Assembly: GCF_006345805.1 (NCBI RefSeq)
Contig: NC_042999.1
Span: 156,550,001-156,614,000, forward strand
Direction: 5' to 3'
Origin: Octopus sinensis
Taxonomy: Eukaryota
DNA length: 64,000 nt
Of the stretch, positions 1 through 64,000 are shown piece after piece (within the stretch, counting starts at the first letter, position 1; every line of letters begins with the position of its first letter). Made by a program: the position numbers and the translations under genes. The notes beneath the pieces were generated by a model, which worked only from the letters and a program-made list of their open reading frames with translations, had not been told where the DNA came from and did no database searches.

Positions 1-180
1 TTCCTTATTTACCATCTTTTTCTTTGGACTTATCTGTTTCCAACGAAGAGCTGTGCTCGAAACGTTATCAACAACTCTCGCCCTTCACCGAGCGTCTAAT
101 TAATGCATTTCTTGCGCACGCCCTCACGTTCCTTTCCGTTTTTTTTATTGTTGGTTTATTTGAATTTATATATTCATCCT
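1..180 (+). mobile_element. Diverged PLE-type terminal repeat fragment with a degenerate hammerhead-like motif (36-68)
   Basis: GTTT-CCAACGA-A-GAGC-TGT-GCTC-GAAACGTT, homologous to the motif at 36074-36108; abuts a (TA)n tract. Confidence 0.45.
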
Positions 181-215
181 ACACACAGAGAGAAACATAA
201 ATTTTACATAATGCT

Positions 216-287
216 TATATATATGCATATATTTATGTACAACACATGTATATATTTAAATAGTTATATATGTATATATATATTATA

Positions 288-339
<52 letters not shown>

Positions 340-356
340 CACATATATATACACAT

Positions 357-417
<61 letters not shown>

Positions 418-422
418 TACAT
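216..422. repeat. (TA)n/(CA)n microsatellite
   Basis: Direct inspection; source of the YIYI ORFs. Confidence 0.95.
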
Positions 423-633
423 ATTAAATAATAAAGGTAGAAATTGATATTAATCAATTAACATCAGTGGCTCAGTATATTTAAAAATTCCGAAGATTAA
501 AAATTGTGTAACATACAAAATTTAGAGGACTGACTACTAAAGTGGACAGCCTATTTGCTAAAAATCTCAGCAAAAAATCAAAATGTAAAAATAAGCAAGA
601 CAAATGAAAATATACGAAATAAAAAACGATTAC

Positions 634-707
634 CTATGTACCATTGGTTTCACTTGTTAATATTTACGTATATGAACACGCAAATATCTGCAAGATCGTC
701 AGCATAG
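634..707 (-). ncRNA. Type I hammerhead ribozyme (family 1, copy 1)
   Basis: Minus strand: CTATG CTGACGA TCTTG...(long stem II)...CAAGT GAAAC CAATG GTA CATAG; stem I CTATG/CATAG, GUA triplet; first stem II pair is U-U. Confidence 0.7.
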
Positions 708-1165
708 TCTGTCGTTTACAAAACATAATTTCCAGAACTAAATACAGAACGCTCAACCGAAATCCAGTTTGTATAAAAGTTCTACAAATTATATTTAGGT
801 GTATCTTTCAAATGCCTTCACTCTGGTGCGCTGAGATCGGAAATTACTCTGCAGTTAATAAATTCCAGCAGCACATTTTCACCGGTTAGAGAACATATTT
901 TATTTAAAATTAAATAATAAGGGTAGAAATTGATATTAATCAATTAAAACGAGTGGGTTAGCATATCTAAAAAATCCGAAGATTAAGAATTGTGTTACAC
1001 ACTAAATTTAGAGGACTGACCACTAAAGTGGATAGCCTATATGCTAAATATAGACGTCAAATCGCCATTACCACGAATAATATGTTCTCACGAAAAATCT
1101 CAGCAAAAATCAAAATGTAAAAATAAGCAAGACAAATGAAAATATACGAAATAAAAAACGATTAC

Positions 1166-1239
1166 CTATGTACCATTGGTTTCACTTGTTAATATTTACG
1201 TATATGAACACGCAAATATCTGCAAGATCGTCAGCATAG
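1166..1239 (-). ncRNA. Type I hammerhead ribozyme (family 1, copy 2)
   Basis: Appears identical to 634-707, 532 bp away in the same orientation. Confidence 0.7.
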
Positions 1240-2159
1240 TCTGTCGTATTATTTAATTTTAAATAAAAAATGTTCTCTAACCGGTAAATTGGTTGCTGGA
1301 ATTTATTAACTGCAGAATAATTTCCAATCTTAGCAATGCCGATAACAGTAATGACGATAATAATAATAATAATGGTAACTCGGCGTTGATATTGATACTA
1401 GAAATGACGGCAATAATAACAGCAGTATCACGAACGATTCACCTAATACTCCCCTAACCACTACCAGCACTAACTCGTATCTCTGGTTTAAATATAAAGC
1501 GAATAGCAATTCCACATCACTAGCCAGCCACGCACACCATCTAATTAATAGAAAATACAATATAGATTTTCCTGGGCTATAATAGACTCTGGTATCCCAT
1601 GTCTGGGACAGCATTCCGTTTGTGGACTCTGCTTAAAAGAATCCCTCAAAATTTTAACCGATAACTCACCACACTAGCTTAATAAACACAACGAGGCCTT
1701 CACAACGTGTAAGCACAAATTTTTCTGTACTTTTAAATTCTTTCATAAATCTAAATGTAAGCTCACCCCACCCCACGAATAACACCCACATACAACCCTC
1801 TATGATCATTAACGCATCCCCCTCTATATCTCTTCTATCAGCCTTACCTCATTACTTTATAAGATAAATATTAATTCCTTAATTTATTTTTAAACCTTAA
1901 CCTGATAAATCCCCTAATATTTAATTCTAACCCCTAAATAATTCAACATTCAACTAGTTTCTCCAGTCACTACTACCTACACACCCATAATCCTAATGCT
2001 AAAAATAACTCTACAGCCACTGACCTTAGCCAGAACGGACACAAGTATTTACTACTAGATTTCCTCCCCAACATCTATAGACTAGATGGATACCACTGGC
2101 ACCTACTACTCTCTTTAAATTCCTTTCATTTTGCTCTATTTTGCTCTATTTTGTTTATG

Positions 2160-2309
2160 AACCTGTATGATACACATGGACTCGAGTTTCTGGGTATTGA
2201 CCCGTCATAAGCGTGTGCCAACCACCAGTTGTCAATGAAAAGTAGGCTTCCTTTTGCAAATATATATCCTTTTTTCCAGAAACTCGGGTCCGTGTGTATC
2301 ATACAGGTT
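2160..2309 (+). repeat. 34-bp inverted repeat (hairpin) with 82-nt loop
   Basis: 2160-2193 vs 2276-2309; two mismatches, both G-U on the + strand. Confidence 0.85.
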
Positions 2310-2462
2310 GAAGATGGGAAGGATGACTTCCCTTTGGAAATACTGATAGGGCACAGAATGTGTGTCAATAGCCAGCTGCAGGAGGGTCCTCCTGGGGCTA
2401 CAAGCTACAGTAGCATCCACACTTAAAGGTTAGCCACATTTAAGTGGCAAATATACTACACG

Positions 2463-2829
2463 ATATATATATGTATATATACATGTATATATATATGTGT
2501 GTATATATATGCGTATATATATGTATATATATTTATATATATGTATTTATATATATATATATATGTATATATATGTACGTATATATATATGTATGTGTAT
2601 ATATATGTATATATGTACGTGTATATATATATATGCATGTGTATATATATGTATGTATGTATATATATATGTATATAGGCATGAATATATGTATGTATAT
2701 TCATTTATGAATATATATATATATGTATGTGTATATATATGTGTATATATATATGACCGACCATATATATATATATATATATACATACACACACACACAC
2801 ACACACGCATATATATATATATATTATAT

Positions 2830-2872
<43 letters not shown>
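2463..2872. repeat. Degenerate (TA)n/(TATG)n microsatellite
   Basis: Direct inspection. Confidence 0.95.
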
Positions 2873-2873
<1 letters not shown>

Positions 2874-3001
2874 AAATAGTGTACATTTAAACACAAGAGA
2901 AAACTACCTTTAACAGGTAATTTTTACAAACTACAAGAAGCAGTCACAACGACCAAAACCACATTTAGGAAAAATAAAAACTTTTACCTTGTTATTTTTT
3001 A

Positions 3002-3074
3002 ACGGTTATACCTAGGTTTCAGATTTCTTTAGCAAATGAATTAATTTGCTAGGCGAATCCTCATCAGTAACCGT
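3002..3074 (-). ncRNA. Type I hammerhead ribozyme (family 2, copy 1), canonical core
   Basis: ACGGTTA CTGATGA GGATT CGCC TAGCAAAT TAATTC ATTTGCTA AAGA AATCT GAAAC CTAG GTA TAACCGT: 7-bp stem I, extended stem II, palindromic stem III. Confidence 0.85.
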
Positions 3075-3293
3075 GCCATAACAACTAACATATAATTTAT
3101 AGACAAATAACACGTCTCACATCATTATATGTTATAATTTTACGAATATTATTTTATCATTTCGAAGATCGGTTCGGCACTTTCCATTTACTAGCGACTG
3201 AAACTGCGCGTGCGTGGCGAATTTTGAAAAATTATAACATATAATGATGAGATGGTGTTATTTGTCTCTAAATTATATGTTATTTGTTATTGC

Positions 3294-3366
3294 ACAGTTA
3301 CTGATGAGGGTTTGCCGAGCAAATTATTTTATTTACTCAAGAAATCTGAAACTTAGGTATAACCGT
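3294..3366 (+). ncRNA. Type I hammerhead ribozyme (family 2, copy 2)
   Basis: ACAGTTA CTGATGA GGGTT TGCC GAGCAAAT TATTTT ATTTACTC AAGA AATCT GAAAC TTAG GTA TAACCGT; T-A to G-C compensatory change in stem II relative to copy 1. Confidence 0.8.
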
Positions 3367-3849
3367 AAAAAATAACAAGGTAAAAGTTTTTATTTTTCAT
3401 TCCCTACGAAAGTTGCTCTTAAATGTGGTTTTGGTCGTGTAAAAATTACCTGTTAAAGGTAGTTTTCTCCCGTGTTTAAATGTACACTATTTTATATTGA
3501 GGATATTTTGTCTATTGACTTTATATATATGCAAGGCCACTGGTGGTGAAATTTCTATAAATATTCGCCACCCTATATATATTTTATGAATATGATTTTA
3601 GCATTTCTTTACTGCCCTGTTTTGGCAGGGCATTAAGTAGCTGAGGTCCTCTGAAACCGAGGCTGTTGCAGTACCTTGTTCTTATGTGAAATGCAGTGGA
3701 CGGTACTCTTGGTACTATGCAGTGGCGACCTGTGCGGGCATTTGTGTAGTACTTGATGCTAAAGTTTGGTACCAGTCCTTACAGTATTTTCCATATGTAA
3801 ATTATTACATATCGCTCCCACCTGCGCTCCAGGGAGTAGAGACTTAGAT

Positions 3850-3958
3850 GTATGTGTATATATTTATATATATGTATATGTGTATGTATATATATGTATA
3901 TATATATATGTATGTGTGTATGTATAAATATATATATATATAGGTATATATGCATATA

Positions 3959-3996
<38 letters not shown>

Positions 3997-4005
3997 GTAT
4001 ATATA

Positions 4006-4058
<53 letters not shown>

Positions 4059-4163
4059 GCTATATGTAAATATATATATATATATATATAATATATATAT
4101 ATATATTATATATATGTATATTATATATAGGTATATGTTTATATATATATCTGTAGGTATATA

Positions 4164-4215
<52 letters not shown>

Positions 4216-4270
4216 TATATATGCATATATATATGTATATATAGGTATCTGTGTGTATATATATATATAT
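3850..4270. repeat. Degenerate (TA)n microsatellite
   Basis: Direct inspection. Confidence 0.95.
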
Positions 4271-7026
4271 CTGTTTACTTCAAGGCTTATATAAGTTGGA
4301 CGAGTGCTCTGCAATGCAGTATCACCCTGAACCTTTTCCATCTTACTGTAATTCTCAACACTATTTTTATCACTGCTAACCAGTTCTTCTCTCTAAGAGA
4401 AGCTATAAACTGCTTTTATAGTCCTTTAAACACTACAAGTAATTCATTTGATTTTGTATATATATCAAAAGCACAGACTGTATTCCCCATGAACCTGTCC
4501 TTATATGAAGTATCATATACGGTACACTTATGAAACTTCTACCCACTTCTGGAAACATGGACATACTGAGTGCAACAATTTCCTTGGTTGTATCAAACCC
4601 GTCTTTTGTAATTACTAAAGCTTAAGACTTCACTAAGTTTAGTCAGAGACCGATCGATTCTAGATTTTGTACGCATGTCTGGAACTTTTTCTTCAAGTCT
4701 TCCACAGTTTCTGCTATAAAAGGTGGGACATCAGATCATCAGTATATAGAATCTCACATGGGCAACCGGGTTACACACATACACATTTGCGCACATACAG
4801 AAATATACACACACTCACTCACAAACATAAAATCACGCATGAAATCATATAAACAAAAATATATCCTGGAAATGAACAGTAATTATATGAACTGATTTTC
4901 TGTACAACCTAAGGTTGGAGAAAATACAGACAACAAATGTTATACAGCTAAAAAAAAATTGATTAAAAATAAAGATTAGCCACATTCCGCAGACACGAAA
5001 TAAGGAAATAACCCACCAAAAAAGAAATTAGCTCTGCATGAGAGCATCTGTTGAGATATGAAAGAAATCAAAAATGATTTTCTTATGTATCTAGTCCTAT
5101 TAGCATTACAAATGGTACGGTATGTCTTATTCAACCCAAGAACCAGCTGACAAGACATGCGCTCTTCAGTGAAACTAAGGTATTTAAATAACTAAAGCTA
5201 TGTTAAAGTCACATCAACTATTTTAAAATCATTGATAATGTAGAGTCAAAAAGAATACTATTATAGCCTAGCAATTTTGAACAGTATTTGTTGGTAAATA
5301 AAGTGTTTAACTAAAGTAGTATAAAACATAAGTAGCATCTGTTGAGGCTTATGAAGCAATAAAACCAGATACACAAAGCACTTTAAAGCACAACAAAGTT
5401 TAAAATGAGGTGTATATGTTTTTCTCCTAATTTGATAAAAAAAAAAGACGTATTCAAGTTATTCTCAAGCTCTTTGGCTGATTCGACTTTCATTAACATT
5501 CTAGCATATCATATAAAATATAAAATATTGTTAAAATCATGTTTGCATGTAATCTATACCACCCAGTATAATAGGCCGTCTACTTTCCTTTTTGTGCCAA
5601 TTAAAATGGACGAAATAATATTAGTCAATATCAGTTCTCTCGTGCTAGATAATGTGTCGTGATTCGAAAGTGAATAATATTTGTTTGATAGAGGGCACAC
5701 AATATAACGACATATTTGCAATTAGCATACGCCATTAGATGAATCGGAAGTACATTATCTGGTAATATATCAGTCGGCACTTAAGATAGTTCCGCCTTTT
5801 GACGAAATGGTTTCCAACCAATATTTTATTGCATTAGGGAACAAAATCCGAATATTTTTAGTGTTGAAATGAAGCTTTGCTTCGCAAACAGCTTATCTAA
5901 TGAACGTTCTTGATTTCCTTCTGCTACTAGTTATATAAACAGAAGAATAATGATTATGAAGCAAGCAAATCTGAAGAAAAAATATCTTGTAAATATTAAT
6001 GCAAAATTTTCAGTAAATACAATGAGTTAACCTAAGAACTGCCTGTGACGCTCGCAAAATATGTTTACTATTAGAAATACATATAAACATATAAGTATAA
6101 GACCAATTAATATCAAACTAAGGCAAACACAGAGAAGGCTACATTTTGCTGAGCAGATTTAACTAGACGGCAACATGCCCGAAGTTGATAATCATACTTG
6201 CCGAAATCAGATTAAAACGTTATTAGCCCTTGAGCTAGCACTTCAGTCTCCTACAAATTCTTCAATACAATAATTTCAGAGGCACTAACTTGACGGGGTT
6301 TTTTTTTCCGTGGGTGGCATCTGAGGGTAATTTACCATAGTCTAGTCTATGACTGTCATTCTGATAATGTCATATAGCACAGTCATGTACTTGTTGATGT
6401 TATTTGGTCGTCTTTATTTGAGTGGACTTATGCAACAGAAATAACTAATCAAACACTTGTTAGTAATTTACAATACCGGTATCATGGATATTTCATTCTT
6501 CGTATTGTCCTACGATTATATTGTATATTCCGTCATACAGAGAATGATTGTTGGGCTGCTTTGTAGTATGGCAGCACGGTAGTAAAAACGGGTAACTCCA
6601 TTCTCCCATAGATAGGCGGTTTGGGTCAAGAATAAGTGTCCAATAATTATGAATAACAAAACGTATAAGAAACATTTGTCAACTCAAACGTGTTAAGACT
6701 TGCTGAAGCAATCGTCTACAATGGACTGTACATTTATTTGTCATTACTTGCATATATGATGGGTTATACTATAAGAAAGAAGTAAGGTCTTTCTTATAAT
6801 ATTTATTAAATAAATTTCTAAAAGTGAATAATTTTTTAAATATGATTATTTCCTCAATAAATTCCTTCAAATTTGCTTCAGTTCATTTACAGGTGCACAA
6901 GTTCTTAAAACCTTTAAATAAATAAAAAATAATATGTAATTTGAACAATTGCAGCGTGAAAGGTGTTTGTAAGCCATTTAAGAAACACACAAAAGCCGTT
7001 CGATTCACTTCAACATTTAAGTTTAA

Positions 7027-7077
7027 TTTGTCAAAATATTTTCGTCGCTTTAAGACCGCGACCTGTTCACTGACAAA
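7027..7077 (-). ncRNA. Variant minimal type I hammerhead (family 3) with G3-C8 swapped core
   Basis: TTTGTCA GTGAACA G GTCGC GGTCTTAAA GCGAC GAA AATATT T TGACAAA: 7-bp stem I, 5-bp stem II, palindromic stem III. Confidence 0.6.
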
Positions 7078-7363
7078 AATCCGTGCTGTAATTTGGTTTT
7101 CAATACCCTATAAAATGCACAAAACTTATGGTTAAATTAATTAGCAACGGAACTCTAAGAACTATTTTCAAGCCCAGATTAGGTAATATTTAGACTTTAG
7201 ATATAATTACTTTAAAAAAGCATTAAATTAGAATTTAGATCATGAATTCCATCAACATATAATTCTTGCTTCATTTTGCAGACAATTTTGATGTCTCTTA
7301 TAGTAACCGTGTCAATATAATGAATTATATTACTTTTTACAACTGCACACACATACATTCGTG

Positions 7364-7367
<4 letters not shown>

Positions 7368-7448
<81 letters not shown>
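7368..7448. repeat. (TG)n microsatellite
   Basis: Direct inspection. Confidence 0.97.
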
Positions 7449-7451
<3 letters not shown>

Positions 7452-8129
7452 CACGTGTTTTCTAAATATTTCAAATAAAAATTACTCTTAAAAAATCTAG
7501 ATATAAAATATAATAATTTTAATTTTCAGATAACTAGATTTGATAAAATATTATTTTCTGAATGCATTCAATCTAAAGTCCCTAAACACATGTTAAATCT
7601 AATTAATAAATCTTTACAGAAGGATATTTTCTTTTCTGAAAATTTAATATAGCTTAATCGGGAGAGAAATAACGAAGCTCATCGTTAAAAATTAAATGCT
7701 ATAAATTTCTCTTGGGAGAAGTTGCAAATATGGCAGTAATTTTGATGAAAATAATTAATAATTATGGTAATAATAAAATATTCACCGAACAAATAAATTC
7801 AAATAACACACACTCAGGCATATTTATTGTCCCTTTCTGTATAACATTTATATAAGGCAGAAAGCAACATTACAAAATATATGCATGTTAAAGCATCTAA
7901 TTTAGATAAAAGTCATCAATTTATCCTTATGAAAAATCGATTAACTATTTGGGACGATTTGTTGTTTATAAGATTATAATTAATTAAACAATGCTTCAAT
8001 CTTTATTTACAATAGTCATGTACATTTATACTACATTTTGGTTTCAGATCATTAACATGTCTTATTTCTGCTTATGTACATTTTTTAAAACCAAATTTGA
8101 ACTAGGAACCATTATTTTTTTTACAAAGC

Positions 8130-8537
8130 ATAGCTGTGTGGTAAGTAGCTTGCTAACCAACCACATGGTTCCGGGTTCAGTCCCACTGCGTGGCATCTTG
8201 GGCAAGTGTCTTCTGGTATAGCCTCGGGCCAACCAATGCCTTGTGAGTGGATTTGGTAGACGGAAACTGAAAGAAGCCTGTCGTATATATGTATATATAT
8301 ATATATATGTATGTGTGTGTTTGTGTGTCTGTGTTTGTCCCACTAGCATTGCTTGACAACCGATGCTGGTGTGTTTACGTCCCCGTCACTTAGCGGTTCG
8401 GCAAAAGAGACCGATAGAATAGGTACTGGGCTTACAAAGAATAAGTCCCGGGGTCGATTTGCTCGACTAAAGGCGGTGCTCCAGCATGGCCGCAGTCAAA
8501 TGACTGAAACATGTAAAAGAGTAAAAGAGTAAAGAGT
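8130..8537 (+). mobile_element. tRNA-derived SINE, family A
   Basis: Head with A/B-box-like TGTGTGGTAAG...GGTTCAGTCCC, internal TA/TG tract, (AAAAGAGT)n tail; near-identical to 23848-24257 and 63779-64000. Confidence 0.85.
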
Positions 8538-9099
8538 ATTCCTTATGGCACTTGAATATGTGCCAGTAGATAGTGACTACACCACATTGAAAGACAGAGT
8601 TTAGAAATAATGGTCCCAACTGGAACTAGATACGTATTTAGGAATAAGACAACGAGCACATCAAATAGATCGAAAGGTGGTGTATATAAAAATATCATTA
8701 CGGTTTTATTGTGGGTTCGAATATACCTCAAATGTATTTGAACTGGTAATAAGTCTGTATTTATAAACATCATTATACATTTTAAAGATAAGATCAACTG
8801 CTATACACTTTAAAGAGAACAAAGTACAGCTTTACCATTAAACATACACACATGCATACAAACGCATACATAAACACATAAATACAATCTGTAAGTGGAA
8901 CTGTAAAAATATGCAAGATTTTTCTCAATTTTCAATATGATATTGTTTTTATAATCTACATTCCAACGATAGAGCTTTGTATTTTTGTTAGGAACCGCTC
9001 TTTCTTCAATAAAAAAGAAAAGAACATGCACACTTTAAATACGGCTAAACACGCGCGTACGCACACACGTACACACACAGGCATGTATGTATATATAAA

Positions 9100-9434
9100 G
9101 AACCCCTTCGGTCAAGAATGACTATGGGATTGTGCATAGAAAGTTCCCCTCCTAGGTACAAGCCCGAGCAAAGTTGTTTATGGAAGACCAGCAGTCACCT
9201 ATGCATACAAGCTTCCTCTCTCTACGCCACCGATGTTATTCAAGAGAGAGGCAAAGGGGCCGATAGAGCTTGGCACCAGTGACGTCGCAACTCATTTCTA
9301 CAACTGAGTGAACTAGAGCAACGGGAAATAAAGTATCTTGCTCAAGAACACCATACACAGCCCGATCCAGGAATCAAACTCACAACCTCGTGATTGTGAC
9401 CCCGACGCTCAAACCACTGAGTCATGCACCTTCA
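9100..9434 (-). mobile_element. tRNA-derived SINE, family D (CORE-like central segment)
   Basis: Minus strand TGACTCAGTGG...GAGTTTGATTCC followed by GTGTTCTTGAGCAAGATACTT; single diverged copy here. Confidence 0.6.
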
Positions 9435-10767
9435 CACATACAGACACACATTTGTGTGTGTGTGTGTGTGTATAGTAAAGCCATATACAGGCTATTCTGT
9501 ATAGAATCTTTTTCCAGTTAGTCTTATTTCAGTTACATATGGAAAAACAAGATTTTCATTAAATACCTAAAGGTACAATACACGCAATATAGTTTCAATG
9601 AAAACCTGCAATGACAGGCTGCTTCTCAAAGAGCCTATCAGAAGTAACGAACCAACTGGAAGCAGTAGCAACCGTTTCTAATTTAGGCACAAACCCAGTA
9701 ATTTTGAAGGATGAGAATTAGTCGATACCATCGAATGTAGAAAGTCGGAAGATTTACCGCAAACATTTATCCGATGTTCTAAAAGTTTGCCAACTCCCCC
9801 TTCACTGGATACAATAATAAATGCTTTTAAATGAGTCCCAAAGTCAGCATTTCTAGGGGAGGATTTAGTCGATGTTAATACAAGCAGTTTCAGTACTTGA
9901 CTGGTACATTATTTTGAAAGACAAAGAACTAAAAAGAATATCACAAAGCAACTTTTCCTGGCTGACTAGCGATTCTGCCAATCCATTACCTTTTGGAAGA
10001 GAAAATAATACAAATAGTAAAAGTATAGATCGAAGAGAATACAGCAGGTGTATATTTAAGGGGAGGACAAATATATCAAATTAAAAAGTTATTGTATGCT
10101 ACAATAGAATACATAGAGTAATAAGTTATATGTCAATGTAAGAAAGCAATTTCTATGTTTGAAATACATTACTCCTAATTGAGAAGTCCTTGATTAAAAG
10201 CTCAACTAATTAATATAACATAAATCCAAAATCCTAAGAATTACATGTAGGCCTCCCTCGACATAAAAGTATAAAAAGAGAGATGTAAAATCCATGCATT
10301 ATCTGTTTGGAATACTTAAGACTTTAACAAGTTTAGGTGAGTGAAATACAAAGACTTATCGCGGCAGAATTTAAATTAAAATTGTCGTAAGACATAACTG
10401 AATCTTTTTTGCAAGGCATTTTATTGTCACTCTGCAGTTTATGCTTCTTCATTACCCTTACCCGCCTTAATAATGACTCTAGACCACACATGTTGAGGAG
10501 TGGTGTGGTCGATCACTTATTTTTAACCCCAAAACTGGGCATCGCTGGATCTCTGATATAAACGTAATTATAATTTAATAATCCAGTCATTAGATAGATG
10601 TATCAATATTGACACTTCGCTATTAAAAATTCGTCACTTTTAGAATATAGTTGTTATTAAACTCCCCAGCAGTCAAGCAAAAGTCTTACAAATTACCTCA
10701 CATAGAACATAAGTTGTCAATAAATTAATCATTTAATTTTCTAATCCAAAAAGCTCTAATCAAACTG

Positions 10768-11035
10768 CTCTTTTATTCTTTTACTTGTTTCAGTTATTTG
10801 ACTGCGGCCATGCTGGAGCACAGCCTTAAAGGGATTTTTAGTAACAGATATCACCCCTGGACTTTTTTTTGTAAGCCCAGTACTTATTCTATCAGTTTTA
10901 ATTGTCTTTCATGTTTTAGTCTAAGTTGAAAAAGTCGCAAAGTCTGAAACTGGTACTAAAATGTTCTTCATCATAAAATTATTTTAGCATGTCTACCTTG
11001 TTTTATTTTCCTTATACATATCAACTTGTGTGTTC

Positions 11036-11077
<42 letters not shown>

Positions 11078-11250
11078 CATATATACGACAAGCTTCTTTC
11101 AGTTTCTGTCTACCAAATCCACTCACAAGGCTTTGGTCGGTCCAAGAGTATAGTAGAAGGCATTTGCCCAAAGTGCCACGTAGTGGGACTGAATTCGGAA
11201 CAATGTGGTTGGGAAGCAAACTTCTTACCACACAGTTATGCCTGCGCCTT
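10768..11250 (-). mobile_element. Diverged SINE family A with unrelated internal segment
   Basis: Tail at 10768-10895 and head at ~11040-11250 match the reverse complement of 8130-8537. Confidence 0.75.
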
Positions 11251-11450
11251 TTTAAAGCCATTTCTATGAACTTATCTATAAAATAGAACTAATCCACGCG
11301 AGAAAATCATGACAGAAATTTTAAAATATTTTAATTTTATGGCGAAGTAAAGAGAAAACAAAGAAAATGTACTCTTGAAATATAGGCATTGTAAAGGACC
11401 AAATTAAAAAATGTCAACATTAAAAGTTCTTTTGAAGTGTTTATGCTTAA

Positions 11451-13709
11451 CCCTTATTCTATCAGAGAAAATGTATGTCACTAACTACCAACAGGGTCCA
11501 ATGGACCCAGTATTTTTCTATTAATTAAATTTTATTCATGCTACCACTGTTTCTTAGCTACATTATATATGCTATCAGGCAAATGAAGAATTACTGTTTC
11601 TTACAAATTTTAATAAAAAAAATACAGCTTACAGAATATATTATAAATTAAAAAAATTGCAAAAATACAGAATTACAGCTCTTCGTGGCAGTGAACGCAG
11701 ACATCATTGCAATGTTCTTGGCAAACTTAGATATTGCAATTCTTACATGTAGTACAGGTTTTCCTGTCTTTTGGGGGGCTACACAAAGAACATCTTCCTT
11801 TTTTCTTTGGCTGAGGAATCTCAAATGAGGTTGAAGAATGTCTTTTCTTGTTTGGTTGAGAAATGTTAGTGGAACTAGAAGATTGTTTGTCATAATCTTT
11901 TTGAGCATTAACTCCAGCAAGTTCCTTTCCTAACTGAATTAGGCACTGTCTTCTTTTATCCTTGAAACTTTGCAAGTGAAGTTGTTTAGCAACAATGAAA
12001 GCATTCACTGCACTTATATCAATCATGTAAAATATAACCATAGGTCATCTTCGAGTCATTGTTTTTCAAGTGTATGTCCTTACCATGTTGTCTAGGGTAT
12101 CTACTCCTACTTTTGTTTTGTTGTATCATGTAATAACTTCAGGTTTCTTTTCAGCACTTTTTGAATCAATTGAAGGCTGAGAGTGCATTGTACACGTAAG
12201 TGTAACTACATAATTTTTCTTGGGACAATAAGATAGGATCATAGAATCCTTTTGAAATCCAAATATTGTGCTGTTGATTTCCCTTTCTTTTCCATTTGTG
12301 AAAGCACTCGTAAGTTCTACTCTGTTCTTTCTAATTGTTCCAATTAAAGTAGTTTTCTTGCTAAGCAGCTCTCGAGCCAATCCTAGACTTGAAAAAAATT
12401 ACTGGGTCTTTTCCGGTGTAGATTTGCATTTTCCAGGCATGAGATGTTTCACTGTCGCATATCATCCAAATTTTAATTCCATATTTCTCTGGTTTTGAAG
12501 GAATTTATACCCAGAATGGGCAGCGCCCTCTGAATGAAACTAATTGTTCATCAACTGTTATGCATGAACTTGGAACATATTCATCTTCTGATTCCACATT
12601 TCAAATACTTCTCTTATGGGCTCCAATTTATCATCACTTCTCTTTTTTCTTCTTGCATTAGCACCATCAAAACACAATACTTGTAAAATCTGTTGAAATC
12701 TTCCTCGGTTCATAATTTTGTTGACTATGGGGAGTGGGGTATCTTCTTGACTCCATAACTGTGACATTTTTATGCTTAGATTTATAAACACCTATAAGAA
12801 TAATCAGTCCAACAAATTTCTTTAGTTCAGAGTGATCAATTTCCTTCCATTTATATTTGTAAACAACCTGACCTGCAACATTTGTTCATTTACGAATTAC
12901 TTCAAGAAGATTCTGGCGCATAAACATAGTAAATCATTTTTCAATGCTACTGCATGATCTTTTGGGTGGCTTACAGATAATTGTTTTTGAGTATTTTCAT
13001 TATCTGATGACACAGAACCTAAACTGTCCAGCACACAATCACTTTCACCATCATCTTCAGAGCAATAGAAGGAATCACTACTATCTTCTTCCCATTCTTC
13101 ATCTAATTCCAGTAACCTTTTCGATATTTGGTCACTCAAGTTTTCACGTCAAGACATATTGGAAAGCACAACTGAACTATATAAAACTTGATAGCAGACT
13201 AAAGGCAGATATTGCTCTCTCACATTTATACTCTCCTAAAAGACGATGCAATATATTGTAAGAATTGCATCATCGCATAGAAATATTGCATCACCCTATA
13301 ACCTAGCAGATTGAAGGTGATGCAATACCACACAAATTTACAGGAATATTTTCATAATTTTTCCTGTTTTATCTAAAATTCATCAAATAAATGGAATACA
13401 ATTTTATCTATTTTATATCTGATAAATATCTAGAATATTATTTAATACTGCTTTTATTATGTTTAGAATGGCAAGAGCATTGTCTGAGTTTAATTCGGGG
13501 GTCCAATGGATCCATATGGTAATTAATATATAAAGTGAAATTTTCTGTCTTTTATAAACATACGGAAAATTTCCCATTTGACAAATAAAAGAGAGTCAAG
13601 TAAAAATAAGAGTCACAAGAAATCAACAGAATCAAATAATATAAACAGTAGGAAAAAGCACTTGAAAAAAGCTGAAATGGGTCCATTAGACCCATTGGTA
13701 GACGGAAGG
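11451..13709 (-). mobile_element. Decayed piggyBac DNA transposon
   Basis: TTAA at 11447-11450 and 13710-13713; imperfect TIRs; inverted subterminal motif CTACCAA..GGGTC(C/T)AATGGACCC at both ends; internal transposase remnant. Confidence 0.9.
11648..13139 (-). pseudogene. piggyBac (PGBD4-like) transposase pseudogene with stops and frameshifts
   Basis: Acidic N-terminus; MNRGRFQQILQVLCFD, DDKLEPIREVF, TLIGTIRKNR, KKPEVI, VIFYMIDISAVNAFI; C-terminal Cys-rich KKGRCSLC...TCKNC. Confidence 0.9.
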
Positions 13710-14578
13710 TTAAATAAAAATTAGAAACACCTATTCAACACAGGAATATTTTTATTACTTCAGTGGTCTTGTTTACTTAATTGTTTGTTAGGGTTTTGTT
13801 TTTGGTGGTTGGTTATACAAAATTATACAATACTTTGTTCATATATTCTCATTCGTCTGGCGTACCTTATAAAATTGATTTTCAAGCAAAAATTCATCTT
13901 ACTTGCTTAGAAGTTTTGTCATTCAATCGACTTTTAGCAAGGTCCTTTAGTGTGTACGAAAATAGTAAGCGTCTTCATTAGTTTGAATTATAAAGGGGAG
14001 AGAGAGAAGGGGATATAGGGAGATAGAGAGGAAATTGATAACACCTGGCTCGAAATTCTCAATTTTTAAAAATGAAATTTTGCAACTTGGATGAAATAAA
14101 GTCGTAAACGTATTTCACTATAAAGTTATAATTGATTCTGTTCCCTTTATCGTGAATATGAGTAAATTATACTTCTTAGACTTAATTGTTTTAAACTGAG
14201 ATTATATTAAATGTTTCATTAAACGGACAGTGGCATTGTTTCTCTTCATGCTTTCTCTTTATTCTGAACCTTTGCGTTGAGAATTTAAAAACACGGAGAA
14301 AGATTTTTTATATTTTATTCTATAAATTACAAGAAAAAAATTTACAAAAATCAATGTACGTTGTATACATTTTAAGATCCCTTTTACAATCTACAAATAC
14401 AGTTCGATTTTCAAACGTCTTCAATATAATCACGGGAATTATATTTAAAGGAAAACTATATTCGTACCAAGGGACTATTCAAATCAAAATTACGTAATCA
14501 ATTAAGCATTATTACAGATGATTGCCATGCGAATTCGATGCCATTGTCAAGCGACGGGTTAAGCAGCATCTATAACCT

Positions 14579-14704
14579 TTTTTTTTTTTTACTACCCACA
14601 AGGGGCTAAACGCAGAGAGGACAATCAAGGAAAGACGAACGGATTAAGTCGATTATATCGACCCCAGTGCGTAACTGGTACTTATTTAATCGACCCCGAA
14701 AGGA
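14579..14704 (-). mobile_element. SINE family C 3' fragment
   Basis: Matches the 3' half of 31520-31750. Confidence 0.8.
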
Positions 14705-14777
14705 TAACCTGTTGCCTCAACTATCTGCCTAATGGTGCTGATGAAAATCATTTCCCGAAGATATATGTGTTTAATGT

Positions 14778-15086
14778 GGAAGCGCAATGGCCTAGTGGTT
14801 ATGGCAGCGGGATCGCGGGTGTAGGATCGCGGTTTCGATTCACAGACCGGGCTTTGTGAGTGTTTATTGAGCGAAAACACCTAAAGCTCCACGAGGCTCT
14901 GACAGGGGGTGGTGGCGATCCCTGCTGTACTCTTTCGCCAGAACTTTCTCTCACTCTTTCTTCTGTTGGCCTGTTCGCTTAGCCAGTGGGGTGGCGTCAT
15001 TTGAAGGCTAGAACAATGCTAAGCGCATTGTGATCAGCGATGTGTAGCAACATCTGATAGCCTGGTCGGTCACGTGATCACGTGAT
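14778..15086 (+). mobile_element. tRNA-derived SINE family B, tail type 2
   Basis: A box TGGCCTAGTGG, B box GGTTTCGATTC; (CACGTGAT)n end; TSD-like ATATGTGTTTA; homologue at 57335-57630. Confidence 0.85.
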
Positions 15087-16552
15087 ATGTGTTTAGTAGT
15101 GACGTTCGCTTTCCTCGGTCCTCGTCACAATACTGGGCGAGTGAATCGCACTCGCCTTGGCGTAAACGATAACAGATTAAAAGGAATAAATTTACTAAGC
15201 ATATTTAATTCTTTCGCTCCCAGGGATGTGTGTTCAGGCTGTGAGGTTCGTCAGAAATATCCAATTTTAGTTTCCTTTCGCTTTCGGTGGAAATCCTCGT
15301 CTTGCCTTTTTTTAGGATTCACTCTATCTCTATTTTTGCTGTAACATTTACCTGCACCATACAGAATTGTTCCATCTTCAACTACGAACCAATCACTCGT
15401 GCTTAAAAGGTTGGCGAACATTTCGAGCGTAAATACACAATAAAGGTCGAAACTGAACGAAGCTGAAATCTTTTTTCTATTATACATTGGGATTCATAAT
15501 TATACATTATGCATTATCATGATTATACATTAGGATTCATTCATTATTTTAAAGAGATGTAGTGCAGTTTCTCCCTTTTTTTTTCCATTCTTTTTCTTAA
15601 CCACCATGTTAAAAATTTATAGATGCGAAGTAATTTGTATTTTCTTTTTGAATATTACAAGCGGCTGGCTCGTAATTACTGATAGATAGAAACAATGCAT
15701 GTGACAGACGGATCTCTTTGCTGCATAAACACAAATGAGATAAATAACACTAAACATAAAATATGAAGAAAGAGAAAGCTAAAAGAAGATTTCCACTGTA
15801 AGGAAAAGGAATCTAAAATTTGAAATTTCTAAAATTAAATTGTTTCAGGTAAAAAAGAAATGGTTTGGGAACTTGTTTATATTTTCATTTGGGTTTCATT
15901 AATACAATATTTATTTCTGAATCTTGACTTCAAATATAAGAACATGAAAAATGCCTCACAGCATGAAATATTTTTGCTAATTATTATTCTGAAGAGGTTG
16001 CTATTGGATAAATATAGATATAAAAGGAAATTGCGTTGCATTGGCGTAGTGGCGCAAAATGCACGTGAATTATGATGTTTATCTCTATTCATTATCTCTA
16101 TTCATTATTGAATCTTATCTTTATTAAAAAAGATATCATTATATTATCATTGAATTAATGGACACATTGTTAATTTATTTGAAATCAAAATTTTGAGACT
16201 GTTCAAGAAAATCATTAGTGCTTCATGATTGACAATTATAATGAAAGAGTGTTTACGAACATAAAATTTATTCATGTAATGAATAACTAAAAATAAATAT
16301 AAAAGAATATAGAATTAAAGCGATTGTAATCGAATGCATTTTACTTCAGTCTTGGTGTTATAACTAAGATAAAAGATTATATTTGATATTGTACTACTCC
16401 TAAGTTCAGAACATGATATTCGGGTACTTTATTTCCTGTAGGCTAAATTGTGAATATGGATGAAACGATTGATAACATTTATTGATGAAAGAAACTTTCA
16501 AAAATAGCTTAAAACAATAACTCTTTTCCTTCATTTATATATGCTTATTAAA

Positions 16553-18100
<1,548 letters not shown>

Positions 18101-18939
18101 ACCCTAATTAAATTATTCCAAATGACTTGAGATACTCGTCCTGCCTTGGTTTTTGTTGTCCTTTTCCTCTAATATATACCTGCTAACAATATATGTATAT
18201 ATACACGTGTGTGTGTGTGCGTGCGTGCGCGTGACTAACTTCGAATATTACCCGCCAGACATGGTTTCGCAAACTTTAGCTGGTGTTAATAGGGTCAAGG
18301 GTGATGTACTGAACGACAAATATAAAAAGTTGGATAAATAACAGCAAACACCTTAGTTGTAAATGTTATTGACTCTAAAATAAAACATTGCTATAAGTTA
18401 AAATACGAGAATAGTTAATTAGATAACCATTATTTTACATAGAAGTAAAATAAGACAAATGAATTTCTTTCAAATAAGTTATTTTGCCTTTACCTAAAAA
18501 GGTATAAACAAATTAGTCTTCTATAAACAATGCGTCACGAATATTACAACTGTCTGATTTATGGATGTGTAGTTTGAGTCCCCCGTGAAGCTTTCTGCAT
18601 TTTTGTCCGTCAAAGGGATTCTGATCCCTTGAATTATGTGATGTGCGTTCGCGATAGAGCGCTGGCTTATTAATAGATCTCTCGATGTATTAATAATTGC
18701 ATTCTAAATATCAGATTACTGATTCTTACATTTGAAATCATTAGAGTATAAATTGAAAAATTGATATTGTATCTCGCTGTCGTTCTAATAGCATTAGTCC
18801 TTTATTTCACAAATAACTCAACTACAGCATCTTCTACGACTTCTACAAAACCTACAGTATTTTCCAGTGTCACAAATTTTTTTACGGAAGTTGATGTTGA
18901 CTTTTCCCATGTTGAAAACGTCTGTAGGTACGGATATTC

Positions 18940-19395
18940 TCAGGAACCCTTTGATCTCCAAGAAGTATCCTTACTCGATTGTATTTCTTCTTGCACGCAG
19001 AAGTAATTTATCAACATGAAATACAAACAAAATAAAATACATCGCAAGGCCACTGACTCCTTCAATCGTACTTATCTTCATACTGAGATTCTCGATAAAG
19101 TTGAAGCAACTGCTTCAACTCAATGAAAATGCCAAAGTTGGCCCCTACATTTGCATATGAACACTTGTTGATTCAGTATGGCGTGATTTGTAATACTTTC
19201 TCTGGAAAGAGCTTTCGGATAGCTCGAATGATATGATAATAAAAAGTTTAAAAGTGTCGGTTCGAAGACAAAGTCTTTGAACTCTTAGCTCGTTTGCACT
19301 TTCAGGTGTTACGCTTTTGCTTTTGAATCCACGCTTGGATGGAGATTCACATCAAGAGCAACGTGAATCCCAGGGGTGCCAGATTGATGTGGATA
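18940..19395 (+). repeat. ~456-bp dispersed duplication, copy 1 (copy 2 at 31952-32408)
   Basis: High identity by eye, same orientation, unrelated flanks. Confidence 0.9.
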
Positions 19396-20784
19396 CGATT
19401 GAAGGAGTCAGTGGCCTCGGGAAGTATTTGTTACTTTATCCTGTGACTTTGCCACATTATAGCGCTAAAGGTTTTACATAAACGGCAGTCACTAGGTTTA
19501 GCCTCCCCATCAATTGTTTTATGAGTTTTTCAAAGTTAGTTAATATGGCTTGAAATTACCTATCATATCATGATCCATCGAATAGAGCAAATAAGTAAAC
19601 TTTGGGATATGTTTCACTCTCCCATTATCATGATATTGACATTTTCCATTTATTTTTGTCCTGCTGTGGTATAAGTGTAATTATTCCCAGCAAAGCATTG
19701 CACATTTTAGATAATCCGCGTAGCTGAACGCCAAATTCCAAGTAGATTAAACTTAACTCACCTCCTCGATTTTTGGAGTATACTCGTGTAGGATTGTTTC
19801 ATATCACGAATAAAAGTACTTCTCATAACAGGCATTAGATGATATATGAAAGAGTTAATGACAAGCGCCGATTTTCTTCACTAGAAACAAAAGTGTGCGT
19901 ATGAACTTTTACAAAGATCAATTTCATCAATATTGTTGGAGGGGTGATGAAAAGTTACTGGTTTTAAGGGTACACCGAAAGACCTGGTTGGTGGCCGAGC
20001 CTTCCGAGTTCTTTTACAAGGCTTAGAAAAACTGAAGGACTGCTGTAATAAGTGTGACTCTGAGAGGGGAATATGTTGAATAAAATCATAATTAACTGAG
20101 CAGCCTGTATTTTCTTTTAGCAAAGCTAAAAACTTTTCAGCGCCCCTCGTACATCAATTTGATAATCACTTCGACTCATCAGGATAATTAGTAGTACTAA
20201 CAACTTCAACGAAATCAGATAAAAAACACCCCGGACAGTTAATGAGGTAATTGCTTGAATTGTGTACACAGAAACAACCGTTATATATAGACGTAACAAT
20301 TAGATGTTTCAAGCTTTAATGATGCAGCAATATGGATACGTTTTAAAAAATTACTAAGTTTCACATCCGCCATCATCTTTTTCATGACTACTTTTTGTAA
20401 TATTGCCTTCACTTCCAGAACTTACTCTTTCTAGTCATCTTGCATAAGAGTAACATTCTGTATTCTATGCATAGAATAGATAGAATGGTCGAGTATGGAA
20501 TGCTTTTGACCGCGCATCTTTCTCAGAGCTAAGTGGCAGTTAAACAAGAAAGAACAATAGCTAACTACAGCATGAACAGTCATAAGTGCGGCTCATCGTT
20601 TTATGAACAGTCTCAGCTTCAACATCGATCTGGGTACTTCGTCAATAGCAAAGGCAGCTAACAGTTTAAGAACATTGCACAATACTTACAACGAAGCAAC
20701 GAGACGAGGAAGTTAATAGGGCATGATTATATGCTAAAATGCAAATATTCAAAATAAAAGCTTGCGGCACCAAACGGTAACATA

Positions 20785-20786
<2 letters not shown>

Positions 20787-20852
<66 letters not shown>
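20787..20852. repeat. (CA)n microsatellite
   Basis: Direct inspection. Confidence 0.97.
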
Positions 20853-20854
<2 letters not shown>

Positions 20855-22037
20855 ATGTGAGAGTTTGGACTGATTCTATTCATCTTGGACTTGGTGCATC
20901 CTGCCGTTTTAAGGCTGTAGAATGTGACTTTTAGGGAGATGAGCAACTGACTCGTATATTTTTAGTTTTATCTCAGTTTTAATATAGTATTTATTGGAAT
21001 TTTAAAAAATTTATTCGCAAGATTTATGAAGCTATAGTGATGATATCCTGTCGGATTTCCTACCGGTCATCTTTACCAACCGTGGCATAAAGTTTCAATT
21101 CGGTAATTGGCACTTTTTGATTATAGTGTCTGGTATTAGTTTGTTTATAGAATGTAGAGTCTGAGTTTTGCAAAATAGTTTACATGTTATTTAATTCATA
21201 TTTCTATAAATCACACATGGTACAAGATGCTTTGCAGCCAATCATAAATGAGTACCAGAAATACATCGAATGAACTCGAAAATTAAAGAACCAAAGAGGA
21301 GGCTTCTATGTACTCAACAAACCGACCAAAGTAGATTAAAAAACAAATTCACTGATAACTCAACTGTGATACATAGAATAACTCCCAGAACTGGAAAAAA
21401 CAGACATGGAAAAACAATGCAAATTTTAAGACAAAACTTAACACATAACTGCACTACACTATCAATCTACGTTCACAACAAGCTACTCACAACATTTATT
21501 ACAAACAACAAAAACTATTTCCCAGTTTCCGAAACAAAATGTCAAGTTATAAGATTAAAATCTGATTATAACGAACAGGAAACGGACATAGCATGTTGTC
21601 ATTCTCGGTTCGAATAAACTAATACAAAATGAAGTAAGGTATTTGCTACTATAATATCACGGAACAAAATTCTAAATAAATACCTTAATGATGAATACAA
21701 CGTTATTATATATGTAATGGGCAAAAAGCATAACTGAACATTCGAATTTTATATTTAAAAAAGAAATACTAAATTGTCATTTGATAGAAAAAAAATTAAA
21801 TAATATCTGCTAACAATTGAATAATTAATCAAATTTCGCTTGTTTATGCAAGATAGATCTGTATAAGTTTCGCTTTGTTTTATCATTTGTTTACATGTCT
21901 TCTTAGTTTCGTTGAAATAACTCTAAGAAAAGATTACAAGAGATTATTCAAACAATCTTTTCTAGCTCCATCAGCCAACATAAGCAGATTATATATATAT
22001 ATAAGCAAGTTGCACAGTATCGATTAAAGCTTGTTTC

Positions 22038-22074
<37 letters not shown>

Positions 22075-22876
22075 AATTTTGGCATCAGTTGCGGTAAGTG
22101 AACACTGAACTTTAGGAAAGATTACAAGACCAGCAATGTCCAATCCTATTTTTCGTGAACATAATTCTATTGATCTTGTTACATTAATATCAACATAAAA
22201 GCGGAAGCTCAGATGAAAACTATAATCGTGGTTCCGTATCATGTCGGAGGCGGGAGATAGCCTACTCATCTTGATTTAAGTCTTTTATTTTAATGGAAGA
22301 GTTTTAAAATTCACTAACAAGGAACACGAGCTTTATTTTCCTGGTCGTTTGTTACTAAGCTATAATTGTGGTTACTGTTGTCTTCAAACTAAAATAAATC
22401 TCCAATTTGTTTTGTATAATGAGCGTGTGTGACAATTAGAATAAATCTAAAACTAGTAAGTTTTGGACCAATCGTCTATGCGCGCGCACACACTTACCTA
22501 CCTACCTACTACCTACCTACCTACCTACATACATACATACATACATACATACATACATACATGCATACGTACATACGTATGTGTCTGTGTATGTATGTAT
22601 GTATGTATGTATGTATGTATGTATGTATAAAGAAAATAGTACAAAAAGCAATTTGACTTTCTATTCCGCGCACCATGGCTTAGCTTATTTGTTTATCTTC
22701 TTTAGGTTTGTTTTAGAATTATCAAAATAAAAGTAATTAACCGTTTCAAAGAAAAACAAAGAAGAGCTCTATATATAATACCAACCCAATAGCAACTAAC
22801 TGCTAACTCAAATACAGAGTGCTAGCATGATCCAACTTAGCAGTCGTTTTTTCGAGTGAAAACCTAATATATTAAA

Positions 22877-23275
22877 CTAGCAGTATCGCCCGGCGTTGCT
22901 CGGGTTTGTAAGGGAAATAACTATATAAGCATTTTTAGAGAGTTATAGTAAAAAAATAGCAAAAAAAATGCATTAAAAATGGAAAAAAAAATGATGGTAA
23001 ATTTTTTTTAAAATCGTTGACTCATCGTAGACATTTTTAGAGAGTTATTGCCCTAATATAATAGCGAAAAATGCATTAAAATGGGAAAAAATGATGGTAA
23101 ATTTTTTTTTAAATCGTAGACTCATCGTAGACGCGCGCTAATACCCCGAAGGGCTCGATATGAATCACGACTATAAGATACCCGGTTTTGGTTAAACTGC
23201 ACCGCAAAATGTGGGAGTAGTTAGGAATCTAAATCGTAGGAGACAGACACACAACTTCACTTTTATATATAAAGA
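22877..23275 (-). mobile_element. Non-autonomous Helitron
   Basis: Minus strand A|TCTTTATATAT...CCCGAGCAACGCCGGG hairpin...CTAG|T; no TSD; internal ~100-bp duplication; second copy at 30556-30852. Confidence 0.85.
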
Positions 23276-23847
23276 TACGAGAATTTACATTATTTTCAGT
23301 TACTCGTAACTTGAGAACTTATAACTTACCGACGTGTTCTATGAGAAGAAAAAAACTGTTTACTTTGCTATCTCAGTATTATTCTTTTTGAATTCGTCAG
23401 GTGTCACATATTCTTCAGACTTAACTACTCAATTCGTGTTTAAATTTTCCAAATGTAATTTCGTGTTGTTTCTGACATTTCATGTCAAATTTCTTCACGT
23501 TTTACATGCAGTCATCACAGTGTACTCCCTGCTAATTTATATAAATCTTATTGGCATTATTAATATTAGCAAATCTACCCATCTACGATGGAGGTATAAA
23601 ACGAGGGAGAGGAGTCATAACAGTAGTATCTATTGAAGAATGTGTAAATGGACTTGAGAAATTACTGGGTGATGTCTTAGAGAAATCACCATACTATTGG
23701 TGATACAGCATTCTATTGCAGCTATATGACGTGTTTGTGACAAAGTGATATGTGATAACGATTCACTCCCGAACTGAAATAGGCTCCCAGCCTGTGTATC
23801 ATGAATGGGTATATGGACCAGAGCTTCCTTCGACCACTACATAAAAA

Positions 23848-24257
23848 GGAGTGGCTGTGTGGTAAGTAGCTTGTTTACCAACCACATGGTTCCGGGTTCA
23901 GTCCCACTGCGTGGCACCTAGGGCAAGTGTCTTCTACTATAGCCTCGGGCCGACCAAAGCCTTGTGAGTGGATTTGGTAGACGGAAACTGAAAGAAGCCC
24001 GTCGTATATATGTACATATATATATGCGTGCATGTGTTTGTGTGTCTGTGTTTGTCTCCTTAGCATTGCTTGACAACCGATGCTGGTGTGTTTATGTCCC
24101 CGTTACTTAGCGGTTCGGCAAAAGAGACCGATAGAATAAGTACTGGGCTTACAAAAGAATAAGTCCCGGGGTCGATTTGCTCGATTAAAAGGCGGTGCTC
24201 CAGCATGGCCGCAGTCAAATGACTGAAACAAGTAAAAGAGTAAAAGAGAGTAAAGAG
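23848..24257 (+). mobile_element. tRNA-derived SINE, family A (full length)
   Basis: Near-identical to 8130-8537. Confidence 0.88.
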
Positions 24258-24369
24258 ATATACTTTTATTTTAGTTGTTTACACTATTTTGCGTTTGTTT
24301 ATACTCTTATGCATTCAAAGTTCACGAATTTCCTTATTTAAATTATGAATCCTTTTCCTTTCGATAATA

Positions 24370-24590
24370 TCAATATGATTGCAAAACTTCTTCGTAAACG
24401 ATATTTTCTGTTTGGTCGACACTTATTTTCAAATTACTGGAGTCCGTTGCTCTACTCATAGCGACGTAAAACTGGCCGTGTGTAAACATCGGAATGGGTA
24501 AAAATATACCTACATGATCTAAAGTTTGGCCCTGTGCCTTGTTCGCTGTGAATGTGCAAGCAGAATCCATAGGGTTGCAAACAATCAAAC
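24370..24590 (-). pseudogene. Helitron RepHel PIF1-type helicase C-terminal fragment
   Basis: FTANKAQGQTLDHVGIFL..PMFTHGQFYVAMSR...TENIVYEEVL, helicase motifs V/VI and the typical Helitron C-terminus. Confidence 0.88.
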
Positions 24591-24699
24591 TAAGACTTAC
24601 CTCTCACTGTTCTATGCGAATAATGTATGGATGTTCTGGTACCATGGGTTACTTCGATTAGCCGTCTCGAATCCTGCTCGAGACTGACACACTTCAATA

Positions 24700-25349
24700 G
24701 CTACTAAATACTCACACACACTATATACTGACACACACTTTTTCCATTTTATTTTCGCTATTAACCGTCCTCGGGACCCCCTTCGTATCTAGGATGGGGC
24801 CACGAACTATACGATGAAATTCCAGAGTGGTCGGTGAAATTTTAATGAAAATGCGAAGGTGGTTTATCAATTCAAGATTCGATATCCACGAAATAATCAT
24901 GTTTTCTTTTTTTTTTTTAATGCTAAAAACTTTCCTGGCAACCGTCTTTGTAATCCCGAAAAATACCGTAACCATTGGTCCAGCCGTCTGACCGTGAAGA
25001 GGGAACAGACAAAAATACGGACAGACAGAAAGACGGACATAACGCCCATTGTAATAAGATAGCAAATTTGCCCATCTACGATGGGAAATAAATTCATAAA
25101 CTATACAGGGGTGGAATGGGGAATCCAGAGTTAATCCTCGTCACCGGAATTACAACAAAACTATCAAAGGCGATTTGTTAATACAAAACTCAATATCTAC
25201 TAAATAATCATACTTTTTCACATTTTTTTTCACTAAAAACCTTCCTGATTACCTCCTTCGTAATCCTGAGAAATATCGTGACCATTGGTCCAGTCGTTTG
25301 ACTGTGAAGAGGAAACAGACAGACGGACATAACGCCCATTATAGTAAGA
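24700..25349 (-). mobile_element. Two tandem Helitron-type 5' ends upstream of the helicase fragment
   Basis: A|TCTTA..A.AATGGGCGTTATGTCCGTCT starts at 25349 and at 25059, each followed by (GTCT)n-like microsatellite and ~150 bp of shared sequence. Confidence 0.65.
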
Positions 25350-25399
25350 TTTTTGCCCTAATGTGCCATAAAGAAATCATTAATTTTGTTCTTTTTTCT

Positions 25400-26157
25400 T
25401 TAAACTATCCAACTTTTCTTCCTTCCTGCATAGAAACTGGTGTGTCCTAATAAAATTGTTTGGTTGATCATTCCATATGGTAAGCAGATCAAATCCAACC
25501 TCCAATAACTGTTTCGTGAAGCTATAGAAAAGAATTTTCCAAAACATTCAAGATACCATTCCATTATCAATTCACACCGAATTAGGATAGGTTTTTCAAA
25601 CACCAAAATCCTTTCACAAATCCTCTCTTCGCATAACAATAAGTTGTTAAATACAAATCCACTTAATGAAAATAATAACATTGATATTATTAACGCTAAC
25701 CATTCTTTGAACAATAATAACAAAAATACTAATATTTCTGATATAAATTCGAATCCTATTCGTTTCTTTAACAGTAATTCTAAGACTAGAAACTCTGTTT
25801 ATCAATGTAAAATTACTTCCGGTTCTGATGTCTTTTTTTTTTACATAGGTAGCTCATCGTCTCAGTTGTCGAAAAGAATATCTAACCATTACTCTACATT
25901 TAGACATGTTAATAAACGCAACAATACTGGGCTTAGTAAATTAATTTGGTCTCTAAAGGAACATGATAAACAATTTGATTTGGAATGGAAAATTCTATCT
26001 TGATCCTTCCCATATAACAAGAGTAAATCTTTTTGTCCTCTCTGTAACGAAGAACAATTTCTCATCCTTACCTCAGAGAATACTCTTGTAAATACGTTTA
26101 AAGAACGCATATATCGTTGTAAATATTGTCAAAAACATACCTTTAGTTCCTATAAGT
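25400..26157 (+). pseudogene. Penelope-like retroelement 3' remnant: RT thumb/linker and GIY-YIG endonuclease
   Basis: One frame with two internal stops: KIVWLIIPY...NFPKHSRYHSIINSHRIRIGFS...SVYQCKI...FYIGSS...KRISNH...TGLSKLIWSLKE...EWKIL*...CPLCNEE...RCKY. Confidence 0.88.
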
Positions 26158-29100
26158 AATTTCTACCAATCTATAAAATTCGACCTTTAACTCTCTTACA
26201 TTTCATTTCCACTACATATATCTTTTAAGCTTTATTCCCATTCATATATCACACTATATTTCTCCACTCTTAATTTTCTTTTAATTTCTTTCTTTCTCCT
26301 CCTTCCCTAAATTACCTTTGACGTTAAATCTATTAATGTTTTTTTTAATTAACTTGTCAGCATTCTCCTTCATCATATACGCGATAATCGCATTCTGTTA
26401 AAATGTCTTATTGATTTGTTTTGTTTCTCTGTTTTTCCTTGCGGGGATGACTGCATTGTTTTACATCACTTTTATCCCCTCCGGAATAATATCAATGCTT
26501 TCTTCGAAGCATATGTTGGAAGTATAAATGAGTTGAATAACACTTGCGTTTGATTCCGTTTCTTAATTTATCTATATAATATAAAAACATTTCACTCAAC
26601 CCTGGAATTTCTACTCTTATAAGTAGGTTGTAATATCCTTGGCGCTTACGTGAATTTTTGGTGCCTTAGTAACTATTTATTTATTTTTACGTGTTATTTG
26701 TACATAGTGAAAAAATACACACATACACATACATACATATATACATACAAACGCACATATATATATATATATCAAGATGAAAAGATTGACAGACACATTT
26801 AGAAAACTATAAACAGAGGGGCGACGGGCAGCAATATAGACATTTATTTAGAATGCTATATCGATACCGATGGAATCTCTATATGCAGGCAGAAATGGGT
26901 GGCTATATAATCTCGGCAGAAATGGGTGGCTATATAATCTCTGCAGAAGCCACGCTAAGGAAGGAGAGATATTCAACTGGATAAAAAAGCGGTTTGTTTC
27001 TGTGACTGAGTTTTCTAGTTAACGGAGTTAGAAAAGGTTACTCTTTTTGGTATTGAACAAATTATACTGTGATTCTGAATTTTATGATATATTCTTGCAT
27101 TTCATCCGCGACCGCACACACAGAAATATACAGAAGTGGAGCGGAAGCTGAGAGAGTTTGGGAGAGTGAGTTAGCTCTGGAGTTCACCAGATGGAAGAAA
27201 TACTTTGAGCACTTTGTTTAATTGGAACGATCCATACAGTGCATATTGCTGTAGTACAGCCATACTAAACAAACTGGTTGTATGAGGAATGTGAAGGGGC
27301 ATGTCTAGGGAGATGGTTTGGTCACTCAGTTTCAGACTGATTAGGGTCAAAACACATTTTTCCTTAGAGGTGGCATTATAAAACTGATCGTGATTCTCAC
27401 AGTATTAGAAGAGTCAGGGTGAATTAGAAGAGTCAGCGTGAATTCCGTAATTGGAATTTGCTAGGTGTGTTGCGGTTCTGAGGTTCTGAGAAGACAATTA
27501 GAGCAGTAATAGAACTCTCAATGAAGTACAGAATGAAAAGTTCATCTTCTGTTATAGAAATAGGAATCTTTTCCAAACTTATGCAGTATGATATAAATGA
27601 TATAAATTCCATTTCTATTCTATATATGACAAATTAAAAATGGTTTAAAAGGTCAGAAAATGTCACATCTATAGTTATAAACCTATAGTTTCAAAGAACG
27701 AATATTTATTGACTCCGTCAGAAATCATTCACGTTGCCTATAATGAAGGATACCCTAACCTATAATGTAACGGGTTATGTAAGTTCTCTAATTCCTTTTC
27801 TATTATTTTACTCTGACAGATTATTTTAATGTTAATTAGGGCCGCATCCAAATTGTTAGATTCATTCAATCCTTGTAGTCGTCCTATTGAATTTACTTGC
27901 TGCATTCTTAATTTCTTTATTGTAAATGAATAGCTGCTGTTGTCCCATTAAAGACTGAAGCTATTGATAACTTATTCTGCATATTGTATTTCTTAACTGC
28001 GTGGCTAAAAGCGTGTTCCAAGACGAACGCAATAGTTCTTATAATACTTTACTTATCCATAACAGAATGTATTTTTGCATATTTGTTGCTCATTTTTAGA
28101 CTTAGTTGGAAATGGTACATGTTGCTGTATTCAAATTTACTATTTTAAAACCGGATAATATCTTGAAAACGCAAAAAAAACCGAAGAAAAACGACTATAA
28201 GTTGATATCATTACGGGCATTCATATTTTCTTGTTTCAAAGCGTGTAAAATGATTTTCTATGTCTTCGTAGGATGTGCAATCAGATGTTTTCACAAGATT
28301 TAAATATCTAAATGCCTCAGATGAGTTATTAATAAGAGTATATGCATCCGGATTATTAATCAAACCTTTAAAGAGTATATTCATGATATTTATACCTATC
28401 ATATGTCTCGATCATCTCGTAACCTATTCTTTCATGTGTACAGAATCCCAGACCGTATTTAAGCTAGAAGCTGTCATTCCTAAACTAAGGATAATTCTTA
28501 TTCGCTACGCCAATAATAATTGCCTATTTTTTAAAAGTCCTTTGCTACCTTTTTATTTACTTTCGTCGCTTATGAAATACATTCAGTTCACTCTATTCAA
28601 TACATGACCGGCTGGTTATTTTTAAATTACTCAAGCTGAAATGGTAAAAATTATGGTATTAAAAATTCCAGAAATATTAATTTCGATACTCCTGGAGGAA
28701 CAACCAATTCCTTTGAGTTGACGGCAAAGCATACTGCTAGTGGGGAAACGCTTCTTTTCAAAAGAGAAGATGATCTCAGTAACTAAAATGATTATGTTGA
28801 GAAAGCCAAAAAATACTAAAATTAAAAGGAATCAATAACAGACGTAATAATTATTAAATTTAATTATAGCGAGATCGTGAAAAAGCAAAATTTTGATTCC
28901 TTAAAACTGATATAGTCAAAGTAACCCGAAATAGCTGCTTCTTTTTGTCAGAATAAAGAGGGAAAATCATTTCCCGAGGGAATTTCTATTCGGTCATATG
29001 TCGAAATCGGGAATCATTCGCAGTACTTTTTCTTCCTTGTTCGGATACTGAAAGCAATGACCTTTCACTAATTCTTTTATGTCATTTTCAAAGAATCCAA

Positions 29101-30555
29101 ATTTTGCTTTCATAATTTTCTTTTCTTTTCTGTGTTAGGGACACACATGAAGTAGGACTGAGCGTTAAATACGGATCGAAATCATTTTTTAAAAATAAAT
29201 TTAAAGTCACTGAAAAGTAGGATCTTGCCTTTTCACTTTATAAATTGGATTAACACTCTGCAGCTTGAAAAAAGAAAACAAAAACATTTTCCTGATCATT
29301 CCTAGCTCATCAATTAATGTAACTCAATAAAACTAAAATTGAATTATTAAATGTTGTTAAAGGAAAGATCACGTTACACCAATGCTAAAGGAATAAATGT
29401 AACTTTTATATATGATGTGGCTTTGTAAAGTTATATGATCTAACACATTGAATAAACTCTTAAATATTACTAGAATATGTTATCAACAATACTTGTAGAA
29501 TCTTTGAAGAACTCAGTCGAACATCTATAAAATATTTCACAGTTTCTTTTCAACTTTATTGTGTCTTAAATTACAACTTTGATATTCTAGCAACCGAATA
29601 AACATAGTTCCCGTTTACAAATATAAGATCAAAACTGGGGACTAACGCTTACTTTTAGCTTTAAAATTCTTTAACCGAACCTAATATAACATCTAAAAGT
29701 GTGGAAAAACTCTTCCGATTATTTTTGTTTTATCTTATTACTACCTGCATTTCTTCATTTAAATTAAATTTGTGGTTTAAAGAAATTTGCTCAAGGATTC
29801 ATTCTAAATTTGTATTCCTTGAAACTAATACTTTTGATTTTTCCAATGTTTAATGAGGAAAGAATTAAATGTTATTATCGTTTGAGATTTATTTTAAATT
29901 TATTTTATTTTATTTTCATGAATTTAGACGGTTTATCATGAAAGAGTTTCTTTTATTGGAAAACGTAGATTAAGTGCTATAGGTTTCAAATAAGTTTGCC
30001 ATGTTCATCTATTTTGCAATGTTCTATTAATTATGTGTCAAATATATTGATTTAAACAATAGTTTGTAAATATTTGTTTCTGGATAAACCAATATGAATT
30101 TCAAATAATATTTATGCATTTTTAATTTAGAAAGTTAACAAAAGAATCCATTTTACACAGTTACAGGAAAATATCTTGAATTACCATTCATAGCTATTGC
30201 AATTTATTTATTTTTTTTTATCAGAGAGACGAAATTAAACTTGTTTATTAGAAGGTCAAGTTTGGAATATACGATTGAGTTTCGATTTCAGCATACACTT
30301 ATTTTGATTTCACACATGTTTTTTCCAGTATACACTATTGCATATATTGTGAAGTATGCATGTTATCTACAACTGCCTCCAAAATCACGACTCTGTATAG
30401 AATAGAATATACAAACATCATTAAGAATTAAGAGGCTTAACGTAATGAAAATGAAATTCATTTATCAAAACATGTTTATTACATGAACAGTTGACGATGA
30501 TCAGTCTTTTGATAAAAGATAACCAAGTAGAATAATAATATTCACGTATATAACA

Positions 30556-30852
30556 CTAGCAGTATCGCTCGGCGTTGCTCGGGTTTGTAAGGGAAATAAC
30601 TATATAAGCATTTTTAGAGAGTTATAGCCAAAAAATAGCAAAAAAATGCATTAAAAATGGAAAATAAATTATGGTAAATTTTTTTTTAAATCGTAGACTC
30701 ATCGTAGACGCGCGCTAATACTCAGAAGGGCTCGATATGAATCACGAATATAAGATACCCGCTTTTAGTTAAACTGCACCGCAAAATGTGGGAGTAGTTA
30801 GGAATCTAAATCGTAGGAGACAGACACACAACTTGACTTTTATATATAAAGA
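30556..30852 (-). mobile_element. Non-autonomous Helitron, same family as 22877-23275
   Basis: A|TC...hairpin...CTAG|T; lacks the internal duplication. Confidence 0.85.
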
Positions 30853-31519
30853 TTATAAGTATATAACATAATATATCGCTATATTCTCTAACTTTCAGTC
30901 TTTGAAGCAGTTACAGACAAAGACTAGGGAAATGAAAACTATTCCACGATAAAAACTGTGTTGGGCAGCGTGTTATGCAGTTTTGTTGGTGTAATAGATC
31001 AAGCTTTTATGAATCAAGATGCGGTTTAGTTTTTCCAGTTTGCATTGACATTGATTCCTTGCATTTTTAAATATCATTTTCCACAAGATAATACGGTTTG
31101 CATTTGGTGCTGTTCAATATTTTTCTCGCGTCTATTGGTTAAATAACAGAAAACGAGATAAAAATTCCAAATTATCAAATTATTTTCGTCTCTGTAAGAG
31201 GAAATGATTTTTATCAACGGCTAAGATTCTCATCAAGCGACTGGGTATACTTTCAGAAGTGATTGATCTCTTTCAGTGCTCTGTAAAATGGCTCTCCATC
31301 AAATGCAAATTTGCCTATACTACCTAGATAAGCCTCGTCCTTGTTGCAGTCTCCTATTTTCGTTCATTGCTTTCAGTGCTTTCATTGCTTCAATGACAAG
31401 TTCAGAGTGCTAAATATGACTGACAGGTAATTCGGAAAACCGTCATCGTCCCTAATGTTGCGTATGCAACCCACTGATCTTATCAAATCACTATATTGTT
31501 GATTTATATTGATTTATAA

Positions 31520-31750
31520 GGCGGTGAGCTGGCAGAAACGTTAGCACGCCGGGCGAAATGCGTAGACGTATTTCGTCTGCCGTTACGTTCTGAGTTCAAA
31601 TTCCGCCGAGGTCGACTTTGCCTTTCATCCTTTCGGGGTCGATAAATTAAGAACCAGTTACGCACTGGAGTCGATGTAATCGACTTAATACCTATGTCTG
31701 TCCTTGTTTGTCCCCTCTGTGTTTAGCCCCTTGTGGGTAGTAAAGAAATA
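31520..31750 (+). mobile_element. tRNA-derived SINE family C (Meta-domain-like), full length
   Basis: A box GAGCTGGCAG, B box GAGTTCAAATTC, central GCCTTTCATCCTTTCGGGGTCGATAAA; flanking repeat TATATTGTTGATTTAT. Confidence 0.85.
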
Positions 31751-31951
31751 TATATTGTTGATTTATTGGTATCACGCAAATGACTCTTCCAAAAGCGAAT
31801 TTCTACAGTGCTGTATGCACCATTCTCTTGGACCTTGGTCATGGCAATGCCAATTATCAACGGACCAATAACTCAACGTTCACTCTTACACTGCTAGTTG
31901 ACACTAGCAAAACACTATGGCACAATTTGACTGATCAGCAGTCGATCTTCT

Positions 31952-32408
31952 TCAGGAACCCTTTGATCTCCAAGAAGTATCCTTACTCGATTGTATTTCT
32001 TCTTGTACGCAGAAGTGATTTATCAACATGAAATACAAACAAAAGAAAATACATCGCAAGGCCACTGACTCCTTCAATCGTACTTATCTTCATACTGAGA
32101 TTCTCGATAAAGTTGAAGCAGTTGCTTCAACTCAATGAAAATGCAAAAGTTGGCCCCTACATTTGCATATGAACACTTGTTGATTCAGTATGGCGTGATT
32201 TGTAATACTTTCTCTGGAAAGAGCTTTCGGATAGCTCGAATGATATGATAATAAAAAGTTTAAAATCTTTGGTTCGAAGACAAATTCTTTGAACTCTTAG
32301 CTCGTTTGCACTTTCAGGTGTTACGCTTTTGCTTTTGAATCCACGCTTGAATGGAGATTCATGTCAAGAGCAACGTGAATCCCAGGGGATGCCAGATTGA
32401 TGTGGATA
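31952..32408 (+). repeat. ~456-bp dispersed duplication, copy 2
   Basis: Matches 18940-19395. Confidence 0.9.
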
Positions 32409-33746
32409 TTGTCTGAAATTACTAAGATGTCAGTTTTTGCATGTCAGTTCTTAGGAGCCTAAAGTTTAATATTAGGACTGTGGCTCTACTATTTTGCTAG
32501 AAATCTTGAAAGCTGGTATGATGCGTTCAAGACAAAGTTAATATTTAGGTGAAAAAACCAGTTTGAAGAATACAGTTGAAATTATGAGGTTACTCCCGGA
32601 CAGTACTTTGACTGAAACTTAACAACGAGGTTTCTTGTTTGTTATCGACCAACAGATGTTTTGGAATTATTGTGAAGTAAAGAAAAACTATAGTATTCAT
32701 TTTTTTTATTGATGATATTCAACTGAAATTTTTATCATTTTTCTGAAGTAAAATAAGAGGAATTATACAATTTTCAATCTCGCCAAGAGTACAATAACAG
32801 GAATATTTAAGTAAACCAAAATGACTGTCTGAAGTTGCCAATATGTTCCGCGAACTGGTTACTATTTTGTTTTAAAATCACATCATATTTTGATAAGAAA
32901 CTGCTTTTGTATTAACATTCTGCCAGCAAAAACTCGAGTGTTTTCACATACGTTCTAGTTATTTTGGTATTTTCAGATACGAAAAACGTTAATCATGATA
33001 CCTGATGCCGTAATTCAGGCTACCCCAGAACCGAAGTTCCATTCAAACTTTGATGCAGAAACAGAAACAAATATTCGTAGACATAGCCCCTACAAACAGT
33101 TGATGTGTGCTTACAGATTCTCATTTTTACCACAGGAGATTCCTTTTTATTATACAGAACGCTTTGCAGTTGTACTTTCCTTCAACTTTATTGTTGATAT
33201 TCATAATGAACGTCACAACTTTCCTACTATGTATGATATAGTTTCACTTGAGTGAGTTGAAAATACGTTTTGCTGAGAAGGTCTAACGAAACCAAAACAT
33301 GTCTGTTACTTTCACCAGCTAACTTAAAAACTAAATCCACTTCCATTACAGCATATTTTATATTTCCCAAAACTTTCAATTGTCCTTTTATGGGAATTAT
33401 CTCCCTCCTGTTTTATTTGATTCTATACGTCCCAGAGGGAGCTTTCCTTGTCAGTTGCATGGATAATCTCAATTAATCGAAGTTTTTCATCTCATTACTA
33501 TTACATATGACAGACCTATTGTATTTCTATACAGTATGCTGAACTCTCCATTGATGTATTTTCCCCCAGCCATATTGACGAGTAACAACCCTTTGACACC
33601 TTCATCAAACGCTATTTTCATATTTCCTAGACTAATGAAGTAATGATGTCTATTGTGTTAATGACTTGACACTTTCATCATATATCACATTTGCACTGCC
33701 CAAACCGAGGCAGCAATAACTGTCTTTATATTTGGCACCTTCATCA

Positions 33747-34522
33747 ACCTGACATATTTACATTCTTAAATTGAGGCAGAAATATATATCTACTATATTG
33801 ATACTTACCTTGGTATTGACTTAGTATCTTTGAACCATTCTACTACTAGTAGCTATGTTTTTTCAATTAACGTCTTACATAAGAAACATTTCAACTTGAA
33901 CCGATATATAGTTGCGAATTAACCTCGAAGAATATGAATAAATTATAAAATTACCGTTTGCAATCACAAATTGCTTAACATTAATACTGTTTATAATTGT
34001 CTAATAAACAATGTTACTGTTAAAGAATTTGTGATCGAAAAAGGAAAAGCCAACTAACAATGTGTGGTAAAGATGCAGGCCACGAACTCAATATGTCTAC
34101 GCAGGAGAGGTTCGATTCCCGCTAGTAGAATGGTACCTGACATATTTACATTCTTAAATTGAGGCAGAAATATATATCTACTATATTGATACTTACCTTG
34201 GTATTGACTTAGTATCTTTGAACCATTCTACTACTAGTAGCTATGTTTTTTCAATTAACGTCTTACATAAGAAACATTTCAACTTGAACCGATATATAGT
34301 TGCGAATTAACCTCGAAGAATATGAATAAATTATAAAATTACCGTTTGCAATCACAAATTGCTTAACATTAATACTGTTTATAATTGTCTAATAAACAAT
34401 GTTACTGTTAAAGAATTTGTGATCGAAAAAGGAAAAGCCAACTAACAATGTGTGGTAAAGATGCAGGCCACGAACTCAATATGTCTACGCAGGAGAGGTT
34501 CGATTCCCGCTAGTAGAATGGT
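33747..34522. repeat. Tandem duplication of a 388-bp unit
   Basis: 33747-34134 and 34135-34522 appear identical. Confidence 0.95.
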
Positions 34523-35321
34523 TGTTCTTTTTCAAACTCGAATTGGTATTTACTCACGCACAGACATGTGCATACATGTATAAACTGGTAATTAAAGTAT
34601 ATGGACAAACATATATGCATATAGAAGTAATTGAATATATAAACACATACAGTTAGCTGGTTGTCAAGCTAAATTAAATGACATCGAGCTAAATTAAATG
34701 TACAAACATATTTGATATATAATTTATTAAACCTTTCGAAGGCCAAAACATAGTCTTTTGAAAACTCTGCCGCTTATGTGCATATAAAAGTGGATAATAT
34801 TTGATCATGTTCGTAGAAATTTCTAAAATTAATTGACCCTAAGAAACTGATTGATCTACCACGATATGTGCTAATACATTTGATTGGAACAAATAAAATC
34901 AATATATCTGGTAAGGACTGCAAAGAAAGATATTGGTTGATTTCCTGTTAGTGATATTGGAGATTTAGATGTAATGACATGTTTCATTTAGTGTCAATGC
35001 TACCATTTCCGAAACGTTCATGTTGCTGCTATCGAGATAGGACAGCAGGAATATATATTTTTAGCTGTGAACGCACATTATTTGTTGTTTCTGTTGAATA
35101 GATTTTTCTTAGTTAATTTCATTTTGGATCTGATACAAGTTACATACAACGTATATCGGCTTAATTTCTCTTGATAATGGTGCAAAAAGAATAAAAAGGA
35201 CCCAGTAACACTCAAATCAATATATAAATGTGAGTACTAACAGCGCAGGAAGTCAGACTGGGGAGTTATGTTTGTTATATATTTCATCCATACGTTGGTT
35301 TCTTTAATATGAGTTATAGGT

Positions 35322-35690
35322 GGAGGCGCAATGGCCCAGTGGTTAGGGCAGCGGACTCGCGGTCGTAGGATCGCGGTTTCGATTCCCAGACCGGGCGTTG
35401 TGAGTGTTTATTGAGCGAAAACACCTAAAAGCTCCACGAGGATGGTGGTGATCCCTGCTGCACTCTTTCACCACAACTTTCTCTCACTCTTACTTCCTGT
35501 TTCTGTTGTACCTGTATTTCAAAGGGCCGGCCTTGTCACTCTCTGTGTCACGCTGAATATCCCCGAGAACTACGTTAAGGGTACACGTGTCTGTGGAGTG
35601 CTCAGCCACTTACACGTTAATTTCACGAGCAGGCTGTTCCGTTGATCGGATCAACCGGAACCCTCATCGTCGTAACCGACGGAGTGTTTC
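35322..35690 (+). mobile_element. SINE family B, tail type 1
   Basis: TGGCCCAGTGG / GGTTTCGATTCC boxes; TSD AATATGAGTTATA; homologues at 53403 and 55172. Confidence 0.88.
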
Positions 35691-36008
35691 TTCAATATGA
35701 GTTATAATTGATAATTGGCGAAAGATATTTATATTTTCTACATTCTATGTGAGAAAAAGAATGAATAAAGTTAAGTGTATTAAACTAAATTCCAAAATGA
35801 AGATATTCTTTTATTCTTTTACGTTTTTCAGTCAGTTAACTGCGGTCATATTGGTGCACTGCCTTTAGTCGAACAAATCAACCCCAGGGCTTATTCTTTC
35901 TAAGTCTAGTACTTATTCTATCGGTCTATTTTGCCGAACCGTTAAATTACGGGTATGTAAACACACTGACATTGGTTAGCAAGCGATTGGGTGGGGGGAC
36001 ACAGACGA

Positions 36009-36215
36009 CCACGTGTGTACCGTTGGCGATTTTTTCCTCTGTCTTCCCTTCTCCGGATCTTTCCTTCTCCTATGTTTCCGACGAAGAGCTCCGCTCGAAA
36101 CGTTAAACCCTCCTTCTTTCCTGCTTTCCTGAGCGTCCAATAATACTATATTTGTTCCACGTCCTCGCGTTGTTGTGTTTTTTTGTGCTTTCATGTTTGG
36201 ATTAACTTTATATAT
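36009..36215 (+). mobile_element. ~200-bp PLE-type repeat (family 4) carrying a minimal HHR-like motif
   Basis: Near-identical reverse copy at 56824-57025; both abut TA tracts. Confidence 0.7.
36074..36108 (+). ncRNA. Minimal hammerhead-like motif (U4C variant)
   Basis: GTTT CCGACGA A GAGC TCC GCTC GAAAC GTT AAAC; stem III is only the palindrome ACGT, so would need dimerisation. Confidence 0.55.
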
Positions 36216-38104
36216 ATGTATACGACTGGCTTATTTCAGTTTCCATCTACCAAATCCACTCACAAGGCTTTGGTCGGTTCAAGGCTATAGTAGAAGATAC
36301 CTACCCAAGGTGCCACGCAGTTGGACTGAATCCGGAAACCATGTGGTTGGGAAGCAAGCTTCTTACCACACAGCCACGCCTGCGCCAAGTTAGCTCACAA
36401 TTTTCAAAAATGTTGGTTTCTGCTGTGGCAGTAAACACCAGTAGTTTTTTAAAATCTCTTCACCTATTTATGTGCTTTACATAATTACGCTTAAATTCAG
36501 TGATTAACTCCATGCATTCTACATCACATCCCAAAATAAAGCTACCCACCTTAGATATAAGTGTATAATGTTTACTAGTTTGCAAAACATGTTGTCATCT
36601 TTTCTATTACCATTAAAGTGATACCTGCTCTTTTGAACAAATAATATATTACTAAAGCGAATGGTGCTTTTCTATGTCCATTCTTGTCACCTAAATTTTC
36701 ATCTTGATTCAATTTCTGCAACTGTATCGCTCTGGAGCTTCCAGTTATATTCTTTCTATCTAGAACTTGTGTCAATTTAAGTTGAACATCAACAACTTCA
36801 CTCATATCTAGTTACTCCGATATCGTCTAAAACTTCAGGAAAAATCTACTCACACAACGAATTTACCAAAGTAAATGGGCTGTTATAAACATCTATAAGA
36901 AACCAAGTCATTGTCTGGTGACCTCATTCCTGGAATTATTTTGAAAGTCATTGATAAAAATGTTTACTTAAATGACCAGTTTTGCTTTATTGAGAGAGTC
37001 CATATTTCACCTTCACTAGACGATCCTTATGTCGAATCTGACATGATTTAAAAAGAAATATGCTATTGTGATGTATTTAAATTCTGAAGTTATTGCTTTC
37101 AAGTGAAAATGTATTTGAACATATTGCTGGTTTGCTAAAACTAAAAATCTTACCATTTATTGATTAATATGTATATATAATTGTGTTATGTGATAAAAAA
37201 AAGAATTCTGTTAACAATGGTTACATGTAAACTTTAATATTTCAACCAGTTTGGTCATATGGTAACATTTCCTAAGCATGATTTACTAAAGATCAGATGT
37301 TCAAACACTGAAATAAACTACTAAATACAACCGAATCTGAGCGAGTATCTTACATCGAAGTTTTCGAGAAAACCTCGATAATCTTTTTATATAAACTAGA
37401 AGAGAATATTTCTAAAACCTTATTAAGGTGGGTAGTTAACAGAATTCAGACCAATTTATCTACAAACATCTCAGTATGAAGTAAATATAAAAGTGAATGG
37501 AAGAATGCAGGGAACCACAATGACAGCTGAACTATTCTGTACAAATGTATAAAACTGTAGGAGATATTCTCAATACTAATTACACAAAGAATCTATGTAA
37601 CAGCGAAAAATAGAATAAATATAGAATTCAGCAAGTGAAAAATTTCTTGGAGAATTTTATCTTTTGGAAAGGAGGGCAAACCGTTTATTTACAAGCGTGT
37701 GATACATTAATGATCTATCTTACGGCTAATGTACAGTTAACTTTAGAGGAAATTGATTTATGGACAATGGACATGATAGAATTCCTTGCTACAGTTAGCA
37801 TTTAAGAACGAGATTGATCAAAACAAATGAAAACCAAAAGAATTTTTCAAAAGTTTCTTCTAATATCTATAAAACAATGAAGCAAACACGATAGTCTAAC
37901 TCTAAAGTAGAGTACAGCGTAATGCGTCATTCAATTTATGAATTTAATACATTTGGCAAATAAACTAAGCAGATCTTTAGAAAGAAGATCCATTTGAAGA
38001 TGTTGATAAGGCAAAAGAAAGTCCTTCATATTTACGAGACTTCCTGCTGTTATATGTTGTAACTAAGAACTGGAATAACTGTACTAATCACAAGGATATT
38101 ATCT

Positions 38105-38475
38105 TTATCTTTTCTGAGTTTCAGTCAGTAAACTGCTGCCATGCTGGGACACGGCGTAGAAGAATTTTGGCCGAACAAATCGACCATTGTACTTATTTTT
38201 CGAAAGCCTGGTGCTTATTACTGAACCGTTAACTGGACATAAACACACCAACACCAGTTGTCAAGCAGTTATCACACACACACACACACACACACACACC
38301 ACACACACACACACACACACCAATATATACGGTGGGCTTCTGTCAGTTTGTCTACGAAATCTACACACAAGGTTATAATAGAAGACACTTGCTGAAGGTG
38401 CCACGCAGTGTGGTTGAACCGGAAACCATGCGGTTAGGAGGCAAACTTCCTACCACACAGCCACTCTTGCACCTA
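38105..38475 (-). mobile_element. Highly diverged SINE family A
   Basis: Recognisable head and tail motifs. Confidence 0.65.
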
Positions 38476-39913
38476 CTAAACTAAATCGCAGCGGGTAGGA
38501 TTAGTTCAAGGCTTTTCTATAAAAATAACCTCAACTGTTTCTTCTTGAAGATTACAACGTATGAAACTTTTTAAGATTTCATTCGTAGTCAATCGTGTAG
38601 TTAACAGGGGTAGAAGTACCAGTTGTACTACAGTCATAGAACTCACTGGGTCTTTACTTATCTTGTCCTTGACAAGAATTCATTTGCTGGTGATGTAGAT
38701 AAGAATAGGGTGGGGAAACGATTGTCCAACAGACTTTGAAAGATATTATAAGTCAAACAATGTTATATACCACAATGAGTATAAAGTACTATCTTCGAAA
38801 AATGTAGTCACTCATTGACTAAGGATATCTGAAAAACCCGTGAATTAGAAATTATAATAAAGAAATACTGACTTCTACAAGTAATTCCTATGTAAATAGC
38901 GTTACTAATGAAATTTGACTTAGAGGCAGGAATATAAATCCACATACACATCCGATGAATGTTGCATATAATCCTTACGTTCAGAACAACAAATCAAGAA
39001 ATGAATGCAATTACATTTTACATTGAAGAATAAGAAATTACTTTTGACGACTGGTGAGTAACATTTCAATATATATTTAAACAGAATGATTCTTAAATGA
39101 TTCCTAATAAATATTTATAACATATTTGAGTTCGTATCTCGTAAATTACAACTATAAGTGTTTCATAGTTTTTCATTACTTGAAGGATGAAATTTTATTC
39201 TGTAGGTAAAAAGATGCTACAAAATATGCCAAAGCTTCACACAGATCATTCTTGAAAGAATATGCCGGAATGCTGTATCATTATTTATTTAAATTCGAGA
39301 TTGATTCCTTCATTGAAGAAATTTAAAAACCGTCTTATAATTTCCGTAGTAACAAACTGAGGATTTTACATACATGATCCTATCTTTTGATGTCAAACTG
39401 ATAGGAATCTCCAATAAGCCATTGTTTCTCAAGCATACTGAGTTTTCAGCAAATCGACGAAAATCTATTTCAAGCTCTTCTGACACTATATTTTATTATG
39501 CCTTCCTTTTCTGCTTACTCCAGTTACTTTTATCAAACAAATCAATTTTGGGTAGGTTGTTGCTTCCACAGACAACTTAGTCTTCAAACTAGATATTCTC
39601 TTCAAATATGAAGGAGTCAATACTGATAACAATTATACCGAAAAGCTATATCTGTAGCATTCCTCAGACTTTGCCTGTCGGCTACCCTGGTGCTACATTA
39701 TGACTATGATATAGTAGGATCATTGTCATGTAACCGTCTTTCGTGGTATTGCAATATATCAGTGATCAAACTTCCTCTTGGAATCTGCTAAATGTGTTAA
39801 CTGAGTTACTGAGTAAGTGAAGCTCTTCATTATTTATAGTAATTATTTGGAGAGAAGTGATATCAAGATAGATATATTTCTTCATGATATTGAACATACA
39901 CACAAATCTTTGT

Positions 39914-40069
39914 AAAAAAACAACAAATATCTCACAAACTATAGAATTTTCTCAATAAAGGCAAGAGAAAAACATGTTTTATAAACACATTCTACCAGTA
40001 TACGAAGTTAAAACTTTTTTAGTTACCTAGAAATTATGTTAAAAACTGCTGTTCAAACCGAAAAGATCC
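39914..40069 (+). mobile_element. TTAGGG-containing TIR element, partial (one end)
   Basis: Ends in ...GTTCAAACCGAAAAGATCC; matches the distal part of 43966-44382. Confidence 0.85.
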
Positions 40070-41659
40070 AAACAGAGACTGTTGTAGTAACAATAAACAA
40101 CACTGAGGGCATAGAAATAAATGAGAACTTTCATTTGAATATGTTCGTTGATAATTTTATTTGCAGAGAGCTTATGACAATTTTCATTCAGTTCTTAGCT
40201 AATCAAGTAAATTATGTCTTTAAAAATATATTATTGACCTCATTTAAAATATTTACTGAAATTGTACTATTATGTGAGTCTTCAGCAATCTTAACTATAA
40301 AAACACAATTTTTAAAAACAATAAAAAATCTCTGAATAATGGTATTTGCAGCATAAAGGCATATGTTCAAATATATAAAAGAGAACTTTGTACGCATGAA
40401 TAACACTGTTTACTTTTTAAAGAATTTCTGTGTTTAAATATTTATGGACGTGCGTGTACCAGTCAATATAAATATTTTTAATTACTTGTGTTCATAAATC
40501 ATAGGCCATTTTTAATATTTTGATATTTCAAAGAATCTAAATAAATGTGCTTAGAATAAATGAAGGAATAACAAAGACAAGACAGACAAATTGCTCAGTC
40601 ATCGTGAAATAAAATAATACTACCTCATATATAACAACAGATGTTACTCAACCATTCATGCATGGGAAATGTGTAATAATCAAACGCATAATTCATTTAT
40701 TTTCCTTTCACAATGTATTGAATCCTTTAGGTAGTTGTGAATAACGATTTTATGCTAACTAATTTCTTTCTTGTCGTTTTATGATAATAGAGAAAATAGC
40801 GTGAAAACGAGTCGAATGGGTTTTATAAACCTAAACAAAAGTTTCTTACAATGCTTTGCTAGGCAATTTTTTTTATTGTGAAAAGACGTACTTTCGTTTC
40901 GATAATGAAAATATCGGCTAGATTTTTAAACAACATATTCTGTGATGAGTTTTGCTTTCAGTGTTTAACTGGAAATTACAAAAACTTATTTTGTTTTGAA
41001 TAGGTATTGACAATATTTTTTTAATTATTTAGGTTTTGAAAGATGTTAATTTTAAGCTCAAAAAGTCTCCAATCTATTTAATATAATTTGCTGTTATTGG
41101 TAGGATTTCTGTAAAGTTGGAGAGGCGTACACAGTTTTATAGCTGAAATATAATGATCCAAGATGCTTTAACAAACTTGAAAAAAAATCAAAGAAAAATG
41201 TGCCTATGGGACAACTAATTGATTTCATCAACTTTTAATGAATATTAACATTTAAGTTAAAAGGAGTCGTTGTGATGAGCGAATCAGCTTCAAGTTCAGT
41301 TCTATCGGCAAATTTTGATTTTCTTCACCTCAGTTTTGTCAAAATAGTTGAAAATATTTCATCTATTTTTTTTTACATAATTTGGCTTTTGAGGCAAACC
41401 AAAAGAACCGTCCACTGCTTCAATTAAATATTTTATAGAATTTTTCTACTCGGTATATTAGATTTTAATACGTTTTATTAAATCAAACTTCTTAACAGTT
41501 CAGTTAGAAGTCTGAAGGGCATAACAATCCTCGTTACTTGCATAAATTCTGATTATGCCATCGTTTCATACTGTAGTATGAACATTTTGACTGGAATAGA
41601 AACTTAATTTTTTTAATAGCAGACACTCATCTAAGTCCAAAGGTTAACATTATACTGGT

Positions 41660-41890
41660 TTCAAATTTTGGCACAAGTCCAGTAATTTCGGAGAGGTAAA
41701 TCGATTACATTGATCCGCAGTGCTCAACTGGTACTTATTTTATCGACCCCAAAAGGGTGAAAGGCAAAGTCGACCTCGATGGAATGTGAACTCAGAAAGT
41801 AGACAAATGAAATGTCGCCAAGCATTTTGCCCGGCTTTTTGCCCAAGCATTTTGCCCAAGCATTTTGCTCAAGCATTTTGCCAGCTCGCT
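41660..41890 (-). mobile_element. Diverged SINE family C relative with internal (AGCATTTTGCCC)-like tandem expansion
   Basis: AAGGCAAAGTCGACCTCG core; ~5 repeats at 41820-41882. Confidence 0.65.
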
Positions 41891-42600
41891 GCATTTCAAA
41901 GGCTAACATTATATTGATTTTAATATTGTTTGTTGCTTTCCTAAATTACATTTTCTTAATTAAAAGTGTGTGTGTAAGATTTTTGTTGATCGTAAATAGT
42001 CAAGATTGTAACTGGGGTGCTATAAGAGAATTTAACAAACTTAAAGTTTGATTTTATTGGAAGCAGCTGCTCTTGAACGGAAAAAGGTGCTAGTGTACTT
42101 AAATTTACATTACTACAACTATTTTTATAAAAGGAAGGATCATATCCTTAACGCTGTTAAAGAAAAAAAATATGTGATCAGAGGCTCTACAAATAAGTTG
42201 TAGTTATTTTCTTAGAATAAAGCAAGTATCCTTTCTCATAGTCAAACTCCTGATAATTAAAGTACTTTAGTAACCAAAGAGGCATAAGCAGGACACACAA
42301 CCACAACAAACACTACCTCTTAGAAGTGAATCAATACTCGAAGAAAAGATGCAACAAATCTCAAACAGAATTCATACAAATTGGAAAGTAACATTTATTA
42401 TGGCTAAATGGAGAGCGGATTCCATAAATATCAAACATCAAGAAAACAGATTCTGTGGACTCATAGAAAATATGTCTGTAAATTGATTTCACTGTATATT
42501 TGGCAGAGCTGTAACCTTCTAGAAAAATTAAACGTAAACAATCCAAAGCAGAAAAGTATTTCGTTCTCTTCTCAGTTTGTTATCCTCTTCACACGCAGGA

Positions 42601-43009
42601 TAATTATGTGTGACAATTTCATATGACACCGCTAGAAAAAACTGCCGTTCAAACCGAAAAGATCCATTCTTTTTTATTGGTTCTACAATAGTCGAACTTC
42701 GTTACACATATGATAATTGTTCATTGGTAGCCTAAGGAAACAATCACAGACCATTAAGAAAATTGTGCACACAGACAAATTTATACTTTAAATATGTGGT
42801 TCCGCTGGTGACTAATGGGCCCAGCGCTTGATAAACATTCCTGTTAATAGACATTGCAGACCAAGCTTCCCCTATTCCCTACAATGGCGGTATATTTTCG
42901 AGCAGCTTGCTTAAATTCTGCATGCAAACTGTATGATTTTTTGAAGACACCCACTCTTTCCTTTACTTGTTTCTTCCACCTTAAATTATTACACTACCTG
43001 CAGTGATTT

Positions 43010-43073
<64 letters not shown>

Positions 43074-44030
43074 AAATCACTGCAGGTAGTGTAATAATTT
43101 AAGGTGGGTTTTATTTAAGTTTTGTCTTTTTCTGTGTTGGCTTCGTTAGAGGTTGACCTTTTCCAGAGCTCTCGTAACTTTTGCAGGGAAGGAAGAAGTA
43201 GACTTCAAAGCCGAGATCTGGCATAAATGCTTTGCAATGGAGTTAACTACGTTAAATAATCTGTAGGGCATCGGTTTAAGTGTAACACCACGAAACAAGT
43301 TTCATCGTATTTATGGACTTCAACTTAGTCTACATCTCCCAAATTTTACTCGGAAAGCTTTAGTGATCCTGGATACATTGTAGAACACACTTTACGAAGC
43401 TGCTGCACCTTGTGGAATTGAATTTGAAACCATATATTTGCGAAGCAAACTTCTTACCTACACGGCCTGCATGCGTTCATTGTGGAGAGCGTGTCATCTT
43501 ACTTTTTCATATACGAAAGGTCATCCTCTAACGAAGCCAACACAGAAAAAGACAAAACTTAAATAAAACCCACCTTAAATTATTACACTACCTGCAGTGA
43601 TGTCAAATATATATATATTTGAAATCACTGCAGGTAGTGTAATAATTTAAGGTGGAAGAAACAAGTAAAGGAAAGAGTGGGTGTCTTCAAAAAATCATAC
43701 AGTTTGCATGCAGAATTTAAGCAAGCTGCTCGAAAATATACCGCCATTGTAGGGAATAGGGGAAGCTTGGTCTGCAATGTCTATTAACAGGAATGTTTAT
43801 CAAGCGCTGGACCCATTAGTCACCAGCGGAACCACATATTTAAAGTATAAATTTGTCTGTGTGCACAATTTTCTTAATGGTCTGTGATTGTTTCCTTCGG
43901 CTACCAATGAACAATTATCATATGTGTAACGAAGTTCGACTATTGTAGAACCAATAAAAAAGAATGGATCTTTTCGGTTTGAACGGCAGTTTTTTCTAGC
44001 GGTGTCATATGAAATTGTCACCCATAATTA
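42601..44030. repeat. Large inverted duplication (arms 42601-43161 and 43516-44030)
   Basis: Arms nearly identical apart from (TA)n length; each holds ~65 bp of a TIR-element end and a nested palindrome. Confidence 0.92.
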
Positions 44031-44382
44031 TGACCCTAGTATCGATCTATTGCATTTCAATCTGTTTTAGGGTTAGGGTTAGGGATGGGTGGAAGGGTAT
44101 CTTTTTTCTTCACAAATGTAAATAAACCCAATCTGTTTCTTAAACGAGGGACATATTCATACGGCACAGAATGTTTTTTTTACCGCAATACACGTCACTG
44201 ATTGGTTGAAATTGCAGAAATTGAGGAAAAAAACAACAAATATCTTACAAACTATAGAATTTTCTGAATAAAGCCAAGAGAAAAAGATGTTTTATAAACA
44301 CATTCTACCAGTATACGAAGTTTAAAAGTGTTTAGTTACGTGGAAATTATGTTAAAAACTGTCGTTCAAACCGAAAAGATCC
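43966..44382 (+). mobile_element. TTAGGG-containing TIR element, full copy
   Basis: 29-bp TIR GGATCTTTTCGGTTTGAACGGCAGTTTTT; (TTAGGG)3 near 44067; no flanking direct repeat seen. Confidence 0.9.
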
Positions 44383-45824
44383 AAAAGCAGCAAGAAGAAA
44401 TTGTATGCATGTGAGCTTGCAGTTGTAGTGTGTTGTCGCCTGAATCTATCCTAATTAGTTAAATAGTCTTCTTTGGGATGTAATATAAAATATAAGTGTG
44501 TGCAGCACCACCGTGCTTTCGTGTTTGGTTTACCTGAGCTTAGCTGAGGTTCAGAAAATGATCATGGCCGAAGTAATTCCTTTGTGATAGAGCCATCATC
44601 AAAGACTGGATTGCAAGGATGCCTTGCGCTTGTAGCGTGTGTTAATTGTATTTTATTCATAACTAGGGAATGTGAAAAATCATTTGTGCATTCGTAATCT
44701 CGGATATCTAAAACGTAGGAATCCGAAAATCTATTTTCAAAAAACAGCATTTTTCAACGAAGGTGCGGAACTACATTAGTCCTGAAAAATACAGTTGTAT
44801 ATCCTTGTGATTGCAAAAGAAATGTTCCCTAATCACTATTTATTTCACGATACTTTATATTTTAGGAGTACTCTTTGAAAACAAAAGAGAAATAATGATA
44901 TCTCATTATATTACACTATGGCCGACTGTTGTGCTAATTTATAACTTGGACAAATAGCGACATTGTATTTATAAAACTATTCCCATGCGTAAAAACAAAA
45001 TTAGAAACAAAATATCTTATCAGCTCTAATCTTACATTGTCTGTAGATAAATGTTTTAGTTTCAAAAGTTATTTCAAATGAAAACAAAACGAAACAGTAT
45101 CAAATATCAAATTCGATGGAAATAATTATCCAAACCGTCTTACTTGGACAGGATCTTGTAAATAATCAATAATATTATTTAGCAGAGATAATAAGCCAGC
45201 ACATTGGTCGCATATTTATTTTCTGCCCGATATTTTCAACTAATTTTGGTTGCAAAAGTAGTTCGTAATCTGTATTGTTTTCTGAGGATTAATATTTAAT
45301 TTTGTTAAGTTCTATCAAATATCAATATATTGTTTAGAACAGCGGTTCTCAAACTGATAAATACCAACCCACAATCCAAAATATTAATGAAATTGTTTGC
45401 ACTTTGTTTATAAGGAAATAAAATTTGGTTTACAAGCGTATAATTCCTCTTTCTTCACCATGATGTTGAATATATTTCAAAAGTTTTAAACCATCTTAAT
45501 GTGTTTAAACAAGGAAAATGTTCCGCCCCTTGCTAAAATCCACATCCCCGGAGATATTGCCACCCCTTGAGAAACTAATTTTAAAAGATTTTAATCAAGC
45601 AGGAAAATATTTGGCTGATAAACCTAAGACAATTCTTCAGTTTGGAATTAAAATTTGTTGTTAATCTTCACAATTATCCGAAAAGTAGATTGCTTTAAAA
45701 CTTATACAAAGTTAACTTTGCATTAACGTCATGGTCTTATGAATCAATATAACTTTAAAACGAGGCAGTATTATTTTCCTTATGCTTGGCTTTATGCTCA
45801 AGTTAGAAATAATGGTAATGTATT

Positions 45825-46051
45825 TTTTTATTACCCACAAGGGGCTAAACATAGAGGGGACAAACAAAGACAGACAAAGGGGTTAAGTCGATTACATCGA
45901 CCCCAGTGCGTAACTGGTACTTCATTTTTCGACCACGAAAGGATGAAAGGCAAATTCGACCTCGGCGGAATTTGAACTCGGAACGTAACGACAGACGAAA
46001 TACGGCTACGCTTTTCGCCCGGCGTGCTAACGTTTCTGCCAGCTCGCCGCC
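45825..46051 (-). mobile_element. SINE family C, full length (diverged relatives follow to ~46445)
   Basis: Reverse complement of 31520-31750. Confidence 0.85.
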
Positions 46052-46570
46052 TACCGTGTGATGCGAAATAACGAGAGTTGGTATTGGACAACACACCGTT
46101 CTTTCAATATATGGAAGATGTATCGACTACGGAATGATGAAAGGCAAAGTCGACCTCGGCGGCTTTTGAACTCAGAAATAAAGGGCTAAAAGAAAGGTCT
46201 CTAAACATTTTGTTTGGCGCAGTAAGTTTGTGTTGGCTCCCCACCTTAATAATGACAATAATGGTTTCAGAAGTTGGCACCAATTCCAGCAGTTTTAGAG
46301 GAGGAGTAAGTCGATTACATTGAACTCAGTGTTCAACTGGTGCTTTATTTTATCGACATCGAAAGGATGAAAGGCCAATTTGACGTATTGAGTCGGAAGA
46401 AATGTCGCTTAGCATTTTGTCCGACGTGCTAACGGTTCTGTCAGTCCCGATTTACTCCCGTCAGTAAGTGAAAACATGGATAAAACACTTCAGATAAGTT
46501 GTAAAATCATGCGTCAGAAAGATACCAGAAAATTATGTACCTGTAAATAGACCTGGTAAACCCCAAATTC

Positions 46571-46941
46571 GGATCTTTTCGGTTTGAACGGCAGTTTTTT
46601 CTAGCGGTATGATATGAAATTGTCACCCATAATTATGACCCTAGTATCGATCTATTGCATTTCAATCTGTTTTAGGGTTAGGGTTAGTTAGGGTTAGGGT
46701 TAGGGTAAGGGGTGGGGGAAGGGTATCTTCTTTTCTTCACAAATGTAAATAAACCCAATCTGTTTCTTAAACATATGGCACAGAATGTTTTTTTTTACCT
46801 CAATAGACGTTAGTGATTGGTTGAAATTGCAGAAATTGAAGAAAAAACAACAACAAATATCTTACAAACTATAGGATTTTCTCAATAAAGCCAAGAGAAA
46901 AAGATGTTTTATAAACACATTCTACCAGTATACGAAGTTTA
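46571..46941 (+). mobile_element. TTAGGG-containing TIR element, truncated before second TIR
   Basis: Left TIR and TTAGGG array present. Confidence 0.88.
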
Positions 46942-46989
46942 CTTTGCAACTGAAATATCATAATCGACTGGCTGATATGGTTGCGTGAT

Positions 46990-48450
46990 GCACCGAAATC
47001 CACAGAAAAGAAGCACCCTGTCAGCTTGATAGGCCACTCTTCTACTTGAACTTACTGAAGGAGTTAAGCAATTACGATCAGAATCTATTATCCATTACAT
47101 TGCAGGAAACCCTCTCTTTGAAACTATATTCAATTACTCTCCCTGACCTCATCATATGCCTACTCCAAGTTTCTACTTTTTACTCTCTTCAAATCCTGAT
47201 TGTCCAACGTTCCATTCAGCTCCTCAACATTTACCTTGGCGAATGCTATCCCCCATTGTCTCTCTTTTAACTGTATACATTAAGATTTCAAACGTCGTCC
47301 TTATCCTTTTCAACTCCTCATTCTTCGGGTAAACTCCAGATTTTTCTCCCCCATAGACGTGAAATACCTTCATTCCCGCTCTAACGACGGTCTATCAGCT
47401 TTAAAATATCACCTAGGCAGTTTCCCCTGCTCGAACCAACACTACCATCCTTTGCAACATAGCTGAACTCAATCTTACACACTATTCTGTCTCTTTTGGT
47501 GAGTTTCTTATAAGGACTAGATTGAAACCCTGAGCTTTTTTTTTAATTCAGAGGACCTATCTTACAGCTGCATAAACATCCTGCTGAGGACTGTATCAGA
47601 ACCATTTTACTTATTAACTACTTCATCTCATACACGAGGGCTTTCAACCTTTAAACTACTTGGGATTCACTTTCACCACATCCGACACTACCACCAGTTT
47701 TCTAGACATTTTTGTCGCTATCAGCAACATCTATCTGCTAACTGCCCACCACTATCTCATTTCAACTAATCTTCTAAAATCCCCGCACCAAATTCGCTAA
47801 ATCATTCTCCTAATTTTTTTCTGACTCTACCAGTTATGTTAGTAGGGACCACGACTTGCGTTCAAAATCCAAAGAGCTGTAATATTTTCTTCTTGTAGGT
47901 ATGGATGCTGCTCTTCACTTTACCGCGTACGAGCTGTCATCATATTCTTATCCCTCATGCACACACTTGAAGCCCTAATCACTTCCTTTTCACATTCCGA
48001 CCGATCAACCTCCTATTTAGAAGTACACTTCATTGGAGGTTTCATTTTCTCCTCTCTGACTCTCCAATTCCCCGGAGTCTTTAAGTCTTTCAAAAGAGAA
48101 AAAAATCTCGTCTGTCTTTTGCTTAAAACCTTTCTAATCCCAATCATACCCAGTCAACGATATGTATGCAAGTTTTACGTAAGAGAATCGAGGACGCCAT
48201 TTAGAGGTTGCTTCACCACTACATTCAGGGCAAACCTGTAGAACATGATTTGAGTTCGTCTGTAGTTTCCAAACATCACGCAAGAAATCTCCACACTTGG
48301 CACTGCTCCTCCTACAAGCCTAAAGGAACTAGTTTTCTTTACATAATCTATCCACCATTTTCTCTCAGCTTCTGAGTGTAAAGAACGCGAGGCATCGGCA
48401 TATTAACTCTCATTTTTTGTGCCATTCTGGTTCACTGACCCATCACTATA
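46990..48450 (+). pseudogene. Heavily decayed Penelope-like RT and GIY-YIG remnant
   Basis: Scattered motifs in the expected order across frames: NPDCP, DVKYLH..NDGLSALKYHL, IAELNLTHYSVSFGEF, FTT...TSFLDIFV, KFYVRESR. Confidence 0.5.
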
Positions 48451-48574
48451 CACCTTGCGCTTAGCTTTCCCTCCCCGACTTTATGATCTCACCAATCACA
48501 CACTCCAATATCTGTCTCTGACTCATCTTTATTTTTTATTCACACTTCACTTTGTTACTTTAGCCCCTGGTCTA

Positions 48575-49509
48575 CTTTTCTACTCTAGGCACAAGGCCCG
48601 AAATTTTGGGGAAGATGGCCAGTCGATTAGATCATCCCCAGTACGCAACTGGTGCTTAAACTATCGACTCCGAAAAGATGAAAGGCAAAATCGACAAGAC
48701 GAAATACCTATTTCTTTACTGCCCTCAAGGGGCTAAACACAGAGGAGACAAACAAGGACAGAGAACCGGATTAAGTCGATTATATCGACCCAGTGTGTGA
48801 CTGGTACTTAATTTATCGACCCCGAAAGGATGACAGGCAAAGTCGACCTCGGCGGAATTTGAACTCAGAATGTAACGGCAGACGAAATACCTATTTCTTT
48901 ACTACCCACAAGGGGCTAAACACAGAGAGGACAGACAAACGGATTAAGTCGATTATATTGACCCAGTGTGTGACTGGTACTTAATTTATCGACCCCGAAA
49001 GGATGACAGGCAAAGTCGACCTCGGCGGAATTTGAACTGAGAACGCAGCAGCGGACGAAATACCGCAAAGCATTTCGCCCGGCGTGCTAACATTTCTCAT
49101 TTCTTTATTGCCTACAAGGGGCTAAACACAGAGGGGACAAACAAGGACAAAGGGATTAAGTCGATTACATCAACCCCAGTGCGTAACTGGTACTTAATTT
49201 ATCGACCCCGTAAGGATGAAAGGCAAAGTCGACCTCGACGGAATTTGAACTCAGAACGTAGCGGTAGACGAAATACCTATTTCTTTACTACCCATAAGGG
49301 GATAAACACAGAGTGAACAAACAAGGACAGACAAACGGATTAAGTCGATTACATCGATCCCAGTGCGTAACTGGTACTTATTTAATCGACCCCGAAGGGA
49401 TGAAAGGCAAAGTCGACCTCGGCGGAATTTGAACTCACAACGTAACGGCAGACGAAATACGGCTACGCATTTCGCCCGGCGTGCTAACGTTTCTGCCAGC
49501 TCACCGCTT
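48575..49509 (-). mobile_element. Head-to-tail array of 4-5 SINE family C units
   Basis: ~170-210-bp repeats of CAAGGGGCTAAACACAGAG...GGCAAAGTCGACCTCGGCGG...GACGAAATAC. Confidence 0.9.
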
Positions 49510-49965
49510 CAGCCCCCTAGTCTACTGTTGAGATTCGTATTTAGTATCGTTATTCCCTTCCTCTTTACCCCCACCTCCTAGCATATATATTCTCATCTTT
49601 ACTGCATAAATGTTTTCAAATACACATAAGCTCTCTCTCCCTCCATCCCACTCTCCCTCTCTCCTTCGCACACGCGCGCTGCTCTTGCTCGCTCTCTTTC
49701 CCTCCCGCTTTTCTCTCTCAAACTTAGCGTCAGTATTCTCTTTTTCTACGACATATTTACGGACTTTACTGAATAATTTGTATCAGCAAAGAAGACCACC
49801 ACTTGTGACTTTTATTATGAGTATTCCTTTTTGTTCTCATCTTTTTCTCAAACAAAAAAATGTCATTTGGGGTAAGTTTCAAAAAAGCAACAACAATCCG
49901 GAAAGTAATGAAAGCAGTTGAATTAATAAAAATCTATTTTAAAATGTCTATATCGTTAAGTCGTT

Positions 49966-50380
49966 GGATCTTTTCGGTTTGAACGGCAGTTTTTAACATA
50001 ACTTCTAGGTAACTAAAAAATTTTAAACTTCGTATACTGGTAGAATGTGTTTATAAAACATCTTTTTCTCTTGGCTTTATTCAGAAAATTCTATAGTTTG
50101 TAAGATATTTGTTGTTTTTTTTCTCTTCAATTTCTGTAATTTCAACCAATCAAATACGTCTATTGAGGTAAAAAAAAACTTTCTGTGCCGTATGAATATG
50201 TCTTTCGTTTAAGAAACAGATTGGGTTTATTTACATTTGTGAAGAAAAAAAGATACCTTTCTCTCCAACCTAACCCTAAAACAGATTGAAATGCAATAGA
50301 TCGATACTAGGATCATAAATATGGGTGACAATTTTATATGACACCGCTAGAAAAAACTGCCGCTCAAACCGAAAAGATCC
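49966..50380 (-). mobile_element. TTAGGG-containing TIR element with 37-bp flanking direct repeat
   Basis: 49929-49965 equals 50381-50417. Confidence 0.92.
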
Positions 50381-51200
50381 AAAATCTATTTTAAAATGTC
50401 TATATCGTTAAGTCGTTTGTTAATATTGTTCACATGGTTATCCAAGCAAATTAAATTTTGTCTAGTTTTACAAAGTCGTTTTACATACTTATTTTATTAG
50501 ATTTTTGCGTTAATAAATTATTATTATTTTAAATATTTTACTTTACTTTATTACACACCCACTATGCGTAGTAGAAAAGACTGTCCAAATATTTTGCACC
50601 GACAGTTGTAGTGAATATAAAGTCGCTTGGAGATATGCTTTTTTCCAATTTAGTGTCGGCTTAAGTTGGTATGTACAAATAGACGTTAATCTCGTAGTGA
50701 TGATGAAGACAGTGACGATAATGGTGACGATGAAAACAGCGGCGACGATACTAAATCAGAGAAATAACAATCATAATTAAGATGAAAACAGACGTTAATC
50801 CAAGTATAAGACGGCAATAATGTGTACAGGTATTAACAACCACCATTTTGTGTTTCAAACTTTTCAATTTATACATCATTAAAATACGGTTTCTCCCATT
50901 CAATTTACCTCACGTTCTTAATATAATTAACATCATAAAGTAATATAAGTATGTAGGTCAATTTTTTTTTATCCTTAGAAAGGTTTCCTATTTGCTTTCT
51001 TTTGATTAAGCAACTTTATTGTCGAAGTAAAATGAAATACTGTAACATTTATGTAGTTACCGAAAAGTACCAGTGACGTTTGTAAGTCGAAATTACTGGT
51101 TCTGAAATCGGAATCAACTCAGAGGGTTTACTACTTCACTATACGATACTTATCCCCTGTAATTTTAAGAGTGATTTCTTCTGACTGAATACAAGACTAA

Positions 51201-51632
51201 GGATCTTTTCGGTTTGAACGGCAGTTTTTTCTGACGGTGTCATATGAAATTGTCACCCATATTTATGACCCTAGAATCGATCTATTGCATTTCAATCTCT
51301 TTTAGGGTTAGGGTTACTTAGGGTTAGGGTTAGGGGTGGAGGAAGAGTATCTTTTTTTCTTCACAAATGTAAATAAACCCAATCTGTTTCTTAAACGAGG
51401 GACATATTCATACGGCACAGAATGTTTTTTTACCTCAATAGACGTCATTGATTTGTTGAAATGGCAGAAATTGAAGAAAAAAACAACAAATATCTTACAA
51501 ACCATAGAATTTTCTCAATAAAGCCAAGAGAAAAAGATGTTTTATAAACACATTCTAACAGTATACGAAGTTTAAAATTTTTTAGTTACCTAGAAATTAT
51601 GTTAAAAACTGCCCTTCAAACCGAAAAGATCC
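51201..51632 (+). mobile_element. TTAGGG-containing TIR element with 112-bp flanking direct repeat
   Basis: 51089-51200 vs 51633-51744, about 6 substitutions. Confidence 0.92.
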
Positions 51633-52018
51633 GAAATTACTGGTTCTGAAATCGGAATCAATCCAGCGGGTTTAATACTTCACTGTACGATACTTATCCC
51701 CTGTAGTTTTAAGAGTGATTTCTTCTGACTGAATACAAGACTAATATTTTCAGTTGATGCGCATATATCAATGCTAATTTTATCAACTGTCTAGTGATTG
51801 CACCGTAAGACACCAGCTTTAGAATCTTAACGTTTGAGTATTTTTACCAAGGTTTTAAGCTAGCAACGGTGAAGTGAATTGGTTTCAAAAATATACTGAA
51901 ACCTCACTGGCATCTCAGTCTGCTGAAAGGTTACTTCTCGCAAGCCTTTTACGATCGCATTGCCTTTAAGTTTATACCAATTACAAATTAGGCTGCAAGC
52001 ACAGTAGGAAAAATTTTA

Positions 52019-52431
52019 GGATCTTTTCGGTTTGAACGGCAGTTTTTAACATAATTTCTAGGTAACTAAAAAATTATAAACTTCGTATACTAGTAGAATG
52101 AGTTTATAAAACATCTTTTTCTCTTGGCTTTATTCAGAAAATTCTATAGTTTGTAAGATATTTGTTGTTTTTTTCTTCAATTTCTGCAATTTCAACCAAT
52201 CAGTGAAGTCTATTCCTACATCATATTCTGTGCCGTATGAATATGTCCCTCGTTTAAGAAACAGATTGGGTTTATTTACATTTGTGAAGAAAATAAGATA
52301 CCCTTCCCCCACCCCTAACCCTAACCCTAAAAGAGATTGAAATGCCAAAGATCGATACTAGGGTCATAATTATGGGTGACAATTTCATATGACACCGCTA
52401 GAAAAAACTGCCGTTCAAATCGAAAAGATCC
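52019..52431 (-). mobile_element. TTAGGG-containing TIR element with ~91-bp flanking direct repeat
   Basis: 51927-52018 vs 52432-52521. Confidence 0.92.
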
Positions 52432-53402
52432 AAGATTACTTCTCGCAACCTTTTACGATCGCATTGCCTTTAAGTTTATACCAATTACAAATTAGGCTGC
52501 AATCACAGTAGGAAAATTTTAAAACTTCTGATAAACCAATTTCGTAGGAAGTTCTCTTGTCTAAGTGAAAATATTTTACCTCTTTACTATTCCTATCTTC
52601 TAACCCCTACGTATATAGCGCCTTTGTGACACGTCAAAAGTAATCGCTATGAGAAATTGTCGTGTATAAAAAAAAAAAGAAAGAAAGAAAACTGAAGCGT
52701 ACAAATGCTGTTTCGGTCTGCAATATCCTGTTAAAAAAGTTACTATTCTAGCCGACTGCATACCGACTAAATTTTAACTAATTGATTCTAAGAAAGAACG
52801 AAAAGCATTTAAAGAAAATAGCTAATAAATATTTCCTTTTAATTCTGTTATCATCGTGGTAGCATTACATGATATTTATCGAAAGTGGGGAAATCAAATA
52901 CTGATTTTTCACTAGAACAACATTCACTTTTCCATTTATTCATTAGTTACAGAAGAACGGCATTTTATTTTTAGAGCTTCGTAAAAATTAATATTCTTAC
53001 AAAATTAATATCTAAAGAAAAAAAAATGAAGCAATATGAATTGATGAATGAAAAAATCAAACGACAATATTGTAGTATATTAAAATTTAACTGCTTATTA
53101 TGCAGGTAACCTTCAGGAAAATTACTAAATTTCTACTGCGCGTTTTTGGGAAGCCTTTCTGGAAAATTAATATTGATTTCTAACATTAGCACATAATCAA
53201 AAATATTTCAGAAAAGGAATGTAGTAGATAATAGTGCTTGCTAAGTACTGATTATATAGAACAGGGCGGATCAAACGAAAGGTAAATTTAACTCAAAAGG
53301 TAAATTTAACCAAGTTTCTGCCGATATTTCATGAGATAAATACTCGCTGTAAAGAATTCATATATTTTTTTAACTATACTTTATTCTTCTTCGAATATAT
53401 GT

Positions 53403-53782
53403 GGAAGCACTCCGTCGGTTACGACAACGAGGGTTCCGGTTGATCCAATCAACGGAACAGCCTGCTCGTGAAATTAACGTGTAAGTGGCTGAGCACTCCA
53501 CAGACACGTGTACCCTTAACGTAGTTCTCGGGGATATTCAGCGTGACACAGAGAGTGACAAGGCCGGCCCTTTGAAATACAGGTACAACAGAAACAGGAA
53601 GTAAGAGTGAAAGAAAGTTGTGGCGAAAGAGTACAGCAGGGATACCACCATCCCTGCCGGAGCCTCGTGGAGCTTTTAGGTGTTTTCGCTCAATAAACAC
53701 TCACAACGCCCGGTCTGGGAATCGAAACCGCGATCCTACGACCGCGAGTCCGCTGCCCTAACCACTGGGCCATTGCGCCTCC
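53403..53782 (-). mobile_element. SINE family B, tail type 1
   Basis: TSD TCTTCGAATATAT; matches 35322-35690. Confidence 0.88.
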
Positions 53783-54118
53783 ACTCTTCGAATATATACT
53801 TAAGAGGCGTCTGAAGACAATCAGAAAGTCAAAGATTCGAAATGTGTTATTTAATGCTATGACAATAGATATAATTATTAACAAAATCGTTATTGCTTTC
53901 TCTAATGGCCGTATTTCTGATTGGTTGACTTCAGATTCTATTCCAATATTTCATAGAATATGACGATGTCAGACATTTCTTTTTCTTTTTTCGTATGTTG
54001 ATTAAGAGAAGCAGGGTAACCTTCTAATAATGTTACATATAGATTATAGAAATTGAAATAATGCGAACAGAGAACTGTCTTCTATCAGAGCGCGTTAATC
54101 GGCATTTTATAGTTATAA

Positions 54119-54534
54119 GTATTTCTTTATTACCCACAAGGGGCTAAACATAGAAGGGACAAACAAGGACGGATAAATGGATTAAGTCGATTACATCGAC
54201 CCCAGTGCGTAACTGGTACTTAATTTATCGACCCCGAAAGGATGAAAGGCAAAGTCGACCTCGGCGGAATTTGAACTCACAACGTAACACAGACGAAATA
54301 CCGCTCGCCGCCTTCTGAGTGTACCGTGTGTCGACACAGGAACAGGGTACAACTGGCCCATGCAGTCTCTCAGTTGAGCGAGGTACCTTTAGACATCCGG
54401 GTCTGACTTCGTATTTCGAAGGAACTCTCCTGGCACTGTAAGACGGCGGAATTTGAACTCAGAACGTAACAGCAGACGAAATACGACTACGCATTTCGCC
54501 CGGCGTGCTAACGGTTCTGCCAGCTCGCCGCCTT
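54119..54534 (-). mobile_element. SINE family C pieces sandwiching a Gypsy integrase-region fragment (54314-54443)
   Basis: Insert is the reverse complement of 62439-62526 plus extra sequence encoding LTVPGEF. Confidence 0.85.
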
Positions 54535-55171
54535 ATTTTATATTTATAAGATCGATTACTTCTGGGACAACTTAGCTCGTTTTCTATCAATGAACAAAGG
54601 CAAACAAAAAATGCATGCAAAATAAATGTAGCTTTTGAGAAAAAAAGGAAAAAGAACATTCAAATGACTGCTGTGAAGGACATTTCAGCACCTGTAAATG
54701 TGTTCTGTATGAGTTTATCACGCAAAGGCATGGAGATAATCATCCCAGTCGTTTAACAATAGTATTTAATGTATTTTACATAATGACCATACATACAGTT
54801 GTCTGCGGTTATTTTGTGAATCGCTTCCTTACTTCTTGTAATAATTCTGTGTTCCATAAAAGAGTTTCCTATGCTGCTTTAACGACCACCCACAACAAAT
54901 TTATTAACAATACATCAGAACATTTGGAATTAAATGTATTCAAACTGCTTTGATGAGTGTTCTACAAAAGATGAAATTCATAATAGAAAGAAGTAATTAC
55001 TAATAGTAACTGGAAATATTATCAATACAGTTACGCCACCAGTTGTTCACAATTTAAATAGTATTTTTTATGTACAGGCCAACAAAGAAGCATTCACACA
55101 GTCTGGCTTGCAAAACTTGTAGCCAACTCTTTTTCAATTTTTGCTCAACCATCTTTAATCCAGTTAAATAT

Positions 55172-55538
55172 GGAAGCACTCCGTCGGTTCCGACGACGAG
55201 GGTTCCGGTTGATCCGATCAACGGAACAGCCTGCTCGTGAAATTAACGTGTAAGTGGCTGAGCACTCCACAGACACGTGTTCCCTTAACGTAGTTCTCTG
55301 GGATATTCAGCGTGACACAGAGAGTGACAAGGCCGGCCCTTTGAAATACAGGTACAACAGAAACAGGAAGTAAGAGTGAGAGAAAGTTGTGGTGAAAGAG
55401 TACAGCAGGGATCACCACCATCCCCTGCCGGAGCCTCGTGGAGCTTTAGGTGTTTTCGCTCAATAAACACTCACAACGCCCGGTCTGGGAATCGAAACCG
55501 CGAGTCCGCTGCACTAACCACTAGGCCATTGCGCCTCC
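55172..55538 (-). mobile_element. SINE family B, tail type 1
   Basis: TSD CCAGTTAAATAT. Confidence 0.88.
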
Positions 55539-55644
55539 ACACCAGTTAAATATACTGCATAAAGTAATCCTGAATGCATCTCAGAAAAGAAGGATGGTCA
55601 CAGCTTTAATGTCGGTCGCACTGTATAAGTTCATTATAGAAATA

Positions 55645-56070
55645 GGATCTTTTCGGTTTGAACGGCAGTTTTTAACATAATTTCTAGGTAACTAAAAAAT
55701 TTTAAACTTCGTATACTGGTAGAATGTGTTTATAAAACATCTTTTTCTCTTGCCTTTATTCAGAAAATTCTATAGTTTGTAAGATATTTGTTGTGTTTTT
55801 CTTCAATTTCTGCAATTTCAACCAATCAAATACGTCTATTGAGGTAAAACAACATTCTGTGCCGTATGAATATGTCCCTCGTTTAAGAAACAGATTGGGT
55901 TTATTTACATTTGTGAAGAAAAAAAGATAGCCTTCCCACCACCCTTAACCCTAACTAACCCTAACCCTAAAACAGATTGAAATGCAATAGATCGATACTA
56001 GGGTCATAATTATGGGTGACAATTTCAACGACACCGCTAGAAAAAACTGCCGTTCAAACCGAAAAGAACC
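55645..56070 (-). mobile_element. TTAGGG-containing TIR element, full copy, no flanking repeat seen
   Basis: Both TIRs; CCCTAA array near 55945-55970. Confidence 0.9.
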
Positions 56071-56513
56071 CAGGGTTGACATGGGGTTCACTGCTGGAAA
56101 GAAGATAAGCTTTCACCCTGGAATATTCCAGATAACCTAATTTTGTTAGTACCCATAGCGATAGCTTTGACTCTTATTGAGAGTTTTGTGGACCGTGTTG
56201 TTGTCAGTCTCTAAATGGTATAGACTCTTGCAGCTGGAGCCTTAGTATGATATAAAGACAGTTTATCCGTACAGTTGACACTGTTTCGTTTCCTTAAGGG
56301 CGAGCTTTGTTGGTGTGGGGTTATTGGGCACAAGTTTTTTTTTCCTCCAGCTTACTCTTCAGTTCTATTGCGTAGCTGGTAAGAAATGTAACCGTTGATT
56401 TGGTAAGTGATATTGTACATCCGTTGCTTGGAACCAAGTGACCCAAATTGCTTGAAGCCAGATTAAAGGAGTGGAAAAGCCTTGCAGATGGAGCTGTATA
56501 CGATTCATATATA

Positions 56514-56553
<40 letters not shown>

Positions 56554-56609
56554 GAAATATTAAAATAACTAAGTCTCTCTAAAAGAGAACAGCGGCAGCG
56601 TTCCCGGAA

Positions 56610-56783
56610 AATAATAGTTATCGCCATACTAATATGACTGACCTCCCTTGTTCGAAGGTTATATGGATACAGTTTGTGTATCAAATAGCTAACTTAAGGC
56701 GATGGCCTCATGGAGCTAATAAGCGGACAGCTTTTTTCTTATTTTTATAAGAATGCCATATTAGTATGGCGATAACTATTATT
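56610..56783. repeat. Short element bounded by a perfect 27-bp inverted repeat between TA tracts
   Basis: AATAATAGTTATCGCCATACTAATATG at 56610-56636 and its reverse complement at 56757-56783. Confidence 0.75.
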
Positions 56784-56784
56784 A

Positions 56785-56823
<39 letters not shown>

Positions 56824-56827
<4 letters not shown>

Positions 56828-57025
56828 TAATCCAAACATGAAAGCACAAAAAAACACAACAACGCGAGGACGTGGAACAAATATAGTATTATTGGACGCT
56901 CAGGAAAGAAGGAAAGCAGGAGGGTTTAACGTTTCGAGCGGAGCTCTTCGTCGGAAACATAGGCGAAGGAAAGATCCAGAGAAGGGAAGACAGAGGGAAA
57001 AATCGCCAACGGTACACACGCGGTC
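56824..57025 (-). mobile_element. PLE-type repeat family 4 inside (TA)n, HHR-like motif at 56924-56958
   Basis: Reverse complement of 36009-36215. Confidence 0.7.
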
Positions 57026-57103
<78 letters not shown>

Positions 57104-57334
57104 ATACGAACCGTAAACAGCTACAGCTGCAAAGCGCGTGGACATACACACACACGCACATACACATATGAAGGATATGGTATTGAGTCTGGAACCTCTT
57201 AACGGTAAGGTCACCCGAGTCAGTCGTGTGTGTGTGTTTGTATATATGCATGCATATGCGCACATATAATTGTCTAAAAATCCATGCATCAGAGAAAATA
57301 AACAGACATTTATGAGTGTGTATCTTATATGAGT

Positions 57335-57630
57335 GGAGGCGCAATGGTCCAGTGGTTAGGGCAGTGGACTCGCAGTCGTAGGATCACGGTTTCGATTCCC
57401 AGAGTGTTTATTGAGCGAAAACACCTAAATCTTCACACGGCTCCGGCAGGGGATGGTGGTGATCCCTGCTGTACTCTTTCACCACAACTTACTCTCACTC
57501 TTTCTTCTGTTGGCCTGCTCGCTTAGCCAGCGGGGTGGCGTCATTTGAAGGCTAAAACAATGTGAAACGCATTGTGACCAGCGATGTGTAGTAACATCTG
57601 ATGGCCTGGTCGGTCAAGTGATCAAGTGAT
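57335..57630 (+). mobile_element. SINE family B, tail type 2
   Basis: Matches 14778-15086; TSD ATCTTATAT. Confidence 0.85.
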
Positions 57631-57669
57631 CTTATATATAGAGAGATTATATTAATATAATATATAATA

Positions 57670-57700
57670 CTAGCAGAGATACCCGGCGTTGCCCGTGTTA
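57670..57700 (-). mobile_element. Isolated Helitron-like 3' end
   Basis: Minus strand CACGGGCAACGCCGGGTATCTCTGCTAG|T. Confidence 0.55.
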
Positions 57701-57967
57701 CATGCAATTGAAGAATTAGACTTTTCTGTTATATTTTCTTATTTCTGAGTTCAAATCCAAAAGCGGTCACCTTCGCCTTTCGGTGTTGAAAATCTCATGC
57801 ACCAAGATTGTGATCGATTCTTCTTCTCCATCTGAAAGAAACCAGGAACAAGGAGAGATGAGATATAGACTCCTCCAAGTTGGGTGGCTCGACCCGTGCC
57901 GTTTTTCACTACAGTGCTTCTATAATCCTATCAAGATTTGAGGGTTCAAAGAAGGAAGTGTGTGTGT

Positions 57968-58057
<90 letters not shown>

Positions 58058-58239
58058 ATGCGTGATATCTTATTTCTCAATTAATACGTAACTGCTCTGT
58101 GATGAAATCCAGTTGATGGTGTATACTTTTTAACAACATTTTGTCAGTAAGTTCGATTGTTTGGATTTGGCATTATAGAGCTCTTTCACCAAACTAACAG
58201 AGTTCTTTCGAATGGAGTTAGGTAAATACATACCGTGGT

Positions 58240-59491
<1,252 letters not shown>

Positions 59492-60047
59492 TACACACAC
59501 ACATATACACACACACACATACACACATACATACACACACAGAGAATTGCCACACACACACACACACACAGAATTACCCACTACTCCACTGCTTGGAAAG
59601 CTCAGCGGTTTCCGGTTTAATATTTGTATCAAATATGAGAAATATTAATTTAGCGATTATTCTGTAGAAAATCCCTTGCTTTTTGTATACAGGCTAATTC
59701 GCCGATAAACACTTCAGTGATGATAGCTTTTATATATTATTCTTTGCTATTTCAATATCTTTGTAATAAGCAGCTGCCTCCAGCCTATTAATAATATTTA
59801 GCAAAACAAGGAAATGCCTTCACACTCCCACACTTCACAGACAAAAACGAAATAAGTTGGGGTTGCTAGAAGGTACTATTAAATGGTTAGAAATATTTTA
59901 ACCCCCAAAAGCTGCTATTATTGTTATGATAGCCGATTTGAAGTGGTTCTGTTATAAGATGGTTAGTAGAATAGGAACTACTTTCATAAATTATATGACT
60001 TTTACTCAATGTACATTTGGTCATAAATGTATCCTCAAAAAATATAT

Positions 60048-60213
60048 ATTTCTTTACTGCCCACAAGGGGCTAAACATAGAGGGGACAAACAAGGACAGA
60101 CGAAGGGATTGAGTCGATTACATAGACCCCAGTGCGAAACTGGTACTTTATTTATCGACCCCGAAAGGATGAAAGGCAAAGTTGACCTCGGCGGAATTCG
60201 AACTCAGAACGTA
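60048..60213 (-). mobile_element. SINE family C, 5'-truncated
   Basis: Matches family C. Confidence 0.8.
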
Positions 60214-60264
60214 TAGTCAGCTGATAATACTGACACAGACACAAGGGCTCAGATTTGGGATGTG

Positions 60265-60680
60265 GGATCTTTTCGGTTTGAACGGCAGATTTTAACATAA
60301 TTTCTAGGTAACTAAAAAATTTTAAACTTCGTATACTGGTAGAATGTGTTTATAAAACATCTTTTTCTCTTGGCTTTATTCAGAAAATTCTATAGTTTGT
60401 AAGATATTTGTTGTTGTTTTTCTTCAATTTCTGCCATTTCAACCAATCAATGACGTGTATTGAGTTGAAAAACATTCTGTGCCGTATGAATATGTTCTTC
60501 GTTTAAGAAACAGATTAGGTTTATTTACATTTGTGAAGAAAAAAAGATACCCTCCCCCCACCCCTAACCCTAACCCTAAAACAGATTGAAATTCAATAGA
60601 TCGATACTAGGGTCATAATTATGGGTGACAATTTCATATGACACCGCTAGAAAAAACTGCCGTTCAAACCGAAAAGATCC
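60265..60680 (-). mobile_element. TTAGGG-containing TIR element abutting a truncated Gypsy 5' LTR
   Basis: Both TIRs; CCCTAA array near 60561-60579. Confidence 0.9.
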
Positions 60681-63141
60681 AAAATAACTGGTGACTTTAG
60701 CCCTGATGTACGTAAAGTAATAAACCTTTGATAAATGTATTCGTGGCTCCACTAGTTTGTTTGTGTATAGCTTAGCAAAGCTATGACTGTTGACCCCCGA
60801 CGATAGAACAACAGCTCTCACTATCGAAGCAAAAATGGCAAGCAACAAAACAACACTGAGGCTACCACAATTCTGGCCTAAGAGGGCTGAACTATGGTTC
60901 GCGCAGGCAGAAGCCCAAATCAATATAAACAAGGTAACAGCCACCCAAACGAAATATTTTTACGATGTAGCGGCACTAGATGAAGATATTGCATCGAGGG
61001 TGCTGGACATTGTAACCCAACTCCCACCAACGCACAAATATGCCATATTGAAAAACAGGCTAGTGGATACATTCTGACGCAGTGAACGAGAAGCAGCAGC
61101 CAAGATACTGGAGAAGGAATTAGGCGATTCTAAGCCCTCGGAACTGATGGACAATATGTTGGCATTAATTTCCCCTTCCCCAGGGAGTCAACTTCCTTTT
61201 TGTTTAGGGAAATCTTCCTCTGCAAGCTGCCACCCCAGGTCAAAGCTCGAAATCAAGGACTTACAGCAATTAGCGAAGGCAGCTGACAAACATTTTTTAT
61301 CCAGTGGTGTTATGCTCAACGCCATAGGGTCGGACCCGAAACGGGGTAGGGTTAAGCATGATGACCTGTGCTTCTCCCACGCAAAGATCGAGAAAAAGGA
61401 TACGAAGTGCAAACAACCATGTAGCTTCGGGACCCCTTCTCCATTTACCCAGGTGGCCGACAGATATGATCAAATGCTTCTCTATGTCCGCGGTTGGAGC
61501 TCTGAACGCAGGTTCCTAATCGACACAGGAGCAGAAGTCAGCGTGATCTCGCACTCTTTCTCTCAACATCGGCTCACAAAAATACACATAGGCATTCACC
61601 ATTGCAGATGTCCATCAGCCCATTATCAGTGCAGACTTTCTTCGAACACACTTGTTACTGGTTTATTTGCGGTGCAGACGACTCATCGACAACAACACAT
61701 ACGTTTCAGTGTCTCTGGCAACATTTGCGCATGTCGCCCCACCCTCGCATAGCAACTGTCTCGCAGATCAAGAACGAATTCTCGAATCTTCTTGCAAGTC
61801 GCCCCAATCTCACCACTCCGACATTCTTCAAACCTACAGCCTGCCACTGGATGACACACCACATTTCCACCACAGCTCTCCCCAGTGCACAGCCGCGCAC
61901 GCCGTGTATCACCAGACTAACTGGCATCTCAAAGGCCGAGTTCGACAATATGGAAGCATTGAGCATAGTTCGCCGATCAAGCAGTCTCTGGTCGTCACCC
62001 CTGCAGGTGGCCCCCAAATCCAACGGAGGTTATCGACCTTGCAGAGATTACCGCCGTCTCAACGCAGATACGACATCTGACCACTACCCCATTCTACCAT
62101 ATAGGATTTCTCAGCCCAGCTAGCCGGGTGCTCGTTTTCCCGAAAGTTGACCTCATCCGATGATACCCCAAATACCTAAAACCGCTGTGATCACTCCTTT
62201 AGGTCTGTACGAATTCATACGTACACCCTTTGGGCTGAAAAACGCAACGCAATCCTTCCAACGCTTGATGGACACCATGTACAGAGGTCTTTGCATACTT
62301 AGATGATATTTTGTCTTTGCATAACTTGATGATATCGTAATTGCAAGCTACAAAATGCGGAGCTACAAAATGCGGAGCTACAAAAAGTGACTCTTTTTGA
62401 TAGGCTGAAACAGTATAGTTTAGTAATCAACCCCGTCAACCCGGATGTCAAAAGGTACCTCGCTCAACTGAGAGACTGCGTGGCCAGTTGCACCCTGTTC
62501 CTGTGTCGACACACGGTACACCCAGATCATCTGTATCAAACGACCTCCGCACGGCTAACTTTGTGTTCGTTCGACGTGACACTCGACAAAAACCCCTCCA
62601 GTCACCGTACGATGGTCCATATCGAGTCATACAACCGGGAGATAAATCATTCCAACTCCTAATTGGCGGACGACACAGTCTCCATCGATAGGTTGAAACC
62701 GGTCCGTCTCGTTATTGACAACCCCGTTCAGGTAGTTCAACTACCAAACAGAGGCCGCCCTAGGCATATCACACCAACCCTTGTCAAGGAACAGTCACCA
62801 AAGAACCGAGTAACCACACGCATGGGCAGGGCAATTAAAACGGCTCCCCAGTTCCAATGACAATCAATAGTTCTGGGGGGTGGAGGAGCTATGTAGGGTA
62901 GGATTCATGACAGACGAACTGTAAACAGGAACATCGTTACGCGCTAGCTAGGGAGTTGGTCGGCAGCGAAGGGAACTTCCGTATGGAGAAGAGAAACAAA
63001 ACAATGTTAGCAGTGAGCGTTAAATAAATCTGAATTAAATAATTGGCGACTTAAGCCCTCTTGTACGTAGAGTAATAAACCTTTGATAAATATATTATCG
63101 TCTCCACTGGTTTGTTTGTGTATAGCTTAAAAAAGCTATAC
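60681..63141 (+). mobile_element. Decayed, internally deleted Ty3/Gypsy LTR retrotransposon
   Basis: 5' LTR remnant 60681-60784 matches ~63037-63139; PBS-like TGTTGACCCCCGACG; purine tract then TGTAG start of 3' LTR at 62892. Confidence 0.9.
60835..62860 (+). pseudogene. Gypsy gag-pol pseudogene
   Basis: gag LRLPQFW...LWFAQAEAQ; protease FLIDTGAEVSVI; RT SSSLWSSPL..RPCRDYRRLN, PFGLKNA, YLDDI; RNase H and integrase core missing; IN tail PLQSPYDGPYRV. Confidence 0.9.
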
Positions 63142-63778
63142 CCTAGTATACTAGGATATTTACAGATGACGCGAGATTTCCTAACGCGAAAAGGTTTTAC
63201 GCACAAGCATCACCCATTGTTTCTTATTTGGGCACCAAGCTAGGCAGGAACTTGTCGATTATATCAACCTCAGTACCTGACGAACTTTTATATTATCGGC
63301 TCCAGAATGAATGAAAGGCAAAGCAGATATCAGCGAAATTTGAACTCAAAAAGTAAAGAGTAGAAACGTATACCACGAAGCATTTTTTCAGACGCTCTAA
63401 CGATACTGCCAATCGTCCACTCTACATACATACATACATACATACATACTCTGATGTTGATGTTGAAATTCCAATGAAGGAGCCTTGGATTTACGTTAGA
63501 AACCGGCTCTTTCTCTATTGGCAAGAAATCTTGAAATAAAACTGTATAATGATATAAATACATGCATACATACATAAGAAATAGGCCACTCTACCAACCA
63601 AAATTACTCAGTCAAAATGTACAAATAATGCAAATATTAACAGCACAGTAATCTTTTTCCGCAAAAAGACTGTGAACAACCACGCGACCAAAACGAATAC
63701 AACAATGACAAACCGCCATCACTACTCGGACATGTGGCTACCACTTACGATTCTACAAAAAACGAGTGATGATTATAA

Positions 63779-64000
63779 GTGGCTGTGTGGTAAGTAGCTT
63801 GCTAACCAACCACATGGTTCCCGGTTCAGTCCCATTGCGTGGCATCTTGGGCAAAGTGTCTTCTGCTATAGCCCCGGGTCGACCAATGCCTTGTGAGTGG
63901 ATTTGGTAGACGGAAACTAAAAGAAGCCTGTCGTATATATGTATATATATATATGTGTGTGTGTGTGTTTGTGTGCCTGTGTTTGTCCCCCTAGCATTGC
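63779..64000 (+). mobile_element. SINE family A, cut by window end
   Basis: Matches 8130-8350. Confidence 0.85.

Follow-up and report, generated by a model that had tools for sequence, protein, structure and literature searches.

A hammerhead-type motif with a G3-C8 core in a high-copy dispersed repeat of Octopus sinensis

A hammerhead-type motif is found on the minus strand at positions 7027-7077 of a 64,000-nucleotide stretch of Octopus sinensis DNA, which is referred to here as the window. The literal core C3-U-G-A-N-G8-A9 fails at this motif, which has G3 and C8 instead, and the motif forms part of a dispersed repeat (Table 1). G3-C8 is the state of the family and not the decay of a single copy, since no alternative letter reaches 3% at position 3 or 8 in any of the four public runs aligned; what is new here is the fixation of this pair throughout a high-copy family. 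The explanation towards which we lean is that the repeat is a non-autonomous short retroelement derived from a Penelope-like element (PLE), whose minimal type I hammerhead has a G3-C8 pair and is predicted to cleave slowly, only as a dimer or together with PLE protein.

Table 1. Coordinates of the repeat, its flanks, and the parts of the hammerhead-type motif in the window
Feature	Positions	Strand	Remarks
Dispersed high-copy repeat, one copy in window	6944-7088	minus	boundaries from public-run depth
Left target-site duplication, TAATTTG	6937-6943	plus	9 bp (6935-6943) if the element end is 7086
Right target-site duplication, TAATTTG	7089-7095	plus	exactly at the depth-defined boundary
3' part of element	6944-7026	minus	hairpin fold, -13.5 kcal/mol (without shuffle control)
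Stem I, 5' arm	7071-7077	minus	pairs with 7027-7033, 7/7 Watson-Crick
Stem I, 3' arm	7027-7033	minus	A1.3 at 7031 is G in 10-22% of depth
Core G3 U4 G5 A6 A7 C8 A9 and extra G between 9 and 10.1	7063-7070	minus	G3 = 7070, C8 = 7065, A9 = 7064, extra G = 7063
Stem II and 9-nt loop	7044-7062	minus	arms 7062-7058 / 7048-7044, 5/5 Watson-Crick
G12 A13 A14, AAUAUU, U17	7034-7043	minus	G12 = 7043, AAUAUU = 7040-7035, U17 = 7034

Architecture and predicted folding of the motif

All positions of the motif were indexed letter by letter in the window sequence. Stems I and II enclose the core in type I order, the first stem II pair is G10.1-C11.1, and U4, G5, A6, A9, G12, A13, A14, A15.1/U16.1, and H17 are all present. 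Positions 3 and 8 are complementary in the Watson-Crick sense (G-C) by sequence, with the tertiary pair itself being predicted, and AAUAUU is a palindromic stem III that could pair only between molecules, placing the predicted cleavage site at 7034/7033. The loop II letter at 7052 in the window copy is unlike that of most copies. This arrangement bears out the original prediction, which had described a 7-bp stem I, a G3/C8 core, an extra G, a 5-bp stem II, AAUAUU, and U17, had recognized the layout of a minimal PLE hammerhead with palindromic stem III, and had pointed out that a double swap at positions 3 and 8 keeps their complementarity; its interpretation as a whole is partly supported.

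A descriptor scan of the window with any bases allowed at positions 3 and 8 gave three matches. One is this motif, and the others are canonical C3-G8 hammerheads located near 3067 and near 3300. In the strict class, which demands Watson-Crick complementarity of 3 and 8, a palindromic stem III, a stem II of at least 5 and a stem I of at least 7, two real matches are found in the window and none in 2,289 windows obtained by block-wise dinucleotide shuffling, while the loosest descriptor class gives 0.86 matches per shuffled window. An independent-base estimate for an equally good match is 5e-8 per window, or ~0.01 over 250,000 windows, and is optimistic in that the class was drawn up after the match was known. 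From the shuffles and this estimate together, a chance origin of the motif is excluded. No hammerhead was reported by Rfam, either across the whole window at E<=5 or locally at E<=10, and the two canonical C3-G8 hammerheads of the window are likewise missed. The expectation that CUGANGA descriptors would overlook the motif thus holds, with a core of G3/C8 and no Rfam match either.

Wider pattern searches were also carried out. The family pattern had no match in the viral, prokaryote-genome, and metagenome collections, and a pattern accepting either C3/G8 or G3/C8 had none in the metagenomes and two in the prokaryote genomes, neither of them with a hammerhead fold. A generic G3-C8 pattern matched at least 122 loci in viral contigs, a result that is uninformative about phages; among the matches listed, one of the 122 combines a stem II of at least 4 with a stem I of at least 3, and its best fold is not a hammerhead. 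Within the window, a 31-base match at 31169-31199 (self-BLAST, E 0.003) has no recognizable stem I or core upstream and was discarded as a further copy.

Folding with RNAfold showed that stems I and II form, with an energy of -13.8 kcal/mol and a z of -2.35, an energy equalled by 5 of 200 shuffles. In the fold of lowest energy, G3 and U17 form a pair (p=0.67), a feature absent from the original prediction. Stem III is hardly formed within one molecule (p=0.0002), and the AAUAUU duplex amounts to only -0.2 kcal/mol, as against -11.4 kcal/mol for the canonical ACCUAGGU of the window. For the homodimer, the prediction is a strand-swapped duplex of stems I and II and not a stem III dimer. A loop II partner of at least 4 bases was sought within the element, and none exists except TTAA.

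These predictions can be set beside published activities. PMC4209133 describes PLE minimal hammerheads as inactive alone and weak as dimers. For the anole PAc PLE hammerhead, PMC11167929 reports that cleavage requires the PLE protein, that the PLE inserts in vitro without the need for cleavage, and that an engineered C3G/G8C exchange partly restores cleavage. An inhibitory C3-G17 pair in hammerheads is discussed in PMC3884650, to which the G3-U17 pairing predicted here is analogous, and the same source states, as data not shown, that G3-C8 fares worse with C17 than with G17; U17 in the octopus motif would escape a full G3-C17 pair. Cleavage would, somewhat more probably than not, be slow and dependent on a dimer or on protein.

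The repeat and variation among its copies

Twenty of 24 public runs, spanning 12 studies, contain the stretch or part of it. Depth and variant tables were drawn from four aligned runs (X2, X7, X11, and X15), all consisting of assembled contigs. X2 and X7, whose run kind is not on record, were treated as DNA since they cover the unique flanks of the repeat; X11 and X15 are putative RNA according to the tool's guess, and their coverage is limited to the repeat. Summed depth in X2 is 3.3-4.0 million over the repeat and 48.5 over the flanks, a ratio of ~70,000, and in X7 it is 0.29-0.65 million and 5.25, a ratio of 55,000-124,000; the ratio is a crude one, inflated by overlapping short contigs, and is not a copy number. 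Read from this depth, the copy number is of the order of ten thousand. A total of 15,791 contigs were aligned in X2. Beyond both repeat ends the letters vary from contig to contig, with an agreement of 0.44-0.5 for X2 and X7, and the copies are therefore dispersed; many of them run ~16 or more bases past 6944 and ~5 past 7088. A repeat of ~140 bp (~6950-7090) had been proposed earlier, and the public runs confirm it with the limits 6944-7088, whereas no second copy occurs within the window.

The boundary of the repeat was fixed from depth independently of the target-site duplication that flanks it, for which the chance probability is 0.6-1.3% when a slip of +/-2 is allowed. A target-site duplication of variable length in AT-rich DNA is a PLE trait, and it is present here at 7-9 bp in the one copy examined. 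No reverse transcriptase or endonuclease open reading frame of at least 60 aa was found in 5401-8130, with frames judged by eye, and there is no tandem copy at the repeat locus; the linked PLE reading frame or tandem array that was to be looked for according to the original prediction is thus not found there. The nearest GIY-YIG fragment lies 18 kb from the motif. Separately, a 37-base imperfect palindrome is located at 6766-6802, 140 bases outside the repeat.

The variant table holds letters of at least 3% and is complete, given that its rows sum to the totals of each run for X2 and X15; 33 of its 35 rows were used, the flank rows 6556 and 6736 being left out. G3 and C8 make up at least ~97% of aligned depth. 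Across 7061-7088 no variant of at least 3% appears in any of the four runs, a region in which variants near the element end are clipped and not listed, as illustrated by the CpG at 7082-7083 without any row. The variation below 3% at positions 3 and 8 shows fixation and not selection among copies, since most non-CpG positions also vary by less than 3%. Stem II variation is mainly symmetric CpG decay at 3.5-7% in X2, with mismatching changes included. Compensatory covariation among copies, which had also been proposed as a check, was therefore not demonstrated: positions 3 and 8 stay below 3%, stem II mostly decays at CpG, and depth is pooled so that copies are not individually visible.

Two details of the variation hint at structure. 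The commonest stem I change, at 7031, preserves the pair as U-G. In addition, G12 (7043) stays below 3% in all four runs though its CpG partner changes at 3.9-7% in X2 and X7, and CpG neighbours of G12 decay at 3.5-7% in X2; this concerns a single position and is a weak hint. The swap itself is a stronger argument for structure than these hints, because two random changes among the 11 core bases would give a compensatory 3-8 pair ~0.6% of the time and because the 3-8 pair, as described in PMC8495972, forms solely in the folded active site. As a further observation, positions 7044 and 7056 both change at ~24% in X15 but at 1-7% in X2 and X7. This suggests that X15 is rich in a single copy or subfamily whose stem II opens with a G-U pair.

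A comparison of the putative RNA runs with the runs treated as DNA revealed ten changes whose frequency is below 1% in each of X2 and X7 and rises at least threefold in each of X11 and X15. Eight are A-to-G on the hammerhead strand, one is A-to-G on the other strand, and one is C-to-G, which corresponds to a crude strand bias of p about 0.02 for A-to-G. The strongest site, 6979, reaches 14-25% in the putative RNA runs, and the sites that fall within the motif include A16.3 (7037) and A11.2 (7045). The changes look like A-to-I editing, maybe by ADAR, with allelic differences formally possible as the DNA-like and RNA-like runs come from different samples. They suggest that the element is transcribed, possibly solely within host transcripts.

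Penelope-type mobility and the explanations considered

Among the joints listed from public-run contigs, 15 of 18, nine switch strand, and all nine join 7067-7089, the 5' end of the element on the hammerhead strand, head-to-head with an internal point at 6984-7046, the shorter side measuring 31-50 letters. Joints were called at 80% likeness, at which other repeats can also produce them. Twin priming of LINE-mobilised RNAs also yields head-to-head joints. PLE insertions, in the account of PMC8557442, carry an inverted 5'-truncated copy at their 5' end. Under either the PLE or the twin-priming reading, the joints would indicate target-primed reverse transcription of the hammerhead strand. Together with the head-to-head inverted partial copies, the target-site duplication points to retrotransposition of the Penelope type, in which the hammerhead strand would be the template.

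The motif is built like a PLE hammerhead. It shares with the metazoan PLE minimal type I hammerheads described in PMC4209133 the extra base between 9 and 10.1, G10.1-C11.1, and a palindromic stem III that could act only in a dimer, as well as U-rich upstream and AU-rich downstream flanks and thousands of solo copies; the extra base, G10.1-C11.1, and the flanks were not demanded by the search descriptor used here. Of the features which that study gives beyond its own descriptor, the extra base, G10.1-C11.1, and a palindromic 15.2-16.2 all occur here. In contrast to those hammerheads, stem I is longer, at 7 bp, and a G takes the place of the H that is their consensus (>80%) for the extra base. 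Several rows for Hydra-clade PLE hammerheads in PMC8557442 likewise have an extra G after A9, together with a short palindromic stem III, and several of these hammerheads lie ~100-200 bases from the element 3' end (File S1/S2), a position similar to that in the window copy, in which ~125 bases follow G3. However, the core in that table is C3-G8 in 34 of 34 rows (File S2), unlike the G3-C8 found here, and three short strings of the element are unmatched in the supplement, where line wraps can mask a match.

A natural 3-8 covariant, U3-A8, exists (PMC4209133 and PMC3088659), and the hammerhead surveys compared here start from the C3-G8 core and add U3-A8 as the known natural covariant. G3-C8 is absent from the 44 alignment rows examined in the PMC4209133 supplement. 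The engineered C3G/G8C hammerheads of PMC11167929 and PMC8495972 have the same swapped pair with a partial rescue of cleavage, but they are laboratory mutants, whereas the pair here occurs naturally, as the fixed state of a family of genomic repeats. No natural G3-C8 was found in the portion of the literature searched, and an earlier description may exist. The largest survey of PLE hammerhead variants is reportedly that of Lunse et al., and 3-8 exchanges are said to have been studied by Przybilski and Hammann in 2007.

In the preferred explanation, the element would be equivalent to the pseudo-LTR with which a PLE ends on its 3' side, the hammerhead strand would be the RNA copied by target-primed reverse transcription, and the PLE reverse transcriptase/GIY-YIG endonuclease would be supplied in trans. 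Selection on the 3-8 pair in the parent element would be the reason why the double swap was retained. Having no stem III, a solitary copy would be silent within host transcripts; in a source transcript with two copies in tandem, or in RNA held by PLE protein, the AAUAUU palindromes could pair and permit a slow cut after U17. The window does include PLE material, in the form of the GIY-YIG fragment and the canonical hammerhead pair, and a direct link from the repeat to an autonomous PLE was not found. The PLE link is thus indirect, as neither a reverse transcriptase or endonuclease reading frame nor a tandem copy is present at the locus, and the element probably belongs to the PLE or retrozyme families. 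The copies retain an intact hammerhead and do not begin at the cleavage site. Such intact copies, the insertion of the anole PLE without cleavage, the weak stem III, and the G3-U17 pairing are counted against the preferred explanation.

In the main rival, an unlikely but credible one, the hammerhead is a relic that was functional in an ancestral PLE and is now a silent passenger, with amplification depending on recognition of the 3' part by the reverse transcriptase. A weak stem III, a G3 trapped by U17, copies that are dispersed monomers, CpG decay of 3.5-7% in stem II in X2 that includes mismatching changes, and an anole PLE that inserts without cleavage (PMC11167929) are all what such a relic would display. 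On the other hand, the rest of the core is intact across the family, pairing survives the most frequent change in stem I (7031, 10-22%), and G12 is kept below 3% in four of four runs despite its CpG context, although the last concerns one position and is a weak hint.

It is doubtful that an active natural G3-C8 hammerhead drives a retrozyme-like element of ~170 nt, of which solo copies are silenced while tandem or protein-bound source RNAs are cut, and that the class is widespread. Tens of thousands of solo copies in host transcripts would then be silenced by the swap at 3 and 8, the trapping of G3 by U17, and the weakness of the palindrome, and, if this were true, surveys based on CUGANGA would be blind to a widespread class of G3-C8 hammerheads.

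We regard it as improbable that the repeat is a non-LTR retrozyme, that is, a ~170-nt monomer excised by the hammerhead from tandem arrays, circularised, and reverse-transcribed, with the window holding a solo monomer. Both copy ends are sharp, the short extensions at the two ends are alike, as from a circular or tandem template (agreement ~0.5), and a few joints, of a kind not stated, jump back inside the unit (7024 to 6960; 7084/7085 to 7032). Animal non-LTR retrozymes (PMC7229834 and bioRxiv 10.64898/2026.07.22.740005) are similarly short, non-coding, hammerhead-bearing, and PLE-related, and solo monomers are common in retrozyme families according to the preprint. Nevertheless, none of the joints listed leads from the end at 7088 back to that at 6944, the consensus letters of the loose ends do not represent real copies, and the element differs from the retrozymes in its shorter unit (described animal monomers are 220-390 bp in PMC7229834), its non-canonical core, and the lack of a tandem array at the locus. 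A chance look-alike within an unrelated SINE or MITE is scarcely credible: the missing Rfam match, the departure from the canonical core, and a B-box-like string seen by eye on the opposite strand (~6998-7007) would suit it, but no shuffle among 2,289 reproduced the motif against an estimate of 5e-8 per window, Rfam misses both canonical motifs as well, 51-65% of depth has another letter at 7001, within the B-box-like string, so that the string is a minority form, ARAGORN, which would miss most SINE heads, finds no tRNA gene, and the template, judging from the joints, is the hammerhead strand.

With G3-C8 fixed in a family of the order of ten thousand copies, what had been a laboratory rescue mutant would become a natural, selected variant, and the number of hammerheads in animal genomes would have been underestimated. 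Moreover, the family would provide a clean test of whether PLE hammerheads need to cut, because a compensatory double transversion is hard to explain without selection on the active-site fold.

Other features of the window

The window is AT-rich and contains many microsatellites and dispersed repeats. An inverted repeat of 250 bp, 82% identical between its arms (2881-3130, minus; 3241-3485, plus), has one canonical C3-G8 type I hammerhead per arm, at 3002-3074 on the minus strand and at ~3296-3362 on the plus strand. Both have a long stem II, and stem III is a perfect 8-base palindrome in the minus copy and has one mismatch in the plus copy. The layout of this pair (2881-3485) resembles Hydra-clade PLE ends. 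A broken GIY-YIG endonuclease frame at 25509-26100 on the plus strand matches Pfam PF01541 with an E of 0.008, below the curated cut-off, and by eye resembles the endonuclease at the C terminus of Hydra-clade PLEs; no hammerhead was found behind it by descriptor.

Other mobile sequences are also visible. Frameshifted frames at 61078-62123 (plus) have protease- and reverse-transcriptase-like motifs by eye and are probably a decayed LTR retrotransposon, with no relevant Pfam match on the one frame tested. A 105-aa frame at 11727-12044 (minus), which has no Pfam match, ends in a cysteine-rich tail that by eye is like the end of a piggyBac-type transposase. A dispersed family of ~400 bp with a tRNA-like head by eye, which we take to be a SINE, is found at 8128-8536 with copies near 11038, 23854, 36209, 38104, and 63782. 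An exact 388-bp tandem duplication, 100% identical, at 33747-34522 is either a recent event or an assembly artefact. Finally, a family of ~430 bp occurs in numerous copies and in both orientations at 42600-44386, 46571-46941, 49963-52520, 55645-56070, and 60265-60685, and an inverted pair of its members flanks the (TA)n tract at 42975-43108.
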